NCBI GenBank assembly: GCA_963751455.1
Contig: CAVVUN010000012.1
Span: 96,001 to 160,000 of the forward strand
Length of the DNA: 64,000 nucleotides
Direction of reading: 5' to 3'
Origin: Nitrospirota bacterium
Lineage (GTDB): Bacteria; Nitrospirota; UBA9217
Below the pieces are notes generated by a model. It searched no databases. It worked only from the letters and a program-made list of their open reading frames with translations, and was not told where the DNA came from. The position numbers and the translations under genes were made by a program. Numbering within the stretch: the first letter of the stretch is position 1; the number at the start of each line of letters is the position of its first letter. Shown piece by piece: positions 1 through 64,000 of the stretch.

Positions 1-274
1 CAGGCAGGTCTACAAGCTCCAGGGGAGATTTATTCTGACTGAACCTCGCGATATGTTTTAAAATCATTGCTTTCATGGAATAGCCTGTCAGTGGCGCCCC
101 CTCCGGCAGAAGCCGGAGGCTCCCTTTAATAACGCGACCTCCCAGCGGACTACGGCGCATTACTCCCGGCGGGGAGCCGGGGATTGCAAGTCGCGGGATT
201 CAGGCAGCTGCCTGTCCGGGAGAGCCGTATCACTTATTATTATTGTACCTGATCAAAATGATAATTGGACCTGA

Positions 275-810
275 TCAAAAGTCCAGAGGGCTTTTCGCTT
301 CCTTCACGGTCCTGCTCGGGATGCAATGCGTGTAAATCATAGTCGTCCTGACATCCGCGTGCCCGTGGAGCGTCTGAATCGTCCGGATATCGTAGTTGGC
401 CTGCAGCAGGTGCGTTGCATAAAGGCCGGATTTTGCGTTGGTGCGAACTGGACCAGAAAATTTCAAAGTTATTTGGACGGGCTTGAGCGCGCGTTGTATC
501 AGGGACACTTCTAACTAACGCATGAGAATAAGTTTCTTGACGGATCAACAAAGGACAGTTTTGCCGTTTCTGTTGTGAGGCAAAGAAAAGAGATACGGCA
601 TCCGCTGCGTGTTCCACCTGCACATCATCGGAGTTTGTCTGCAAACAGCTTGACTTGAGCAGATTTCTCACCGGGGAGCGGATATTTGGCTCGAAAGTCC
701 AGAAAATATCGCAGCCATTTGCGATATCCGGGGCGCGAAAACAGAGGAACGTTTCGGTGTTTCAGTATGCCATCAAAGCGAGCGAGAATATCTGCTGGTA
801 TCGTCTGCAT
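275..810 (-). pseudogene. intI: Integron integrase remnant: N-terminal part and C-terminal catalytic end, centre deleted, frameshifted
   Basis: C-terminus ATHLLQANYDIRTIQTLHGHADVRTTMIYTH...SPLDF is a tyrosine recombinase box II with an IntI-type SPLD end. The N-terminal piece YRKWLRYFLDF...HAADAVSLFF is split across frames. Only about 540 bp remain; attC-like sites lie on the other side. Confidence 0.85.
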
Positions 811-858
811 ATCGGCTGCTCAGTAATTCGTTTTCTATTCTGGTAAACACCGAGATTC

Positions 859-877
859 CGTTCTTTACCAGTTAGCG
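859..877 (+). other. Candidate attI site
   Basis: GTTAGCG core at 871-877 just upstream of the divergent intI, where AT-rich cassette DNA begins. Confidence 0.4.
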
Positions 878-1016
878 CCTAAGTAGACAATTACTGGTTG
901 GATATGGCTTATCAGACTGCGATTATGAATAGAGAGATCGGGGGGGGTGTAGTAACACAGATTCAAATCAGTTTAGTGGACAAGCGCTTTCCGATTTAAT
1001 AAAACGGGCTACTGTT

Positions 1017-1762
1017 TTGGCATCCATAGCAGCAATCTTTTTTTTGTATGGTTTCGGTAAAACCGCCAAAGTTAATATGTTGGCGTATGTGACTCTCAGT
1101 GATTACTTGCGAGTTGCCGTTGGTTGGATTGTGCCAGCGCTCGGTCTGCCTTTTTTGGCTGGTTATTTCGGCTCAGACCTTACCATGATGATGCGTAGTT
1201 CAAATCAAGGGCATTCCGATGATATAGAGAAACTGCGTAACAAATATGAGCACGGCAGGAAGAATGTGAAATCGTTCTATTGATATTAGTGATTGTTCTA
1301 TTACTTTTTGAGTTATTTTATATGATGCATTCAAATTTCAGCATTAATTTAAATTTAATCTATCAGTTATAATACTTACTCTTCTTGGCGTTGTTATGTG
1401 GTTAATCATTTTAACCTGGCACATTAGACATAATGGATAATGTTATAAAACTCGGCCTTGAAAAAACAAAAATACTCATGTACGTCCCACTCCTTCTAAT
1501 TTTCTCATTTGGCTCCGGATTAGCCCACGGTTCGTTAACAAATAAACCAGATAGTAAAAATTGCCAGTTTGTAGCGATCAATGGGAGCAGCAACAGCATA
1601 CCGCTTCGTGGTGAGCTACTCTTCTCTTTTGATAAATACATAATTCTAAGAGAGTCTGAACATCAAGAATTAACGTTTCTTCCTTCTGACAAAGTAGTTT
1701 CAATAAGGACACCGGTTACACTTCCATCTCTTTCAACGGCACCTGCATTTGCTGCTAAGTAA
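1017..1762 (+). pseudogene. Fragmented membrane-protein cassette gene
   Basis: Two hydrophobic ORF pieces (1017-1283, 1433-1762) in AT-rich DNA, followed by an attC-like site. Confidence 0.5.
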
Positions 1763-1849
1763 AATTATACTCGACATACAATGTGTTTATGGAATAGGTG
1801 CAATTGAATCGAGTATTTGAATCTGAGAGCCGCTAATTAATTTAGCATT

Positions 1850-1904
1850 ATCCAACGATCTCGTCGAGAGAAACGCTCTCGCGTTCCTCACGCGCGCGTT
1901 TGAA
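1850..1904 (+). other. attC-like site 1
   Basis: ATCCAAC ... GAGAGAAACGC-TCTC-GCGTTCCTC hairpin ... GTTTGAA, followed by the RBS of the next gene. Confidence 0.6.
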
Positions 1905-1922
1905 TTCGGAGAGGAGATGCCA

Positions 1923-2210
1923 ATGGATCGACTTACGACAACTATCAGACGCCCTTGGCTTGCGGGAATCATTGCAGGCACCAAAAAAATCGAATATCGA
2001 GAGATCAAGCTGTACCGGCGAGATCGCTTAGCTCAGGTGAAAGCACCTTTTGAATGACGATTAATCAATGGCATGCAGCGCCGCGCTCCTGAAGTCACTG
2101 TTCTCATCAACAAAGTGAAAAAAGATACACGCAATGGTGTCTATGAATTGCATATACGTAAAGTCATCTCGTTCATGAACTGGGATCGTTCTCGTAGTGT
2201 GCGAAGGTAA
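1923..2210 (+). pseudogene. ASCH-domain-like protein with an internal stop
   Basis: Manual translation MDRLTTTIRRPWLAGIIAGTKKIEYRE...PFE*RLINGM...; IxxGxKxxExR is the ASCH signature; RBS GGAGAGGAG. Confidence 0.65.
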
Positions 2211-2263
2211 CGCTGGCTTACAGCCATCAAATCACCTGATACCCATCCGCGTAAAAGCGCCAC

Positions 2264-2298
2264 TTGACATCGATAAACAATTTGTTTATAATATTTCC
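2264..2298 (+). promoter_or_regulatory. sigma70 promoter of higBA with operator palindrome, leaderless
   Basis: TTGACA-17 nt-TATAAT-6 nt-ATG; palindrome ATAAACA-ATT-TGTTTAT in the spacer. Confidence 0.8.
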
Positions 2299-2586
2299 AT
2301 GATTCAGTCATTTGCTTCTTCCGAAACGGAACGCTTCTTTGCCACCGGAAAATCGCGCCGCTTGCCGCGGGATATACTGAAGCGTGCAGCGATGCGCTTG
2401 ACACAGTTGGATGGAGCCGTGCGCCTCGACGATTTGCGAAATCCGCCTTCCAACAGACTGGAAGCGTTGGCTCATGATCGTGTCGGTCAATGGAGCATTC
2501 GCATTAACGACCAGTGGCGCGTATGTTTCCGTTTTGAAAATGGCGATGCGTATGACGTTGAAATCGTTAGATTATCATTAAATTAA
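2299..2586 (+). CDS. higB: HigB-type (RelE/ParE superfamily) toxin with frameshifted C-terminus
   Basis: MIQSF...DLRNPPSNRLEAL...GQWSIRINDQWRVCFRF...DVEIV; the expected DYH end is out of frame. Confidence 0.85.
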   Translation: MIQSFASSETERFFATGKSRRLPRDILKRAAMRLTQLDGAVRLDDLRNPPSNRLEALAHDRVGQWSIRINDQWRVCFRFENGDAYDVEIVRLSLN

Positions 2587-2599
2587 AGGAGATACAGAT

Positions 2600-2896
2600 A
2601 TGGTTAAGAATGGTTTGCCTGCAATTCATCCGGGAGAATTCCTGGCAGAAATCCTGGGAGAGATGGGTATATCTCAGGCTGAGTTCGCGCGCACTATCGG
2701 GGTATCGCCGATGCGGATTTCTCACGTAATCAAGGGTGTTCGTCCGGTAACGGCAGAACTGGCATTGTTGTTCGGTCGCGCGTTTAACCAGACGCCGCAA
2801 TACTGGCTTAATCTTCAGGCGTCTTACGATTTAAAAATCGCGAAGGCAAGTATCGGTAAGCGCCTTGCCGGTATACATGCCCTTGCGCATTCCTAA
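2600..2896 (+). CDS. higA: HigA antitoxin (XRE HTH)
   Basis: IHPGEFL...SQAEFA...WLNLQASYDL. Confidence 0.92.
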   Translation: MVKNGLPAIHPGEFLAEILGEMGISQAEFARTIGVSPMRISHVIKGVRPVTAELALLFGRAFNQTPQYWLNLQASYDLKIAKASIGKRLAGIHALAHS

Positions 2897-2924
2897 TTTC
2901 CCGTCAACCAATACCCGAGAATAA

Positions 2925-2983
2925 TTCCAACCTGCGCCTCGACAGCTACGCGCCAAAGGCGGCGCGTCAGGCGCGCATTGGCT
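2925..2983 (+). other. attC-like site 2 (3' core degenerate, ATTGGCT)
   Basis: TTCCAACCTGCGCCTCGAC...ACGCGCC-AAAGGC-GGCGCGTCAGGCGCGC; closely related to the site at 6906. Confidence 0.65.
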
Positions 2984-3051
2984 CCGGGGAAAATGCTCTA
3001 CGTCGGCCGGAGCCGCTGAGTCAAGTCGTTTACCAAAAGGAGGATGTGAGC

Positions 3052-3180
3052 ATGAGATACAGTGTACTCTGTGTAATAATTTCTGTGATTGTTGGAATTG
3101 GCCTAGCTGGATGCAGCGGTGCATCGAATAATTCAAATAATAACAGCGATTCTGCCTCTTCACCATGTTTGACGGTCTGA
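3052..3180 (+). pseudogene. Short or truncated lipoprotein cassette ORF (42 aa)
   Basis: RBS AGGAGG; MRYSVLCVIISVIVGIGLAGCSG carries an LAGC lipobox; preceded by a GTTTACC core-like site. Confidence 0.5.
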
Positions 3181-3237
3181 GGCAGTGCCTTGCTAAATTA
3201 TACTGCTTCTGAAGCCTTGATTTTTTTTTAAAAAGCC

Positions 3238-3268
3238 TTGACCTGTCTATTACTTCATAGTTTATGAT
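3238..3268 (+). promoter_or_regulatory. MerR-type promoter with 19-bp spacer
   Basis: TTGACC (3238-3243), 19 nt containing the CTAT-N6-ATAG dyad, TATGAT (3263-3268). Confidence 0.75.
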
Positions 3269-3290
3269 ACACTCCAGCTCAGGAGGTATC

Positions 3291-3842
3291 ATGTACACCA
3301 TCGGTCAACTGGCAAAGAAAATCGGTCTCTCCCGCAGCACCCTGCTCTACTACGATTCGATAGGCCTCTTTTCTCCCTCTGGAAGGAGTAATTCCAATTA
3401 TCGTACATACACCGAAGAGGACCGCGACCGTCTTGAGCAGATCTGCACCTACCGCCGGGCCAGCCTGTCCCTGAACGATATAGGCCGGATCATAAAAACA
3501 AGAAACAAACGGAGCGTTGTTCCGCTTCTCGAAAAGCGGCTTGATGCACTGAACAGGGAAATCCGCGCTCTGCGCAACCAGCAACATTTCATTGTAAAGC
3601 TTTTGAAGAACGATCTCGCGCTTTCAAAGATCAGGGTCATGGACAGGGAGAGCTGGATCAAGCTGCTGGATAGGGCCGGTCTGGACGAGGCGGCCAGGGA
3701 CAAGTGGCATGCAGAATTCGAGATGCTTGCTCCCGACGCGCATCAGGATTTTCTCGAATCCCTCGGCATTCCAGGCAAGGAAATCACACTTATCAGGAGG
3801 TATTCAAGGCACGGACGAAAGACCGAGTCAGCCGGGCGCTAA
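3291..3842 (+). CDS. MerR-family transcriptional regulator (not Hg-sensing type)
   Basis: MYTIGQLAKKIGLSRSTLLYYDSIGL...RSNSNYRTY HTH, coiled coil, C-terminal WHAEFE...AHQDFLESLGI domain; RBS AGGAGG; only one Cys. Confidence 0.92.
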   Translation: MYTIGQLAKKIGLSRSTLLYYDSIGLFSPSGRSNSNYRTYTEEDRDRLEQICTYRRASLSLNDIGRIIKTRNKRSVVPLLEKRLDALNREIRALRNQQHFIVKLLKNDLALSKIRVMDRESWIKLLDRAGLDEAARDKWHAEFEMLAPDAHQDFLESLGIPGKEITLIRRYSRHGRKTESAGR

Positions 3843-3885
3843 TGTGCGGCAAAGACTTTTGAATGACGTTTTTAACAGAAGGAGG

Positions 3886-4650
3886 ATGAAGGTGAAAGAC
3901 AGGATCATGCTGGGATTATGGAAGTACATGCTGAATGTCCCTTCTTTTATGATGGACATGAAGAAGCAGATTGCCCGTGAAAAAATGAGATATGAAGCAG
4001 CTGTGGGTTTTATGACCGAGGACCACCGTCGTGTGCATCATTTCGTTGTCAGGGAACTTCCCGATGCCGGCAAACCCTTGTCCCCTGAATTAATAGCGGA
4101 CAAACTGGGCCTGCCCTATAATCGGGTCGCGTTCGTTCTTAATGATCTCGAAAAGCATATGACCTTTCTGTTCAGGAATAAGAATGGAGCAGTAACGTGG
4201 GCATACCCGGTAACGGTCGACAAAACGCCCCATCACCTCACATTCAGTTCCGGCCAACAGGTGCACGCGGCCTGAGCAGTGGACGCATTTGCCACGCCCT
4301 TCGTGCAAGGGCGATTACGGAACGAGCATATTACAGTCACGGTCCGCACTGAGTGCGCCCACTGTAAAACGCCGATGGAGCTGACTATCGACAGTGATCT
4401 CAATTGCACTATCAAGGAAAATGGGTGCGAGCCGATGGTCTTTATGCCGAATGTGGACCTCTTGAACCTTCAAGACGAGAGCATCATCAACGCATTCTGA
4501 AAAGAGACGGTCTTCTTCCGGTCGGAAGAACACGCACGAGAGCACCGAAAAAGGACACACCGGATACGAGGGGTTTATTTGACTGCGGAACAGATGAAGG
4601 AGGGCACGAAGATAATCCAGAGCGTGCTTTTTGGATTTCCTGATACATGA
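3886..4650 (+). CDS. MerB-like organometallic lyase, predicted selenoprotein with two Sec (UGA at 4273 and 4498), about 254 aa
   Basis: Reading through both TGAs gives AYPVTVDKTPHHLTF...VHAA-U-AVD...TECAHC...SIINAF-U-KETVFFRSEEHA, collinear with MerB YAWCALD and SFCCHVHFFAS; SECIS-like hairpin after each TGA. Confidence 0.85.
4295..4313 (+). promoter_or_regulatory. SECIS-like hairpin 1
   Basis: CGCCCTT-CGTGC-AAGGGCG; loop starts 26 nt after the TGA, with G at loop position 2. Confidence 0.65.
4513..4530 (+). promoter_or_regulatory. SECIS-like hairpin 2
   Basis: TTCTTCC-GGTC-GGAAGAA; loop starts 19 nt after the TGA; GGUC as in the E. coli fdhF SECIS loop. Confidence 0.75.
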
Positions 4651-4770
4651 TGTTTATCAACTTGAAAAAAGCAATGTGGATAGTCACCTGAACTTGAGGC
4701 CGGTGAAAATAGAATTCAATACAGTTGCCGATCCGGAATATGCAGTGTTTTCAGAATGGCTAAGGCCGTT

Positions 4771-6105
4771 TAAGTGGACCCCTCTGTCAAGACAATAAAG
4801 GGGTGAGATTAAGATGGTAACCAACCAAGCCGCAGCTGCATGGCGCTGCCCCGGTTTCTACCTCTCCCTGAGGTTCTTTTCGCTCTTTGAATTTATCCAC
4901 AATCCTTGCTCCACCGCCGTTCGCTGTTTGATAGATCACATCCGGTGTGCTGTAGTCCAATGATTGATGTGTTCTTTCCGTGTTGTAGAACATAAAGTAT
5001 TTCGTCAGCCCCAGTTGCGCTTCAGGTACTGTGGCGTACCCTTTTAAATATACGTCTTCGTGCTTTACGCTCCGCCATAGCCGTTCCACGAAGATATTGT
5101 CCAATGCACGGCCGCGGCCGTCCATGCTGATGTTAATGCAGTGCGCCTTGAGCACGCCGGTGAAGGCCTCAGAGGTGAACTGGCAGCCCTGATCGGTGTT
5201 GAAGATCTCGGGGATGCCGTATGTCTGTAATGCCTGTTCCAGGCAGTCCACGCAGAAGCTGCTATCGAGCGTGTTTGATAATCGCCATGCCAGCACTTTG
5301 CGTGAGTACCAGTCGATCACGGCCACCAGGTACACAAATCCCCGCGCCAGGCGGATGTAGGTGATGTCAGTGCTCCATACCTGATTGGGTCGTGTCACCG
5401 ATACGCCTCTGAGCAGATATGGATAAACCATGTGCTGCGGGCTGGGGCGGCTGGTGTTCGGTCCCGGTGCCATGCCTGCCAGCCCCAGAATGCCCATTAG
5501 CCGCTGTATCCGTTTTCGGTTGACCTGATGCCCTATGCCGCACAAGTACACGGTTATTTTGCGGCTGCCGTAGAACGGATGCCGGGTGTATTCAGCGTCG
5601 ATCTCACTCAGCAGGGTCAATTCCAGCTCGTCCGGGTCGGCAGTCAGATGCGGCGCATAGAAAGTGGACCGGTTGACACCTGCCAGTTCGCATTGTTTGG
5701 TTAGCGCCAAAGGGTTTTTGGTATCTACCCAGTGCCGCCGGTCCGCTATAGGCTGATCCCGGACTTTTTTTTAAGCCAGTCCAGTTCCATCTTCAGCCGT
5801 CCGATCTCGGAGTAGAGCCGCTCCGAACTGGCAGCAGGATCTACCGGCGCGGGACCGCGCGTAGTGTCAAATATGCCCGCAGCCTGATCTTGCAAAACCT
5901 TTTTCCACTGCCCCACTTGCGTTGGATGTACGCCGAACGCCTGGGCAATTTCGGTTACTGTCTTGACACCTCGGATCGCCTCAAGCGCGACCTTGGCTTT
6001 GAACTGACTGCTGAAATTTTTGCGCTTTTTTTCGCTCAAAACCTGCTCCTTTTTAACGGCAGGTTACCATCTTAAACTATTGTCCGAAAATTGGGGTCCA
6101 CTATA
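4771..6105 (-). mobile_element. IS3-family insertion sequence (about 1335 bp)
   Basis: Imperfect inverted repeats AGTGGACCCC-N8-GACAATA at both ends, GTT direct repeat outside, orfA/orfB arrangement. Confidence 0.93.
4787..6039 (-). CDS. IS3 transposase OrfAB: orfA 5746-6039 plus DDE orfB 4787-about 5770 via -1 frameshift
   Basis: OrfA HTH FKAKVALEA; OrfB WSTDITY, FNTDQG, DNIFVERLWRSVK; A8G slippery run at about 5764-5772 on the minus strand. Confidence 0.92.
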
Positions 6106-6365
6106 GTTTTAAAGTCAATTTTTAGAGCAAAGAACTATAAAACCAAAGTCATCTTCGACATACAAAAGTGGTTTGAAACAGATGATAGAAGTAGAGTGTG
6201 AAAATCATTTTATCAACGTTGAGAGAACAAGGGATCACTCATCAAGTAGTCGATCTCAAGAATTACTGATGTGAAACCGAAACGTCGAAGTAAATCGAAG
6301 TAAGTCCTTGATTAAAAGGGCATCTCGTTGTAAAATCATTATAAACGTTGATGGAGGTGTTCCTA

Positions 6366-6596
6366 ATGCCAATGAAAGTAAAAGAAATCGAAGAAGAGGC
6401 ACTTCGGCTTAGTTCGCATGAGCGAGCCCTGCTTGTCGAACATCTTATCGGAAGTTTGGAGCCCGATGAAGATCCTGACGCTGAGCGTGCTTGGATTAAG
6501 GAAGCCGAGCGCCGCTACCAGGACTACAAGGCAGGAAAAATGAAAACGAGACCATCTGAACAGGTTTTCAAAGAGGCCCGCGCAAAATTGAAATGA
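6366..6596 (+). CDS. Addiction-module antitoxin
   Basis: ALRLSSHERALLVEHLIGSL...AWIKEAERRYQDY; ATGA overlap with the toxin. Confidence 0.85.
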   Translation: MPMKVKEIEEEALRLSSHERALLVEHLIGSLEPDEDPDAERAWIKEAERRYQDYKAGKMKTRPSEQVFKEARAKLK

Positions 6597-6895
6597 TGCC
6601 GATTGACTTCCTTCCCGAGGCAGAGCAGGAAATGATCGAGGCTGCGCTTTACTATCAGTCTCTATCATCAGGCCTAGGAGATGACTATCTCGACGAGGTC
6701 GAACGCGCTGTTCGCTCCATAACATCCTCCCCGCAAACATGGCCAATTCTTGAAGGCAATTTGAGAAGACGGCTTATCAAAAGATTCCCCTTCGCTGTTT
6801 TATACAGGATTGAGCAGGATAAAATTCTGATGGTCGCTGTTGCCCATCTGAGAAAAAAGCCAGGATACTGGAAAAATAGAATCCGTACAAAGTAA
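6593..6895 (+). CDS. RelE/ParE-family toxin
   Basis: FLPEAEQE...RRRLIKRFPFAVLY...VAVAHLRKKPGYW. Confidence 0.9.
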   Translation: MMPIDFLPEAEQEMIEAALYYQSLSSGLGDDYLDEVERAVRSITSSPQTWPILEGNLRRRLIKRFPFAVLYRIEQDKILMVAVAHLRKKPGYWKNRIRTK

Positions 6896-6905
6896 ATACC
6901 CGAGA

Positions 6906-6966
6906 TTCCAACCTGCGCCTCCACAGCGACGCGCCATAAGGCGGCGCGTGACCCGCATCGTTATCG
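6906..6966 (+). other. attC-like site 3
   Basis: TTCCAAC ... ACGCGCC-ATAAGGC-GGCGCGT ... GTTATCG. Confidence 0.7.
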
Positions 6967-7010
6967 CGTGAGACGGGCATCGGTGCGAGGAGCTTCGCTG
7001 GAGGAAAACC

Positions 7011-7382
7011 ATGTCAAAGACTAAACCAACAACTATTGCCGAATACATAAGCGCCGCTCCAAAAGAAGCGCAAAAGAACCTGCGCGAGCTGTATACAGTT
7101 CTCAAGAAAGTTGCACCGGGAGCTACGGAAGGTATGAAATGGGGATCGCCCGTATTTGAAGAGAAGCGAATTCTTTTCGCATTTGCCGCATTCAAATCGC
7201 ATCTCAATTTCATGCCAACCCCTTCGGCGATGAGGCCGTTCAAAAAGGAGTTGGCAAAATACACGATTGGCAAGGGTTCAATTCAATTCCCCTACGACAA
7301 ACGGCTGCCAAAGGCGCTCATACGCAAAATCGCTGCACTTCGCGTCAAGGAACTCAGAGAAAAGGATGTTAGATGGATGTAA
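7011..7382 (+). CDS. DUF1801/YdhG-family protein (cassette)
   Basis: TIAEYI...APGATEGMKWGSPVF...AFAAFKSH...KGSIQFPYDK. Confidence 0.85.
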   Translation: MSKTKPTTIAEYISAAPKEAQKNLRELYTVLKKVAPGATEGMKWGSPVFEEKRILFAFAAFKSHLNFMPTPSAMRPFKKELAKYTIGKGSIQFPYDKRLPKALIRKIAALRVKELREKDVRWM

Positions 7383-7417
7383 AGGCAAGCCGAGCTTTGC
7401 GAGAATTGCGGATGCGC

Positions 7418-7481
7418 ATCCAACATCACGCCCACCGCACGCCTCGCGGCCGGCGGACGCGGCTGAACTCGTTCGTTGCTG
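7418..7481 (+). other. attC-like site 4
   Basis: ATCCAAC ... GC-rich imperfect hairpin ... GCTGAACTCGTTC-GTTGCTG. Confidence 0.55.
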
Positions 7482-7592
7482 CCCGTAGATAGAGATTCTG
7501 GAAGTGTCCCTCTTGACAGCTCTATCGTGGATCATCTATCCTTAGACTAAGCCTTTTTTCTACTCCCCTACGACCTGGCTGCAAAAAAACAG

Positions 7593-7997
7593 ATGAAGGA
7601 TCTCTTCCACAAAATAGCGCACAAAACATCTGAACTGGTAGGCTCGCCTGCGGCCTTCATAATCGCGGCTGCTGTCATTGTTGCCTGGGCGATATCAGGA
7701 CCAGTCTTCAGGTTCTCCGACACCTGGCAGCTCGTCATCAATACCGGTACTACGATCGTTACTTTCCTGATGGTATTCCTGATTCAGAACACACAGAACC
7801 GCGACGCCAAAGTCATACAGCTCAAGCTCGACGAGCTTATCCGGGCGGGGAAAAAGACCCGAAACAGGCTGGTAGACCTCGAAGACCTTTCAGAAGAGGA
7901 GATCAGGGATATGGAGCTGGAATTTCAGCGTCTGCGCAAGCAGGCCAAGCCCGGGCGAATGCAACAAACCGAAAAAAATAATAAACGATCATCATAA
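7593..7997 (+). CDS. Low-affinity iron permease (Fet4-like) family protein
   Basis: FSDTWQLVINTGTTIVTFLMVFLIQNTQNRD...KLDELI. Confidence 0.92.
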   Translation: MKDLFHKIAHKTSELVGSPAAFIIAAAVIVAWAISGPVFRFSDTWQLVINTGTTIVTFLMVFLIQNTQNRDAKVIQLKLDELIRAGKKTRNRLVDLEDLSEEEIRDMELEFQRLRKQAKPGRMQQTEKNNKRSS

Positions 7998-8026
7998 TCG
8001 GGTCCTTTTTCATTCCGGAACACGCC

Positions 8027-9634
8027 TTGCCTTCAACCACCATGCATTCAAACCTTTCATTGAATAAAACCCTCCAGCATATCGTCATCCTGATTCTGGC
8101 GTCTGCAGTTTTCTTCTTTTTCAGGCTCGGGTCCGCGCCTTTGACCGAGCCGGATGAGGGAAGAAACGCGGAAGTTGCCAGGGAAATGCTTGTGACCGGA
8201 GACTGGTGCACGCCTCATCTCAACTTTGAGAGAAAGCTGAACAAGCCTGTTCTGCTCTTCTGGGCCTCTGCCTTGTCCATGAAGCTTGCCGGGGTCAAGG
8301 AAGGAGCCGCACGGTTCCCGTCGGCAGCAGCGGCAGCCGCGGGTGTACTTGCAGTCTATTTTCTGGGACGCAGGATGTTCGGGGACCGCGCCGGACTTCT
8401 CTCAGGACTCGTGCTCGCTTCAAGCCCTCTTTATTTCGCTTTCAGCAGGATAGTCATCTTTGACATGCTGCTCGCCGTCTTTATAACGCTTGCAATGTTG
8501 TTTTTTTATCTCGGCTTTACCGAAGCCGGACAAGGCCGTAAGAGGATTTTCTATCTCCTCTTCTATGCTTCCATGGCGTTCGCTGTCCTCGCCAAAGGAC
8601 CGATCGGCCTGGTGATTCCCGTTGCGGTCGTCAGCCTGCATCTTCTTTTAACTCGAAGCACGGGCCGTTTCAGGGAGATCGAGTTCATCCCGGGCATGCT
8701 CGTTTTGCTGATCATTGCCTCGCCATGGTACGTGCTGATGAGCGTAAAGAATCCGGAATTTCCGCGTTATTTCTTTATTACAGAACATATCGTGCGCTAC
8801 ACCACGGACGCCTTTTCCCGGACAAAGCCGTTCTGGTTTTACATCCCTGTGGTGATCGGCGGCATGTTTCCCTGGATTTTATTTCTTCCTTCGGTAATAA
8901 AGATATCCTGGAAAGAAATACGCAAAAACGGCCCAAATAAACCGGCGCTGCTCTTTCTTGTTCTGTGGACCGCGCTTGTCTTCCTTTTCTTCACTTTTTC
9001 CAGGTCAAAGCTTGCCGGCTATATTCTGCCCTTATTGCCTGCAGTTGCACTTATGCTCGGATCCTTCTGGGATGCATATCTGAAGAGAAAAAAAGCGCGG
9101 CTGTTCGGAGTTTTCCTCGCTGTCTCGCTGCTCATTTTCGGGACCGGACTTTGGGCCTGGAACGTCTATTCGCCGGAGCGGTCGTCCCGGAGTTTTGCGG
9201 AACGCGTTCTGGCCGAAAGGAGGTCCGGGGATGTGGTCGTCACGTATGAGTCGTTCCCGACTTCTTTCCTTTTTTACATGGGGCAGCAAGTTCCGATCGT
9301 TTCGGACAGTGAAAATTTCATCCCCGGGAATTTCAGTGAAAACGGTCCTCGGAAAAGGGCCGCCTCGGCGCCGGCTACAATCGATCACGCCCAGTTCGGA
9401 CGTTTACTTGCTGACCGGAGAAAGAACATCTACATAGTAGGCCACAGGAGCCATGGTCCCGCAATCTCGGCTGCGGTTGAAGGGAAAGGTGTGCGATTGC
9501 TTCTTGAAGGCCGAAAGATGTGCCTCTGGGTGCGAGGTGAATCTTCAGGACCTCTCACTTTACGGACTTTTCCCGGGACTGCATCCCCGCGCGCAGATAC
9601 AGCCAAACCCCCGGCAAACTCGCTGCAACAATAA
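8027..9634 (+). CDS. ArnT/PMT-family polyprenyl-phosphate-sugar transferase
   Basis: PDEGRNAEVAREM, KPVLLFW, LAKGPIG, PWY, SKLAGYILP; many transmembrane segments. Confidence 0.9.
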   Translation: MPSTTMHSNLSLNKTLQHIVILILASAVFFFFRLGSAPLTEPDEGRNAEVAREMLVTGDWCTPHLNFERKLNKPVLLFWASALSMKLAGVKEGAARFPSAAAAAAGVLAVYFLGRRMFGDRAGLLSGLVLASSPLYFAFSRIVIFDMLLAVFITLAMLFFYLGFTEAGQGRKRIFYLLFYASMAFAVLAKGPIGLVIPVAVVSLHLLLTRSTGRFREIEFIPGMLVLLIIASPWYVLMSVKNPEFPRYFFITEHIVRYTTDAFSRTKPFWFYIPVVIGGMFPWILFLPSVIKISWKEIRKNGPNKPALLFLVLWTALVFLFFTFSRSKLAGYILPLLPAVALMLGSFWDAYLKRKKARLFGVFLAVSLLIFGTGLWAWNVYSPERSSRSFAERVLAERRSGDVVVTYESFPTSFLFYMGQQVPIVSDSENFIPGNFSENGPRKRAASAPATIDHAQFGRLLADRRKNIYIVGHRSHGPAISAAVEGKGVRLLLEGRKMCLWVRGESSGPLTLRTFPGTASPRADTAKPPANSLQQ

Positions 9635-10493
9635 TCCCCAGCCAGCATATTGCGAAACCCAATGCCTGCGGCGGTGCGACGCCGACGAGCGTCAACAGGT
9701 ACACGTATGCACCTTCACGCGGCCCGACACCACTTATCGAAATCGGAATAAACCCGGCCAGGGACGAAGCCGCATAAACTACGGCGTAATTCGCTGCTGG
9801 TATGTGAAGCCCCATGGCATTTCCCAGCATGATATGGATCATGACGAGCAGAGAATGAAAAACAAAAGACCAGGCAAAAGCGCTTAAGACGGCATCCTTG
9901 CGGTGCCAGTAAATCGAAATATCTTCTGCAAATGATATCGCCCAGGTCCGTTGTTTGAATATTGTCCCGGCAAGCCTGGGGATGAACGGCGGAAACACAA
10001 CGCTCAGAAGCATGCCTGCTCCGGCCAATCCGTATGTTAGTGGGGAAAACAGGCTTCCGGGCGCGATGAACAGGGCAAGGGTGCCCGTCCAGAGCATCAT
10101 CACAAAGCCTGTAACGCGCTCGGCAAGCACCGTGTAAATCGCCGGCGCCTTTCTTCCCGAAGCGTCCTGCCGCGACAGATACCAGCATTTTATACCGTCC
10201 CCGCCGATTGACGTCGGCAGAAACAGGTTGAAGAACATCCCTATAAAATAATAGGAAACATGGCTTCTCAACGGAGTGCAAAAGCCGGCTGCATCCGAGA
10301 GCAGCTTCCAGCGGTAGGCGCTGACGACCTGGGCCAGGGCATAGATGAGAACAGCGGAAATGAAGACGAGCCGGGGAAGACCCAGGACAACCCGGAGCGT
10401 TTCCTGAACGTTCGCGCTCCTCGCAAGAATGATGACAAGCGCGCTGCTGATCCCGGCCTTGATAAGGATCGCGAGCGGCTTACGGATTGCCAT
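9555..10493 (-). CDS. Lysylphosphatidylglycerol-synthase TM domain (flippase-like) protein
   Basis: AYRW, FFNLFLPTSIGGD, PISISGVGPRE. Confidence 0.88.
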   Translation of the reverse strand: MAIRKPLAILIKAGISSALVIILARSANVQETLRVVLGLPRLVFISAVLIYALAQVVSAYRWKLLSDAAGFCTPLRSHVSYYFIGMFFNLFLPTSIGGDGIKCWYLSRQDASGRKAPAIYTVLAERVTGFVMMLWTGTLALFIAPGSLFSPLTYGLAGAGMLLSVVFPPFIPRLAGTIFKQRTWAISFAEDISIYWHRKDAVLSAFAWSFVFHSLLVMIHIMLGNAMGLHIPAANYAVVYAASSLAGFIPISISGVGPREGAYVYLLTLVGVAPPQALGFAICWLGIIVAASLPGVWLYLRAGMQSREKSVK

Positions 10494-11493
10494 GGCTCTC
10501 GTCATCCCAGGAGCCGTACAGTTCCCGAACACGGAACACGGCCTTATTCTGAGATTCAAAATAGGTCCTTATCAGGATTTCCGCAATAATTCCCGTACTG
10601 ATGAATTGGACCCCCATTATGGTAAGGACAATGCCAAGATCGAGAAGCGGCCGCTCACCGATCGAATGACCATATATAATCTTGTCAACCCCCAGGTAGC
10701 CGCAAAGGGCCAGACCGGCGCCGAAAGAAGCCATGCCGAAACCCCCGAAAATATGGAGCGGCCTTGTTATGAACCGGCGAAAAAATACGACGGTCATGAG
10801 GTCCAGGACGACCCTGAATGTTTTTGAGAGGTTGTATTTGCTCTTGCCGAAACGGCGGGGATGATGCGCGACAGGGAGCTCCGCGATGCGGGCGCCCTCG
10901 ATGCCGGCAAGCGCCGGAATGAAACGATGCATCTCACCGTACAGAGGCAGGGTTTTCGCGATATCCGAGCGGTAGGCTTTGAGCGAGCACCCGTAGTCGT
11001 GCAGGCGGACGCCGGACACGGCGCTGATCAGCCTGTTCGCTATTCTCGACGGCAGAGTCTTTCTGATAAAATCGTCCTGCCGGTCCTTGCGCCAGCCGCT
11101 CACCACGTCATACCCTTCCTCGATCTTTTCGAGGATCTTCGGGATGTCGAGGGGATCGTTCTGAAGATCGCCGTCCATGGTTACAATGATCTCCCCTTTC
11201 GCATATTGGAAGCCGGCAGCCAGCGCCGCTGTCTGCCCGAAATTTCGCCTGAACCGGATAGCCTTTACATTCGGATACTTCTCGGAAAGGGACCTGAGCA
11301 CCCGGTCGGTCCCGTCTCCGGATCCGTCGTCGATGAATATAATCTCATACGGCATGCCAAGCGTTGACAAAACGTCGAGTACTCTGAATGCAAGAATTTT
11401 CACATTGTCCGCTTCATTATAGACCGGGATAACAACTGACAAACGCGGTTTCTCCGCAGATATGATCTTCTTTTCGAATTGCGGAGCAATCAT
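10480..11493 (-). CDS. GT2 polyprenyl-phosphate glycosyltransferase (ArnC/DPM-like)
   Basis: SVVIPVYNE, DDGSGD, RRNFGQTAA, MDGDLQNDP, two C-terminal TM helices. Confidence 0.92.
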   Translation of the reverse strand: MIAPQFEKKIISAEKPRLSVVIPVYNEADNVKILAFRVLDVLSTLGMPYEIIFIDDGSGDGTDRVLRSLSEKYPNVKAIRFRRNFGQTAALAAGFQYAKGEIIVTMDGDLQNDPLDIPKILEKIEEGYDVVSGWRKDRQDDFIRKTLPSRIANRLISAVSGVRLHDYGCSLKAYRSDIAKTLPLYGEMHRFIPALAGIEGARIAELPVAHHPRRFGKSKYNLSKTFRVVLDLMTVVFFRRFITRPLHIFGGFGMASFGAGLALCGYLGVDKIIYGHSIGERPLLDLGIVLTIMGVQFISTGIIAEILIRTYFESQNKAVFRVRELYGSWDDESHGNP

Positions 11494-12665
11494 TTTGCCT
11501 GCTCCTTGCTGAGCGCTCCACGTTCATTATTGATCGGAACGCGGGGGATACCGGAATATTCTGCTGTTCGTTTTCTCTTTTGGCCTGTTCCTGCACGGAC
11601 TCGTGCGGAGCGAGGTGTCGTGTAGTTCAAGACAGCCTTGCCTGCGCCGCCCTGAACACCCGTTTTCGCGCCGTAGAACAGCGTATACCACTCCACAAAG
11701 TTCCTGAGACCTTTCTCAAGTGGAGTGTGCGGACTGAACCCTGTGTCCCTCATGAGCGCCCCCACGTCGGCGCAGGTTGTACGGACATCTCCGGGCTGCA
11801 TAGGCTGCGGTTTGACAACGGCTTTTTTGCCGATGCAATCCTCAAGTACCTCTATGAACCGGCTGAGCTCGATCGTGGTGTTATTTCCGATGTTGTAGAG
11901 ACGATACGGCACTACTCCAGCGCCATCACCGGAGCCCCCGTCCGTATGCCGAACAAAGCTTTTGGCCATGATCCGCACAATTCCTTCGATTATATCGTCA
12001 ATGTAGGTAAAATCGCGGCGCATGTCCCCGTTATTGAACAGCTTGATCGGCGTGCCTTCCATGATCGCCCGGGTAAACATGAAATAAGCCATGTCGGGCC
12101 TGCCCCAGGGACCGTACACCGTAAAAAAGCGGAGGCCGGTGACGGGCAGACCATAGAGGCTGGCATAGGCATGTGCCATCATTTCATCAGCCTTTTTGGT
12201 TGCTGCGTAGAGCGAGACAGGACGGTCCGTGTTGCAGTTTTCTGAAAACGGAGCTGTATTGTTTTCGCCATACACTGAACTGGACGATGCAAAAATGAGA
12301 TGCTTGACTTTCGACTTTCTGCATTCTTCGAGAACATTGAGAAATCCCATAACATTGCTTTGACCGAAGGCATACGGGTCAATGAGAGAGTATCTGATTC
12401 CCGCCTGAGCAGCCAGGTTCACAACAATCTCGAACGTGTGGCCGGAGAAAATCGTCGCAATCGCGCCACGGTCCGCAATATCGATCTTTTGAAACAGGAA
12501 AGCGCTGTTTTTTGCCAGCAAGTGCAGGCGGGCTTTTTTAAGACCGATGTCATAGTAGTTATTGAGATTATCGATTCCAACCACAGGATAGCCCCGGTTG
12601 AGAAGGTTCTGACAGAGATGAAATCCGATAAAGCCGGCTGCGCCGGTTACAAGCACTTTTTTCAT
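11490..12665 (-). CDS. NAD-dependent epimerase, UDP-glucuronate 4-epimerase-like
   Basis: TGAAGFIG, LAAQAG, YAATKK, FFTVYGPWGRPDMA, MQPGDV. Confidence 0.9.
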   Translation of the reverse strand: MKKVLVTGAAGFIGFHLCQNLLNRGYPVVGIDNLNNYYDIGLKKARLHLLAKNSAFLFQKIDIADRGAIATIFSGHTFEIVVNLAAQAGIRYSLIDPYAFGQSNVMGFLNVLEECRKSKVKHLIFASSSSVYGENNTAPFSENCNTDRPVSLYAATKKADEMMAHAYASLYGLPVTGLRFFTVYGPWGRPDMAYFMFTRAIMEGTPIKLFNNGDMRRDFTYIDDIIEGIVRIMAKSFVRHTDGGSGDGAGVVPYRLYNIGNNTTIELSRFIEVLEDCIGKKAVVKPQPMQPGDVRTTCADVGALMRDTGFSPHTPLEKGLRNFVEWYTLFYGAKTGVQGGAGKAVLNYTTPRSARVRAGTGQKRKRTAEYSGIPRVPINNERGALSKEQAK

Positions 12666-12910
12666 AGTTGTTCAGGATGTGCGAATGGCTGGAAAGAATG
12701 TAACCGGCGGGCGTCTATCCCGTGGGCGCACACTAAAAAGTATAACAACATCGGACGAAGCTGTCTACGGATGTTCTTTTTTTTGAACGGGAGCTGTCGC
12801 TTAATAATTCTTTAGGATTAAAAAAGCAGGAAGAAAACGATAAAGAGAATTCAGCCGGGATTGGATTTTCAGAAAACCAGGATGTGCAGAGGCAGAATTT
12901 TGAAGAGAAG

Positions 12911-13717
12911 TTATTTTATCAAATCCGAATACTCCGCTGGTTTCCGCTGCTTGAGGAAACCCCACGTCTCGGAAGCTGCATCGCGTTCCTTCAGGTCGAT
13001 ATCGGCAATAACAATCGCGTCCTTGCTGCCCGCAAGCTCGGAGATCGTTTCTCCCCACGGATCCACGCAGAAACTCCTGCCGTAGAACGAAATGTCGTCT
13101 TCCCTGCCGACGCGGTTCACCCGGAAAATGAAGATGTTGTTGGCAAAGGCGTTTGCCGATATAGCCCGTTCCCAGAGACTGCGCGTGTTGAGGCCAGCCG
13201 CAGTCGGCGCGAACACGATCTCTGCGCCTTTGAGCGCAAGGACCCGGCTTCCCTCCGGAAACAGGTTGTCCCAGCAGATCTGGACTCCGATTTTTCCGTG
13301 AGACGTTTCGAATACCGGCAGTCCTATGTTTCCGGGAGAGAAGTAGAACTGCTCGCGATAAAATTGAAGGTTGGGAATATGTATTTTACGGTAAACACCG
13401 AGAAGCCTGCCGCAGTCGAGGACGGCCGCGCTGTTATAGTACTTGCCGTTTGAAGTCTCGAAGAACGGGATAACGAACACTGTTCCCGTTTCTTTTGAAA
13501 GCGGCAGAAAGCAGTCTATTACATCGGAAGAAGCATCATGCGACAGCGAGAAAAATTCCTTGTTCTCCTCTTTTAAGAACCACGGCGAAAGAAAAAGCTC
13601 GGGATAGCATATGATCCGTGCCCCCTTGTCAGCCGCAACCTGCGCCATCTCGAGTGCGCGCTCGATGTTCCGCCCATTGTCCTTACCCGCGCTTATTTGA
13701 ATGCCCGCTATCTTCAT
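12911..13717 (-). CDS. Carbon-nitrogen hydrolase (nitrilase superfamily)
   Basis: Catalytic triad motifs PELF, YRKIHIP, ICWD. Confidence 0.9.
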   Translation of the reverse strand: MKIAGIQISAGKDNGRNIERALEMAQVAADKGARIICYPELFLSPWFLKEENKEFFSLSHDASSDVIDCFLPLSKETGTVFVIPFFETSNGKYYNSAAVLDCGRLLGVYRKIHIPNLQFYREQFYFSPGNIGLPVFETSHGKIGVQICWDNLFPEGSRVLALKGAEIVFAPTAAGLNTRSLWERAISANAFANNIFIFRVNRVGREDDISFYGRSFCVDPWGETISELAGSKDAIVIADIDLKERDAASETWGFLKQRKPAEYSDLIK

Positions 13718-13724
13718 AGATTCA

Positions 13725-13808
13725 GACGGAGCGACGGGGAGGTGGGCGAGGGGCGAACTGAAACTTCTTTGATGTCACCGCGTCTCTTAATCGCCGCGTC
13801 CCCGTGTC
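13725..13808. repeat. Intergenic palindromic element with short periodic units
   Basis: GACGGAGCGACGGGGAGG left arm; TCACCGCGTC/TCGCCGCGTC/CCCGTGTC right arm. Confidence 0.55.
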
Positions 13809-13815
13809 GTCGTTT

Positions 13816-16452
13816 TTACTTCCCGTGGCACTTCTTGTACTTGAGGCCGCTTCCGCACGGACAGGGCTCGTTTCTGCCCACCTTCTGCCCTGCATGAACG
13901 GGCTCGGCCGGCCTGGCCCCTTCCGCTCCGGCGCCCACAAAGCTGAGGTTTGCTATCTGGCGTTTTTGACGGCGTTCAATTTCTTCGCCCTGGCTCCGGG
14001 CGGCCATCTTGATTCTGAACAGGTTTTCGACGGTCGATTCGACGATGCGCAGCTTCATCTCCTCGAACATGTCGAACCCTTCTTTTTTATATTCGATCAG
14101 CGGGTCTTTCTGGCCGTATCCGCGAAGACCGATACCCTCTTTCAGATGGTCCATAGCGAGAAGGTGGTCTTTCCACTGGTGGTCGACTGCCTGCAGCATG
14201 AACACCTTCTCGAGGTGCCGCATGAGCTCTGTGCCGATTTCCTTCTCTTTGTTTTCGTAGCTTTCCGTTAGCGCTTCCCAGAGCTTTTCGCGAAGCTCTT
14301 CCCGGGACAGGGCCTTCGGATCAATGCCGGCCAGGTGATAGGAAAACTTGGCGGCAAGCGCATCTCTGAGGCCGGTCACATCCCATGTTTCGGGATAGGC
14401 GTTTTCGGGACAGTAGAATGCCAGCATTCCGTCAAGCATTTCCTCTGCAAGCCCGAGCACTTCTTCCTTGAGGTCCTCGCCGGCCAGGATCTGGCGGCGC
14501 TGCTCGTAGATGACTTTCCGCTGCTGGTTCATGACGTCGTCGTATTCAAGAATATGCTTCCGCATCTCGAAGTTGTGATTTTCCACCTTCTTCTGCGCGT
14601 TCTCGATCGCTCGCGACACCATGCGGTGCTCTATCGGCACGTCTTCTTCCATCCCGAGTCTGCCCATGAGCCCCGAGATGCGGTCGGACCCGAAGATGCG
14701 AAGCAGGTCGTCCTCGAGCGAGAGATAAAACCGGGATGACCCCGGATCTCCCTGCCGGCCGGAGCGTCCGCGGAGCTGGTTGTCGATCCGCCGGGCCTCG
14801 TGCCGTTCGGTGCCGAGAATGTGCAGACCGCCCGCTTCTATCACCTTTTCTTTTTCGGCCGCGCACACCGCCTTGAACTGCTCGACCGTCTTATCCCATT
14901 CTTCCCTGGTGTATTCCTTGCCCTTGAGCGCCTGGCGTGCGAGCCCTTCCGGGTTTCCGCCCAGGACGATGTCCGTGCCGCGGCCGGCCATGTTCGTGGC
15001 TATCGTGACCGCTGCATACCTCCCTGCCTGGGCCACGATCTCCGCCTCCATCTCGTGGTACTTGGCGTTCAGGACCGAATGCTTGATGTTTTTCTTCTTC
15101 AGTATCGCGGCCAGCGTCTCGGATTTGACGATCGAGATTGTACCGACCAGAACGGGCTGACCCTTCTTGTTCAGCTCTTCAATTTCCGCGATTGCCGCGT
15201 TGAACTTCGATTTTTCGTTTTTATAGATAAAGTCGGCGTTGTCCTTGCGGATCATCGGCCGGTGCGTCGGGATGACTACGACGTCGAGATTGTAGATCTT
15301 GGCGAATTCGGGGGCCTCTGTTTCCGCGGTTCCCGTCATACCTGCAAGTTTTCCGTACAGACGGAAATAGTTCTGGAACGTGATCGAGGCAAGCGTCTGG
15401 TTCTCGTTCTCGATCTTCACGCCTTCCTTAGCCTCGATCGCCTGGTGCAGGCCGTCGCTCCAGCGTCTGCCGGGCATCAGCCGGCCCGTGAATTCGTCCA
15501 CGATCATGACCTGGTTGTCCTTCACCACGTAATCCACGTCCCGATTGAACAGGGCATGCGCCTTGAGCGCCTGGTGCACGTGATGAACCAGGTCGACATT
15601 GGAGGGGTCATACAGATTGCCGGCTCCGAGCATTCGCTCCACTTTGACGTTGCCTTCCTCGGTCAGTGCCGAAGTCTTCGTCTTCTCCTCAATGGTATAA
15701 TCAACATCTTTCTTCAGGCTCGGGATGATCCGGTTGATCTTGTAATACTTGTCGGTGGATTCTTCCGTCGGGCCGGATATGATCAACGGTGTCCTGGCCT
15801 CGTCGATCAGGATCGAGTCCACTTCATCGACAATGGCGTAATTCAGCTCCCGCTGCACAAAGTCCTTGAGGTCGAACTTCATGTTGTCGCGGAGATAATC
15901 GAAGCCGAACTCGTTGTTCGTTCCATACGTCACGTCCGCTCCGTAGGCCTGCTGCCGTTCTTCGTCGGTCAGTCCGTGCACAATGACGCCCACGGTCAGT
16001 CCGAGAAATGAATAGACCGGTCCCATCCATTGCGCGTCGCGCCTGGCAAGATAGTCGTTCACGGTCACCACATGGACACCCTTGCCGGTAAGGCTGTTCA
16101 GGTAGACAGGAAGCGTGGCAACGAGCGTCTTCCCTTCCCCCGTTTTCATCTCCGCGATCTTCCCGTTGTGCAGCACGATGCCGCCGATAAGCTGCGCGTC
16201 AAAGTGCCGCAGTCCGAGCGTCCTCTTCGAGGCTTCACGCACGACGGCAAAGGCTTCCGGAAGAATATCGTCCGGGGTCTCGCCCCGATCGAGCCTCTGC
16301 TTGAACTCTCCGGTTTTGGCCCGGAGTCCGCTGTCCGAAAGCGCGGAAACACCGGACTCGAGCTCATTGATCCTGTCAACGGAAGCTTTGATTCTCTTTA
16401 TTTCCCGTTCATTTGCGGTGCCGAATACTTTTTTTAAAATCGTTCCGATCAT
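13816..16452 (-). CDS. secA: Preprotein translocase subunit SecA
   Basis: [38 protein letters not shown]-terminal SEC-C motif [14 protein letters not shown]. Confidence 0.99.
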
Positions 16453-16810
16453 CAGTCTGTTCTCTCCGGTAAGAATCACAACCAGCCTTGTAACTGGGGC
16501 CGGCCGCTATATTCTTGTTTCTCAGCTTCCATCAAACTTCATAAGCTCGAGTAAATATCGATCCTCTTTTGATGGAACTGTTTTCAATAATAATCGTTTT
16601 TCGCTTGAAATTCAAGGAGAAATATCCCGTCGACCGATTGGGAGGCACAATTATCGAGAGGCACTAAAGCAAATAGCGTGAGCAGATCCATAACCCGCTT
16701 CGCGCACAGCAATCTGAATGAAAGCCGAATGGCAAAATACCACAAACGTGGTTGGAGAAAAATGATATTTCGTGCTTGACAAAAAAAAACAATACGTGTA
16801 CAAAATAAGT

Positions 16811-17143
16811 ATGAAAAGCATTATATCCGACAAATCCCTGTTTGAAATGCAGGCCGAAATCTGCAAAACCCTTACCAATCCCAAAAGAATAGAAATTCTG
16901 AATACCCTCCGAAACGAAGAAAAGACTGTTACAGAACTGGTTGCCGCCTTAGGCGCTTCAAAAGCGAATGTTTCACAGCACCTCGCCGTCATGCGCCACA
17001 AAGGAATCCTGTCAACGCGCCGTGAAGGCGTAAACATATATTACCGGGTCTCGAACCCGAAGGTGATAGAAGCATGCTCCTTGATGAAAGAAGTTCTTTT
17101 TGAGCAGCATGCTGCGAAGAAAAAGGCGGTCACCGGGATCTAG
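16811..17143 (+). CDS. ArsR/SmtB-family regulator
   Basis: KTLTNPKRIEIL...VSQHLAVMR...RREGVNIYY. Confidence 0.92.
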   Translation: MKSIISDKSLFEMQAEICKTLTNPKRIEILNTLRNEEKTVTELVAALGASKANVSQHLAVMRHKGILSTRREGVNIYYRVSNPKVIEACSLMKEVLFEQHAAKKKAVTGI

Positions 17144-17186
17144 GCTGAAAACCCAAACACTCTCTTTTTTTGATTATATAGTTTCA

Positions 17187-17209
17187 ATAGTTATTAACTT
17201 ATTAACTAT
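17187..17209. promoter_or_regulatory. Candidate operator
   Basis: Inverted repeat ATAGTTA-N9-TAACTAT upstream of the 17382 gene. Confidence 0.45.
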
Positions 17210-17381
17210 ACGCCCTAATTATATCCTGCCGACAGAGGAGGTGAACCTACGTAACTCCTGCAAGCACGCTTCATCCAATCCCGATTTTTAACAACAGACA
17301 GATAGTTTGGGGTATGCCCCGGGGTCACGCATTCACGGCTATAGGGCAATCTCCACTCAAAAAATTTAGGAGGTTTTACGA

Positions 17382-18788
17382 ATGAAGAACTTTTTTTTTG
17401 CGGTAATTTTTCTGCTTCTAGCAGCTGCCGGCTTTGCCCAGGCAGCGGACGACTCTTCCTGGCTACAGATCGGCGGTGACTACCGCTTCAGATATGACAT
17501 GCTGAAAGGCACCATACCGGATTATATGGACGCAGGTGCCGGGTTCACTGGAAACGCTGCCGGTATTCAAAGCGGCTTCGCAGTGGAGAATGATTCTCTC
17601 ATGCTGAACCGTTTTGGTTTGAATCTGAAAGCCGATGCCATGGAGGGCGTGGCTGTCAAAGCCCGGCTTGTCATGTACAAGGTGTGGGGACATGAGACCT
17701 CGACGCCGATTCAGGGTCCGTACTTCGGGGACAGGGCCATGGGCGCGAACGACGGAACTCTGGGACATGTACCTGCGGATAACGCAATGCGTGCGGATTA
17801 TGCGTACGCCACCGTGAGCAATATCTTCGATGCTCCCGCATGGTTTTCGGTCGGCCGCAGACCTTCTACAGGCGGCATCCCGAGCAACATTCGACAAAAC
17901 CTGGAAAAGATGGGAACTGCCGGCATCCCCAGCTTGATGGTGAACTATGCCTTTGATGGGATGACCATTGGCTTTGCTCCGGACATTGAAGCATTGCCGG
18001 GCTCGTATGCGAAGCTCTGCTACGGGAAGGGTTTTGACAGCGGCTTCCAGCCCACCAGTGGAGCGACTCTTAAGGACACGGATTTCCTCGGTCTGAACGC
18101 CGCTGTTATCGATTCCGACACGTTGCATGTTGAAGTGCAGTATCAGAAAGGCTGGAATATCTTTGACGCGCCCTCGGATGGATTCACCATGGTGAATCCG
18201 GCCACGGGCGCTCTTACACCGGTAAGCGTATCCGCAAATCTCGGCGATATAGATTGGATTGGAGCTGTGGTAACAGGCAAGCTTGGCAATCTGAATCTCT
18301 TTTTGTCCGCGGCGCAAAGCAAGACAGATCCCAATGACAACACCTTCGGCGGGACCTCGCCTTGGGGCCTGCTCTGGACCGCAACCGCGGCCGGAGGCGC
18401 CGGGAAGCAGAGCGCGAAGGGCAACGCGATCTACGTCGGTGGCCGGTATGACATCAACAGGACGAAAATCGGCGTGGAATACAATCACGGATCAAAGAAC
18501 TGGATCGGAATGGTGCCGGCGGACGATGACATCTGGACAAGCAAACTCGGGACCAGGGGCGATGTCTACGAAATATACCTCATCCAGGAACTCGATCGGA
18601 AGCCGGTGTCGAAAAAAGGGAGTGCGTTCGTAAAGATTGCGTATCAATATTATAAGTTCGATTATACTCTCAGCAATTTCTGGATCGGCGCCCCTGCGAA
18701 AATGTCGGACGTTGCTTCCGTACCGCAGGCACTGGCTCCCGTCAAGGATGCGAAGGACCTCTATTTGACCTTCGACGTTCGGTTCTAG
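17382..18788 (+). CDS. DUF3373-like outer-membrane protein
   Basis: Signal peptide, IGGDYRFRYD, SVGRRPSTGG, EYNHGSKNW, SKLGTRG, terminal Phe. Confidence 0.8.
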   Translation: MKNFFFAVIFLLLAAAGFAQAADDSSWLQIGGDYRFRYDMLKGTIPDYMDAGAGFTGNAAGIQSGFAVENDSLMLNRFGLNLKADAMEGVAVKARLVMYKVWGHETSTPIQGPYFGDRAMGANDGTLGHVPADNAMRADYAYATVSNIFDAPAWFSVGRRPSTGGIPSNIRQNLEKMGTAGIPSLMVNYAFDGMTIGFAPDIEALPGSYAKLCYGKGFDSGFQPTSGATLKDTDFLGLNAAVIDSDTLHVEVQYQKGWNIFDAPSDGFTMVNPATGALTPVSVSANLGDIDWIGAVVTGKLGNLNLFLSAAQSKTDPNDNTFGGTSPWGLLWTATAAGGAGKQSAKGNAIYVGGRYDINRTKIGVEYNHGSKNWIGMVPADDDIWTSKLGTRGDVYEIYLIQELDRKPVSKKGSAFVKIAYQYYKFDYTLSNFWIGAPAKMSDVASVPQALAPVKDAKDLYLTFDVRF

Positions 18789-18803
18789 GGTAAACAGCAT
18801 TTC

Positions 18804-18832
18804 CGGGAGGGGCGTTGCCCCTCCTTTTTTTT
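18804..18832 (+). terminator. Intrinsic terminator
   Basis: GGAGGGGC-GTT-GCCCCTCC followed by T8. Confidence 0.9.
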
Positions 18833-18878
18833 GGCTATCAGGCCGGATTAAGAAAGCCCGGATACGCCCAACAATCAT

Positions 18879-19042
18879 CCTGAAAAAAGCAGTTGGACAC
18901 GGATAAAATCTGATCAACACGGATTTATAGGAAGTTACGAACAGTAATGGATTCACCCAAAAGGCGAGATGGCTTTTTGCTCTATCACATTGTTTTGATC
19001 CGCTGTTTCCGTGTTCATCCGTGTTCAAATGCCGTTTTTAGG
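18879..19042 (-). mobile_element. 164-bp MITE, copy 1
   Basis: Reverse complement of 55554-55717; CCT...AGG imperfect TIRs; ATCAT direct repeats at 18874-18878 and 19043-19047. Confidence 0.9.
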
Positions 19043-19075
19043 ATCATATGAATGATCGGCTGTCATAAAAACAAT

Positions 19076-19103
19076 AACCCCGGGCTGGGGGACCCCGGGG
19101 TTT
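19076..19103 (-). terminator. Terminator downstream of the cold-shock gene
   Basis: AACCCCGGG...CCCGGGGTT stem with a T-rich tail on the minus strand. Confidence 0.7.
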
Positions 19104-19146
19104 CTATCGCTTATCGATTCTAACCGGCTCAGCAGCCGGAGAAAGT

Positions 19147-19353
19147 CTAGGATGATTTGGTAACGTTGGCAGCCTGCGGCCCTTTTTCTCCCTGCGTAAT
19201 TTCGAATTCCACCATCTGACCCTCGGAAAGGGTCTTATATCCCTCCCCCTGGATTGCCGAATAATGGACAAACACGTCTCTACCTCCGCCATCCGGCTCG
19301 ATAAATCCGTATCCCTTCGATTCATTGAACCACTTTACTTTCCCGGTAGACAT
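19147..19353 (-). CDS. csp: Cold-shock protein (CspA family)
   Basis: [29 protein letters not shown]. Confidence 0.97.
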
Positions 19354-19581
19354 AATTCTTACTCCCTCCTTGCTGGTTTCCGCAGTCTTCGGGTGTCAGC
19401 CGTTCTGTCCTGTCACCTCGTTGCGGAAAACGAATTCACTGCAAAGGGAAAGAGACGGATTCCCCCCCACGCCCTTTTCCCCGGACGATATTGTTTGCTG
19501 AATATGATGAAATGGAGGATGGGAAGACATAGGAAAGATAAGACAGAGTTCGGATGGATCTATATGTCGCAGGACCTCTTT

Positions 19582-20517
19582 TTAGTTGAGATAGCGAACG
19601 GGATTCACGGGCAGGCCGTTCACCCGCACCTCGTAATGAAGATGAGGACCGGTACTGGAACCGGAGTCTCCGATGTAGCAGATAACATCACCGCGCTTCA
19701 CCCGCTGCCCGGCTTTTACGTTCAGGCGCGAATTGTGAGCAAAAAGCGTTTTGAGTCCATATCCATGGCTGATCTCAACCATGTTTCCGTAGCCCGTAGA
19801 GAAACCTGCCTTGACGACCACGCCGTCCGCCGGGGATACCACGGGAGTTCCCGTTTGAGCGGCAATGTCCATGCCTTCATGAAACTTCAGAATGCCGCTG
19901 AACGGCGAGGTCCTGTTTCCGAAGTGCGAGGTGACCCATCCGCGTACCGGCCAGCTCGAGGGAGTGGAGGCGTAAAGCGAACGCTTGTCTTCAAAATATT
20001 CAATCAGCATCTGGAGACTGGCTTCCTGTTTCGATGCAGCGCCTTTCAGCTGCGTCAACTCCTGATGCATTTCCTTGAGCGCTTCCGCCTGCTTCTTTTC
20101 GCCCATTGTTGCCAGGTTATGAAGCCCAAGTTCATCCGGTCCGCCGATGCCGAGCAGCTGCTGGGCTTTATCCCGGGGACCGAGACTCACGACCCGGCGC
20201 AATTTTGTATCGAGATCGCGCAGCAGGAACATTTGACGTTTATAATCAATGAGGTTGAGCGCAAAATTCTGGACCTGAGCTTTCTGCTGCATGAGCTCCT
20301 CGCGCATGGACTGGAGTTCCCAGACTTTGGCTTTTACATCGTTGTATTCGTAAATCAGATAAAGAGAGAGAACAAACACTGCGGCAATAGAGATAAAAAC
20401 CGATTTGATGACTGATTTAGATATACTGAGGGTCCTGACCCGCGCATTGGGGCCGGGCAGGAACATAAAGGTAAAATATTCTTTTGTCTTAAGGTTCCTT
20501 GAATTCTTCCCCCGCAT
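19582..20517 (-). CDS. M23-family metallopeptidase
   Basis: TM plus coiled coil; HEGMD and STGPHLHYEV. Confidence 0.93.
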   Translation of the reverse strand: MRGKNSRNLKTKEYFTFMFLPGPNARVRTLSISKSVIKSVFISIAAVFVLSLYLIYEYNDVKAKVWELQSMREELMQQKAQVQNFALNLIDYKRQMFLLRDLDTKLRRVVSLGPRDKAQQLLGIGGPDELGLHNLATMGEKKQAEALKEMHQELTQLKGAASKQEASLQMLIEYFEDKRSLYASTPSSWPVRGWVTSHFGNRTSPFSGILKFHEGMDIAAQTGTPVVSPADGVVVKAGFSTGYGNMVEISHGYGLKTLFAHNSRLNVKAGQRVKRGDVICYIGDSGSSTGPHLHYEVRVNGLPVNPVRYLN

Positions 20518-20665
20518 GATACCTCCAGGAGCGGTTACGACCTGATACAGGTTATCATAAAGTATTAGCTATTGTCAAGATTATAAAAAAATTTGTTTGA
20601 TTTAATCATTTTTATAATCAATGACTTACCCGATATTTGGCCAAAAAAAAGAGGAAAAACCACAA

Positions 20666-21337
20666 TCAGGTAAAATTTTCAAGCGGACAAGCCCGGCAAA
20701 CGGGCCTCGATTTTTTGCAGTGCTCCTTGGCTGCTTTGACGAGCAAGGCATGAAATTCGTTATAGAGCCTGCTTTGACGGGGCAGGTTATCCATGAACAG
20801 CTTCTGAACGGATTCGTACGGCGCGGTCTCATTGATGAGGCCGTGCCTGCCCAGTATCCGCCTGGTATAGGCGTCAACCACGAAAAAAGGCTTTCCCCCG
20901 GCGTACAAGAGTATTGAATCAGCGGTCTCGGGGCCGATCCCGTTTACCTCAAGCAGTTTCTTCCGAAGTTCATCGGATTTGACGGAAAACATTTTTTTGA
21001 GGCTTCCCCTGTATTGAACACGAATAAAATCAACCAGGTTCCTGAGCCGCTTTGCCTTTACATTGTGATAGCCGCTCGGCCGGATAAGCGACGACAGCCG
21101 CCGGACCGTAATACGCTCGATTCCGGCAAGCGTCAGGACGCGGCCTGACCTCAGGTTCGTGATCGCTTTTTCAACATTGGTCCATGCCGTATTCTGCGTA
21201 AGCACCGCGCCTGTCATGATCTCGAAAACCGTCTTCCCGGGCCACCAATGCTGCGGGCCCCAGGCCGAGTAGAGTGCTGTATAGATTTGGTTCAGCCGTT
21301 TGCTTATTTCAGGGCTCGCCATTGAATTACGATGCAT
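20666..21337 (-). CDS. Endonuclease III-like HhH-GPD protein
   Basis: GAVLTQNTAW, GIGPETADSILLY, C-terminal Cys cluster. Confidence 0.9.
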   Translation of the reverse strand: MHRNSMASPEISKRLNQIYTALYSAWGPQHWWPGKTVFEIMTGAVLTQNTAWTNVEKAITNLRSGRVLTLAGIERITVRRLSSLIRPSGYHNVKAKRLRNLVDFIRVQYRGSLKKMFSVKSDELRKKLLEVNGIGPETADSILLYAGGKPFFVVDAYTRRILGRHGLINETAPYESVQKLFMDNLPRQSRLYNEFHALLVKAAKEHCKKSRPVCRACPLENFT

Positions 21338-21399
21338 ATTCTGGATCCATGATCAAGGATGCGAGTCGGAATTTATCAAGAGCCGGGCATCCATTGCTT

Positions 21400-21717
21400 C
21401 TATCCTTTCGTGCTCTCCCTAACCCACTCCAGGTACTCCTGCGAACCGCCGATGACGGGAAGCGCCAGTATTTCGGGAACCGAATAGGAGTGAACGGCTT
21501 TTACCCGCGTGATGAGCCTTTCCAGGAGGGCCTGCCTGCTTTTGCAGATAAGAAGAGTTTCCCCGGCCTCCTGGGTCTTTCCCTCCCAGAAGAAAAGAGA
21601 ACGGATTTCAGGCACTATATTGACGCAGGCTGCGAGACGCTCGTTAACAAGCATCTCCGCTATCTTTGCAGCCTCTTCCCGGGAACTTGCGGTTATAAGA
21701 ACGATGATTGCGTCCAT
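21400..21717 (-). CDS. cutA: Divalent-cation tolerance protein CutA
   Basis: LVNERLAACVNI, HSYSVPEI. Confidence 0.95.
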   Translation of the reverse strand: MDAIIVLITASSREEAAKIAEMLVNERLAACVNIVPEIRSLFFWEGKTQEAGETLLICKSRQALLERLITRVKAVHSYSVPEILALPVIGGSQEYLEWVRESTKG

Positions 21718-21859
21718 TTCTCTCCTCCCAGCACTTGAAACGAAAGGGGTGGGGCAAGAGGCGGAAGGGAAAAGATAAAACCAGCCCGTATTCGTCTTTC
21801 ACCTTCAGGGCTCTTCTCCCCGCAGGCCTTACGGAATTAAAAGAGGCTGACCTGATTTC

Positions 21860-23893
21860 CTAAAATTTCAAAGCGCCGAGCCCTTTCAGTTCAAGGGTCA
21901 TCATAAACTGCGTCTCTCCTGGTTTGGTAACGTACATTACCCCCAATCCCCAGCATTGCGACCCGTAATGAAGCTTATATTCCTGTTGCGTGGTCTTATT
22001 CTCCACAACGTCCCGCCAGAATTGACCATCGACGTCCCAGTTGCCTATCTTGGTGCCTGCGCCCGCGATCAGGAACCTGGTCCTCGGCGTGTGCAGGTAT
22101 TGTCGGGTAAGGTTGAACCGTGCCGTGTCGCCGTTCACGTTCACGCTCTCCGAAGAGGACGTAAAAGCATCGGCGTAAGTATCATAATTGTGGATGCTCG
22201 ACAGCGTAAGCATTTTCGGGGTCTTGACGAAAAGTTCTCCCCTGACTTCGGACCGCGGCCTTAAGGCGGTTTCCTCCTCCCGGGCCTGTTTCAAATCGTA
22301 CGACTGGGAAAGCCTGAAAACGACCAGGTCGAAGCTCCTGAAACCCGCGGCGTCTTTGTAGCGCGCGGTCAAACGGTTTATGACTGACGCAGTAACCAGG
22401 TTCTGCTCAGCCACTGCATCCGGCCAGACCTGCGGAATGTTGGTTTGCTCTACGCGCGGTATGTAGCTGTATGAGACCGCAGGCTCTATCGAGTGGCGGA
22501 TCCGGCCGACCCCGGCCTCGACATCATTCCCGTAAATACGGGATAAACGGGCATTGAGATCGGCGCCCGCGTAATAGTACCTCCGCTGGGTAGGCTCCGA
22601 AGAATCCTCGCTCCGGCCGTAAAATGTCGTGCGCGCCCCGAGGCGGGGCGTCAGGGTCAGCCCGCTTCTGCCGAACGCTGCGGAGATTCTGGGATTAAAG
22701 TCGGCGCGCATCAGATTATCACCCTTCTCGACCGTTAAATTCGTCGCCGACCCGTCAAAATTAACATGGACAGGCCCAGCTATTCTTTCTTCGAAAATAT
22801 TATACCGCAGCTCCGGCATCTTCTGGACCGTATTTTCATTCGTATCCGCGTACAGATCAATTGCATACTGGCCGATAAGATAGAGGGAAGCAGTATCCCA
22901 TCGCTCTACATAGAAAAGATTGGAATCAATATATGGTTTTGACCTCAGTTCCAGCTTTCTCTCGAGATCCGTGAAATACTCGAAATCGCTCACCAGGTTG
23001 ATATCAGCCCTGACCGAAAGATCCTCGGCCATTTCCTCGCTGTGACGATACGAGAGCAGCCAGCGCGCGTCCGGCTTCTGCGGCGATCGGTACTGATCGA
23101 ATGTGCTGAAATAATTATAATACAGAAGCCCCATTGAATCGCGGGAATTGACATAGCGGTATTCGAGCCCGTTTCCGAGACCGTGCCGTGCACGATAATC
23201 GGAGTAATACGTCATGTCCTTGGAGTCCGATATGGCCCAGAAAAGAGAATTTTTCAGGAGGAATCCTTCACTGCTGCTGTAGCCGAATTCCGGAATCAGG
23301 AGACCGCTCTGTCTTCGGACCGGAAAAAGAAAGTACGGCGTGTAAAAGACCGGTATTCCGCTCATGTTGAACGAGACCCCGGTTCCGGTTGCGTACCGGT
23401 CCATGTCGACATCGATTTCGTCCGCCTTGAGATACCAGTCTCCTTCGTCGCATGTAGTGAACGTGCCGTTCTCGATATGATAGACGTTTTCAGATTTTCG
23501 CTCGATCTTTTCGCCTCTCAGGTGCAGGTTGTCCTTTTGCATGAAGAGGTCTCCGTTATAGATGAAACCCGCCTTCGTGTTGATATTGATCTGCAGCTTG
23601 TCGGCGCGAACGACATCGCCCTTCTCCTGAAGGTACACGTTCCCCTCGGCTAACGCCTCACCGGTCTTATTATTCAGAACGATCCTGTCCGCCTGGATCT
23701 TGCTGCCCTCCTGCTCGACACGTACATGGCCGACCGCAACGTACATATCATTGCCGCGGTCATAGTCAAGTTTGTCCGCATTGACCGTGACCGGGACTTT
23801 CTTGGACGGCTCTTCGGCCAGCGCGCAATCGAACAAGGCCGCTACGCCGGTCAGGAACACCACGGTCAGTATGAATAGTGAGCTGCGCTTCAT
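21860..23893 (-). CDS. lptD: LPS-assembly protein LptD
   Basis: OstA-like N-terminus, FTTCD, RQSGLLIP, QCWGL, terminal Phe. Confidence 0.9.
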   Translation of the reverse strand: MKRSSLFILTVVFLTGVAALFDCALAEEPSKKVPVTVNADKLDYDRGNDMYVAVGHVRVEQEGSKIQADRIVLNNKTGEALAEGNVYLQEKGDVVRADKLQININTKAGFIYNGDLFMQKDNLHLRGEKIERKSENVYHIENGTFTTCDEGDWYLKADEIDVDMDRYATGTGVSFNMSGIPVFYTPYFLFPVRRQSGLLIPEFGYSSSEGFLLKNSLFWAISDSKDMTYYSDYRARHGLGNGLEYRYVNSRDSMGLLYYNYFSTFDQYRSPQKPDARWLLSYRHSEEMAEDLSVRADINLVSDFEYFTDLERKLELRSKPYIDSNLFYVERWDTASLYLIGQYAIDLYADTNENTVQKMPELRYNIFEERIAGPVHVNFDGSATNLTVEKGDNLMRADFNPRISAAFGRSGLTLTPRLGARTTFYGRSEDSSEPTQRRYYYAGADLNARLSRIYGNDVEAGVGRIRHSIEPAVSYSYIPRVEQTNIPQVWPDAVAEQNLVTASVINRLTARYKDAAGFRSFDLVVFRLSQSYDLKQAREEETALRPRSEVRGELFVKTPKMLTLSSIHNYDTYADAFTSSSESVNVNGDTARFNLTRQYLHTPRTRFLIAGAGTKIGNWDVDGQFWRDVVENKTTQQEYKLHYGSQCWGLGVMYVTKPGETQFMMTLELKGLGALKF

Positions 23894-23975
23894 CTCACCT
23901 CTTTTGATTCCGCTTGTACCCGCACTCTCAACAGAGCAGGGTGAATTGCGAACTCCGCATTCCGCATTGCTGTTC

Positions 23976-25316
23976 TTATCCTTTTAATCCCCGCAGCGCC
24001 CCGTTATGAGCCGACTGCCGGACGAGAACGGTCCTGGCGTCGCCAACGACATACAACGACCCGGTAATGAGAACAAGGTCCCCGGCCTCCGCTGCCTGTT
24101 TCGCTTTTGTAATGGCCTCTGCGACTGTTTCCGCTGTTTCAACCGGTTCGGTAAAGGCCCGAACAGCTGCAGCGAGCGAAAGAACATCCATTCCCCTGGC
24201 ATAATCGGGCCTGGTTGCGATAACGCGGTCCGCGAGAGGCACGAGTTCGGATAGTATCCCGCGGAAGTCCTTGTCCCCCAAAATTCCTATAACGAGGATG
24301 AGCTTTCGATACGCGGACTTCATTCTCCGTACCTCAGCTGCCAGCATCCGCGCCGACGCCGGATTATGCGCCCCGTCGAGATACACGTCCGGATTCCGGC
24401 CGACCCGTTCGAGCCGGCCTTCCCATGCGGCCTGCGCAAGACCGTGCCGGATTGCCCGTTCGTCCACGGCGATATTTTCTTTTCTGAGGCATTCAACTGC
24501 GGCGACGGCGAGACAGGCGTTGTCCGCCTGGTACCTGCCGAGCATCGAGATCGACAGCCGCTCGTACTCTGTTCCCATCCCCCGAAAATGGAATGACTGG
24601 CCGTGCCCTGATGAGAGCGGTTCAGGCCGGAAATCGGACGGCAGCCGGTAGAGCGGCGCGTGGCGGGCCGCTGCTTCCTTTTCAATCACGCGAATAACCT
24701 CGGGCTGGACCGCTCCCGATATGACCGGAACATGCTGCTTGATGATGCCCGCCTTCTCGCCGGCAATCAGTTCCAGCGTATCGCCGAGAAATTCAGTGTG
24801 CTCGATGTCGATGTTCGTAATGACGGATACAAGCGGGGTGATCACGTTCGTAGAGTCCAGCCTGCCGCCCATGCCCACTTCGACCACAGCAATGTCCACG
24901 GCCTGCTCCGCGAAGTACATGAAAGCCATGGCCGTGGCAACCTCAAAAAAAGTCGGATTGAGCGGCTCGGCCCCGCATGAAGCGGCACATGCGGACCGCA
25001 CTCTGCACACAAGCTGGACCACCTTCGCTTCTGTTATCGCGATGCCATTGATCCTGATCCGCTCGGTAAAACTGACCAGGTGGGGCGAGGTATACAGCCC
25101 AACGCGATAGCCGGCCGCGCGCAGCATGGAGGCGATAAACGCGGACGTCGAGCCTTTCCCATTCGTGCCGGCGATATGTATTGACCGGAACCTGCGGTGA
25201 GGATTATCCATGACTCCCATCAGCATCTCGCTGTTGGAGAGCCCCAGCTTGATGCCGTGGTGCTGAAGCGCGTACAGATAATCAACTGCTTCACGGTATG
25301 CGGTATCGGATGGCAT
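23976..25316 (-). CDS. folC: Folylpolyglutamate/dihydrofolate synthase
   Basis: HIAGTNGKGS, YTSPHL, EVGMGGRLDSTN, DGAHN. Confidence 0.97.
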   Translation of the reverse strand: MPSDTAYREAVDYLYALQHHGIKLGLSNSEMLMGVMDNPHRRFRSIHIAGTNGKGSTSAFIASMLRAAGYRVGLYTSPHLVSFTERIRINGIAITEAKVVQLVCRVRSACAASCGAEPLNPTFFEVATAMAFMYFAEQAVDIAVVEVGMGGRLDSTNVITPLVSVITNIDIEHTEFLGDTLELIAGEKAGIIKQHVPVISGAVQPEVIRVIEKEAAARHAPLYRLPSDFRPEPLSSGHGQSFHFRGMGTEYERLSISMLGRYQADNACLAVAAVECLRKENIAVDERAIRHGLAQAAWEGRLERVGRNPDVYLDGAHNPASARMLAAEVRRMKSAYRKLILVIGILGDKDFRGILSELVPLADRVIATRPDYARGMDVLSLAAAVRAFTEPVETAETVAEAITKAKQAAEAGDLVLITGSLYVVGDARTVLVRQSAHNGALRGLKG

Positions 25317-25551
25317 GCTGTTCTTGGTCCTGAATTCCGGAGTTTACGCGTCCTGTTCCTGCAAAGAGGGCGGACTGCAGGGAGCTTAATGCAAAACTTG
25401 AATTATCCTGATCTCGAGCGGACAGGCGATTCTTCTGAGAAAAAAAGCCCGTCACACACTTCAACAGGGCTTGGGCGAAGGAGAATGATCTTGAGCACCG
25501 CCATAATCCGTTCGTGGTTAAGAATGCCGAACCACGATTAAAAATATCCGG

Positions 25552-26421
25552 CTAGCGCCCGGCAGGCGCCGCAGCTTCGGCAGACGGTGCGGCTTCCGCA
25601 GCAGGCGCCGATTCGGAAACAGTGCCCGCTTGGGAGGGCGACTGGTCCGCAACTTTTGGAGCGGTCTTCAGTTTCAGAATGAACGGCACCTTCTGCGCGG
25701 CGGAAAGGGAGTTGAGCCGTTTGCGGTCGTACCGTACTTTCCCGACAGCCTCGATGTTTTTTACGAGCGTAATCAGCTCCTGCACGGTCAACTTTCCGGG
25801 CATTTGCCGTGAGGTTTCGGTCAATTTCATCGTTGCGGCAGCGCCCGGCCCGGACATCTGGTCGTTGATTCGTCGTATGGCTTCTTTCAGATCGTCAGTT
25901 ACGATCATGATCGTAAGCGGTTCAACCGGGGTGGCGATACCATCGGGTTTCGCGGCGGTCTGCGTGGGTTGAGCAGCGGCCGCTTGTATTGGTGCTGCAG
26001 CATCGGCAACCGGGTCGGGCGTGACGGTCGGCGCAGATGCGACCGTTGACGCAGGCGGCAGCGATTTTTCGATGCTCTCGATCTCCACGTCGCGGCGCTC
26101 CGGAAACAGGTTCAGGTAAACGAGCGTCAAAGTCGCCACAATTGCCAAAACCCAGAGCGGCCGGTACACCAGTTTCTTCAGCTTGGACATTCCGGTCAGG
26201 CCGTCCTTCATGCCCTGCAGGATGCCCTCGGGCGGTGTAACTGCTTTGAGCATCTCCCGGGTTTCGGCGACCCGTTTAAGGGCCTGGAATTCCGAGGAAC
26301 AGACCGGGCACGATTTCAGATGGCGTTCGATTTTCATTGCCTCGGGTTTGAACACATGCCCCCGCAGATAGTTTCTGAGCGAACTTCTCACTTTCGCACA
26401 TTCGTTTTTTTTCATCAACAC
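25552..26421 (-). CDS. zf-HC2 (anti-sigma-like) membrane protein
   Basis: C...HLKSCPVC motif, one TM helix, Ala/Pro-rich linker. Confidence 0.75.
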   Translation of the reverse strand: MLMKKNECAKVRSSLRNYLRGHVFKPEAMKIERHLKSCPVCSSEFQALKRVAETREMLKAVTPPEGILQGMKDGLTGMSKLKKLVYRPLWVLAIVATLTLVYLNLFPERRDVEIESIEKSLPPASTVASAPTVTPDPVADAAAPIQAAAAQPTQTAAKPDGIATPVEPLTIMIVTDDLKEAIRRINDQMSGPGAAATMKLTETSRQMPGKLTVQELITLVKNIEAVGKVRYDRKRLNSLSAAQKVPFILKLKTAPKVADQSPSQAGTVSESAPAAEAAPSAEAAAPAGR

Positions 26422-26514
26422 ACCTCGAGAACTTTCGGAAGTATTGTGCAGATAATCAACAAAGATTAACGAGGCAACGCCTCCGCTGAAGAACGAGAAT
26501 CTTTAAAAGTATTT

Positions 26515-26632
26515 ATCCGCAGATTTCGTACCCTGCTGTTGCCAAAGCGCGGGCACAAGCAGATGTACGCAGACTTTAAAAGAAGAGATCAGATCTGGTT
26601 TAAATCTGTGAAATCTGCGTAATCTGCGGATA
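26515..26632. repeat. Periodic palindromic element (CGCAGAT / ATCTGCG units)
   Basis: CCGCAGAT..GCAGATGTACGCAGA left; ATCTGTGAAATCTGCGTAATCTGCGGA right. Confidence 0.7.
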
Positions 26633-26680
26633 GTCTGTAGCTTTGCAATTTGAAATTTGATATTTGCAATAGCGAAGCGC

Positions 26681-27484
26681 TTACACTCCTCCCACGCTTA
26701 CCTGCTCAGCGCGGATCGAGGAATCACCGAGAAACCGCTTCCCCATCTTTTCAAAACGAACCGGAGAATCGGTAACGTAGAATTTTCGTATGTGTTCCCC
26801 TTTGCCGTTCGCTCTCCACTTCAGCCTGTCGAGTACGTTGGCAACTTCCATGGCCGTCTCCCTGGCCGAATCTATGAGTGTGACTGCGGACCCTATTGCC
26901 GCGCTGATCACGGACTTGAGAAGCGGATAATGGGTACAGCCGAGCACCAGTGTGTCTATTCCCTTTCCCCGGAGGGAAATAAGGTATTTTTCGGCAACGA
27001 GGGACGCAACATCGTTGTCCGTCCAGCCTTCTTCGGCAAGAGGCACGAAGAGCGGGCAGGCCTGGCTGTGGACCGTTATATCGGGCGCAAGGCGCTTGAT
27101 CGCCTTTTCATACGCACCGCTCCCGATCGTGGCTTCGGTCCCGATAACACCCACAGTGCGCGTCTTCGTGGCGGCAACCGCAGCCCGTGCCCCGGGCTCC
27201 AGCACGCCGATCACCGGCAGGGGAAACTCCTTCTTGACAGCCTCGAGGCTGATTGCGGACGCCGTATTGCAGGCGATCACCAGCATCTTGATCTCCTGTG
27301 CAAGCAGGAAATCCGTGTTCTCGAAGCTGTACCGTGTGACGGTTTCAGGAGACCGTATGCCGTACGGAACACGTGCCGTGTCACCGAGGTATATAATGTT
27401 CTCGACCGGCAGCTCGGCCATGATCTCCTTGAGCACGGTCAGGCCGCCGATGCCTGAATCGAATATGCCGATAGCTTTCTGCAT
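26681..27484 (-). CDS. murI: Glutamate racemase
   Basis: FDSGIGGL, ACNTAS, LGCTHYP. Confidence 0.98.
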   Translation of the reverse strand: MQKAIGIFDSGIGGLTVLKEIMAELPVENIIYLGDTARVPYGIRSPETVTRYSFENTDFLLAQEIKMLVIACNTASAISLEAVKKEFPLPVIGVLEPGARAAVAATKTRTVGVIGTEATIGSGAYEKAIKRLAPDITVHSQACPLFVPLAEEGWTDNDVASLVAEKYLISLRGKGIDTLVLGCTHYPLLKSVISAAIGSAVTLIDSARETAMEVANVLDRLKWRANGKGEHIRKFYVTDSPVRFEKMGKRFLGDSSIRAEQVSVGGV

Positions 27485-27540
27485 GATAAAAAATCCTAAC
27501 CCCGATAATCCGGAACCGAAAGATCGAAGCTAAAAATCGT

Positions 27541-27640
27541 CTCGCGCAAAGCCGCAAAGACGCTAAGAAACCATTTTACGTCTTGGTTTTAGAAACAAAT
27601 GATTTAGCTTTTCTTTGCGGCTTGGCGGCTTAGCGCGAAA
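27541..27640. repeat. Periodic palindromic element (CGCAAAG / CTTTGCG units)
   Basis: CTCGCGCAAAGCCGCAAAGACGCTAAG ... CTTTGCGGCTTGGCGGCTTAGCGCGA; relatives at 39623 and 46353. Confidence 0.75.
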
Positions 27641-27670
27641 TATTCTGCGCTTCTGTATTTTGTCGTCAGT

Positions 27671-28270
27671 CTACTGTTTCACCAGGTCCATTCGTCTAGC
27701 GAACGTCCTCGAAAGGTCGATATGCCCGGCCAGCGTTTGCGCTTCCCTGCCGTCAATCAGAAAACGGACCTGCTTGATTTCTTCGAAATTCTGCGTAAGG
27801 GTGTCGACCATCGCGTAGATCGCCATAAGTTCTTCCAGGCCGGACGCCTGAACGCCGTTCGGAGAGTCCGCCACAAGATCCGCATACGCGGTGCCCGCTT
27901 CGTCAAGGAATAACTCCCTCAGCTTTATCTGGGAAAATACTGGCGACACAGCGGCTCGCGGGCCGCCGAGAACCGTAAGCAGTACATCGCGAGCCTGCGA
28001 CTGAGTGTCCGGCTTTCTCGAAACCGGGACAGGGCCGGAGACGAGCGCGCCTTCGACGGGATAATAAACCATGAAGGAGAGCGGTTCGTCAGCGCCGGCT
28101 GCGAGGCCCGGCGCTTCGGCTTGAACCGACGGCTCGGCAACGGAGGAGACCCTCAGACGCTGCCACGCAAACAGCCCTGCTGCCGATGCGATTGCGAAGA
28201 TGATAATGATCACAAGCAGCAGGTTGTTATTTCCGATCCTTCTATCGATTCTCTCCGACATACCGTTCAA
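27671..28270 (-). CDS. GerMN-domain protein
   Basis: N-terminal TM; IYAMVDTLTQNFEEIKQVRFLIDG...TLAGHIDL. Confidence 0.9.
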   Translation of the reverse strand: MNGMSERIDRRIGNNNLLLVIIIIFAIASAAGLFAWQRLRVSSVAEPSVQAEAPGLAAGADEPLSFMVYYPVEGALVSGPVPVSRKPDTQSQARDVLLTVLGGPRAAVSPVFSQIKLRELFLDEAGTAYADLVADSPNGVQASGLEELMAIYAMVDTLTQNFEEIKQVRFLIDGREAQTLAGHIDLSRTFARRMDLVKQ

Positions 28271-29225
28271 TTCCCTTTGCCACGGCCTCCGCCGTCCTTG
28301 TTCGGTCCTGTTCCATTCCCGCTTCCAGAACGATTGCCGGCGCGTTTATTGCCTTGAGGGCTGCAAGAGGCGCCTGGAGGGGTTCGGATTCATCTTTGCC
28401 GCTGAACTCGCGGGCCAGGATGCGGCCGAGCAGGCCGCTCTCTTTTGCATGGGCCGCCTGCTGCCTGCCCCACAGCATTTCCTCCTGCCGGCTTCCGCTC
28501 TCGAACCCGAGAAAATCACTGTTAGCGCGCTTTGCCGGCTGCTCAGCGGCATCTTCATCCGGATCCTGGATATAGATATGTTCATGCACCCCGGCAGCCA
28601 TATGAATGCTTATGAAAACTTCGGCGCCTTTGGCATTCGCTTCTGCGGCCCGCTCGTCCAGAGAAAGCATTCGATCATTGTCCCTGGTCAGGAGCACGTT
28701 CAGGCGCTGGTTTCTCTGCAGCAACTTTTTAATTGCGTGGGCGACTTCGAGCGTGATTGACTTCTCCTGCCCCCGGGCGGTAATAATGCCCGTGTCTCTG
28801 CCGCCATGGCCCGGGTCGAGCATTATCACTATGGGCTTGTCAGGCTGCGGAACCGGAGCAGCGGCCGCCGCGCCTTTTGCGATATCGAGAACGATGCGGT
28901 CGGGACCGCGCAGCACGAAATCCTTCGCTTCTCCGGCAGCCGGACCGAGCTGGATCAGGATCGTCTTTCTCCCCGCGTCGTCCTTCAGCTCGATTCCGTT
29001 TACAATGCCGTCGTGGATCAGCGGCAGGGAAGAAGCAAGGGCAAAAGGACCGTCATATGCGGAAAGAAAAAGTGTCTTGCCGTCCGGGGTTTTCGTGCGC
29101 ACATAGGGCGCGGCTGCCTCTACTTCGAAAACAATGCGCGTGAATGCGGAATACGAAAAAGACCGGACGCTCTTCACCGTAAGCCCCTTTTCGGCGGTTG
29201 CAGCAACGCCGGGAAGCAGCAGCAT
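28242..29225 (-). CDS. N-acetylmuramoyl-L-alanine amidase (AMIN + Amidase_3)
   Basis: PDRIVLD, LDPGHGG, EK, FISIH, PAIVLE. Confidence 0.88.
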   Translation of the reverse strand: MLLLPGVAATAEKGLTVKSVRSFSYSAFTRIVFEVEAAAPYVRTKTPDGKTLFLSAYDGPFALASSLPLIHDGIVNGIELKDDAGRKTILIQLGPAAGEAKDFVLRGPDRIVLDIAKGAAAAAPVPQPDKPIVIMLDPGHGGRDTGIITARGQEKSITLEVAHAIKKLLQRNQRLNVLLTRDNDRMLSLDERAAEANAKGAEVFISIHMAAGVHEHIYIQDPDEDAAEQPAKRANSDFLGFESGSRQEEMLWGRQQAAHAKESGLLGRILAREFSGKDESEPLQAPLAALKAINAPAIVLEAGMEQDRTRTAEAVAKGIERYVGENR

Positions 29226-29556
29226 GGCGAAAGTATCAGTTTTAACAGACTACGCATTTAAGTGGTCATACTAACATATCAAGACTTTTTGCGCAAGAAA
29301 AAGGCCGCAAATTCCTCAAAAAAAACCGGCCAATACAGGAAAAATGGTGTGTGCAGGCGCTCATTATCATGTAGTCATCTTTAGGAACGGAAGATTGATT
29401 GGTAGCCGCAGGCTTTATCCTGCGAAAATCGTTTTAAAAGAGCTTGTCGGATTCATTGTTGTAAAAATATCTCCTTGATTCTTACTCTCGAATATGGGAG
29501 ATGAATCAAGGGAATTATTTGCTTTCGCCGGCCCGGCTGTGTTAATCTGGCGACCG

Positions 29557-31485
29557 ATGAACGCTTTGAAGATGTTCGGACAACAAGGGATCCTTTCGAG
29601 GGCAATGCCGGGGACTTACGAGCATCGGCCCCAGCAGTTCGAGATGGCCGAGGCGGTCGAAGCCGCGCTCGAAGCGAAGACGCATTTGATCGTGGAGGCG
29701 GGTACGGGCGTGGGCAAGAGCCTGGCGTATCTCGTGCCGCTGATCGTCTGGGCCAGGGACGCGAACCAGCGGGCCGTTGTGGCGACATATACCAAGGCCC
29801 TCCAGCAGCAGCTTGTCGGCAAGGACCTTCCGTTCCTGAAGAAAGTACTCGGCGATTTCCGGTTCGCCCTCTGCGTCGGAGGAGAAAACTATCTGTGCCT
29901 TCGCAGGTTCGACCAGCTCCGCATGGGCGACCTGTATGAGCAGGCCGAAGTGCGGCAATTGAACGGCCTGTTCGAGTGGTCAACCCGGACGCGGAGCGGT
30001 CTCAGGAGCGACCTCGAAATCGAACCGTCCGCCGGGCTCTGGTCCAAGGCCTGCCGGCAGGCAGACCTTTGCTTCGGCAAGGACTGCTCCTATCATAAAG
30101 ACTGCTTTTACCAGAAAGCCAAGGCCTTTGAACAGCAGGCGCATATTCTCGTCGCAAACCACCACCTCTTCTTCGCGGACATGGCAACCGGCAACAACGT
30201 GCTTCCGTTTCACAAGGTAGTGGTCTTTGACGAGGCGCACCAGGTCGAGGAGGTGGCAACCGACTACCTCGGAGTGGAAGTGTCCAATGCCTCGGTCCGC
30301 TACCTGCTCGACACCCTTCTCAGCCACCGTACCCGCAAAGGCCTGCTTACACGGTTGACAACGCAGGGAGCAGAAGTACAGATGCTCCGCGGCATGGTAG
30401 AGGGCCTCCGCGTCATCGCTGAAAACTTTTTTCTGAACCTCCACCCCTTCGTAAAGGATGAGCCCGTGCTGCGCCTCCGAAGGAAAGATATCGTACCGGA
30501 CATTCTGAGCGAGCCCCTTCTCGAACTCAGGGACACTCTTCTGGAACTCGTGGTGGAAACACATGAAGAAGAGCTCGAGGTCAAGGCCTTTGCGTCACGC
30601 GCGCAGGCGCTTGCAGGGGCTGTACGGATGAACCTCGGGCAGAAGGAGGAAGGCTTCGTATACTGGGCGGAACGCGAGAATCAGCGCTACCGGCTGGTCG
30701 CGTCGCCGATCGATGTGGCCGGCAGCCTCCGAGAGGACCTGTTCGGAAAAGCCGAGACAGTTGTGCTGACCTCCGCCACGCTTTCCACGGCAGGAAACTT
30801 CACATACATCCGTGACCGGCTCGGCCTTGACGCGCCCACAGAGCTTCTCCTCGATTCCCCCTTTGATTTCGAGAACCAGATGATGCTTTATATCGCCCCT
30901 GGTCTTGACGACCCCCAGGCCGGGGACTACGCCAATAAGTTCTCTTGCGAGCTGTCAGGACTGCTTTCCGTAACGCACGGAAGGACCATGGTTCTGTTCA
31001 CCAGCTACGGGCAGCTCAAACGGACCGCGGAAACCTTGAGAAGCGAAATGCCGCACCTCGCAATTCTCTGCCAGGGAGAGATGCCGGCCTACCGCTTGAT
31101 CGAGCAGTTCAAAACCGTTCCGAACGGCGTACTCCTCGGCACCGCGTCCTTCTGGCAGGGAATCGATATCCCGGGCGAAGCGCTCCAGTGCGTGGTGATC
31201 GCAAAACTTCCCTTTGCCGTGCCGGACGATCCCATTATCGAGGCAAGAATGGAGCGGCTCAAAAACCCGTTCTTCGAGTACCAGGTCCCGCAGGCAACGC
31301 TACTCTTCAGGCAGGGTTTCGGCAGGCTGATTCGTACAAAAACGGACAAGGGCTGCGTTGCAGTTCTCGATTCACGGATTACAACTAAGAACTATGGCAG
31401 GTCGTTTTTGAAGTCGATCCCGAAGTGCAGGATAACGGATGAGAGAGAAGAGTTCAGGAAATTTTTCGAGGGGCTGAGGAAGTAA
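29557..31485 (+). CDS. DinG/YoaA-family ATP-dependent helicase
   Basis: EAGTGVGKS, Fe-S cysteines, DEAH, LTSATL, FWQGIDIPG, QGFGRLIR. Confidence 0.95.
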   Translation: MNALKMFGQQGILSRAMPGTYEHRPQQFEMAEAVEAALEAKTHLIVEAGTGVGKSLAYLVPLIVWARDANQRAVVATYTKALQQQLVGKDLPFLKKVLGDFRFALCVGGENYLCLRRFDQLRMGDLYEQAEVRQLNGLFEWSTRTRSGLRSDLEIEPSAGLWSKACRQADLCFGKDCSYHKDCFYQKAKAFEQQAHILVANHHLFFADMATGNNVLPFHKVVVFDEAHQVEEVATDYLGVEVSNASVRYLLDTLLSHRTRKGLLTRLTTQGAEVQMLRGMVEGLRVIAENFFLNLHPFVKDEPVLRLRRKDIVPDILSEPLLELRDTLLELVVETHEEELEVKAFASRAQALAGAVRMNLGQKEEGFVYWAERENQRYRLVASPIDVAGSLREDLFGKAETVVLTSATLSTAGNFTYIRDRLGLDAPTELLLDSPFDFENQMMLYIAPGLDDPQAGDYANKFSCELSGLLSVTHGRTMVLFTSYGQLKRTAETLRSEMPHLAILCQGEMPAYRLIEQFKTVPNGVLLGTASFWQGIDIPGEALQCVVIAKLPFAVPDDPIIEARMERLKNPFFEYQVPQATLLFRQGFGRLIRTKTDKGCVAVLDSRITTKNYGRSFLKSIPKCRITDEREEFRKFFEGLRK

Positions 31486-31509
31486 GTATAGCGGTTTCGT
31501 TGTTTTTAA

Positions 31510-31576
31510 TTATAACGCGCGCCTGAAGAGCCGGGCGGGCTTGATCGCCCGGCCTCTTTCGAGCCGCAGGTTGGCA
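31510..31576 (+). other. Isolated attC-like site
   Basis: TTATAAC ... GAAGAGCCGGGCG-GGCTTGAT-CGCCCGGCCTCTTTC ... GTTGGCA. Confidence 0.65.
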
Positions 31577-31582
31577 GTGCGG

Positions 31583-31888
31583 TTAGGCGGTTTTCAGCGT
31601 CAAGACACGCACTTCTTTCTGAAGACGTAATTCAAGTTTGTCTTTTTCCATTTCAAGGTCGTAGCGAGCCTGAAGATTGAGCCAGAAACGCTCAGAAAGG
31701 CCGAAATAGCGGGAAAGCCTCAGCGCGGTATCAGCGGAAATTGAACGTTTTCCCTGCACGATTTCATTGATACGGCGAGGCGGGACGCTGATGTCCTTGG
31801 CGAGCCTGTATTGACTGATACCCATGGGTTCCAGAAATTCTTCAAGCAAGATCTCTCCAGGATGGATGGGCGGCATTTTTTTTCTCAT
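31583..31888 (-). CDS. higA: HigA antitoxin
   Basis: PIHPGEILLEEFL...SQYRLA...FWLNLQARYDL. Confidence 0.95.
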   Translation of the reverse strand: MRKKMPPIHPGEILLEEFLEPMGISQYRLAKDISVPPRRINEIVQGKRSISADTALRLSRYFGLSERFWLNLQARYDLEMEKDKLELRLQKEVRVLTLKTA

Positions 31889-31897
31889 AATTCGCTC

Positions 31898-32179
31898 CTA
31901 ATGATAATCGGTAATCTCAACATCGTAGGCATCCCCTAGATGCCATCGAAAGCATATTCTCCATTGATCGTTGATTCGTATGCTGTGCTGCCCTTCGCGG
32001 TTACCGGAAAGCTTCTCCAGCCGATTGCCCGGCGGCACCTTCAAATCCTCAAGACGATCCGCCGCATCCAGATAGAATAGTTTTTTCAAAGCTGTACGGC
32101 GGATATCCGGCGGGATTTTCGATGAAGGCTGTCTATTGAAAAGCTTTTCTGTTTCCTTTCCACGGAAGCTTTTTATCAT
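31898..32179 (-). CDS. higB: HigB toxin
   Basis: MIKSF...DLKVPPGNRLEKL...HSIRINDQWRICF...DVEITDYH. Confidence 0.95.
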   Translation of the reverse strand: MIKSFRGKETEKLFNRQPSSKIPPDIRRTALKKLFYLDAADRLEDLKVPPGNRLEKLSGNREGQHSIRINDQWRICFRWHLGDAYDVEITDYH

Positions 32180-32213
32180 CCTTGATGATAACGCAATGCG
32201 TTATTATTGTCAA
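32180..32213 (-). promoter_or_regulatory. higBA promoter with operator, leaderless
   Basis: Minus strand TTGACA-17 nt-TATCAT-5 nt-ATG; perfect palindrome ATAACGCA-A-TGCGTTAT at 32188-32204. Confidence 0.8.
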
Positions 32214-32530
32214 GCGTTATCATCGAAAACGTCCACAGACAGGCAGGGATGATGCCGCGGAACACTGGAGGAAAGCGCACTTAGCAGTTACATCACGTCG
32301 CAAGTTGCAGTTAATCAAAGCAATCGGTTCAAAATGAGTCACAAAACCGTCAAGGCAGAGCATGGAGTATCTGAAGCGATGAAAATCTTTCTCAATGTGC
32401 AGCAATCCGGCATATTATTAATATTTATAAATGTATTGATATTTCTCACAGCGTATGGAACATAAAAAATGATATATTTGGCCTAAGGTATCCAATTGTT
32501 TTCTTAAATAAACATCAGGAGGTAAACGTC

Positions 32531-32905
32531 ATGAAAGCAATAAGCCTTTTAGAGAAAAAAAACAACGAGATCATATCCCTTGGCGGCGACAACTCTGTCG
32601 AAGAGGCCATATGGTTAATGCACAACAAGAAAATCAGCGCGATTATGATAATGGATGACGGCAAAGCTTCCGGTATTTTTACAGAAAGGGACGTTGTAAG
32701 AGCCTACATATCCAAGAACGGGAAAAAGTTCAGGGAGATCAATCTAAAAGATGTAATGACAACAAACCTGAGTGTTGCCCAGCACGATGACCCCGTCGGT
32801 GACATCATGTCCATAATGCTCCGTAAAAGCATAAGGCATATGCCCGTTGTCCAGGACGGCACCGTCATAGGGATGTTGTCAATGCGCGACGTTATCGGGC
32901 TGTAA
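32531..32905 (+). CDS. CBS-domain protein
   Basis: GIFTERDV, IRHMPVV, GMLSMRD. Confidence 0.9.
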   Translation: MKAISLLEKKNNEIISLGGDNSVEEAIWLMHNKKISAIMIMDDGKASGIFTERDVVRAYISKNGKKFREINLKDVMTTNLSVAQHDDPVGDIMSIMLRKSIRHMPVVQDGTVIGMLSMRDVIGL

Positions 32906-33015
32906 TAATAGCCTCTGCTAAACCACTTAACTACTCGACCAGAGTAGTTTACTTATCAATCTACCTGCCGCCTTTTTCGCAGGTTGAAACCTGCGGCTTA
33001 CCGGTTTTGAATGGA

Positions 33016-33681
33016 TCACTTCAGTTCGTCTTGCAGTGTTTCAGCCGCGATCTGCTCAAGTGAGATGCCGTAATCGTTTTGCAGAGCGCGCAGAAAAGAC
33101 TTCGCCGTTTCTGTGGCCTGGTCGAAGCGACGGAGAAAAGCCGGGTTATTCTTGTAGCGCTCGGCGATGGAACTGCATCGTTCCGCGAGCGTGGTCGCAC
33201 GGTCCAACTCAACCATCCCGTCTATCAGCGGAATCAGCTGTTCTTCGAGTGTCTGCGGAATAAAATCTCGTTCCGGAAGGCCGTGAAGAACCGCTTCCTG
33301 CTTAGGCATCCCGCAGAGCACATGAGAAGCGCAGATGAACGCTTCACGGTGATGGCCGAGCTCTGACAGAAGACGGTAACCCTCAACACCGTGCAGAATA
33401 GGATCGTGAGTTTTATAGCGGCCTATATCATGCAGGAGCGCTCCGACCGTTAGCAAGCGAACATCGATTTCCCGCCTTTTTGCGATCAGGCCTCCCACCC
33501 GTTCTGCAACGCGAGAAACAGCCACGCAGTGCCTGATCCAGGGTGCGTTGCTGCCGTATCTGTTTAAAAGGTGTGATGCTTCTTGATGTGTGAGCACCGA
33601 GTTACTCTCCTGTCGGAAATTACCAAGGTTTTCCGCAACACCCTCATGTGGAATAACTGCATTTAGCCGGCAGATATGCAC
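33016..33681 (-). CDS. HD-domain (HDIG) phosphohydrolase
   Basis: HCVAV, ALLHDIGR, HGVEG, PQTLEE; start uncertain. Confidence 0.82.
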   Translation of the reverse strand: MHICRLNAVIPHEGVAENLGNFRQESNSVLTHQEASHLLNRYGSNAPWIRHCVAVSRVAERVGGLIAKRREIDVRLLTVGALLHDIGRYKTHDPILHGVEGYRLLSELGHHREAFICASHVLCGMPKQEAVLHGLPERDFIPQTLEEQLIPLIDGMVELDRATTLAERCSSIAERYKNNPAFLRRFDQATETAKSFLRALQNDYGISLEQIAAETLQDELK

Positions 33682-33809
33682 AAAATTCGCATGAAAAAAT
33701 AAGCTTTTTGAATCTTGCCTGCAGCTAACGTCCCAGACTTCGAATCCTCCTCGTGGATTCTTGACAAAAACTATTTACTTCGTCAGGTTATCAGCCTGAA
33801 GTTTTTTTG

Positions 33810-35450
33810 TCAAGACCCGGCCTTACCGAAGAACGCGGCGTGATTGGATGTGAACACCGGAGGATCCTTTTTAATTATCCCGGAAACCGCTGCATGCCGT
33901 TTGAATTCAGTTTCGAGGAAATGCCGGACCAGTTTCCTGTCCCACCCCCGGGGATGCTTGAAGCCGGTATAGAGCGAAAGATCCCCTTCATAAAACTGTT
34001 CAGTCTCATATTCCGCTGATTCAATTCCGCACGCAGGCATATTGAAGATAGCGAGGTTCAGAAAGGAAACCGCTTCCCGGTGCCCGACAATAAATTCCAG
34101 CGTTTTACGTGCTTCATGAATGGTTTCTACGGGTGTTCCAAAGAGAAGATAAATATATGTAGCAATGCCCGCCTGATGCAGGTTTTTCAAAACTTTGGAC
34201 ACAGTCTTCAGATTGATCCCCTTCTGCAACCCGTCAAGCACTCCCTGGTCTCCTGATTCCAATCCAAGCTTCAGCATCCGGCATTCCGATTTTTTCAGCG
34301 CCATGCAATAATCGAGGTCCGTTAAATCGTGATGTATCCGGGCGAAGCCGTACCAGGGGACGCCGACCGGTTTTTCCGCGAGCGAGCGCATAAGAGCGGG
34401 ACTGATTGAGCTGTCGAGCAAATGGATCATGACCGTTTTTGTTCTCTGTGTAAGAGCATTCAGATCGGCCATCGCATTTTTGATGGAAACAGCGACATAG
34501 GGGTTCCCTTCCGCCGGTTCCGGACAGAACGAGCACTTGTTCCAGTAACAGCCGCTCGATCCGCTGTAAGGAAGAATAAAGCCCGGAGACAGATAGTCCT
34601 CAAGAGGAAGGGAATCATAAACGGGTAAATAGTGATTGTGCTTCACGTCACTGACACCAAGCAGGGACAGCAGCGGCCCCTCACCCGGGCCTGCAACCAG
34701 ATGGTCCACAAGGCTTCCGAACGGATTTTTCCAGCCGGGTCTTTTCATCCATGACGTTATCAGTCCTCCGCCCAGCACGATTTTGATGCCGGGAAATTCT
34801 TTCCTGATAAAACCGATCATCGCGAAAGTGCATAACGCCTGGCTCAAATAATTGAGCGAGAAGCCAATCAGACGCTCCGCGCGTATTGGATTTTCTTTGC
34901 AGTCTTTGCCTGCACCCAGTCGTTTACGAGTGCGCATGCGCGAGTGCAGGGCGCGGCTTTGCGCGAGACAGCCTTTATCAACAAGTTCCGGCAGCCGCTT
35001 CTTGAAAAAAGGGTAAAAAAAATTCTTCTCAGGATGCTCCGCCGCATTCATCAGATCGCTGCTTTTTACCGGGGACAAGGCCTCATCCTGGTAATCCGCC
35101 AGGCCAGCGACAACACTTCCCTCGTTTCCCGATATCGCGAGAACCCGGTTTACGTCCATTACTGCCCTGCTGTACCGGTCGAATGATTGATACGTCAGGG
35201 GGTCCCGGAGCGCTGAAATATTTTTCGATATATTTTTAACTGCTCTTCGGGTCCAGGTATCCGGCGCAGTGAGCGGTTGATTCAGAAGGTAAAGCAGTCC
35301 CTCAAGATTCATATCACCGACAGTACAGGAAATGCCGTGAGCATTGAGCGCGCCTGCGAGTTTCGCTATGCCGGCAGGAGGTTCGCTCGGTTTTACTACA
35401 GGAGGAAAGATCAGAAGCATGGAGACATTATGCCGGATGCGGAACGGCAT
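33810..35450 (-). CDS. B12-binding-domain radical SAM protein
   Basis: LLIFPP N-terminus, IVLGGG, CYWNKCSFC, LGLESGDQ. Confidence 0.88.
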   Translation of the reverse strand: MPFRIRHNVSMLLIFPPVVKPSEPPAGIAKLAGALNAHGISCTVGDMNLEGLLYLLNQPLTAPDTWTRRAVKNISKNISALRDPLTYQSFDRYSRAVMDVNRVLAISGNEGSVVAGLADYQDEALSPVKSSDLMNAAEHPEKNFFYPFFKKRLPELVDKGCLAQSRALHSRMRTRKRLGAGKDCKENPIRAERLIGFSLNYLSQALCTFAMIGFIRKEFPGIKIVLGGGLITSWMKRPGWKNPFGSLVDHLVAGPGEGPLLSLLGVSDVKHNHYLPVYDSLPLEDYLSPGFILPYSGSSGCYWNKCSFCPEPAEGNPYVAVSIKNAMADLNALTQRTKTVMIHLLDSSISPALMRSLAEKPVGVPWYGFARIHHDLTDLDYCMALKKSECRMLKLGLESGDQGVLDGLQKGINLKTVSKVLKNLHQAGIATYIYLLFGTPVETIHEARKTLEFIVGHREAVSFLNLAIFNMPACGIESAEYETEQFYEGDLSLYTGFKHPRGWDRKLVRHFLETEFKRHAAVSGIIKKDPPVFTSNHAAFFGKAGS

Positions 35451-35630
35451 GGCAAGTTGTTAGTGCAAAATAACATTTTCTGTTAATTGAAAATGCAATC
35501 GACCGCCGTTCCCATTTTGCGAAATACTTGCTATAATTATTCTGCTGCAGGTCAATAAGTTGCGCGCTAGTGTAGTGTCTCACAAACGACTGGCTGTTAT
35601 CATAGCGCGGCAGTAGGCCGCAGCCAAACT

Positions 35631-35697
35631 TGTAGGGCAAGGCTTTAGCCTTGCTGAAAGCGCCGGAACAGCAGCAACCCTAAAGGGTCGCCCTACA
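35631..35697. repeat. REP-like palindrome pair
   Basis: TGTAGGGCAAGGCTTTAGCCTTGC ... GCAACCCTAAAGGGTCGCCCTACA; related halves at 29402-29424 and 32977-33002. Confidence 0.7.
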
Positions 35698-35791
35698 AAT
35701 TCATCAGCAAATATTTATGCGAAGATAAATTTTCGATGAGAAATCATCATATAACACCGTCCATTTAAGAGACACTACGCTAGGAGCGGCG

Positions 35792-36382
35792 ATGGATCAC
35801 TTCAGAAAAATGGAACAATATGAAATATTGAAAGCTTCAGCATCGGCATCCCCTCTTTCCATCGCCAAAAGGAACAACGTTGAACAACGCTGGTCAGGGC
35901 AAAAAGCCCATAATTTATGGCAGCATGCAAAGAAGTATTTCTATTACAGGAATGACAACCCAAGAGCCGCTTTCTTATGCAAGCGGCTGATCGATCAGTA
36001 TGCGATGACACAGGAAGCAGACGATGCAAAGCTTCTGCTCCATGACATCAGGATTGAAATTAAAAAACTGACGGAAGACTATGACAATAAGCCGGCTGCC
36101 GAAAATCAGGAAAGCGTCCGAACGCAACAGGCAGCGGCTGTTTCACTGCTGGCGAATAGCCGGACGAAATTTTCCATAGCCACGGCTGTTGTGGTGATTC
36201 CGATCATCGGGATAGCGCAAGGCGGCGTTGTAGGGATAGCAGCAGCTGAGTTGCTTACTTTATTAGCACTGGCCTTTGTTTTCTGGATAGATGCAGTGAT
36301 CAGATTTTTTTTGAAAAAGATAATAATCTCTTGGCGGAGCCTCCTGAAACGTGCTGACTACCGGCTCTGGCCTGTTGACTGA
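35792..36382 (+). CDS. Hypothetical membrane protein
   Basis: RBS AGGAG; 196 aa with two C-terminal hydrophobic segments. Confidence 0.6.
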   Translation: MDHFRKMEQYEILKASASASPLSIAKRNNVEQRWSGQKAHNLWQHAKKYFYYRNDNPRAAFLCKRLIDQYAMTQEADDAKLLLHDIRIEIKKLTEDYDNKPAAENQESVRTQQAAAVSLLANSRTKFSIATAVVVIPIIGIAQGGVVGIAAAELLTLLALAFVFWIDAVIRFFLKKIIISWRSLLKRADYRLWPVD

Positions 36383-36432
36383 TCGAACGCCGCCGATCAT
36401 AATTAACCCACCTCTTTTTCCCAATATATAGT

Positions 36433-39400
36433 TTAAGCAGCCTTTTTCTGGACGGGGCTTTCTTCAGCAACGGCCGCATCCCTCTCGCGGTCCTTGCTGT
36501 GATCGCGGGCAATCAGCATATATATAGAAGGAACGACGAAGAGCGTGAAGAGAGTTCCGATGAACAAGCCGCCCACCAGGACTATGCCGATCGAGTTGCG
36601 GGCCTCAGCGCCGGCGCCGGACACGAGCGTCAGCGGAAAGTGGCCTGCGATGGTCGCGGCAGTGGTCATCAGAATAGGCCTGAGGCGGGTCAGGGACGCT
36701 TCACGCACGGCATCGAGCTTGGCAAGGCCCTGCAGTTGGAGCTTGTTGGCGAACTCGACGATAAGGATGCCGTTCTTCGATACCAGCCCGACCAGGGTCA
36801 CCAGCCCGACCTGAGAGTAGATGTTGAGGCTGGTGGTCCAGCCGCTGGTCCAGAACGGCACATTCGGGTCGGGCATCTTCAGAAAGGTGAAGATGAGCGC
36901 ACCGAAAATCGCGAGCGGCACCGAGCCGCCGAGGATGACGAAGGGGTCGCGGAAGCTGTTGAATTGGGCCGCAAGCACCAGGAAGATGAGGACGATTGCG
37001 AGGGTGAACGCGGGAAGGAACTTATACCCCTCGGTGCGCAACTGGCGCGACTCGCCGGTGTAGTCGATGACGTACCCCTGGGGGAGGACCTTCGCTGCCT
37101 CGTCCTCCAGGAAACGCAGGGCTTCGTCCAGCGGCCGCACTGCCACGCCGCTGATCTTGACCGCGTTCAGCTGCTGGAAGCGGTTGAGCGAACGGGGAAC
37201 TACGCTCTCGCGCAGGGTTGCGACGGTTGAAAGCGGCACCAGCTTGCCGTTGGGACCGGTGACGTAGATCTCCTTGAGCTGGTCCGGGGTGAGGCGGCCG
37301 GTGCGCTGGATCTGGGGAATGACCTTGTAGCTCCTCCCCGCTATGTCGAACCGGTTGACGAAGTCGCCGCCGACCATTCCCCCAAGGTCGGCGCCGATCT
37401 GTGCCAGGTTGAGACCGAGGGCAGCGACCTTGTCGCGGTCAATGATGAACTCGGCCTGGGGCTGGTCGATTTTGACGTCGATTGTCGGCGGGAAAGCGAA
37501 CAGGTTGCTTTCCATCGCCTTCTGCTGAAGCTTCTGCGCGACTTCCAGGATCTGCCCGGTTTCAGCGGTTGAGGCCAGGACGAACTCCACCGGGAACTGG
37601 CCGCCGCCGGGCAGGGCCGGTGGAGTAACCGGGAATATCTGGATGCCGGGGATCGCCTGCAGTTTCTGCTGCACCTCCGGCATGATCTCGAAGATGTCCG
37701 CTCGCGTTCATCCCATGGTTTGGTCACCATGCCGCCGAAGCCGGTGCTGGGAAACGTGATCTGGAAGGTAAACTCGGTCTCGGGCACGCTCAGGAAAACC
37801 TTGTTGACCGCTGCCGCGTATCGGCTGGTCTGGTCGAGGGTCGAGTCGGCCGAGGCTTCAAGGATGCCGAAGATGACTCCCTGATCTTCCAGGGGCGCCA
37901 GTTCCTTTGCGGACATGATGAACATCGGTATGGTGAGCAGGCTGACGACGATCCATACCGTGTAAACCGCCGGACGCACGCGCAGGATGGCATCGAGCCG
38001 GCGTCCATACGCGTCCCTGAGTCGCTTGAAGTCGCGTGAAATCCGTGCGGGCCAGGCCGCGCTCTTCAACGCCGGGCTTGAGCAGCCTGGCGGACATGAC
38101 CGGAGACAGGGTGAGAGCGACTATTCCGGATATGGTGACTGCTCCGGCCAGGGTAAAAGCGAATTCGCGAAAGAGCGATCCGGTAAGCCCTCCCTGAAGT
38201 CCGATCGGAACATAGACCGCTGCCAGGGTGATGGTCATGGCTATGATCGGCCCGACCAGTTCGCGCGCGCCGAGCAGGGCCGCCTCCCGGGCGGATTTCC
38301 CCGTGCTCATGTGGCGCGCCACGTTCTCCACCACCACAATGGCGTCGTCCACCACGAGGCCGACCGAAAGCACGATTGCCAGCAGGGTGAGAAGGTTGAC
38401 GGTGAAGCCGAAGACCTGCATCAGAAAGACGCCGCCGATAAGCGACACCGGGATCGCCACGACCGGAACGATTACCGTACGAAAGGAGCCGAGGAAAAGG
38501 AAAATGACGATCATGACGATCAGCAGCGTGTCGCCGAGCGTTTTAAGCACCTCGTGGATGGCGTTGTTGATGTAGTCGGTCGCGTCGTAGGCCACACGCG
38601 CCTGCAAGCCGCTCGGCTGGTCCCTCTCAATTGCCGCCATCTCGGCCCGCACGCTCTTGATAACGTCGATGGAATTGGCGTTGGGGAGCGCCCAGATCCC
38701 CATGAAGACGGCCGTCTCCCCCGAAAAGCGGACCTCGGCATCGTAGTCTTCGGCGCCCAGCACCACGTCTGCGATTTCTCCCAGGTGCACGATCGCGCCG
38801 TCCTGCTCGCGCACTGCCAGGCGCTTGAACTCTTCCACCGTGCTCAGGTTGGTATTCGCCGTCAGGTTGACCTGGATGAGCGCGCCCTTGCTCCTTCCCA
38901 CGGCAGCCAGGAAGTTGTTCGCAGCCAGCGCCTGGCGCACCTGGGCCGGACTGATGTTCAGGGCCGCCATCCGCTCGGGGTTGAGCCAGATCCGCATGGC
39001 AAACGTACGGGCGCCGAGAATGTCGGCCCGCTGCACACCGGCGATGGCCGACAGGCGGGGCTGGACTATGCGCACCAGGTAATCGGTGATCTCGTTCTGC
39101 TGCAGGATATCGGAGGTAAAACTCAGATAGGCCGAAGCAAACTCGCTGTCTGCCGACTCGATGTTGATCGTCGGAACTTCAGCTTCAAGAGGCAGGTCGC
39201 GCCGCACCTGGTCGACCTTGGAGCTGATCTCGGCAAGGGCCTTGGTGGAGTCGTAGTTGAGCTTGAGGCGCACCTTGATGGTGGAAAGGCCCAGCGTGCT
39301 CTGCGACTCCATGTATTCGATGCCGTCTGCAGCGGCGATCGCGCGCTCGAGCGGCGAAGTGACGAAGCCGCGCACGAGATCGGCATCGGCGCCGACATAG

Positions 39401-39550
39401 ACCGTGGTCACGGTAACCGCGGCATTCTCGCTGCGTGGGTACTGGCGCACGTTCAGCGTGCGCGACAGCCTGCAAACCGGCGATGATGATGATCAGGTTG
39501 ATCACCAGCGCCAGGACGGGACGGCGTATGAAGAGGTCGGTGATTTTCAT
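36433..39550 (-). pseudogene. AcrB-family RND permease, at least three frameshifts
   Basis: MKITDLFIRRPVLA, GLVVDDAIVVVEN, KNGILIVEFA, RLRPILMT distributed over four ORFs. Confidence 0.9.
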
Positions 39551-39622
39551 AATCCTAAAACGCCTCGCGGCCTTTAAAATCTTTATGCCCAACAAAAAAC
39601 ACAAAACTAAAATCATGTGCTG

Positions 39623-39728
39623 GTCTCGCGCAAAGCCGCCAAGGCGCAAAGAAAACCTTCAAGTCCTAGTCTTGATTATAAAAAAAATTAAGTAGTCCTC
39701 TCTTTGCGACTTTGCGTCTTTGCGCTGA
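39623..39728. repeat. Periodic palindromic element (CGCAAAG family)
   Basis: TCTCGCGCAAAGCCGCCAAGGCGCAAAG ... CTTTGCGACTTTGCGTCTTTGCGCTGA, inside the efflux operon. Confidence 0.75.
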
Positions 39729-39790
39729 AAATCGATTTTGTCTTTGTTCTTGGTCAATCCCGGAGACTCAAGCTGCCTTCCAGCCAGCTG

Positions 39791-40911
39791 TCAGTTATTC
39801 TCGGGCGTCGGCGCTTTCCGGAAGTCCGGGGCCAGCGTATTGTCGACCACCGCTGACTCGCCGTTTCGCAGCTTGAAGACGCCGGTGCTGACCACTGTTT
39901 CTCCCTCCTTGAGCCCGCTCGTTACGGCCACGAAATCGCCGCGCTTTTGACCGAGGCGCACGAACTGCTGGCGCAGCACCTTCCCCTTTTTATCCGGAGC
40001 ATCCTCGATGATGAAGACCGAGTCTCCATAGGGGGCGTAAAGGACGGCCGTTGCGGGAATGGCGAGCACTGTCTGGCGTTCGGGGAGCTTCACCGCGACA
40101 TTGACGAACATGCCGGGGCGCAGGTTCTTCGCGCGGTTGGCCAGCTGTCGCCTGCAGCCTGATCTGGCGGGTTTCGGCATCGACAAGAGGGTTTATGGCG
40201 GTTATCCTTCCCTCCAACGTCTTCCCGGGCAAGACATCCTGGTCACCTGTACTGTCAAGCCCAGGCGCACTGACGATAGTTGCTGCTGGGGCAGGGTGAA
40301 GTCTATATAGATCGGGTCGAGGGACTGCAGCGTGACGATCGGATCCCCCTCCTTCAGAATCTGGCCCAGGTTGACCTGGCGTATGCCGAGATAGCCGCTA
40401 AAGGGCGCGCGGATCGTCTTCTTGGCGATAGTTGCTCTTATATCATCGGCTTGAGCCTCCGCCTGTTCGGCACTCACCACGGCATTATCCCGTATCGGCC
40501 AGAGAGATCAAGTTCTTCGCATACAACTGGCTGACTCTCTTCAGATTGATGCGTGCCAATTTCACCTGGGCCTCAATGCCGGGAAGCTGCGCCTTTTCGC
40601 TCGAGGTGTCCTGACGCAGCAGGATTTCCCCCTTCTTTACCGGTTTGCCCGCCTCGAAACGGATCTCGACCACTTTTCCCGCCAACTCGGCGGCTACGGT
40701 AACGCCCTGAACAGCGATCAGCGTCCCAACCGCGGTCAGGGCAGTCTCCCACGAATCTGTCCTTAACGACCGCGGAGGTCACCGTTTGCGGCGGCGGTAC
40801 GAAATTCTTGCCCTGATCGATCATCGCACCGATCTGCAAGGCCTTCACGGCGACGATAACGGCAATCAGAATCACCAGGCCGACAATCGTGAACATCAGA
40901 CGTTTCTTCAT
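39791..40911 (-). pseudogene. RND periplasmic adaptor (MFP), about four frameshifts
   Basis: Pieces MKKRLMF..., AGKVVEIRFE, IRAPFSGYLG, GRITAINP, LRPGMFV...SGLKEGETVV in different frames. Confidence 0.88.
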
Positions 40912-41175
40912 GTCTGTAATGCTCCGCTACCGGATTCAATTCTGTTTTTCAAAGCCCAAAGTCGTACGCTTTCTAACATCGAACATACCGGGGAAAAAAC
41001 ATTTTCGATCTGGGATGAGATGATCAGTAATAATTTAAAAAAGAAAAACATCTTCTTCTTGAGTAATTAGACCATTGCTCCGAAAACATGTCAATAAATC
41101 GAAAGCTGTATCTCTTTGAAAACTATTGAAGCTGCAGAAGTCGATTGGAAAATTCAGAGGTAAGTTTTCCCGAGG

Positions 41176-41901
41176 CTATGCAGAATGTTTTTCATTCACG
41201 TTTGCAACGGCGAGTTCACGAAAACGCATCGCGAGTTCAGGCCCTTTGGCCTCTTCTTCGTGTTTAAAAAACACAAATACCTTCTCCCATTTTTGCGAGA
41301 GGATTCTTTCTCTCCATTCCAAAAGATCCGCATCCGTATAATCGGAACGCCGCAGCCGCAGGTACCCCCACGCTGCCGTACTGATGATTTTATGTGCCGG
41401 ATTCTCATCAGTATCCTCGATACATAAACCGCATCCCTTTTCGTGAAGACGGTCCGCAATTTTATTATCGAACCAGGACTCACTGCGGAACCCGAATGCG
41501 CATGACACGTTGCCCGGAAGGAGATCAAGAAATGCTTTTAGCGCAGGCCCGTCTGCATGAAAGCTCTTGGGAAACTGAAACAGAACAGGACCCAGTTTAC
41601 TGTCCAGGACAGACAGGGACCTGAAGAAGTAACCCGTCTCCGCTTCCACGTTTCGCAAACGCTTGAGGTGCGTTATGACCTGCGGCGCCTTGAGCGCAAA
41701 AATAAAATCACGCGGGACCTGTTCGGCCCAGGAAACGAGGACATTCTCTTTGGGCATGTGATAAAAAGTGTTGTTGATCTCTACCGTGTTGAGGCGTGCG
41801 GAATAGAAACGAAGCATTTCTTTGGGCGAGATCTTTTCGGGGTAGAATTTTCCCTTCCATTCCCTGTATCCGTATCCGCTTGCACCAACATAGATTTTCA
41901 T
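41176..41901 (-). CDS. DUF72-family protein
   Basis: VGASGYGYREW, TVEINNTFY, LGPVLFQFP, YLRLR. Confidence 0.92.
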   Translation of the reverse strand: MKIYVGASGYGYREWKGKFYPEKISPKEMLRFYSARLNTVEINNTFYHMPKENVLVSWAEQVPRDFIFALKAPQVITHLKRLRNVEAETGYFFRSLSVLDSKLGPVLFQFPKSFHADGPALKAFLDLLPGNVSCAFGFRSESWFDNKIADRLHEKGCGLCIEDTDENPAHKIISTAAWGYLRLRRSDYTDADLLEWRERILSQKWEKVFVFFKHEEEAKGPELAMRFRELAVANVNEKHSA

Positions 41902-41935
41902 AGATCACCTTTGAAAAGCCAGAGGACTCTATAAT

Positions 41936-42041
41936 CTCAGATGACACAGATGATCCACAGATAAAGCTATAAGCATGTAATTGCTTATTCTTTTCTTCTT
42001 CATAATCTTTTAAATCTGCTTAATCTGCGTTACCTGCGGAC
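41936..42041. repeat. Periodic palindromic element (CACAGAT / ATCTGCG units)
   Basis: CTCAGATGACACAGATGATCCACAGAT ... ATCTGCTTAATCTGCGTTACCTGCGGA. Confidence 0.65.
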
Positions 42042-42509
42042 AAAACCTGTCATGTCTTTTTTTTAAAAATGATGCGGTCCAAGGATGTCCTTCCCGGCCA
42101 GGCAACCAGCAGAAGGAGCGCGATCAACAGGTACGCGGCTGCAAGTTCATACATAATTCAAGTTTATCACACACAATCGAGCAACGAAAAAGGGACGGAA
42201 GTAACAGAAGCATAAGGTATTTTATTTTGAGAATGCAATATGGCGGATTGAGTTTTAAGGTCTGCGAGCAATACTTCAGACAAAGAGATTTTCAACCATC
42301 GGGAGGAGAAAGCACGGAGCACGTTAACGCCGTCGACAATGGATAAATGCCGACCTCAAACGTCAGTTAGCGGACGGATATGGGCGGCAGAAACCGCAGT
42401 TTCTGCCGCCTTTTCCGCTGTTTCGAGTTTTTCCAAAAGAAGAATTTTGTATGACAGGGAGAAGCCAAATATGAATATTGATCATGATGTTTTCAAGCTG
42501 CCGCGCTTT

Positions 42510-42842
42510 TTAATATTGTCTACGGCCTCTGCCGCCGTAGCCGCTGCCGCCCCGATGGTCTCTGTCACCCCCGAAGCCTGAGCCGCCGCGCGGCTTCTGC
42601 GGTTTTGCTTCGTTAACCGTAAGGTTTCGCTCCATGAAGGCGACGCCATTCATGGCCGAAATCGCCTTATCTCCGTCCTCATCAGATCCCATTTCCACAA
42701 AAGCGAAGCCCTTGGACCTGCCGTTTGTCGGGTCGACAATGAGCTTTGTAGATACTACCTCTCCGATCTTTGCAAATGCCTCCGTCAAATCCTGTTCCGT
42801 TGTCTGGTACGACAAATTCCCTACATAAAGTTTCTTGGCCAT
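42510..42842 (-). CDS. RRM RNA-binding protein with Gly-rich tail
   Basis: RNP2 LYVGNL, RNP1 KGFAFVEM. Confidence 0.95.
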   Translation of the reverse strand: MAKKLYVGNLSYQTTEQDLTEAFAKIGEVVSTKLIVDPTNGRSKGFAFVEMGSDEDGDKAISAMNGVAFMERNLTVNEAKPQKPRGGSGFGGDRDHRGGSGYGGRGRRQY

Positions 42843-42928
42843 TTTTTCTCCCTAACGTTTGTTTGGTTTTTTGTTGTTTGCAATAAGGTGAAGTCCGTTC
42901 CCGGGATGTTCTCCGGATCCCGGTGTTC

Positions 42929-44293
42929 TCACCAGCTCCGCTTCCGTTTCGCAACATGTGTCCCGTAATCTGCTGCTTTGCCGCCTTCCTTCCTGGCACG
43001 GCGAGTTTCATCCCGAGAATAGCCGCTTGCATCGCGTGACCGCCTTCCGGAGGTTGAGGCGCCCGGCTTTGAGAAGGAACCCGGTTTAGCCGTCCGTCTG
43101 CCGGCAAAGGCCGCCGGCCTTCCCGCGCTGACACCGGCCTTCACCGGCCGGAGGGCATATTTCGGCTCGAGACCCGGTATCACAAACCGCGGAACGGCCT
43201 GCCCGATGAACCGTTCAATCCTGTTCAGCAAATCGAGCTCCCTGCCCGACACAAACGAGATTGCTATGCCGGACGCGCCCGCCCTGCCGGTCCGGCCGAT
43301 CCGATGGACGTAATCCTCGGCATTTTTCGGCAGATCGTAGTTTATCACATGGCTTATCCCGATAACATCGATGCCCCGCGCAGCGACATCGGTTGCGACC
43401 AGCACCCGCACTCTTCCCTGGCGCATCTTGGTGATTGCCCGGTTTCGCGCGTTCTGGCTCAAATCCCCGTGAAGGGCCTCAACCGTGTGCCCCTGCTCCG
43501 CGAGTTCGCGTGCAAGCTGGTCCGCGTGCCGTTTGGTCCCGGAAAAGACGAGCGCCCGGGTGACAGCCTTGTCCCCGATGATGTGATTGAGCATTCTGCT
43601 CTTGTGCTGCATGTCGTCCGCGACATGGAGGCGCTGGTCGATCTGTTCCAGCGTCGCTTTTTTTCCGGCAATCTCTATTCTGAGCGGTTCCTTCATGAGG
43701 CGCCCGGCGAGCGAGGCCATGGTTTTGTCCCACGTAGCCGTGAACAGGAGCGTCTGGCGCATGGCCGGTGTCGCCGCTGCTATGGATGTGACAGCGTCGC
43801 TGAACCCCATATCAAGCATCCGGTCTGCTTCATCAAGGACCAGAAGTTCGAGGCGGGAAAAATTGATCCGGCCGCGTTCCATGTGGTCGATGAGCCTTCC
43901 CGGCGTCGCGACGATCATGTCCACGGGCTGCGACAGGAGCCGCTGCTGTTCAAAATAAGGCATGCCGCCGAGGATCACGCCGCTCTTGATCCGCATGAAC
44001 TTTCCGTAGACGCGTGTCGCGTCCGTCACCTGGTTCGCCAGTTCGCGGGTCGGGGTAAGCACGAGCACGCGCGGGCCTTTGCCTCGCCCCGTTGACGGCG
44101 TACTCAGGCGCTGCAGTGCAGGCAAAACGAACGCCGCGGTCTTGCCGGTTCCGGTCTGCGCCGATGCGATCAGGTCATGGCCTTCCAGCGCCTTGGGGAT
44201 CGCCTGCTGCTGGATCGGTGTGGGTGCGGTGTAGCCGCACAGATTAATTGCTTTAAGAATGGATGGAACAAGTTGAAAGTGTGAAAATGACAT
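42929..44293 (-). CDS. DEAD-box RNA helicase (RhlE-like)
   Basis: AQTGTGKT, PTRELA, DEAD, HRIGRTGR; RBS GAAAGGA before MSFSHF. Confidence 0.96.
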   Translation of the reverse strand: MSFSHFQLVPSILKAINLCGYTAPTPIQQQAIPKALEGHDLIASAQTGTGKTAAFVLPALQRLSTPSTGRGKGPRVLVLTPTRELANQVTDATRVYGKFMRIKSGVILGGMPYFEQQRLLSQPVDMIVATPGRLIDHMERGRINFSRLELLVLDEADRMLDMGFSDAVTSIAAATPAMRQTLLFTATWDKTMASLAGRLMKEPLRIEIAGKKATLEQIDQRLHVADDMQHKSRMLNHIIGDKAVTRALVFSGTKRHADQLARELAEQGHTVEALHGDLSQNARNRAITKMRQGRVRVLVATDVAARGIDVIGISHVINYDLPKNAEDYVHRIGRTGRAGASGIAISFVSGRELDLLNRIERFIGQAVPRFVIPGLEPKYALRPVKAGVSAGRPAAFAGRRTAKPGSFSKPGASTSGRRSRDASGYSRDETRRARKEGGKAADYGTHVAKRKRSW

Positions 44294-44829
44294 GTATTCC
44301 TTTCGTCGTAATACAGCACTGTTATTGCAGGGTTTTCTCGCGGGAAAATAGCATCCGTGAGCCAGTGGCAAAGGGTTGGCGTGCGGGCCGCAGGGACACA
44401 CCTGTATCCCTGAACATGGACGGCAACAGCACAGAACGGCACTCGGCGCCCGCCTGAACGGGGTCCTGAAGTGCTCGACCGGCAAACACATCGTTCGCCA
44501 ACCATGGATGCCTGCGCTATTTCAAAAAGGGAACTGAAAGCAAGGAGGGTGGAGATCGATGAAATTCGATGGCGGTATTTGATCCGAATTCCCGCCGTTA
44601 TATTGAACAGTCGACCCATTATACAGATTCAAGGATAAATAGCAAGGTTTTTTTACAACATGCAATTCAGCCTGTTTATGAGCATCCTGGATATGGCTGA
44701 AGCGTACGAATACTTTTGTCCGGTCTTGATTTTTTTACCACAGACATTTGCCTGAACAATGCTGATATATTCATAGCAGGGATCACAATCTGCCCTGTTG
44801 TTTACAGCGCGGATCTGAAATGAACAGGC

Positions 44830-46341
44830 GTGGCGACAGCCTATTTCAACCACAGGAGGAAAGTGTTGAACTGGGGACTCACTATAACCGAGAGCCTGAT
44901 CTCAGAAGTCATACCCGAAGAGTATGCCGGATACCGCGCTCCAATACGGGAATCCCTGATCTTCTTTCTTGAGGGACTTTCCGCGGCTCGCCAGGCGGAG
45001 ATCCTCGAAAGCCAGATTTCTCTCCCGGCCGCCGCTATTGCCCCTGAAAGAATCTCCCTGCTGGCCAAAAGCTGCCCGTCATTGCACAAACTGGGACAAT
45101 CGCTGGCAAGAGACGACCGCCTTTCGCCCGAATTGAGAAAACACTTGCAGCGGCTTGAGTCGCTTCCTCCTTCTCTTCCTTTGGAGGCCGTTCAAGACAT
45201 AGTGACGCGGGAACTCGGCCCTCCCGACAGTCTCGGCATCGAGATATTGCCCGCCATAGCCGAGGCCAGCGTCGCAATCGTTGTTCCGTTCACGGTCAAT
45301 CGAGTTCAGAAGGAAAGCGGCCGGGAAGGGGTTTTGAAGCTGCTGAAGCCGGAGATCAAGGAACGCCTTGAAGAAGAATTGGAAATGTTGGAGCGAACAG
45401 GCTCGTATCTGGATCAGAAGATCGGAGAGTTTCAAATTCCGCGAATAAATTACCGGGAAACTTTTGAACATGTCCGCACCAAACTCCTCTGCGAAGTCCG
45501 CCTCGAGCTCGAGCAGCAAAACCTTACGCGCGCTCGTGCTATCTACTCTGACGAACCCAAGGTCCTGGTCCCTGCCCTTTTCCGGGAATATTGCACTCCG
45601 CGGGTTACAGCCATGGAAAGGGTCAGAGGCAAAAAGATCACCGAGCCGGATATTTCACAAAAATGGGGAAAAAGGCGCCTGGCCGAACTTATAATAAGCG
45701 AGCTGATCATACGCCCGATCTTTTCGAATGAAAGCACCGACCTGTTCCACGGCGATCCCCACCCGGGAAATCTTTTCCTGAGCGAGGATGACCGGCTGGC
45801 AATTCTGGACTGGAGCCTCACTGGCTCGCTCAGCGAACAGGAGCACGTCGCGTTTACGGCAATCATCCTGGGTGCTCTGACGCTTCGCCCCGGACGGATC
45901 GAAGCCGCTCTCGAGGAATTGTCCGATAACCGGAATTTCGACCGTCAGGCCCTCGGACGGGTTGTCGGCTCCTCCATCAGGGAAATCAGAAAAGGCAGGG
46001 TCCCGGGATTGAACTGGATGACCTCCATGCTTGATGAGGCGGTAAAGACTTCCGGGCTTCGCTTCGGACCGGATCTGCTTTTGTTCCGGCGGGTAATCCA
46101 TGTTCTGAACGGGATTATAGCGGACATCGGCGGAGAGCCCGGCATGGTTGATGAGGTGCTGATCCGGAAATTCATCGGATCCTTCATGCTCGAATGGCCG
46201 TTCCGCTGGCTGGCCGCGCCGGATTCACGCGAATTTGCGACCCGCCTTTCAAATGCGGATATAACAGAATTGATGCTCAGCCTGCCCTGGACCACTGCAC
46301 GGTTCTGGCTCGGGCGGGACATTGAGCCATCACGCAGTTGA
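44830..46341 (+). CDS. ABC1/UbiB (AarF) atypical kinase family protein
   Basis: KLGQ, AEASVA, FHGDPHPGNL, ILDW. Confidence 0.88.
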   Translation: MATAYFNHRRKVLNWGLTITESLISEVIPEEYAGYRAPIRESLIFFLEGLSAARQAEILESQISLPAAAIAPERISLLAKSCPSLHKLGQSLARDDRLSPELRKHLQRLESLPPSLPLEAVQDIVTRELGPPDSLGIEILPAIAEASVAIVVPFTVNRVQKESGREGVLKLLKPEIKERLEEELEMLERTGSYLDQKIGEFQIPRINYRETFEHVRTKLLCEVRLELEQQNLTRARAIYSDEPKVLVPALFREYCTPRVTAMERVRGKKITEPDISQKWGKRRLAELIISELIIRPIFSNESTDLFHGDPHPGNLFLSEDDRLAILDWSLTGSLSEQEHVAFTAIILGALTLRPGRIEAALEELSDNRNFDRQALGRVVGSSIREIRKGRVPGLNWMTSMLDEAVKTSGLRFGPDLLLFRRVIHVLNGIIADIGGEPGMVDEVLIRKFIGSFMLEWPFRWLAAPDSREFATRLSNADITELMLSLPWTTARFWLGRDIEPSRS

Positions 46342-46455
46342 AATCGCAACTGCTCGCGCAAAGCCGCAAATTGTTGAGTTTAAAATAATTCACCGATTTT
46401 TGACGCGGCCTTTTTAATTTTTCTCTGGTTCAATGGCAAAAATCTAAAAGTTTTT

Positions 46456-46530
46456 GCCACGGATTAATACGGATTGGCACAGATTAGAGAAGAACAATAC
46501 CTTTGATTTCATCCGTGTTCATCCGTGGTT
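46456..46530. repeat. Periodic palindromic element (CACGGAT / ATCCGTG units)
   Basis: GCCACGGATTAATACGGATTGGCACAGAT ... ATCCGTGTTCATCCGTGG; same unit as in the MITE arms. Confidence 0.65.
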
Positions 46531-46545
46531 ACAAGGAATCTTTCT

Positions 46546-47373
46546 ATGCGATTAACCCTGAAGTCGACCGTAAAATTGAACAACGGCAGCTTCATGCCCT
46601 TGCTCGGTCTGGGTGTTTACCTTCTGCCTCCCGGTGAAGAAACGTATCATGCTGTAAAAACGGCTCTCGAAACCGGTTACCGTCTTGTGGATACCGCTGC
46701 TTTGTACGGAAATGAAGAGGACGTGGGGAGGGCGGTACGCGACGGCAACATCCGGAGGGAAGAGGTCTTTATCACCACCAAGCTCTGGAACGGCGACCAG
46801 GGCTATGAGTCCGCGATGCAGGCCTTCGAGGCTTCGCTCGACCGCCTGGGACTGGGCTATATCGATCTCTACCTGATCCATTTTCCGGTGCCTGACCTGC
46901 GTCGGGAAAGCTGGCGCGCACTCGGGAAGCTCCTGGAAAGCGGCAGGGTCCGTGCAATAGGGGTGAGCAACTACACTGTGCGCCATTTGAAAGAGCTTCT
47001 TGGTCAATCGGCCGTCGTGCCTGCCGTCAACCAGGTCGAATTCAGCCCCTTTCTTTATCAGCGTGAGCTGCTTGAGTTCTGCCGAAAGAGCCGTATCCAG
47101 CTCGAAGCGTACGCTCCTCTGACCGCGGGCGAACGCCTCCAGGATTCGCGTATTACAGCGATTGCAAAGAAGCATGGCCGCACCAACGCTCAAGTGCTGC
47201 TTCGCTGGGCAATCCAGCACGAGGTCGTCGCCATTCCCAAGTCGGCTCATGCCGGGAGGATCGCCGAGAATGCCCGGATCTTCGATTTCGAACTTACGAA
47301 CGAGGAGATCGTTGAGCTCGACAGCCTCGACGATGGGTTTCGCAGTTCCTGGGACCCGACGACGGCGCCGTAG
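46546..47373 (+). CDS. Aldo/keto reductase
   Basis: DTAALYGNE, TTKLWN, DLYLIH, IGVSNY, IPKS. Confidence 0.96.
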   Translation: MRLTLKSTVKLNNGSFMPLLGLGVYLLPPGEETYHAVKTALETGYRLVDTAALYGNEEDVGRAVRDGNIRREEVFITTKLWNGDQGYESAMQAFEASLDRLGLGYIDLYLIHFPVPDLRRESWRALGKLLESGRVRAIGVSNYTVRHLKELLGQSAVVPAVNQVEFSPFLYQRELLEFCRKSRIQLEAYAPLTAGERLQDSRITAIAKKHGRTNAQVLLRWAIQHEVVAIPKSAHAGRIAENARIFDFELTNEEIVELDSLDDGFRSSWDPTTAP

Positions 47374-47422
47374 AAGCTGTCAATAAGGGTATTGCCATTT
47401 TTGGGAAAGAAAGGAAAAAACC

Positions 47423-47914
47423 ATGAACATCGAGATCTCCGACAACGAATACCGAGACCTCCTGGACATCCTGCACATTGCCGACGTGGTCATGTCCGGA
47501 CACCGGAAAGGACAGCACAAGCGGACCGAGCGGCACCGCGCACTCATCCAGAAGTTCTATTCCCTCGCAGCGGGAAGGGGTCTTGATTGGCTGATCAGCT
47601 ATAACGAGAATCTGAATAAATATATCTCTACCGCTGAATTCGAGGAAAGCAGCCCAGCGCATGCGATGATCGATGAGTTCGGGGACCACGTCTTCTGGGA
47701 TGAACTGATCTCCCGGTTATCCACGCGGGACGCGGCGCAGACTGTTGGCGGAATCGAGCGCTTCAATGCAATGACAGACAGCGAGCGTCAGCACCTTGAA
47801 GGACCCATCCGCCAGCGATATCTCGAGGAATTCGCAGCAAGTGGTGTAGCCAACCTGGCGGTCATCGAAGGCTTCAGCGCCGGCGCAGGACTACCGGTCA
47901 AGACGTCGGATTAA
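47423..47914 (+). CDS. Hypothetical protein
   Basis: RBS AAGGA; 163-aa ORF co-oriented with the reductase. Confidence 0.7.
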   Translation: MNIEISDNEYRDLLDILHIADVVMSGHRKGQHKRTERHRALIQKFYSLAAGRGLDWLISYNENLNKYISTAEFEESSPAHAMIDEFGDHVFWDELISRLSTRDAAQTVGGIERFNAMTDSERQHLEGPIRQRYLEEFAASGVANLAVIEGFSAGAGLPVKTSD

Positions 47915-47932
47915 TCTCGTCGAGCGGCTTTT

Positions 47933-50461
47933 TTACCTTTTTGCCAGCAATTTACTGAGCTCGTCGGCGGGCAATGCCTTGCTGAAGAAATATCCCTGCG
48001 CTTCATCGCACTCCGCGGCCACCAGGAATGCCAGCTGCTCCTCTGTTTCCACTCCCTCCGCAATCACCTTCATCCGGAGTTTGTGAGCCATGGCCGTTAC
48101 CGCGCTGATAATCGCCCTGTCGTCCGGCTCCGTTGCAATATCCCGGATAAACGTCTGGTCGATCTTGAGTTTTTGGATGGACAGCCGTTTAAGGTAATTC
48201 AATGACGAGTATCCTGTCCCGAAATCGTCGATGGAAGTATGAACGCCCATGTCCGCAAACTCGTTCAGACGTTTCATGGTGCGCTCTATGTTGCTCATCG
48301 CGAGGCTTTCGGTGATCTCTACATCTAGGTATCGCGGGGAGGCGCCGGCCTCCTGCAATGTTCGCGCTACTTTCGTCACCAGTTCCGGGTCATCAAACTC
48401 TCGTGCGGAGAGATTGACCGTAATACACACAGGGGTCAGGCCGGCGTCCTGCCACGCCCGTATCTGGGCACAGGCGCTTTTGAGAACGTATTCGTCAATC
48501 GAGGTGATGAATCCGGAGTCTTCAGCGGCATGGATAAACTGCATAGGCAGAAGGAGTCCCATTTCCGGGTGCCTCCAGCGCACAAGGGCCTCTGCGCACA
48601 CGATCTGCCGCGTTCGAATCTCGACTTGCGGCTGATAGTACACGACAAGCTCTTCCCGGTCGATTGCCTGCCGGAGCATGCTTTCCAGTCTTACCGTTTC
48701 AACCGAGCGCATATTGATTTCCGAATTAAAGAACTGAAAGTTGTTCCTGCCGAGCATTTTTGCATGGTACATTGCGATATCGGCGTACCGGTAGAGCGTG
48801 TCCATCTCGGTGCTGTCGTCGGGGTAGATGCTGATTCCGATACTGGCCGTGCTGAGCAGCTCCAGGCCCGCGACCCGGACGGGTTTTCGCAGCGATTCGA
48901 TGATTTTTTGGCCGATGATCGTTACATCCTCAGCTCGGGGGATATCCGTGAGCAGGATGTTGAATTCGTCCCCGCCAATGCGGGCCGCGCCATCCGACTC
49001 TCTGATTGCGGCTTTCAGCCGTTTGGAAACCTCTTTGAGCAGTTCGTCGCCGGCGTCATGGCCGAAGGTGTCGTTGATTTCCTTGAACCGGTCGAGATCA
49101 AGAAAGAAAAGCGCAAGCTTGTTCCGCATCCGGCGCGCCTGCGCGAGCTCAAGTCGCATCATGTTATTGAAAAGCAGCCTGTTCGGCAGGCCGGTGAGGG
49201 CATCGTGATGGGCCAGATGAATAATGTCCTCTTCCAGCTTTTTTCGTCCGGTGATATCGACATTCGTGCCGATCATGCGGGCGGGCGTGCCGTCTCCCAG
49301 GTAGGTGAACCGGGCATTGCCTTTCATCCAGCGGGTCTCTCCGTCAGCGCGGATGCAGCGATATTCGAACTCGGCCTGCGTGCGGCGCTCCTGCATCCAT
49401 TTTTGAAATTGGGCTTCCAGTTTGGGGAGGTCGTCGCGATGAACGCGCCGTGCCCAGTCTGCATAATCTCCCTGGTAACTGCCGTGAGGAAGTCCGAATA
49501 ATTCTTCCATCTGCTCGGTCCAGACCGCCCTGCGGTTGATCAGATCCACGTCGAATACACCCACACCCCCCGCACTCTCGGCCAGAGCGAGGCGCTCTTC
49601 GCTTTCCCGCAGGTTTTTTTCCGTCTGTTTCCGCTCCTCTATTTCAATCTTGAGCTGTTCATTGGCCCGAATGAGATCAGAGGTCCGTTCCCTGACCACG
49701 TTTTCGAGATGGTCCTGATGCGCTCTGAGCTCGGCTTCTGCCTGCAACTTCGCTTCAATTTCGGATAAGAGCTTTGCCCTTGCGTTCTGCAGAACTTCTA
49801 TCATCTCCCTGTTCTCGAACCTCAGCAGCAGCGAAGTCCTGTGGACCAGGTGGTGGCGCCTGGATATCCTCCAGAGAAAAACGCCGTAAAATGAGAGCAT
49901 CCCTCCCATTGCGTAATGAAAAACGTCCCCTATAAGAAAAAACCGGATGGCGAGCGGCGCCAGGGCCGGAACGCTGAAGGCGAGATACCCCTCTTTCATC
50001 ACGGAAAAGGTTGCGGCCGCTCCAGCAGCCATGCCGCCCAGCACAAACGCGATAAAGACCTGATGCGTGAGAGAGAGCCCTGAAAAAGGAAAGACGCCGA
50101 TGCTCCCCCACACCACACCGGTGAGAAACAACCCGGCGATGAAGCGATTTCCCCATATGCGCGCGGCAGCCGGCCCGGCGCCGACTCGGCGGTAGCGCAG
50201 CACGAGTCCTATTCTCACAAGTGTAACCGTTAACAATGCCAGAAGCCATGCGGTCAAAATTCCGCGCGGCATCGCATTGCTCGTGAGGAAGTAGACGATC
50301 AGAGAATTGATGATGGTCGCTATGAATCCGAAAGGCGAAAGGCCGTAGATCTGCCGTACCTGTTCCGCTAGGATCTCTTCTTCCTGAACATCCCGATTCT
50401 GAACGGGTATCTCTCCGGCGATTTGACGGCGATCCATTGTATCCTCTGGTACATTCGACAT
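47933..50461 (-). CDS. Membrane PAS-GGDEF-EAL diguanylate cyclase/phosphodiesterase
   Basis: N-terminal TMs, PAS, HDALTGLPNR, GGDEF, EAL, DDFGTGYSS. Confidence 0.95.
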   Translation of the reverse strand: MSNVPEDTMDRRQIAGEIPVQNRDVQEEEILAEQVRQIYGLSPFGFIATIINSLIVYFLTSNAMPRGILTAWLLALLTVTLVRIGLVLRYRRVGAGPAAARIWGNRFIAGLFLTGVVWGSIGVFPFSGLSLTHQVFIAFVLGGMAAGAAATFSVMKEGYLAFSVPALAPLAIRFFLIGDVFHYAMGGMLSFYGVFLWRISRRHHLVHRTSLLLRFENREMIEVLQNARAKLLSEIEAKLQAEAELRAHQDHLENVVRERTSDLIRANEQLKIEIEERKQTEKNLRESEERLALAESAGGVGVFDVDLINRRAVWTEQMEELFGLPHGSYQGDYADWARRVHRDDLPKLEAQFQKWMQERRTQAEFEYRCIRADGETRWMKGNARFTYLGDGTPARMIGTNVDITGRKKLEEDIIHLAHHDALTGLPNRLLFNNMMRLELAQARRMRNKLALFFLDLDRFKEINDTFGHDAGDELLKEVSKRLKAAIRESDGAARIGGDEFNILLTDIPRAEDVTIIGQKIIESLRKPVRVAGLELLSTASIGISIYPDDSTEMDTLYRYADIAMYHAKMLGRNNFQFFNSEINMRSVETVRLESMLRQAIDREELVVYYQPQVEIRTRQIVCAEALVRWRHPEMGLLLPMQFIHAAEDSGFITSIDEYVLKSACAQIRAWQDAGLTPVCITVNLSAREFDDPELVTKVARTLQEAGASPRYLDVEITESLAMSNIERTMKRLNEFADMGVHTSIDDFGTGYSSLNYLKRLSIQKLKIDQTFIRDIATEPDDRAIISAVTAMAHKLRMKVIAEGVETEEQLAFLVAAECDEAQGYFFSKALPADELSKLLAKR

Positions 50462-50741
50462 GCGAACAGCTTTTCTCTTCTCATTACATTTTATCAGCGC
50501 TGCTTCCAATAGTCACCTTTCTCGCCGGCATAAGGCTTTCGGTTGCGAAACAAGCATCGGCTGGCGCTATTCAATCAGCCTTTTGCTTTAGGATTGCGGA
50601 CCTCCGTATCGACTGATAATTTTTTTGTGGCATAATAATTATAAAGATCATCCGTGGAAATAGGATAATTGTATCGAAAAGAACTGACGTTGTCCTTGTC
50701 TCTCGGAATAACTCTAAGGGGGTTGATCTAATGGGGGCATT

Positions 50742-52070
50742 ATGCGAATGAAAAATATCATCGAAAAGGGCTGCATCCCGGCGATCATATGCGGCCTGAC
50801 AATCATCGCCGGCGCCGCTTACGGCTCCGGATTCACCCTTATGGAGCAGAGCGTCAAAGGCTTGGGGAATGCCTATGCGGGCGGAGCTGCAGCTTCTGAA
50901 GATGCCTCCACCATCTTCTACAATCCTGCAGGTCTTACCCGCCTCCCCGGCTCTGAGTTCATCGGCGGCATCCATGCCCTCATCCCTTACGCAAAGTTCA
51001 GGAACGAAGGCTCCGTCCATGCATCGGGTCTGCCGTTGACCGGGGCCGATGGAGGCAATGCCGGCATTACTGCATTGGTGCCTAATCTCTACTACAGCAA
51101 CCGGGTAAACGATCGGTTGAGTGCGGGGCTCGGTGTCTTCGTTCCTTTTGGATTGAACACAGAGTACGATTCCTCCTGGGTAGGCCGTTACCATGCTGTG
51201 AAGTCGGACTTGAAGACAGTGAACATCAATCCGGCTGCAGGCTACCGGCTGACAGAAAAGCTCAGCGTCGGCGCCGGTCTGGACCTCCAGTATGTCAAAG
51301 CAGAGTTGAGCAATGCAATCGACTTCGGCACGATCTTCGGCTCGCTCGGAGTGCCGGGCATGGCTCCGCAGGGAAATGACGGCTTTGTCAAACTGAAGGC
51401 AGACAGCTGGTCGTGGGGATACAATGTGGGAGTTCTTTATGAATTTACAGAAGATACACGGACCGGCATCGCATACCGTTCGCGCATCAAACAGAAACTG
51501 GACGGCGATGCGGACTTTTCAGGAGTGCCCTCTCCCAATCCCACAGGTCGGTTTCTGGATACAGGAATAAAAGCCGATGAAACCCTGCCCGACTCTCTCT
51601 CACTCAGCCATTGGCATAACTTCACAAAAGAGTTTGCCGCCATGGCCGATATCACCTGGACCAACTGGAGTACGTTCGACGAGCTGCGGATCAGGTTCGA
51701 CAATCCGCTCGAGAGCGATGCGGTCACAACCTCTCAGTGGAAAGACAGCTTCCGCTACGCCATAGGCGCAGTTTACATGCCCGGGCGCTGGACCTTCCGC
51801 GCGGGTGCGGCGTATGACAAGACTCCGGTGCCCGACGCCGCGCACCGCACGCCACGCATCCCCGACGGCGACCGCACCTGGCTGGCCTTCGGTCTCGGTT
51901 ACAAACTCACGGAAAAAGCGTCCCTGGATATGGGCTACGCCCACCTCTTCGTTAAGGATTCTGAGATAAGGAAAACGCCTGCAGGCGAGGATCAGCTGCG
52001 CGGCGGCCTTTCCGGTTCATATGAAAGTAAAGCGGACATTATCAGCGGTCAGGTGTCCTGGGTTTTTTAA
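50742..52070 (+). CDS. FadL/OmpP1 outer-membrane transporter
   Basis: GNAYAG, YNPAG, PFGL, RTPRIPDGDR, terminal Phe. Confidence 0.93.
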   Translation: MRMKNIIEKGCIPAIICGLTIIAGAAYGSGFTLMEQSVKGLGNAYAGGAAASEDASTIFYNPAGLTRLPGSEFIGGIHALIPYAKFRNEGSVHASGLPLTGADGGNAGITALVPNLYYSNRVNDRLSAGLGVFVPFGLNTEYDSSWVGRYHAVKSDLKTVNINPAAGYRLTEKLSVGAGLDLQYVKAELSNAIDFGTIFGSLGVPGMAPQGNDGFVKLKADSWSWGYNVGVLYEFTEDTRTGIAYRSRIKQKLDGDADFSGVPSPNPTGRFLDTGIKADETLPDSLSLSHWHNFTKEFAAMADITWTNWSTFDELRIRFDNPLESDAVTTSQWKDSFRYAIGAVYMPGRWTFRAGAAYDKTPVPDAAHRTPRIPDGDRTWLAFGLGYKLTEKASLDMGYAHLFVKDSEIRKTPAGEDQLRGGLSGSYESKADIISGQVSWVF

Positions 52071-52093
52071 AGGAAGAGCATGATGGTTTCAGG

Positions 52094-52858
52094 CTATTTC
52101 GGGGCAACGCCGAAGACTGTATGGAGCAGGTCGCCGACTGAGTATGCCAGTCCGGCGGCAATTGCTCCAATCGCAAGAGTCTGAACCGCAGATCGAAGGG
52201 GCGCCTGTTCCAGAACATATCCTTTCCCTGCGCCCAGCAACATGAATGCAAGCGCGGCGAGCAGGCAGCTCCCGAGGAAGAGGCTGTCCGGAGGGAACAC
52301 GGGAATTAAAAAGGGGAACAGCGGAATAAAACCGAAAAAAACGAATGAAAAAAAAGTGGCGGCTGCGGAGCGCAGCGGCCTGGCAACTGCCTTAGGCATC
52401 TTCAGTTCGTCGACAAGCATGGTATCCACCCAAACCTCCCGGTTCTTCATGATGACTTCCACAATGTGGCTCAGGGTCGCGCCCCGAAAGCCCTTGCGCG
52501 AAAAAATTTCCCGCAACTCCTGCTCTTCTCCCTTCGGATACTGTTCGATCTGCCAGTGCTCGTCCTGTCTGGCCCGCTCCACCTCTTCGTGTCTGCTGCG
52601 CGTGCCGAGATAATTGCTGACCGCCATGCTGAAGCCGTCTGCAATCAAATTGGCAAAGCCGAGTACGATGATCACTTCTACGGATAGCCGGCCGCCCGTG
52701 GTGCCCGCTACAACGGCAAAAGTGGTAACGATTCCGTCCACGCCCCCGAGGACAGCGTCTCCAAGACCGCTCTCTCCGTGTGTTGCCGCAACCCGCTTCC
52801 GGACTGCGTCTGGATGATGTTCGTCCTGCAGATTGCGTTTTTTCCAACGCCGCAGCAT
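52094..52858 (-). CDS. VIT1/CCC1 family transporter
   Basis: VLGGVDGIVTTFAVV, ANLIADGFSMAVSNYL. Confidence 0.93.
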   Translation of the reverse strand: MLRRWKKRNLQDEHHPDAVRKRVAATHGESGLGDAVLGGVDGIVTTFAVVAGTTGGRLSVEVIIVLGFANLIADGFSMAVSNYLGTRSRHEEVERARQDEHWQIEQYPKGEEQELREIFSRKGFRGATLSHIVEVIMKNREVWVDTMLVDELKMPKAVARPLRSAAATFFSFVFFGFIPLFPFLIPVFPPDSLFLGSCLLAALAFMLLGAGKGYVLEQAPLRSAVQTLAIGAIAAGLAYSVGDLLHTVFGVAPK

Positions 52859-52889
52859 GCAACTCTCCCTGAAGGTCGCGTCGCTTTAG

Positions 52890-53081
52890 CTATTTGACGG
52901 CGACCAGGGAAATATTCAATTTCTGTTCGACCTGCTTTATCCGGCTGAGCTCTTCATCTTTCAAGGGAACAATGTTTATATCCTTGCATGAAAATGCGAT
53001 CAGGGTCTTACCCAGGCTTTTTTCGAGCGACTGTACATCCGCAAGTTTGTCCTTCTCAAGATTGGCCAAAGTGCACAACAT
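52890..53081 (-). CDS. Small hypothetical protein with internal duplication
   Basis: RBS AGGAGG; two similar halves LEKSLGKTLIAF / VEQKLNISLVAV. Confidence 0.75.
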   Translation of the reverse strand: MLCTLANLEKDKLADVQSLEKSLGKTLIAFSCKDINIVPLKDEELSRIKQVEQKLNISLVAVK

Positions 53082-53291
53082 AGCCGCCTCCTGTTCTGTG
53101 TTATTATCTATAAAATCAAGCCTAGTACTCAAACGACCGCGTGTCAAGATCGTGTGATAACAGGTACTTTCGGGCAAATCTATTTCTTAAAAATCCTCTC
53201 ACCCCGGTCTCCTCTTCTTCTTTACTCTCCCCTCATCCCGTGGTACTATGCCACGCTTTTATTGCTTTATCCATTCGACCGAGGGGCATTC

Positions 53292-55511
53292 ATGACAACA
53301 GGACACTTTCATACAATCGCACAGGAATTATCACTCACTGAAAAGCAGGTGTTTGCCTGCGCCGCGCTGCTGGATGAAGGCGCTACCGTGCCGTTCATTT
53401 CCCGCTACCGCAAAGAAGCCACGGGCTTGCTCGATGAAGTTGCCGTGACTGCAATACGCGACCGGCTGGCCCAGCTCCGGGACCTGGACAAGCGGCGCGA
53501 GGCAATCCTGAAGTCGCTCGAAGAAACAGGCAAACTCACGGATGAGCTCAAAGCAAAGGTCCTTGCGGCAGAGACCATGACAATACTCGAGGACATTTAT
53601 CTGCCGTACCGTCCCAAACGGCGGACCCGGGCAACGATCGCGCGCGAAAAAGGGCTCGAACCGCTGGCACAGCGCCTGTTCATGCAGGAGGCAGGCTTTG
53701 ATCCGGATGCGGAAGCTGCGGCCTTCATCGATCCGGAAAAGGGCGTCGGGACCGGCGCCGATGCCCTGGCCGGAGCCAGGGACATCATTGCGGAATGGAT
53801 AAATGAGGACCAGAATGCGCGTACTCGAATGCGCGAGCTCTACAATGCCAGAGGCCTGTTCAAGACCAGGGTCATAACCGGCAAGGAAGAACTGGGAATC
53901 AAGTACAGGGATTACTTCGACTGGGAGGAGCCTGTTGGAACCGCGCCGTCGCACCGCATTCTCGCCATGAGACGGGGGGAGAAGGAAGGCTTCCTCGTCC
54001 TGCGTGCCGAGCCGCCTGAAGAAGAGGCCATGGTACTGCTCGAAGCCTTGTTCGTGAAAGGCAATAGCTCCTCCTCTCAGCACGTCAAGACGGCAGTCCA
54101 GGATTGTTATAAACGGCTTCTTTCGCTCTCCATGGAAACCGAGGTCCGCGTTGCGACAAGGGAGCGGGCCGATGCAGAGGCCATACGGGTGTTCGCGGAG
54201 AACCTGAGACAGCTCCTGCTCTCTCCGCCGCTCGGACAAAAGAACGTACTGGCCATAGACCCGGGCTTCCGCACGGGCTGCAAGGTGGTCTGCGTGGACA
54301 AGCAGGGAAAGCTGCTGCACACGGATGTGATCTATCCCCTTTTCTCGGAAAAAAATATGGGTGAGGCAGGCTGTAAGATCGTAGAGCTCTGCAAACGATA
54401 TGCAATAGAGGCCATAGCCATAGGCAATGGGACGGCGGGACGGGAAACAGAAGCTTTTGTCAGGCAGCTCGGCCTTCCGACTGCCATCCAGCTCGTCATG
54501 GTAAACGAAAGCGGGGCATCGATCTATTCCGCATCTGAAGTTGCGCGCGAGGAATTCCCGGACCATGATCTGACGGTGCGGGGAGCTGTTTCGATAGGCA
54601 GGCGGCTGATGGATCCGCTGGCTGAGTTGGTCAAGATCGATCCCAAGTCCATCGGCGTGGGCCAGTACCAGCACGATGTGGACCAGGCAGCGCTCAGGCG
54701 CAGCCTCGATGACACGGTCATTCTCTGCGTAAACAGAGTCGGCGTTGAGGTAAATACCGCGAGCAAGCAACTTTTGATGTACGTCTCCGGTCTCGGCCCC
54801 CAGCTTGCGGGAAACATTATCGATTACCGCAACGCGAACGGCGGCTTTCAATCACGGGATACGCTTAAGAAAGTGCCGAAGCTCGGGCCCAAGACGTTTG
54901 AGCAGGCTGCGGGGTTCCTGCGCATCCGGGACGGCGAAAATCCGCTCGACGCGAGCGCCGTGCATCCCGAGACCTACCATATCGTGGATGCAATGGCAAG
55001 GGACCTGAACTGCTCTGTCATTGACCTCATGCGCAGCGACGAACTGCGCAGAAAAATAGACCTTGCAAAATACGTGACCGATACAATCGGCCTGCCCACG
55101 CTCAGGGACATCATGGCAGAGCTCGCAAAACCCGGCCGGGACCCGCGCGAGCAGTTCGAGACCTTCAGCTTTGCAGAGGGGATCGGAAAGATAGAGGACG
55201 TGAAGCCCGGCATGAAGCTTCCGGGCGTGGTAACGAACATCACTGCCTTCGGCGCCTTCATCGACATCGGCGTGCACCAGGACGGGCTCGCGCACATCAG
55301 TCAGCTTTCGGACCAATACATCAAAGACCCGAACCAGGCTGTGAAGGTGCATCAGAAGGTGACGGCAACGGTGCTCGAGGTGGATGTGCAGAGAAAGAGG
55401 ATATCGCTGTCCTTGAAAAAAAACCCGGACAAACCGGCACATCAAAAGAAAGAAAAACCACGGACCGATGTTCGCGATCTTCAGCAGGCGTTCCTGAAAA
55501 ACCGGACGTGA
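53292..55511 (+). CDS. tex: Tex family transcriptional accessory protein
   Basis: GATVPFISRYRKE, DPGFRTGCK, IGVGQYQHDV, C-terminal S1 domain. Confidence 0.97.
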   Translation: MTTGHFHTIAQELSLTEKQVFACAALLDEGATVPFISRYRKEATGLLDEVAVTAIRDRLAQLRDLDKRREAILKSLEETGKLTDELKAKVLAAETMTILEDIYLPYRPKRRTRATIAREKGLEPLAQRLFMQEAGFDPDAEAAAFIDPEKGVGTGADALAGARDIIAEWINEDQNARTRMRELYNARGLFKTRVITGKEELGIKYRDYFDWEEPVGTAPSHRILAMRRGEKEGFLVLRAEPPEEEAMVLLEALFVKGNSSSSQHVKTAVQDCYKRLLSLSMETEVRVATRERADAEAIRVFAENLRQLLLSPPLGQKNVLAIDPGFRTGCKVVCVDKQGKLLHTDVIYPLFSEKNMGEAGCKIVELCKRYAIEAIAIGNGTAGRETEAFVRQLGLPTAIQLVMVNESGASIYSASEVAREEFPDHDLTVRGAVSIGRRLMDPLAELVKIDPKSIGVGQYQHDVDQAALRRSLDDTVILCVNRVGVEVNTASKQLLMYVSGLGPQLAGNIIDYRNANGGFQSRDTLKKVPKLGPKTFEQAAGFLRIRDGENPLDASAVHPETYHIVDAMARDLNCSVIDLMRSDELRRKIDLAKYVTDTIGLPTLRDIMAELAKPGRDPREQFETFSFAEGIGKIEDVKPGMKLPGVVTNITAFGAFIDIGVHQDGLAHISQLSDQYIKDPNQAVKVHQKVTATVLEVDVQRKRISLSLKKNPDKPAHQKKEKPRTDVRDLQQAFLKNRT

Positions 55512-55553
55512 ATGCCCGGTTCAATGGAGCACGTGACCATCGGAGTCTTTCAA

Positions 55554-55717
55554 CCTAAAAACGGCATTTGAACACGGATGAACACGGAAACAGCGGATCA
55601 AAACAATGTGATAGAGCAAAAAGCCATCTCGCCTTTTGGGTGAATCCATTACTGTTCGTAACTTCCTATAAATCCGTGTTGATCAGATTTTATCCGTGTC
55701 CAACTGCTTTTTTCAGG
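55554..55717 (+). mobile_element. 164-bp MITE, copy 2
   Basis: Matches copy 1; TTCAA direct repeats at 55549-55553 and 55718-55722. Confidence 0.9.
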
Positions 55718-56245
55718 TTCAAAGGATGTCATGTTAATTTGCGCAACGGTTTTCAGCACCTTGACCGTCATGATGTGATAAGGAATTGCCGTGAGGCAAA
55801 GATAATGCTCCTTAACCCTTTTGGCGAGGGAGCGAATATTCGCGCGAAGAGTATTCCCGTTGCCGATGTAACGCCGGAGAGCTTCAAAAGCCGGATCATG
55901 AAAAGCATTGATTTTCTCAGGGGCCTCAACGAGATAAAGCAGAATATAAGGCTCAAGCTTTATCCGGATGCGCCGCTTCTCAAACTCGCCGTTTTAGGAG
56001 ACTATATGAGCATGAAATTTTATCATGCGGGCCTCGGCACAAGCGAAACGCCCGAGTATATCTTCAAGCACTCGCAGGAGGGCGGTAATCTTTACAGCAT
56101 TTTTTACCAGCTCTTTCTTTCCAAGTGGCGCGATTCGAGCATACCCGAATATGACTTCGATACCGGCGGTCTTATATACAGGGACAACTCAGGAAACGAG
56201 ACAAGAAGAGAGAAGTTCGACGAAATGCCCCTTAACGGAGAATAA
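55718..56245 (+). pseudogene. 3' remnant of a hypothetical gene
   Basis: Protein-like frame HDVIRNCREAKIMLLNP...IRLKLYPD... with no start of its own; interrupted by the MITE. Confidence 0.55.
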
Positions 56246-56283
56246 TATTGCATTATATTTCCTGCTGTGCTAAAAAGACAAAA

Positions 56284-56368
56284 ATGATAAAGGCAAACTA
56301 TCTGAAAGGATAGGGCGCAAAGCAACCGGCCCTGAGCTTACCCGAAGGGCGGCGGGGCTGCCGAAGTA
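56284..56368 (+). ncRNA. c-di-GMP-I (GEMM-I) riboswitch
   Basis: GGCAAAC, CTATCT-GAAA-GGATAG tetraloop stem, GGCGCAAAGC, P3 ending GGCGGGGCTGCCGA. Confidence 0.88.
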
Positions 56369-56393
56369 ATAATCATCACAGATAAAGAACGCG

Positions 56394-56428
56394 GCCCAAT
56401 CTTGTCTTTTCAAAGGTTGGGCTTTTTA
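56394..56428 (+). terminator. Terminator forming the riboswitch expression platform
   Basis: GCCCAATCTT...AAGGTTGGGC followed by TTTTT, before the ATG at 56478. Confidence 0.75.
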
Positions 56429-56477
56429 ATTTAGTGCGGACCCTGAAATATTGCGCAGATGATAAGAAAGATCAGTT

Positions 56478-59066
56478 ATGAATAACAAGCCATCGCCCGG
56501 GAGATCCAAAAAGAGACTGACTGCGGGGATAATAGTAGCGATTTATGCCGGTGTCGGAGCACTTTGGATTGCGGCCTCTGATAGTATTGTGCATATGATG
56601 AGTAAAGACCCGGAAATGATTACCCGCCTTCAGTCATGCAAGGGCTGGTTCTATATCGGTTTGACGGCAGGTATGCTCTACTGGCTCGTTCGGCGCTATG
56701 GTGCTGAGCATAGAGAATCAGAGGATAGATTCAGGATCGTTTTCGAAAGCGCGACTGACGGCATTCTTTTGGCCGATCTTGAAAATAAAATGTTCGTAAT
56801 GGGCAATAAGACAAGTGCTCAAATGCTCGGATATACGGGGGAGGAAATTACAGGATTGGGCGTTATGGATATCCATCCTGCCGGAGACCTTCCGTTTGTT
56901 ATAGAACAATTTGAAAAACAAGCAAGGGGTGAGATTTTGGTTGCCGCTGATATTCCCGTGAAGAAAAAGGACGGCGGTATCTTTTATGCCGACATCAATT
57001 CAACTCCCATAATGCTCGATGGAAGAAAATGTCTTATGGGTATTTTCAGAGACGTGACCGAGCGCAAAAAGGCGGAAGAAAATCTCAACAAAACCCTCTC
57101 TCTTCTTTCATCTGTTCTTGAATCAACCGCCGACGGCTTACTCGTAGTCGATACTTCCGGTAAGATAGTCAGCTTTAATGAGAACTTCCTGAAACTGTGG
57201 CATATTCCAGAACATATTGTCGCTTCCCATGACGATAAACAGGCGCTTGCGTTTGTGCTTGGGCAGCTTAAAGATCCTGAAGAATTTCTCAAAAAAGTCC
57301 GTGAATTGTATGCCCGGCCTGATGCGGAGAGCTTTGACACATTAGAGTTCAAAGACGGGAGGATTTTTGAACGCTACTCCAAGCCCCAGAAGATCGGCGT
57401 TAAAAACGTGGGAAGGGTCTGGAGCTTCAGGGATATAACAGCACGCAAAAAGGCCGCGGATGAACTGGCCGCGCGAACACGTCAGAATCTTTTAGGCGCG
57501 GAAATCGGAGCCGTACTTGTCCGGAACACAGATCTGCGCGGTTTATTGCAGCTTTGCACGGAGGCTATTGTAAAACATCTCGATACGGCATTCGCACGAA
57601 TCTGGACACTGAACAAGAAAGACAACGTATTAGAGCTGCAGGGCAGCGCCGGGATGTACACGCATATTAACGGCCCTCACGCTCGCGTGCCGGTCGGTAA
57701 ATATAAAATAGGGTTGATCGCACAGGAAAGGAAACCGCATCTGACCAATGCTGTGATCGGCGACTCATGCATAAGCGACCCGGAATGGGCAAAACGTGAA
57801 GGAATGGTTGCCTTCGCCGGACATCCCCTTATTGTCGGAGACAGGCTGGTCGGAGTAATGGCGCTGTTCTCCAAGAAGCCACTTGAAGAGACGTCGCTTT
57901 CCACGCTGGCATCAATAGCGGATGAGATAGCATTAGGCATAGAGCGCAAACAGGCGGAGGAACGGATTTATGGCCAGTTGCATAAGCTCTCCGCCCTGCG
58001 CTCCATAGACCTGACAATAAGTTCCAGTCTTGACCTGCGCGTGATTCTCAAAATTTTCATAGAGCATGTGGTGAACGAGTTGGGCGTTGACGCCGCAAAT
58101 GTGCTTCTCCTCAATCCTCACACGAGGATACTGGAATATGCGGCAAGTCGGGGTTTTCGGACGAGCGCCCTGAGACACACTCACCTGCGCCTTGGGGAAG
58201 GTTACGCGGGAGTTGCGGCGCTTGAGAATCGGCTCGTGAAGGCGCCCAACCTGCAGGAAGAAGATGGCGGGTTTAAGCGGTCGGGGCTCCTTGAAGACGA
58301 GGATTTTATCTCATATTACGGCGTGCCTCTCGTGGCAAAAGGTCACGTAAAAGGGGTGTTGGAGCTCTTCCATAGAAGCCCCCTTCATCCTGACGAGGAA
58401 TGGTTTGAGTTTCTCGACGGCCTTGCCCTGCAAGCCTCTATTGCGATAGACAACAATTCTCTGTTCCTTGAACTCGAACGGTCGAATACGGATCTTGTAC
58501 TGGCTTATGACGGTACTATTGAGGGCTGGTCACGAGCCCTCGATTACCGTGATAAGGAAACTGAGGGCCATTCCCGGAGGGTAACAGAGCTGACGCTTGA
58601 GATCGCCCGGTTCATGGGAATAAGCGCGGATGAGCTCGTGCATATCCGAAGAGGCGCTCTCCTTCATGACATCGGGAAGATGGGAATCCCCGACAATATT
58701 TTGCTTAAGCCCGGCCCGCTGACTGACGAGGAATGGGTGATCATGCGGCGTCACCCCGTTTATGCCCTTGAGTTGCTCTCGCCTATCGCCTATCTGCGGC
58801 CCGCCCTCGACATCCCTTATTGCCACCATGAAAAATGGGACGGGACCGGCTACCCCCGCGGCTTAAAAGGCGAGGAGATCCCCCTTGCCGCCCGCGTGTT
58901 CGCCGTGGTTGACGTCTGGGACGCCCTGAATTCCGACCGGCCCTACAGGCCCGCATGGCCCGGAGAGAAGATCAGAGAACATATGCGCTCTCTTTCGGGA
59001 ACTCATTTCGACCCCAAGGTGTGCGAGGCATTTCTGAAGCTTCTAGAATTAAAGGGCGGCAAGTAG
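56478..59066 (+). CDS. PAS-PAS-GAF-GAF HD-GYP phosphodiesterase
   Basis: Two TMs, [26 protein letters not shown]. Confidence 0.95.
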
Positions 59067-59182
59067 CTTCTGCCGGGATTATCCTGAAAAAAGCAGTTGG
59101 AAGGTGAAATGGTTTTTTGATGTGGAGTGAGAAATGTTTTTCGACGAGAAAAAGCGGTATAAAGAAGGAACGGCGTTATTTT

Positions 59183-59425
59183 TTACGCGACCTGGTAGCT
59201 CTTGCCGATTTCGACAAAGCCGCCGACTTTCTTTTCTCTCAGCTTCTTCCTGACTTCTTCAAAAAAGGCAGTAACATCCGGAGAATACAACCGTTCGCCG
59301 CAATGCAGGCAAACCTCTGCTTTAACTTTTACAACAGCGGTATCGCCATCGCCTTTTAAAAGCTTTTCTACATCCTTTTCCATCACTTCGCCGCCGCACA
59401 CCGGGCATTTTTCAAACAGTTTCAT
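59183..59425 (-). CDS. YgiT/MqsA-type zinc-finger protein
   Basis: KCPVCGG ... VCLHCGERLY. Confidence 0.85.
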   Translation of the reverse strand: MKLFEKCPVCGGEVMEKDVEKLLKGDGDTAVVKVKAEVCLHCGERLYSPDVTAFFEEVRKKLREKKVGGFVEIGKSYQVA

Positions 59426-59964
59426 TTCTCTTTCCTCGTCTTCCAGTCTTCCATCCATCTATCCTTAACGCTCTTTTCCTGATTGTACTTTTATTCTAAA
59501 TAGTTGCTTCACGCCTCAATCCATCATCCGGAATAGACACAAGGAAAACGTTTATGCGTGATAAATTCCTTTCATGAGGGAAGAATACTATATGGCCGGT
59601 GAAATGGCAAGAAGATTAGTAATCGCTCCACGGTTATTCGTCCGTTAGTCAGGTAGGTATGATGTATTCAACCAACGAAGAGAGGAGTCTTTCAATTGAT
59701 GGAAAACCAGGATTTCTCGCGATTTTATCCCGAGTGTAGATAAGATTCCTCACATGCGTTCGGAATGACAAACGCCGACGGACTCGAAATGATAAAACTA
59801 GCAATTTCAGACAAGACTATCATTCTATGGGCGCGCCTCATTTTATGATCGCCAAGAGCCTCCGGCTTGGCTTCGCGGATTTATCGAAATCTACAAAACA
59901 TTGCGAGATTCACCCAAAAGGTGAAAGGGTTTTTTAAAGTCAGGGACGCCCTGAGTTCTGACCG

Positions 59965-60563
59965 TTATTCCGGTAGTTTCTTATCGTTGACCTTATCAAA
60001 TCTTACAGCAATCCGGTCTTCTCTCTGAATAGCTTCTTCCAATTCATCAGGAGTGAACAAATCTTTCGTGACATGCAAATTCATTTTATAGAGATGACAC
60101 CGGCCCGGCTCTTTTTCTGATCGATCAAGAAATTCCGATAATTCCTTGCCCTCGCCGATCAGATCATATGATATCTTGTTCTGGATATTTCTATGAACAA
60201 CAAAAGTATACCCTACACCTACTATTTTTAATTTCGTCAATCCCTTCTTCTTAAGCTCAATCAGTTCCTTTAACTCATCTGGATTCATAGGCTTCTCCTC
60301 AGCTAAAATTATTTCATTTTTTTCTTGCCGGACCTTTACTGCTTTAACGCTTAACTCGCTGATTTTAGCATAAAGCTTACCGGGATGATAAGGCTTTTGT
60401 ATAATATCGTCTATTCCGATACTTATCCATAGACCTCAGGTTCCCTGTCACGGCCATGATAGGGAAATATTTTATATTAACGACGGATTATCTCTGTTGC
60501 TTCAATGCCGTCCATGACCGGCATATCAATATCCATCAAACAAAGGTCATATGCCGCCTTCAT
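59965..60563 (-). pseudogene. Degraded response regulator: receiver domain plus unknown C-terminal domain
   Basis: Manual translation YDLCLMDIDMPVMDGIEATEIIRR*, PIMAVTG, then GIDDIIQKPY in frame with ORF 59965-60288. Confidence 0.75.
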
Positions 60564-60606
60564 TAATTTTGGCTAACTCAACAGCCTTCCGGCGCTGGAG
60601 GCCCCC

Positions 60607-60876
60607 ATGATACAATTCCTGGCTGGAGCTGTTACGTTTGCTTATGTACTAGCCGGAGTCTACTTTCTTCGTTTCTGGAGGAAGACCGCGGATCGCTTGT
60701 TTCTCAGTTTCGCTCTGGCTTTCGGGCTCATGGCGCTCAACCAGATCGCCGCGTCTCTGCTCGGACCGGCCGATGAACGAGTCGGCTACGCCTACATATT
60801 GCGTGTTCTGGGATACGCGGTCATTTTACTGGCTATCGTGGAAAAGAACTTCTTTTCCATCAGAAAACGGAAATGA
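60607..60876 (+). CDS. DUF5985-like small membrane protein
   Basis: FLRFWRKTADRLFLSFALAF...LRVLGY...IVEKN. Confidence 0.75.
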   Translation: MIQFLAGAVTFAYVLAGVYFLRFWRKTADRLFLSFALAFGLMALNQIAASLLGPADERVGYAYILRVLGYAVILLAIVEKNFFSIRKRK

Positions 60877-60937
60877 AAACGCGACTCCGGATTTATCCGG
60901 ATTCCTTGTGACATGGTTGCGTGAATGTTAAGGATAT

Positions 60938-61065
60938 TTTCTCCCCTTCAAGGGGAGGATGAGGAGGGGATGGGGTCTTCTGGAACCCGGCAACAAACCC
61001 ATCCTCACACCCTGCACTCGCGGTTCCACTCGTAAACGCTGGGTGCAAGGCCTTGAAGGAGAGGA
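60938..61065. repeat. Intergenic palindromic element
   Basis: TCTCCCCTTCAAGGGGAGGATGAGGAGGGGATGGG ... CCCATCCTCAC ... CCTTGAAGGAGAGGA. Confidence 0.6.
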
Positions 61066-61311
61066 CGTTTGATTACGGCCAAAAGGTCGCGCTATGGATA
61101 TCTCGATTATTGTTCTGGACAGAAACCTGAAGGTCAAAGGATACGTCCCGCCTGAGACGCCCTTTATCTCCTGTTCGATGAAGAGGGAACGGCTTCAACC
61201 GTTGTTGCCGGCAAAGAGATAAAGCCCTTCAATTTCGTTGCAATTTAAAGTCTTCTTTGATACATTGCTATTATAGATTCGATTAATCCATTCTGAAAAA
61301 GCGGTTATGAC

Positions 61312-61560
61312 ATGCTGACAGCGCAGAAAACCAGGCAGAAGCACACGCATATCACACGTGCGCGTTAAGTCGCGCTGCTGGCGGCGCTCCTATTATCGCA
61401 GGGACCAGGTTCCCTGTTCGATCCGTTGTATATTATATCCTCAGGCAGGGAATGACGCCCCGAGGAATTGGTAAAAGAGTTCTCTCATTTTACCTTGCCC
61501 AAGGTTTACGATGCCCTTTCATATTATTACGAAAAACGATGGATGAAGAACTGCATGAAT
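61312..61560 (+). pseudogene. DUF433-family antitoxin remnant
   Basis: GGAPIIAGTRFPVRSV...GMTP then frameshift to EELVKEF...VYDALSYY. Confidence 0.75.
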
Positions 61561-61632
61561 ATGAAGCCGAAACTCCCCTTCAATGAACTGCTGAATCGCA
61601 TTTCGAAACTTCTCTCGGCGAACACGACTGAT

Positions 61633-61760
61633 CCTAAAAACGGCATTTGAACACGGATGAACACGGAAACAGCGGATCAAAACAATGTGATAGAGCAAAA
61701 AGCCATCTCGCCTTTTGGGTGAATCCATTACTGTTCGTAACTTCCTATAAATCCGTGTTG
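61633..61760 (+). mobile_element. MITE copy 3, truncated (128 of 164 bp)
   Basis: Matches copy 2 up to ATCCGTGTTG, then runs directly into coding sequence. Confidence 0.88.
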
Positions 61761-64000
61761 GGTGCGTTGCATCTGCAGTACTTCATGATTGAGAAGGTCT
61801 GCAAACAGCGCCCTGTTCGGCAAGCCGGTCAGGAGGTCATGATATGCCTGGTATTTGATGGTCTCTTCCGCCTGTTTCCGCTCCTCGCGTGTGCGCAACG
61901 ACATAATGCCGTAGACAAGGTCGTCGGCCAACTCCATCAGCAATTTGACCTCTTCCGGCTCGAATGCGCTCGGCCGGTCCGCGTACAGGTTGAGCGCTCC
62001 GATGGCCGCGTGGTTCGTGATCAAAGGAACCGCTATGGAGGACCGGTAGTTGAGCCTGGCTGCCTCTGCCCGCCATGGGCCGTAATCCGCGTCGACCGGA
62101 ATGTTTTCCGCGAACGCAGGTTTTCCGGTCCGTATGGCCCTGCCTGTTGGACCGCGCCCAAGCTCGGTATCAGCCCATGTTATCTTCACCAATCTGAAAT
62201 AGCCGTCCTCGTGTCCGGCGAAGGCGACAGGGCGAACCGATTTTTCTTCATCGTGTTCGGCAAAACCGATCCAGGCCATATAATAGCCGCCGACATCCAC
62301 TATGATCCGGCACACGTCCCGAAGCAATGATATCTCATCACGGGCGCGTATTACCGCCTGGTTGCAATTACTGATCATGGTAAGTGTCCGGTTCAGCTTG
62401 CGCAGTTCATCTTCAGCGCGTCTGCGGTCTGAGTACAATCCGGCATTCTCGATCGAGATCGCAGCTTGTGAGGCAAGCACTTCCAGGAACGCGATTCTGT
62501 CCGCGCTGAAGGCCCCCTTCATGAGATTATTTTCCAGGTACAACAGCCCGATCAGGTCAGCTCGTCTCAAGAGAGGCAAACAGAGAACCGATGCAGGCTT
62601 GTTCCGTATTATGTACTCATCAGAGGAAAACATATTCTGCTCGGAGGCATCGTTCAAGATCACGCTTTCCCGGGTCCGTGCGACATAGTTCATGATGGAT
62701 ACTGGAAGGACCGCGGAAATCCGGGCTCCCGGCTTCTGCATGACTTTGATTTCGTCCCCTTCTACCCTGGCTTCGGCCGAGATCGACAGCTCATCTTGTT
62801 TTTCCGTTCGTGCTGAGCTTGTCGAAGCACGCGCTAGGACCAAAGAACCCTTCTGCGCGCCGGCGTTCTCTATCACCAATCGCATCAAAGTATCCAGAAG
62901 ATTAGAAAGGAGTATCTGGCTGGAGATGGCTTGCGATGCCTTCACAACCGTAATTGCATCCAGCGCGCGGATCTGCGCTTTCACGCCTCTCGCAGCCGCG
63001 GCACGCTCTTCCTCCTGAAGCCAGGGGTGCTGCTCATCGAGCTGTTTCACCTTGCCGTCCGCGCCCCAGCGCAGATAGCAGGAGCGGGCTTCGCGCAAGT
63101 ATGCGCGGGAGGACGTCTCGTAGCCGCGATTGGAACAAAATTTGGCAGCCAACTCGTTGGCGAGGGCCTCATTCTGGACAAAGCCGTTCTCGCGCGCCGA
63201 GCGGATGGCCTTCTCGTAAAGGCGCATTGCGTCAAGCTCGCGGCCTTCGATGCGGGCGACCTCGGCCGCCACCAGGTCGTAGCGGTTGAGGAAGTTTTCC
63301 GGAGAATTCTCCGCCCAAATCTTGAGTTGCTCGTGGTGTGCGACGAGTGCCTGCAGCTGCCGCGGCCGCTCTTCGGCAGCCACGGCGTCATAATGGACCG
63401 TGCGCGCGAGGGCACCATAGAAATGATACTCGGCCACCTCGAAGAACGACGGCGACGTCCAGAGCAGTTGCTGTGCCTTCGCCGCGGCATCGATGGCGGC
63501 AGCGTAATCGCCCGCGTAGAAGCGCGCTTGGAGCTTGCGGATCCAATACCAGCAGGCGGCGATCGCGAGGCGAGGGTCGCCTTCCAGGTGCTGCTCGAAC
63601 CGCCCCTCGTCGAACTCCACGTCGTTGAATGACGAAAAGTCGGGCGTCAGGCCCCGTAACGTCCGCATGAGCCTCAACTGTCCGGTGATGATGTCGACGA
63701 CGAGACCGAACTTCGCCTTGCGCACGAAGGCGAGCGAGCGCTCGGCTTCCCGCTGCACATCGGCCAGCGGATCGCCGGCGGCGAGCAGGAGCGTGACCAG
63801 GCAGTTGCAGATATAACAGGCATAAGTGAGGTCGCCGGTTTCCTGCGCCGCGTCGAAGCCCCGATGCAGTAGTTCGACGCCGGTGCGCAAATGCCTCGTC
63901 CAAGGATTGATGAGGTGCCCGAAGTCCAGGTAGGTCCGCGCCTTGAAGCGCAGAACACCACGTTTCTCCAACAGATCGAAGCCGAGTTTGCCGAAGCGGA
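61728..64000 (-). CDS. Large multisensor signalling protein (helical region, GAF, GAF) whose GGDEF domain is cut off at the MITE; starts beyond the window
   Basis: EALANELAA...WGADGKV, KASQAIS...ENAGAQKG, LYLENNL, second GAF, then YHDLLTGLPNRALF immediately followed by MITE-derived residues. Confidence 0.85.
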   Translation of the reverse strand, partial: RFGKLGFDLLEKRGVLRFKARTYLDFGHLINPWTRHLRTGVELLHRGFDAAQETGDLTYACYICNCLVTLLLAAGDPLADVQREAERSLAFVRKAKFGLVVDIITGQLRLMRTLRGLTPDFSSFNDVEFDEGRFEQHLEGDPRLAIAACWYWIRKLQARFYAGDYAAAIDAAAKAQQLLWTSPSFFEVAEYHFYGALARTVHYDAVAAEERPRQLQALVAHHEQLKIWAENSPENFLNRYDLVAAEVARIEGRELDAMRLYEKAIRSARENGFVQNEALANELAAKFCSNRGYETSSRAYLREARSCYLRWGADGKVKQLDEQHPWLQEEERAAAARGVKAQIRALDAITVVKASQAISSQILLSNLLDTLMRLVIENAGAQKGSLVLARASTSSARTEKQDELSISAEARVEGDEIKVMQKPGARISAVLPVSIMNYVARTRESVILNDASEQNMFSSDEYIIRNKPASVLCLPLLRRADLIGLLYLENNLMKGAFSADRIAFLEVLASQAAISIENAGLYSDRRRAEDELRKLNRTLTMISNCNQAVIRARDEISLLRDVCRIIVDVGGYYMAWIGFAEHDEEKSVRPVAFAGHEDGYFRLVKITWADTELGRGPTGRAIRTGKPAFAENIPVDADYGPWRAEAARLNYRSSIAVPLITNHAAIGALNLYADRPSAFEPEEVKLLMELADDLVYGIMSLRTREERKQAEETIKYQAYHDLLTGLPNRALFADLLNHEVLQMQRTQHGFIGSYEQ

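Follow-up and report, generated by a model that had tools for sequence, protein, structure and literature searches.

A two-gene unit in a Nitrospirota genome pairs a histidine-motif MerR-family regulator with a MerB-fold protein containing two predicted selenocysteines

The analyzed stretch of DNA, 64,000 nucleotides long and hereafter called the window, carries on its forward strand a two-gene unit in which a MerR-family regulator gene precedes a gene for a MerB-fold protein with two in-frame UGA codons, referred to below as the lyase. Directly upstream of the regulator gene, the -35 hexamer TTGACC (3238–3243), which is conserved in relatives, and the -10 hexamer TATGAT (3263–3268) are separated by 19 bp, as the original prediction had stated. 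A predicted MerR operator occupies positions 3241–3261; its left arm, ACCTGTC, is strongly conserved, and its right arm is degenerate here. The regulator gene (3291–3842) follows the ribosome-binding site AGGAGG (3281–3286) and encodes 183 amino acids with a single cysteine, C52; a C-terminal helical, sensor-like domain (residues ~114–172) is encoded at 3630–3806. The lyase gene had originally been placed 43 bp downstream, with AAGGAGG as its ribosome-binding site. That motif is present (3879–3885), and the distance is correct for ATG 3886; however, AAGGAGG touches this ATG directly, without spacing, and we discarded this codon as the initiation site. The likely start is GTG 3892, since AAGGAGG lies 6 nt upstream of it and the starts of close relatives agree, which makes the gap 49 bp. 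The lyase gene, recognized by Pfam, AlphaFold, and alignment, thus spans 3892–4650 and likely encodes 252 amino acids, the frame ending at TGA 4648; its residues (U130, D133, C157-x-x-C160, and U205) are numbered below from ATG 3886. Inspection of the gap between the two genes revealed no terminator-like or promoter-like site, and the regulator and lyase are very probably carried on one transcript. The unit is flanked by a HigBA-type pair (2197–2896), an IS3-family element (4787–6039), and a TIGR02574 addiction module (6348–6895), neighbors that mark a predicted variable region around it.

Spacers of 19–20 bp are given as the mark of MerR-activated promoters in the available text of a published account (PMC9909328). 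The bare pattern TTGAC[ACT]-19-TAnnnT occurred 121 times in the genome and is therefore weak on its own, whereas the same pattern combined with the operator half-site occurred once. A promoter profile built from relatives scored the window site at 45 bits, compared with 17 for the next best site in the genome, and TAnnnT was retained in 15/15 distinct promoter copies matched, the 19-bp spacing being imposed by the search pattern. The MerR-type promoter of the original prediction thus proved to be a real, conserved element. The long spacer occurs together with a conserved dyad, though the right arm is degenerate throughout the lyase clade of the window; a copy of the operator in Vibrio has the clear dyad ACCTG...CAGGT. 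A profile search of the genome for a second operator copy, as expected for a wider regulon, found none. A conserved TG-n-TACACT at 3265–3273, overlapping the -10 hexamer, may represent an additional promoter of the extended -10 type that gives basal expression.

The first in-frame UGA of the lyase (4273–4275) aligns with the position of MerB Cys96 and the second (4498–4500) with that of Cys159; they correspond to predicted Sec130 and Sec205. Each is followed by a SECIS-like hairpin, CGCCCTT-CGTGC-AAGGGCG at 4295–4313 (hairpin 1) and TTCTTCC-GGTC-GGAAGAA at 4513–4530 (hairpin 2). TGA was found at the first site in 14/14 and at the second in 13/13 covering loci, redundant copies included, and at both sites in all 17 lyase DNA sequences (48–82% identity) of a less redundant set that omitted the near-duplicates L006–L008, L010, L015, and L017. 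Of the 93 protein relatives, 53 stop at the first site, and eight carry Cys there and stop exactly at the second. Across 11 sequences, hairpin 2 was paired in 100% of cells, and two of its pairs show compensating changes, one of them turning Trp into Arg; its covariation was reached in 0/500 shuffles, a value inflated by the kinship of the sequences. The covariation of hairpin 1 was not significant (32/500 shuffles). Only 3 of the 46 conserved degenerate-codon columns kept a single codon, and all three, for the invariant Pro, Val, and Gly, lie within hairpin 1. The selA, selB, and tRNA-Sec genes were found in the genome of the window, and selA was present in the five lyase-bearing relatives tested. 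In sum, a conserved UGA aligned to Cys, homology beyond the UGA, SECIS-like hairpins, and Sec genes, the features by which selenoproteins are recognized, were all observed. The conserved TGA, the Cys relatives, the hairpins, and selA/selB/tRNA-Sec make double Sec insertion very likely, in agreement with the earlier designation of the gene as a Sec-lyase. Two tRNA-Sec genes were located (G000:C1:369631 and C13:3951), one of which may be foreign because the genome is 5.4% contaminated.

Many database entries of the lyase show W at both sites, and one shows G; their sources are short contigs. These entries might be taken to mean that the UGA codons are Trp codons or true stops, the gene belonging to another genetic code or being a pseudogene. 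We consider this extremely improbable and rejected both the pseudogene and the TGA=Trp interpretation: every DNA locus examined has TGA, some relatives have Cys, and the hairpins and the Sec machinery are present. The W entries are most likely artefacts of gene calling with TGA=W. In L006 and L007, 90 bp are inserted in frame between the CxxC region and the second UGA; this insertion, absent from the otherwise near-identical L004, may be a repeat or may stem from assembly.

The read-through lyase matched the Pfam MerB family across both UGA codons (9e-17). Its AlphaFold model (pLDDT 93) matched MerB 3f0o in Foldseek with an E-value of 6e-12, with no structure other than MerB below 0.001, and gave TM-scores of 0.62–0.68 against MerB structures (3F0O/1S6L). 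The alignment to E. coli MerB placed U130, D133, C157, and U205 onto C96, D99, C117, and C159, and D133 (Asp99) and C157 (Cys117) were invariant in all 34 aligned lyase sequences. The lyase thus shares with the MerB of E. coli R831b (PF03243, NF033555) the fold, Asp99, and Cys117, and its two catalytic positions are in the same register; however, its identity is ~20%, it has a longer N-terminus, an extra CxxC, and predicted Sec in place of Cys96 and Cys159, and its unit is devoid of merA, merT, merP, and a Hg-type MerR. The NCBIfam MerB models scored it below their cut-offs (56.2/193 and 46.9/200). With UGA at both positions, the lyase is not a member of the family by the Cys96/Cys159 test, but it may still work like MerB because the predicted Sec is a chemical analogue of Cys, and MerB-like action appears likely.

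A described counterpart is SaoL (NF040728), reported by Haft and Gwadz (bioRxiv 10.1101/2022.07.06.499078). Both proteins have a MerB fold, Sec at the Cys159 position, an anaerobic host, and truncated database entries. According to the available text of that report, the single Sec of SaoL lies in a CU motif, its first site is still Cys, and it marks a locus of nine genes, whereas the window lyase has two predicted Sec residues, in AU and FU motifs, and a MerR regulator as its only partner. Identity with SaoL was rejected on account of the two UGA codons, a score of 38.9 against a cut-off of 140, and neighbors (HigBA, IS3, and addiction modules) that do not constitute an SAO locus. A search of the genome for SaoC, run without a positive control, found nothing, and a plasmid search with the lyase gave no match at E 1e-12. 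In the available part of a 2026 selenoproteome review (PMC13188914), SaoL is the sole entry of this kind and has one Sec; our literature search for a two-Sec MerB, in which few subscription papers were covered, found nothing beyond SaoL. The two-Sec MerB-fold protein is uncatalogued and placed under an uncharacterized His-type MerR, and the two genes form a real, conserved unit.

The regulator has the winged helix-turn-helix and coiled coil of the MerR family, which among PDB structures are closest to those of TipA and Mta; matches to PDB entries stop by residue ~120. The original prediction had described one cysteine and a helical C-terminal domain (WHAEFE...AHQDFLESLGI), and C52, situated in the DNA-binding domain, is the only cysteine. 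Hg(II)-sensing MerR binds the metal with the triad Cys82/Cys117/Cys126, as set out in the accessible text of PMC9909328. This triad is absent from the regulator. The regulator passed no NCBIfam cut-off (42.8/150.85 for TIGR02051, the Hg-type MerR), and an ESM Atlas search with the full regulator returned generic MerR clusters only. MliR was rejected as its family, since MliR has no effector domain according to the available text of PMC9478572.

The sensor domain, ~58 residues long, contains the invariant residues W122, G130, W139, H140, F143, P148, H151, and R169, a near-invariant Glu at position 144, and no conserved Cys. Its motif HxxFx7HxxF corresponds to H140/F143/H151/F154 and was found in 119 of 121 full-length relatives. 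A profile search with the domain recovered 649 clusters at 50% identity; among the 150 representatives listed, 148 have HxxFx7Hxx(F/L), and 14 are stand-alone proteins of no more than 70 residues. Examination of 27 representatives picked for unusual length revealed two fusions to a SAM methyltransferase of the RQGPG type (P0255 and P0316) and one fusion to an ECF sigma factor (P0320). Because it is fused to a methyltransferase in some proteins and to an ECF sigma factor in another, the domain is a mobile signaling module. Searches with it in Pfam and among PDB sequences and folds gave nothing significant; weak matches to SAM-like folds (3idw, E 0.3; 5vyk, Z 5.2) are leads only. We take HxxFx7HxxF to be the motif of the uncharacterized family cd04790 (HTH_Cfa-like_unk) of CDD, presumably composed of MerR proteins of ~172–185 amino acids with this C-terminal motif and methyltransferase-fused relatives; we know of no function assigned to cd04790. 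A literature search covering few subscription papers yielded no study of the HxxFx7HxxF regulator family, and neither a link of such a regulator to a selenoprotein nor its operator was found in print.

In the survey of 401 genomes of the phylum, the lyase family was detected in seven, all from the family to which the window belongs (7 of its 64 genomes). The closest named relative, L001, has 79% identity. An intact regulator gene lies directly upstream of the lyase gene in six of the seven; the pairing is thus not unique to the genome of the window, the point that a neighborhood check was to settle. In the seventh genome (G005), a deletion has fused the first 53 codons of the regulator to the lyase. 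The pair also occurs at the metagenome loci L003 and L005. Within the clade, the regulator was deleted twice independently, in L020 and in the L004 group, where the promoter is kept and the regulator is lost after ~8 codons. Five distant lyases (L002, L011, L012, L013, and L080) have 1.49 kb or more of DNA upstream, and none of them has such a regulator; L009 and L014 were left out of this count because their upstream DNA was too short. In a midpoint-rooted FastTree phylogeny, the paired lyases group in a single clade (support 0.91), and gene order, short gap, and operator are kept across four genera at 63–82% lyase identity, with differing flanking genes. The pairing is conserved but limited to one clade, and it probably arose once.

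The regulator family also occurs with other partners. The operator is conserved ahead of the regulator in close relatives. On an Acinetobacter plasmid it stands before a lone regulator gene, in Vibrio before a regulator gene paired with one for a DMT transporter, and in G010, G024, and G097 before genes for the stand-alone sensor domain; the corresponding copy in G032 is more diverged. G010 and G097 contain the regulator and the free sensor domain without a lyase. The cargo of the family is a DMT transporter, a methyltransferase fusion, a stand-alone sensor domain, or nothing, and the presence of the same operator before differing genes implies that the family builds small self-promoted units with changing cargo. 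In this respect the regulator resembles TipA, described as a minimal autoregulated system in the accessible text of PMC7762955: it too stands behind its own MerR-type promoter, its ligand domain is likewise encoded on its own as a small protein, and its DNA-binding domain is closest to the TipA/Mta/AlbA class in PDB. However, the short, His-based sensor domain has no relation to TipAS, with no match to the TipAS effector domain in Pfam, and the free domain found here has a gene of its own, that of TipA being the product of an internal start. An ATG or GTG that might serve as an internal start is present where the sensor domain begins in 9 of the 11 regulators shown, but no ribosome-binding site is clear there. 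Stand-alone HxxFx7HxxF genes of ~60 amino acids were located at L030:2090-2270, L032:331-510, L033:1510-1689, and L051:~2230-2410, and no family model exists for them among those searched. In G010 and G097, the stand-alone sensor gene lies directly ahead of the regulator, as a minimal regulator-plus-sponge unit.

The earlier statement that merA, merT, and merP are missing from the window holds for the whole genome (100% complete), in which none was detected. The MerA profile search gave nothing over the cut-off, and the best MerA-like protein is devoid of the C-terminal Cys pair by which MerA is recognized; for MerT there was no match and for MerP none over the cut-off, in searches whose cut-offs the control genomes did not pass either. 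With no MerA, MerT, or MerP and no Hg Cys triad, the unit is not a mer operon, as had been proposed. Six other MerR-type matches in the genome were inspected, and none has the Hg triad; a MerR-type protein with eight C-terminal Cys (G000:C15:893361-893564, minus strand) is possibly an Fe-S or Zn sensor. In the genome, hgcA scored over the cut-off and an hgcB-like ferredoxin gene comes after it (G000:C15:161700-163490), and the host is thus a predicted mercury methylator; an AbrB-like small gene precedes the pair. Three genomes, namely that of the window (G000), G024, and G032, combine hgcA and the lyase with no MerA over the cut-off. Since 52 of the 64 family genomes have hgcA, compared with 4/7 module genomes (the three without it are 83–86% complete), hgcA does not single out methylmercury, and its co-occurrence was rejected as a discriminator because it is not enriched with the module.

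The explanation that we favor, though with no better than even confidence, is that the unit is an autoregulated, self-amplifying system for inducible detoxification or trapping of a metal or organometal toxicant. In this scheme, a regulator dimer would sit on the operator and a metal ion or organometal cation would bind His140 and His151, with Glu144 as a further candidate ligand, instead of a Cys triad. The dimer would then untwist the spacer, as TipA does, and raise transcription of the regulator and the lyase; self-activation by such untwisting is in our judgment quite likely. SelB would place Sec at both UGA codons, and the Sec130/Asp133/Sec205 site would bind the metal and protonate the metal-carbon bond as MerB does. 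That the two histidines bind a metal ion or organometal as the inducer, which the lyase would cleave or trap, is taken as a whole about an even call. MerB keeps Hg(II) until MerA takes it, according to the available text of PMC8261052. With no MerA to unload it, the lyase probably holds the metal between two selenolates and would be a trap as much as a catalyst, and a product that stays bound would suit an induced sponge. The distant lyases with no such regulator, the two regulator deletions, and the occurrence of the regulator without the lyase in G010 and G097 speak against this explanation. Sensing of an organometal through histidine is also disfavored by the general preference of soft organometals for Cys over His, the sensor domain having no conserved Cys, and the partners of the regulator (methyltransferase fusions, the DMT transporter, and the ECF sigma factor) suggest an organic ligand equally.

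The last point leads to a reading in which the inducer would be an organic toxicant (heme, or a small molecule that is electrophilic or resembles an antibiotic). The sensor domain would then act as a sponge in the manner of TipAS, and the two-selenol protein would be one of several interchangeable means of inactivation, alongside methylation and efflux. In favor of this reading are the stand-alone sensor genes beneath the same operator, the DNA-binding domain, which most resembles those of TipA and Mta, the other cargo in the form of a DMT transporter and methyltransferase fusions, and the invariant Trp and Phe around the histidines. Nevertheless, the sensor domain is only ~58 residues long with no TipAS match in Pfam, its two invariant His and near-invariant Glu suit a metal site, and chemistry on the MerB fold is known only at metals in the available text of Haft and Gwadz; we consider an organic inducer rather unlikely.

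It is also conceivable, if unlikely, that a single insertion in the ancestor of one clade placed the lyase, as a passenger, behind a unit consisting of the regulator only. The lyase would use the promoter, but the signal of the regulator would be unrelated to the lyase substrate. The restriction of the pairing to a single clade, its absence from the five distant lyases, the two separate deletions of the regulator, and the site among HigBA, IS3, and addiction-module genes are consistent with such an insertion, but order, short gap, and operator would then have been kept in four genera at 63–82% lyase identity while the flanks changed. A still less probable role for the lyase is that of a metal carrier or storage protein of anaerobic metabolism, as proposed for SaoL, with the regulator reporting the metal level. 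MerB variants bind Cu and MerB structurally resembles NosL, as stated in the accessible text of PMC8261052, and Haft and Gwadz argue, in the part of their report available, that Sec at a metal site may alter the substrate; the extra conserved CxxC of the lyase, and the location of another MerB-like type with two UGA codons behind an Fe-S protein gene, point the same way. Against a carrier, the catalytic Asp never varies (the variant that binds copper has Ser at that position), a self-activated MerR promoter is typical of defense units, and the distribution is patchy (7/64 family genomes).

Within the metal or organometal reading, methylmercury produced by HgcAB of the host is the leading named candidate for substrate and inducer, an organomercurial inducer being possible because the host bears hgcA and is a predicted mercury methylator. 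The specific proposal of MerA-free self-protection against methylmercury, in which the His-based MerR would sense it, the two-Sec MerB would cleave it, and the selenolates would lock the mercury, is a tentative one that we think more probably wrong than right by a good measure. If true, it would add a mercury sensor of a new kind and a route of anaerobic demethylation that has escaped annotation; how anaerobes demethylate mercury is described as an open question in the available text of PMC10114901. Published merB surveys demand Cys96, Asp99, and Cys159 on called proteins, as given in their accessible text (PMC8261052, PMC12484752). The two-Sec lyase family fails this filter because gene calls are cut at UGA. 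A survey of 84,032 genomes (PMC8261052) reports, in its available part, no MerB-positive, MerA-negative genome with hgcAB and asks how MerB could act without MerA. The unit makes MerA-independent handling of organomercury in anaerobes directly testable, and its promoter and regulator provide a ready reporter for identifying what the widespread, uncharacterized sensor domain of these MerR proteins (649 clusters) binds.

Some MerB-like protein, of one of three kinds, was found in 18 of the 64 family genomes. The genome of the window contains a second two-UGA MerB-like gene (L059, G000:C6:~115300-116050, minus strand) with ~22% identity to the lyase. Its UGA motifs are FAQUGFEA and WPLAUSR, Glu replaces Asp99, and its SaoL score of 41.8/140 is below the cut-off; it lies behind ECF sigma and Fe-S protein genes and has a frameshift just past the second UGA. 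Related two-UGA copies occur in G016 (two), G019, and G025 (two). Cys-type MerB-like genes (L021, L060, L061, L063, and L066, from G011, G224, G150, and G026) continue the reading frame of a thioredoxin-like ORF upstream, from which a UGA (GFSUR) separates them; that ORF probably represents a selenoprotein domain of the DF family joined to MerB (NF049942, 45.6/70).

Follow-up and report, generated by a model that had tools for sequence, protein, structure and literature searches.

A very likely di-selenocysteine family of MerB-fold proteins with in-frame TGA codons at both catalytic positions

The 64,000-nucleotide stretch of DNA analysed here (the window) carries, at 3892..4650 of the plus strand, a gene for a MerB-fold protein of 252 amino acids with two in-frame TGA codons. 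Two open reading frames (3709-4275 and 4279-4500) and a tail (4501-4650) have a common frame and are separated only by the TGA codons at 4273-4275 and 4498-4500, just as an earlier note on this DNA had described, and translation through both gives the peptides it had predicted, VHAA-U-AVDAF and SIINAF-U-KETVFFRSEEHA. In a MerB alignment the first TGA (predicted Sec130) falls at the position of Cys96 and the second (predicted Sec205) at that of Cys159, with Asp133 (4282..4284) as the equivalent of the proton-relay residue Asp99. With TGA read as selenocysteine (Sec), the frame continues to a third TGA at 4648-4650; this is the real stop codon of the gene, since the relatives end close to this place with stops that vary between TAA, TAG and TGA. 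The earlier note had begun the protein at the ATG at 3886, but the GTG at 3892 is the more likely start on sequence grounds, both because the Shine-Dalgarno sequence AGGAGG (3880..3885, plus strand; 6 nt ahead of the GTG) abuts the ATG, leaving no spacing, and because the start residue of the GTG is the first residue in 118 of the 120 short database relatives listed; the length of 252 amino acids follows from this start. Residues are nonetheless numbered throughout from ATG 3886. A contig (not raw reads) of the public run X1, which may be the source sample itself, covers 3200-4760 at 99% identity with 13 substitutions and no gaps, and its substitution types exclude TGC or TGT at both sites. 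No RNA data set was listed with the gene, which tells neither for nor against its expression.

A gene for a MerR-family regulator (3291..3842, plus strand; Pfam MerR_1) ends 49 nt upstream. Its only cysteine lies in the DNA-binding part, its C-terminal domain has no metal-binding cysteines, and it scores 42.8 against a cut-off of 150.85 with the mercury MerR model TIGR02051; because of that single cysteine and that low score, its sequence argues that it is not a classical mercury-sensing MerR. An Atlas search on its ligand returned unnamed clusters only, all under 0.9. No plus-strand terminator was found between the regulator and the di-TGA gene, and the two are likely co-transcribed. Upstream, at 3238..3268 of the plus strand, lies a MerR-type promoter (TTGACC and TATGAT around a 19-bp spacer with a CTAT-n6-ATAG dyad). 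A long spacer is typical of MerR-activated promoters; our sigma-70 scan missed this one because it allows spacers of 16-18 bp only.

The regulator-gene pair sits in a variable accessory region. It is flanked within the window by an integrase C-terminal remnant, a HigBA pair, an IS3-family element that has terminal inverted repeats and an addiction pair of the ParE type (275-508, 2197-2896, 4773-6102 and 6348-6895). A plasmid search gave three weak matches only. A GC-rich, REP-like intergenic repeat of about 55 bp lies at 2924-2955 and 6905-6936 and has a dozen or more copies in the genome. We considered an integron cassette and rejected it, the repeat at 2924-2955 being genome-wide and no attC array being seen. 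A short ORF at 3052-3180, with a lipoprotein-like signal and an end soon past its cysteine, is probably a gene remnant.

The comparison at the DNA level covers 88 loci, namely the studied locus, seven from genomes (L011 was excluded because it duplicates L008) and, out of 528 confirmed metagenome matches, the best 80. Since these are the nearest relatives, the counts describe the core of the family. All 88 carry TGA at both codons, rather than Cys, and Asp at position 133; TGG, TGC and TGT occur in none, and only two other stops were seen, both at the C-terminal edge. The earlier note had argued that two random nonsense mutations were unlikely to hit exactly the two catalytic residues, and this conservation bears it out. 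Among 78 pairs of 75-95% nucleotide identity, dN/dS was 0.18 before, 0.18 between and 0.12 after the TGAs, values by which all three segments are under purifying selection; conservation thus continues past both codons rather than ending at the first, which the earlier note had said would count against its reading. The gene is therefore, by these comparative measures, an intact member of a large family and not a local oddity or a broken gene.

The databases contain this family as truncated or Trp-misread “hypothetical” proteins. A protein search of 1.84 billion representatives gave 514 matches, of which 150 were listed; among those listed, 97 end at residue 129, 13 end at residue 204 and 13 span both sites, the remainder being 25 of other forms and two long unrelated proteins. 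Cys stands at site 1 in 8 of the 13 listed proteins that end at 204, which suggests that C/U forms exist within the family. Among short proteins, a search found 1,041 relatives with E values of 1e-10 or lower, and 119 of the top 120 stop at residue 129; clustered at 90%, the short database entries of the di-TGA family number more than 1,000. All named records (Nitrospirae, Desulfomonile, Deltaproteobacteria, Anaerolineae) are annotated as hypothetical protein. Carriers make up 7 of the 401 genomes sampled in the phylum of the studied genome, all of one family, and 2 of 10 genomes in a second, small phylum. Several full-length relatives are without the catalytic residues (P0007, P0009, P0012, P0021, P0050, P0052 and P0061; the five tested form one clade), and three variants (P0002, P0010 and P0017) have Ser at site 1; these are possible non-catalytic derivatives, as their sequences would allow. 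Our trees were built by a quick method without bootstrap and leave out the SaoL and E. coli MerB sequences.

Behind each TGA, on the plus strand, lies a hairpin of the SECIS type. Hairpin 1 (4296..4312; 26 nt past the UGA) has a 6-bp core stem and the loop CGUGC, and hairpin 2 (4513..4530; 19 nt past the UGA) has a 7-bp stem and the loop GGUC. Both agree with the bacterial SECIS model, which asks for a G within the first two nucleotides of the loop and a distance of 16-37 nt from the UGA (PMC13188914), with folding energies of -9.8 kcal/mol for hairpin 1 and -7.5 to -8.2 kcal/mol for hairpin 2. Because they are no more stable than shuffled sequences (z from -0.96 to +0.30), the case for the hairpins rests on conservation and covariation, which we assessed in 78 non-redundant genes (< 95% identity). 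When synonymous codons are resampled, the full stem 1 would be expected in 2.6 genes and is found in 72 of 78; stem 2 is found in 75 of 78 against 20.0 expected and, with Watson-Crick pairs only, in 66 of 78 against 0.6. These counts come from related sequences that are not independent, and they are not to be read as probabilities. The codons for Pro138, Phe139, Val140, Gly142, Phe210 and Phe211 show zero synonymous variation in the 78 genes, against a background modal-codon share of 0.54. In stem 2, all 9 genes with the replacement Trp212Arg, the studied one among them, also carry a synonymous TCA-to-TCG change by which the base pair is regained, and the quick tree requires at least three changes; a second pair of the stem changes from T-A to C-G in one clade of four. 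An Rfam scan of 2900-4900 found no relevant family.

The genome has the machinery that such recoding calls for, as the earlier note had proposed to confirm: selA and selB are present, there are two tRNA-Sec (selC) calls, and selD, which has a TGA of its own, is present though frameshifted in the assembly. This frameshift is probably an assembly indel, because fusA, rplA and dsrA are equally broken (fusA and rplA on contig C15, dsrA and selD on C2), and broken genes in this assembly should be read with care. Among the eight other carriers, selD passes its cut-off in all and is full-length in seven; selB is found in six of the seven carriers of the family, the exception being a genome that is 83% complete. 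Elsewhere in the genome TGA serves as a normal stop codon. A second, divergent tRNA with a UCA anticodon (C13:3947-4041, minus strand), on a 9-kb contig with pieces of a frameshifted oxidoreductase, is either a contaminant or a non-canonical selC-like tRNA. A FAD-dependent oxidoreductase gene with an in-frame TGA (C15:1643856-1645286, minus strand) probably encodes another selenoprotein. Taken on the comparative evidence, both in-frame TGAs of the MerB-like gene are very likely decoded as Sec.

The read-through protein is recognized by the Pfam MerB model PF03243 at 61.6 bits (cut-off 27) over residues 111-238, a span that includes both TGAs. A phmmer search of the PDB matched E. coli MerB and aligned U130, D133, C157 and U205 with Cys96, Asp99, Cys117 and Cys159, in agreement with the catalytic mapping that the earlier note had proposed. 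The AlphaFold2 model has a pLDDT of 93.6 (from a 52-row alignment, mostly fragments); with this model Foldseek gave 11 matches at E < 0.001, all to MerB or MerB2, and a wide structural search placed MerB2 first (Z 22.8, rmsd 2.5 A over 206 residues), then MerB (Z 20.2), with an unrelated structure next at 5.2. Since the alignment puts U130, D133 and U205 on the catalytic residues of MerB, we infer that the three converge in the fold. The protein misses the NCBIfam MerB equivalog cut-offs (NF009710, 56.2 against 193; NF033555, 46.9 against 200), and it passes no model in the NCBIfam release of June 2026. The Asp99 and Cys117 that mark MerB are kept (D133 in 88/88 loci, C157 in 78/78 genes), and in place of the canonical Cys96 and Cys159 there is a TGA at both codons; Sec at these sites would be an analogue of the MerB cysteines and not the canonical residue. 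The di-Sec MerB-like protein proposed by the earlier note has thus held in its fold, its catalytic mapping and its TGA conservation.

C157 belongs to a motif C157-A-H159-C160 (4354..4365, plus strand), in which C157 lies on MerB Cys117 and is kept in 78, H159 in 76 and C160 in 77 of the 78 genes; H216 is kept in 76 of 78, and in one homolog positions 212 and 216 are both Cys. C157, C160 and H216 likely hold a structural zinc in a putative remnant zinc knuckle. Set against what we take to be the treble-clef motif consensus, C157-x-H-C160 and FF-[W/R/C]-SEE-H216 look like the second knuckle. MerB is said to derive from such a treble-clef knuckle (PMC4999995).

The carriers have links to mercury. 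The studied genome has hgcA and hgcB (C15:162185-163480), and hgcA scores above its cut-off in 52 of the family's 64 genomes and in 9 of 10 of the second phylum; because of these 52 genomes, the bacterial family appears to consist largely of putative mercury methylators. No enrichment of hgcA together with the di-TGA gene can be demonstrated, because hgcA is nearly universal in both lineages; two of the seven family carriers are without an hgcA match, and these are 83% and 86% complete. Two genomes of the small phylum have hgcAB-linked loci on one strand (L138:7100-11500 and L137:4750-13200). In G406, hgcA, hgcB, a hemerythrin gene, a gene for a small Cys-rich protein and the di-TGA gene follow one another on one strand, the last 2.7 kb downstream of hgcA; the order is repeated in G401 apart from two inserted genes, and there the di-TGA gene lies 6.5 kb downstream of hgcA on the same strand. 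This linkage is of one lineage and could reflect co-location in an accessory region. The genes are unlinked in G069 (1.2 Mb apart) and in the studied genome, G024 and G050 (different contigs). No MerA above the cut-off was found in the studied genome, whose best MerA-like match is without the C-terminal Cys pair, or in the eight other carriers (at most 21 candidates scored per genome in the relatives); on the same scoring of at most 21 candidates per genome, MerA passes in 1 of the 64 family genomes, which carries a Cys/Cys MerB.

The neighbourhoods of the gene are varied. Across the 88 loci, a MarR gene occurs in 13, a MerR-like regulator adjoins the gene in 10 and a thioesterase gene occurs in 10; GNAT acetyltransferases, RidA-like proteins, FMN reductases and others are scattered. 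The MerR-type promoter is found in 6 of the 10 regulator-linked loci, all six from genomes of the studied bacterial family or from a named Nitrospirae record. There is no conserved operon among the relatives, whose 404 neighbour ORFs fall into 310 clusters. Among 131 neighbour ORFs scanned (31 representatives of shared clusters and the nearest 100 of 198 singletons) we found no mer families, no arsenic, tin or lead resistance genes, and one cation-efflux gene, and tblastn with HgcA, HgcB, MerA, ArsM-like and MerT queries gave no match in the 88 loci (399 kb; 29 loci of at least 6 kb).

We favour a selenium-based organomercury lyase that works without MerA, a reading to which, by analogy with MerB, we give a probability of about 0.5. 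In the model for MerB, R-Hg is bound by Cys96, Cys159 and Asp99, which also protonate the leaving carbon; a selone that mimics MerB can cleave methylmercury (PMC10114901). From known bacterial Sec insertion, SelB would bind the hairpin behind each UGA in turn and deliver Sec-tRNA, thereby placing Sec130, Asp133 and Sec205 at the catalytic positions of MerB. Sec130 would then capture R-Hg+, a further Se-Hg bond, made by Sec205, would loosen the Hg-C bond, and Asp133 would hand a proton to the leaving carbon, releasing R-H; the proton would have to come from water, because a selenolate carries none. With its selenolates the enzyme may rival thiols and sulfide for the traces of methylmercury in anoxic sediment and, without MerA, might pass Hg(II) to sulfide or thiols or else turn over slowly, with partly the role of a sink. 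In the studied lineage, the MerR-family activator likely controls the gene, sensing some ligand. Hg-Se bonds are very strong, and selenium holds mercury harder. Because of these strong bonds, and because MerB normally hands Hg to MerA (PMC8261052), product release is the weak point of the lyase reading; removal of Hg from MerB needs incoming thiols (PMC4525700) or MerA (PMC8261052). Also speaking against a lyase are the identity of about 20% to MerB, the missed NCBIfam cut-offs, Ala in place of Trp95, the absence of mer neighbours in the loci scanned and a regulator that does not appear to be a mercury sensor.

That the gene encodes no selenoprotein at all, being a pseudogene, a split gene or an assembly error or reading TGA as Trp, is very improbable. 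The assembly does have indel errors, in the four split genes named above, and among 91 longer database proteins examined (of 93 listed, two being already covered), 26 have Trp at site 1; 54 stop at residue 129, 8 carry Cys and stop at 204, 3 are of other forms and none has U. However, every Trp-form protein comes from a contig of at most 2.4 kb, one (P0171) matches locus L040, whose DNA reads TGA at that site, and three more sit in 90% clusters with truncated calls; for these reasons we reject Trp as most likely a misreading by gene callers under a TGA=Trp code, shown directly for one protein only. The Trp forms are thus most likely not the homologs with Trp, Arg or other residues at the TGA sites that the earlier note had named as a threat to its reading. 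The presence of both TGAs and the absence of TGG in all 88 loci, the selection past both TGAs, the covarying hairpins and the ordinary use of TGA as a stop elsewhere in the genome all tell against a gene that is not recoded.

If the protein is di-Sec, it could still be a redox enzyme in general detoxification under MarR/MerR control, in which Sec130 would attack a small molecule that is oxidised or electrophilic, Asp133 would serve as the acid, Sec205 would close a diselenide and a cellular reductant would recycle it. Such a cycle would sidestep the problem of Hg release, redox roles are assumed for the majority of selenoproteins (PMC13188914), and the neighbours (MarR, MerR-like, thioesterase, GNAT, RidA-like and FMN reductase genes) are not metal genes; but the only solved structures that we found with the same fold and triad are organomercurial lyases, and no thioredoxin or reductase partner recurs among the neighbour clusters, so that we think this unlikely. 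The same Se/Asp/Se protonolysis might instead act on organotin, -lead, -arsenic or -antimony compounds, a somewhat less probable reading: MerB sites accept other metals, the substrate pocket differs by the Ala for Trp95, carriers without MerA are what would be expected if Hg(II) were not the product, and the authors who described SaoL doubt that Hg is the sole substrate of Sec MerB-like proteins (bioRxiv 2022.07.06.499078), against which stands the lack of arsenic, tin and lead resistance genes, with a lone cation-efflux gene, among the neighbours scanned. A non-catalytic or single-use, high-affinity sink or sensor for Hg or methylmercury (or Cu/Ag), whose selenolates would retain the metal, is an improbable reading as well. 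The carriers searched have no MerA above the cut-off that would take up a product, and the Ser variants and the clade without catalytic residues imply that the scaffold can persist without full catalysis, yet the Asp133 proton relay is kept in every locus and two costly Sec residues per bound ion would make a poor sink.

Whatever its substrate, the protein represents a large selenoprotein family in which each of the two catalytic positions of a single active site has a Sec codon with its own signal. It calls for annotation fixes, and it offers a natural Cys/Sec series (U/U, C/U and Ser variants) for enzyme chemistry. The lyase reading, if extended to a widespread, MerA-independent, selenium-based methylmercury demethylase that merB surveys overlook and that occurs in the same anaerobic lineages which produce methylmercury, becomes a tentative proposal that we hold to be doubtful as it stands. 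The studied genome does combine hgcAB, the di-Sec MerB-like gene and no MerA above the cut-off; one merB survey reports no MerB-only genome with hgcAB (PMC8261052), and the genes behind anoxic demethylation are an open question (PMC10114901). Surveys of merB require Cys96 and Cys159 (PMC8261052, PMC9948709) and would therefore miss the di-TGA family. If the protein does cleave Hg-C bonds, the count of potential methylmercury degraders changes, an overlooked breakdown of organomercury would take place in oxygen-free, mercury-methylating bacteria, and the gene would be a candidate for the unexplained demethylation in anoxic sediments.

The earlier note had suspected that the family was undescribed, and our searches are in keeping with this. 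SaoL, with one Sec, is the sole MerB-like entry in the accessible parts of a 2026 inventory of 119 selenoprotein families (PMC13188914), and a 2022 review of selenoproteins, in the part available, includes the same protein; the main text of deep-Sep does not mention MerB. In the portions of the literature covered, which take in the families of Haft and Tolstoy 2025 by way of the table in the 2026 review, we found no description of a di-Sec MerB, and the family is missing from the 119-family inventory and from NCBIfam of June 2026. By its sequence features, then, it belongs to neither canonical MerB nor SaoL and is a large uncatalogued family that is very likely di-selenocysteine.

Like MerB (plasmid R831b, PDB 3F0O/3F2G) and MerB2 (PDB 5C17), the protein has the same fold (Z 20.2-22.8) and passes PF03243. 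It differs from MerB, to which it is about 20% identical, in its TGAs at both catalytic Cys codons, the lack of Cys160, the Ala for Trp95, an added CxHC and a gene outside any mer operon. The extended N-terminus claimed by the earlier note stands, at about 25-30 extra residues that are predicted to form a beta-hairpin and a helix; its extra CAHC is extra only relative to E. coli MerB, and a CxxC (CPEC) is present as well in Cys/Cys MerB homologs from this bacterial family. The lack of MerA is shared with about half of the genomes that carry canonical merB (PMC8261052).

Like SaoL (NF040728; Haft and Gwadz, preprint 10.1101/2022.07.06.499078), it is a MerB homolog of anaerobes with Sec at the Cys159 position, truncated in databases and putative in function, as far as the SaoL source describes. 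In SaoL a single Sec sits in a CU dipeptide, the Cys96 position keeps its Cys, the length is about 213 amino acids and the gene marks a nine-gene SAO locus, whereas the di-TGA protein has two Sec, FU or YU and not CU at site 2, and no conserved operon. Scored against the SaoL model, it reaches 38.9 (cut-off 140) and is thus not SaoL; no SAO cluster surrounds the gene or its relatives, as the earlier note had said of this one, and a genome-wide search for SaoC, run without a positive control that responded, was blank.

A second, very distant clade of di-TGA MerB-like genes (L007, L122, L123, L125, L130 and L131) has the pattern WFAQ-U-GFE ... U-SRIHLFRSEE, with Glu replacing the catalytic Asp and a second hairpin that shares its core sequence with hairpin 2; its copy in the studied genome (L007; C6:115546-115836, minus strand) is frameshifted past the second site, possibly by an assembly error. 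The Cys/Cys MerB-like proteins of the same bacterial family (L017-L026 and L029) share with the di-TGA protein the fold family, the CxxC knuckle and the use of in-frame TGA, and are 22-29% identical to it across a long, fully supported branch of the quick tree. They differ in a Cys/Asp/Cys lyase site, in having their TGA in a fused domain and in lying, in some cases, beside MerA or a metal-type MerR. In all 11 the in-frame TGA (GFS-U-RMF) joins the lyase to an upstream thioredoxin-like domain that resembles the DF selenoprotein family (45.5 bits, under the cut-off of 70), and two of the genes adjoin MerA-type genes. Because of this TGA-joined domain in MerBs that include two beside MerA-type genes, Sec appears compatible with mer loci in this family of bacteria.

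Follow-up and report, generated by a model that had tools for sequence, protein, structure and literature searches.

Conserved SECIS-like hairpins after two in-frame UGA codons predict a double-selenocysteine MerB-fold protein in a Nitrospirota bacterium

The window analyzed here is a stretch of 64,000 nucleotides from a Nitrospirota bacterium (contig CAVVUN010000012.1, assembly GCA_963751455.1), and coordinates given without a genome label are positions within it. Near one end it carries a MerR-family regulator gene followed by a gene with the MerB fold that contains two in-frame UGA codons, each with a hairpin downstream. The features of the locus are listed below, with homologue counts referring to 88 loci or to the 75 non-redundant loci among them.

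3238..3268, plus strand: promoter-like TTGACC-N19-TATGAT upstream of merR, the same element being present in seven of nine loci examined
3291..3842, plus strand: MerR-family regulator of 183 amino acids (Pfam MerR_1, 55.5 bits)
3886..4650, plus strand: MerB-fold gene, one open reading frame through two in-frame UGAs, 254 amino acids from ATG 3886
4273..4275, plus strand: UGA1, residue 130, aligned to MerB Cys96; TGA in 88/88 loci
4282..4284, plus strand: Asp133, aligned to MerB Asp99; Asp in 75/75
4295..4313, plus strand: hairpin 1, SECIS-like, 7-bp stem CGCCCTT/AAGGGCG with loop CGTGC (4302-4306), 26 nt after UGA1
4354..4365, plus strand: C157-x-x-C160, with Cys157 aligned to the structural MerB Cys117
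4498..4500, plus strand: UGA2, residue 205, aligned to MerB Cys159; TGA in 88/88 loci
4510..4533, plus strand: hairpin 2, SECIS-like, 7-bp stem TTCTTCC/GGAAGAA at 4513-4530 plus two lower pairs, loop GGTC (4520-4523), 19 nt after UGA2
4648..4650, plus strand: terminal TGA without a hairpin (best stem 3 bp), serving as internal negative control

Because the homologues start at GTG 3892, this codon is a likelier start than ATG 3886. The regulator contained a single Cys, had no Hg-sensing Cys set, and reached none of the NCBIfam cut-offs for metal sensors. Promoters activated by MerR typically have a 19-bp spacer; the promoter scan, which allowed spacers of 16-18 nt, does not cover TTGACC-N19-TATGAT. 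A merR gene lay directly upstream of the double-UGA gene in seven of the 75 loci, the recurring neighbors elsewhere being MarR, thioesterase, or MFS genes; no mer or sao genes were among the recurring neighbors of the 75 loci, 45 of which had at least 600 nt of upstream sequence.

The wider surroundings included a broken integron-integrase-like gene with a partial TIGR02249 match (240-846), attC-like repeats (2924-2974, 6905-6956, and about 7420-7485), and toxin-antitoxin pairs at 2287-2896 (HigBA) and 6348-6895 (which we take to be RelE-like), and the merR plus MerB-like module looks like a member of a cassette array. An element with terminal inverted repeats, presumably IS3-like, occupied 4773-6102 directly downstream of the double-UGA gene. 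A 2,043-nt contig of run X1 aligned with 3250-4750 without interruption, showing 12 differences, and the same run contained nothing closely matching the host selD; perhaps the module is mobile between hosts.

Translated through both UGAs, the protein matched the Pfam MerB domain (PF03243) with 61.7 bits against a cut-off of 27. An AlphaFold model from an 89-sequence alignment, in which U was entered as C, reached a pLDDT of 93.8 (an earlier prediction from eight sequences, with a pLDDT of 56, was set aside). Foldseek matched this model to MerB crystal structures at E values from 4.7e-12 (3F0O) to 2.5e-10, with TM-scores for the top ten matches of 0.61-0.67 by query and 0.72-0.79 by target, and returned no non-MerB match below E 0.1. 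The essential catalytic residues of MerB are Cys96, Asp99, and Cys159 according to the available text of PMC10114901, and Asp99 and Cys117 are included in the MerB signature residue list in the accessible portion of PMC8261052. Relative to MerB (R831b; PDB 3F0O; NF009710, NF033555), the double-UGA protein shared the fold, Asp99 and Cys117 (Asp133 and Cys157), and the spacing of the two catalytic residues. It differed in being about 20% identical, in having TGA in place of both catalytic Cys codons, in lacking MerB Cys160, in carrying an N-terminal extension and an extra CxxC motif, and in being encoded without a mer operon or MerA. In the non-redundant set, the Cys of that extra motif were kept in 75/75 (Cys157) and 74/75 (Cys160), and the residue before UGA2 was Phe in 74/75. 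The C-terminal part was well conserved and would complete the active site in the model.

The 88 loci comprised seven genome loci, the window, and the best 80 of 560 metagenome matches (47-82% identity), with L009 excluded from the counts as a duplicate; removal of 13 loci at 90% DNA identity left the 75 used for statistics, with a mean DNA identity of 61%. Since the metagenome scan pattern contained ATPFV[QE], the peptide of hairpin 1 was partly selected by the search and its codons were not. All 88 loci, window included, had TGA at both sites and no further internal stop. Among 149 database cluster representatives (top matches), 94 broke off immediately ahead of residue 130 and 13 immediately ahead of residue 205, and the database copies carrying a source name were hypothetical proteins. 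A scan of viral contigs for the double-UGA gene gave no match.

Such public gene calls, which are fragments or show Trp under code 4, would also suit a pseudogene, three small genes, or organisms in which UGA means Trp or Cys throughout, as would the frameshifted selD of this assembly. We consider these explanations extremely improbable: in 88/88 loci every internal stop was a TGA at one of the two catalytic positions, with none elsewhere, and the protein was conserved beyond both UGAs. The genome uses TGA as a regular stop, with 833 long ORFs terminated by it, and it was the terminal stop in 25 of the 67 homologues whose stop was covered. In addition, an independent assembly was 99% identical over 3250-4750, with no gap and with no difference listed at the UGAs or hairpins.

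The host encoded selA and selB over cut-off, and two tRNA-SeC calls were obtained that were quite different from one another (G000:C1:369631-369729 and C13:3947-4041); the C13 call, from a contig of 9 kb, may reflect contamination or a second system. The host selD carries its own UGA and was split by a frameshift in this assembly; selD, rplA, and fusA were each split between reading frames (G000:C2:129959-130880; C15:981980-982703 and 993491-995669). Given the split fusA and rplA, and selD being unbroken in six relatives, the selD frameshift is probably an indel error of the assembly. No close copy of the host selD was found in the contigs compared with it. The presence of selA in eight of nine carriers versus 55 of 64 genomes in the order was uninformative because the gene is near-universal there.

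The initial annotation had reported two SECIS-like hairpins, and both lay where it placed them (4295-4313 and 4513-4530), with loops 26 and 19 nt after their UGAs. RNAfold recovered both stems in the minimum free energy (MFE) and centroid structures, with mean pair probabilities of 0.86-0.96 and MFE values of -10.9 (hairpin 1) and -9.8 kcal/mol (hairpin 2) in the window, but the energies were no better than those of shuffled sequences (six segments, z = -0.17 to -1.85). Stems of 7 or more perfect Watson-Crick pairs with a G-start loop, 16-37 nt downstream, were uncommon in this genome, following 0.46% of 12,936 in-frame codons drawn at random and 1.1% of the 833 TGAs that terminate ORFs. From this background, two occurrences in two sites have a probability of roughly 2e-5 to 1e-4, if independent. 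An Rfam scan of 2500-6500 gave no match over cut-off, the sole match being a chance snoRNA below it. The single sequence gave modest support, and the peptide FF-x-S-E-E by itself favors hairpin 2; the initial view that the hairpins are evidence independent of the protein alignment is overstated.

Stronger evidence came from codon choice among the homologues. Residues 138, 139, 140, 142, and 210 (75/75) and Phe211 (71/71) were each encoded by a single codon: hairpin 1 was written CCC, TTC, GTG, and GGG in 75/75, with CAA or CAG between, and hairpin 2 as TTC TTC in 75/75 and 71/71. The mean share of the top codon at 41 other four-fold sites was 0.48. By parsimony, on a tree made without the hairpin columns, zero wobble changes had occurred at the six hairpin codons compared with 11-30 at eleven control codons. 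All 75 homologues had a fully paired core stem at both sites; synonymous re-coding of each homologue's own peptide, with gene-wide codon use and G-U pairs allowed, gave full pairing in 10% (site 1) and 24% (site 2) of trials. Pairing was entirely Watson-Crick in 63/75 and 72/75, versus 2.5% and 1.4% after re-coding. In the homologue alignment, hairpin 1 consisted of an invariant 5-bp core with one or two variable outer pairs.

Most hairpin pairs were invariant, and covariation was carried by two pairs per stem. The closing pair of hairpin 2 was U-A in 65, C-G in eight (about five independent origins), and U-G in two homologues, and its pair 19-30 was U-A in 70 and C-G in four (one origin); pair 24-40 of hairpin 1 was G-C in 63, U-A in five (two origins), and broken in six. 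Both stems thus contained compensatory changes, and in every double change one side also altered an amino acid. The covariation score was reached by 0/500 shuffles in either alignment and was lower for slid partners, while the number of pairs with double changes was not above shuffles and kinship among the copies inflates such tests. RNAalifold recovered both stems unaided from the alignments. In the same genes, a stem of at least 6 bp followed the invariant Cys157 codon in just 4/75, and the terminal TGA was followed by one in 4/25 homologues.

Forms of the protein with Cys served as further controls. Among 12 distant (about 25% identical) MerB genes with Cys96, none had a stem of at least 6 bp at the corresponding position, and such a stem followed these genes' own upstream UGA in 10/10 among those listed. 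The peptide of hairpin 1, PFVQG, was kept in 0/9 closer relatives with Cys at 130 (a protein-level control), and in seven of these nine proteins the 5-bp core of hairpin 1 was impossible under any coding. Eight of the nine end at residue 204, a stop that is probably a kept UGA. At the second site, a 6-7 bp stem containing G-U pairs was present in 5/11 Cys159 genes, from which it follows that the FF-x-S-E-E peptide predisposes to hairpin 2. The hairpins were conserved with UGA and not equally conserved with Cys, so neither of the two refuting outcomes named in the initial annotation was obtained, and its interpretation is supported.

These data bear on whether conservation of the peptides TPFVQGR and FFxSEE creates the hairpins by accident, with no function in the RNA. 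The ordinary folding energies, the self-pairing of FF-x-S-E-E in 24% of re-codings, and the stems in Cys159 genes are what such accidents would produce; the complete pairing in all 75 homologues, the unchanged wobble positions, the repeated compensatory changes, and the rarity of a comparable stem after Cys157 are not. This explanation is largely refuted, and we regard it as very unlikely.

Both hairpins were compared with the bacterial SECIS consensus, the Zhang and Gladyshev model as summarized in the Fig. 2 legend of PMC13188914 (in the part of that source available). As applied here, the model calls for a stem-loop within the coding sequence directly 3' of an in-frame UGA, an apical loop of 3-9 nt with G at position 1 or 2, a stem of 4-16 bp, 16-37 nt from UGA to loop, and an MFE of at most -7.5 kcal/mol. 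Both hairpins agreed with all five sequence criteria. The loops were 5 and 4 nt long, with CGUGC in 75/75 at site 1 and GGUC (73), GUUC (one), or GGAC (one) at site 2; their spacing of 26 and 19 nt was fixed in all 75 homologues; and stems spanned 5-9 bp, with at least 5 bp (site 1) and at least 6 bp (site 2) in 75/75. The MFE of 60-nt segments was at or below -7.5 kcal/mol in 75/75 and 73/75, which is a weak test at this G+C. The structure was kept by selection and lost with Cys, clearly at site 1 and partially at site 2, and no categorical difference from the consensus was seen in either hairpin.

A coding-potential scan of the host for Sec sites listed 42 of 228 candidates, from which 17 plausible sites were picked by eye; the scan was incomplete, having missed selD and the two UGAs of the window. 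It had replaced a loose-pattern motif search for the host's other selenoproteins, which returned mostly noise. The loop lay at 16-23 nt in 16/17 of the picked sites and at 34 nt in one, with loop sequences such as GUGC and GGUC; the spacing of hairpin 2 is typical for this genome and that of hairpin 1 is on the long side.

The SECIS loop of E. coli fdhF is GGUC. The likeness to fdhF noted in the initial annotation holds for hairpin 2, which has this loop and G at position 23 counted from the U of UGA, and is limited to that. The fdhF type has a bulged U17 with G23 and U24 in the loop (available text of PMC8659212). Neither hairpin conformed to this type: the bulged U17 was in neither, U17 being paired in hairpin 2, which has G24-U25 instead of U24, and the loop of hairpin 1 lies at 30-34. 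Both hairpins are likely ordinary bacterial SECIS elements, as predicted from their sequences. The bacterial mechanism requires one hairpin per UGA, and families with two or three Sec are listed in the accessible part of PMC13188914.

Taken together, double Sec recoding of this MerB-fold gene is very probable from the comparative sequence data, and nearly as firm is the prediction that the conserved hairpins within the coding sequence act as SECIS elements, one per UGA, placing Sec at both MerB catalytic Cys positions. Following the known bacterial pathway, SelB-GTP-Sec-tRNA would bind the G-containing loop just downstream when the ribosome arrives at each UGA. Failure at UGA1 or UGA2 would free a fragment of 129 or 204 residues, and the yield of complete protein would equal the efficiency of read-through at one site multiplied by that at the other. 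The suggestion that two insertions would make this yield very sensitive to selenium supply is plausible.

The same arrangement might instead be mainly regulatory, a selenium switch in which a truncated N-terminal winged-helix fragment or ribosome stalling outweighs the full-length product, or, in a variant, in which pairing of nt 17-24 with 30-36 forms an alternative stem that exchanges with hairpin 1. The serial placement of two Sec sites, the long distance from UGA1 to the loop of hairpin 1, and the frequent MerR or MarR regulators upstream would fit such a role. The alternative stem paired in 94.8% of cells, and Phe135 was mostly encoded by the TTT that suits it (46/59), yet it showed no two-sided change, equaled its shuffles in 500/500, and had a median probability of 0.00 versus 0.89-0.93 for hairpin 1, for which reasons it was rejected as the main fold. 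With the C-terminal part well conserved and predicted to complete the active site, a mainly regulatory role is improbable, and recoding to a full-length double-Sec protein remains the preferred reading.

Related genes showed further combinations of Sec and the MerB fold. Another MerB-like subfamily with two UGAs, about 21% identical to the window protein, includes L003 (G000:C6 about 115300-116070, minus strand), L123, L126, L131, and L132; hairpins followed both UGAs in 5/5 of its genes among those listed. Its members had their own hairpin 17-18 nt after UGA1, a GGUC hairpin 19 nt after UGA2 as in the window gene, and, at the position of Asp99, Glu or Asp-like variation (U-G-x-E), and the host copy lacked one base just after hairpin 2. 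In L018-L027 and L030, a thioredoxin-like domain ending in GFSU was joined in frame to a Cys/Cys MerB, and its UGA was followed at 20-21 nt by a hairpin of 6-8 bp that covaried; these are probable selenoprotein-MerB fusions. In G218, the thioredoxin-like/MerB fusion gene adjoined a MerA gene, the one case among 64 genomes in which MerA exceeded the cut-off. L029 (G226), a SaoL-like gene with Cys96 and CU, had a 7-bp hairpin without mismatches, 18 nt downstream of its UGA. Finally, eight full-length relatives (P0002, P0008, P0009, P0012, P0015, P0022, P0049, and P0061) carried Ser, Glu, or Gly at site 1, frequently lacked a Cys at site 2, and are probably catalytically dead offshoots.

SaoL (NF040728) is described in the available text of Haft and Gwadz (bioRxiv 10.1101/2022.07.06.499078) as a MerB-like selenoprotein of the nine-gene SAO locus, with Cys96, CU at 158-159, and one Sec. 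The double-UGA protein resembles SaoL in the MerB fold, in keeping Asp99, in the predicted Sec at the Cys159 position, and in being truncated in gene calls. It differs in that SaoL has Cys at 96 and a single Sec, whereas Sec is predicted here at both sites, and in having FU where SaoL has CU. The protein scored 39 bits with the SaoL HMM (NF040728; cut-off 140), no SAO neighborhood was found at the window or homologue loci, and the best SaoP score in the host genome was 90.7 of 295.

By analogy with MerB, the double-UGA protein is on balance probably an organometal lyase with a Sec-Asp-Sec site. This site would bind an organometal cation such as methylmercury through the two selenolates, Asp133 would protonate the leaving carbon as in MerB, and the metal would be held or passed on without MerA. 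It is quite possible, with the Sec recoding right, that the protein is not an organomercurial lyase and functions as a metal or metalloid sink, chaperone, or sensor, works in redox chemistry through a diselenide, or cleaves another organometal (As, Sn, or Pb). Its scores with the NCBIfam MerB equivalogs (56.2 of 193 and 46.9 of 200 bits), far below the cut-offs, point in that direction, as do the extra CxxC motif with the N-terminal extension and the lack of recurring mer genes beside the double-UGA gene. On general chemistry, two selenolates should hold Hg(II) very tightly, which would hinder turnover. A similar doubt about lyase function has been voiced for SaoL in the accessible text of Haft and Gwadz (bioRxiv 10.1101/2022.07.06.499078). 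Against these points, Asp99, the proton donor of the lyase reaction in the available part of PMC10114901, was kept in 75/75.

The mercury genes of the host and its relatives bear on both functions. No MerA over cut-off was found in the host (best score 384.7 of 454) or in the seven carriers within the order, which favors a role other than that of an organomercurial lyase. The host carried hgcA over cut-off (G000:C15:162185-163162; L147), followed by an hgcB-like ferredoxin gene. Across the order, hgcA over cut-off was no commoner in carriers (6/9) than overall (52/64), and this co-occurrence is uninformative because hgcA is near-universal in the order. In two related genomes, hgcA and the double-UGA gene shared a strand, the latter lying downstream by 2.7 and 6.5 kb (G405:C1:2277128-2281503, L149; G401:C33:4888-13120, L150), which speaks against functions other than that of an organomercurial lyase; as the genomes are related, the link was counted as one event. 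Between hgcA and the double-UGA gene, these loci carried a gene with a hemerythrin domain and then a small gene lacking annotation. A search of the flanks of 96 loci (the 88 and eight others; median locus 3.5 kb) found no full-length match to hgcA or hgcB, the links in G405 and G401 falling outside these short flanks; the sole match, a 33% partial one resembling an acetyl-CoA synthase subunit, was rejected.

Published catalogs describe a different form. Among MerB-like forms, Table 1 of the 2026 prokaryotic selenoprotein inventory (PMC13188914) gives only the single-Sec SaoL in the part available, and the accessible portions of a 2022 review (PMC9312934) and of the deep-Sep supplement (PMC12013277) likewise hold only the SaoL form. 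The BSepDB article text and one supplementary file (PMC13326102) contained no MerB term. A literature search retrieved no paper on a double-Sec MerB, with thin coverage of subscription journals, so absence from print is not proven. The predicted two-selenium MerB-fold protein is not listed in the selenoprotein catalogs searched and is distinct from SaoL. The MerB survey in PMC8261052 was screened by Cys96 and Cys159 according to its available text, and surveys of this design miss double-UGA genes. None of the MerB-only genomes in that survey was reported to encode HgcAB; in contrast, this host has hgcAB and the double-UGA gene and no MerA over cut-off.

The interest of the locus lies in the protein, a predicted double-Sec MerB-fold in a host with hgcAB and without MerA over cut-off, for which the hairpins are RNA-level evidence that a large family stored as "hypothetical" fragments is a real selenoprotein family. 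Their two alignments are unusually well constrained and could be used to test spacing rules for non-enterobacterial SelB, and the family gives a natural series of Sec/Sec, likely Cys/Sec, and Cys/Cys forms. The degradation of methylmercury in anoxic settings is poorly explained, and the double-Sec protein is a concrete candidate enzyme. A bolder proposal, which we rate as rather unlikely, is that anaerobes, many of which are methylators with hgcAB and without MerA, have in the double-Sec MerB-like proteins an overlooked means of cleaving methylmercury or trapping mercury. If this were true, two serial SECIS elements would gate synthesis of the enzyme to selenium supply, and selenium availability would be tied to net methylmercury production in sediments and groundwater.
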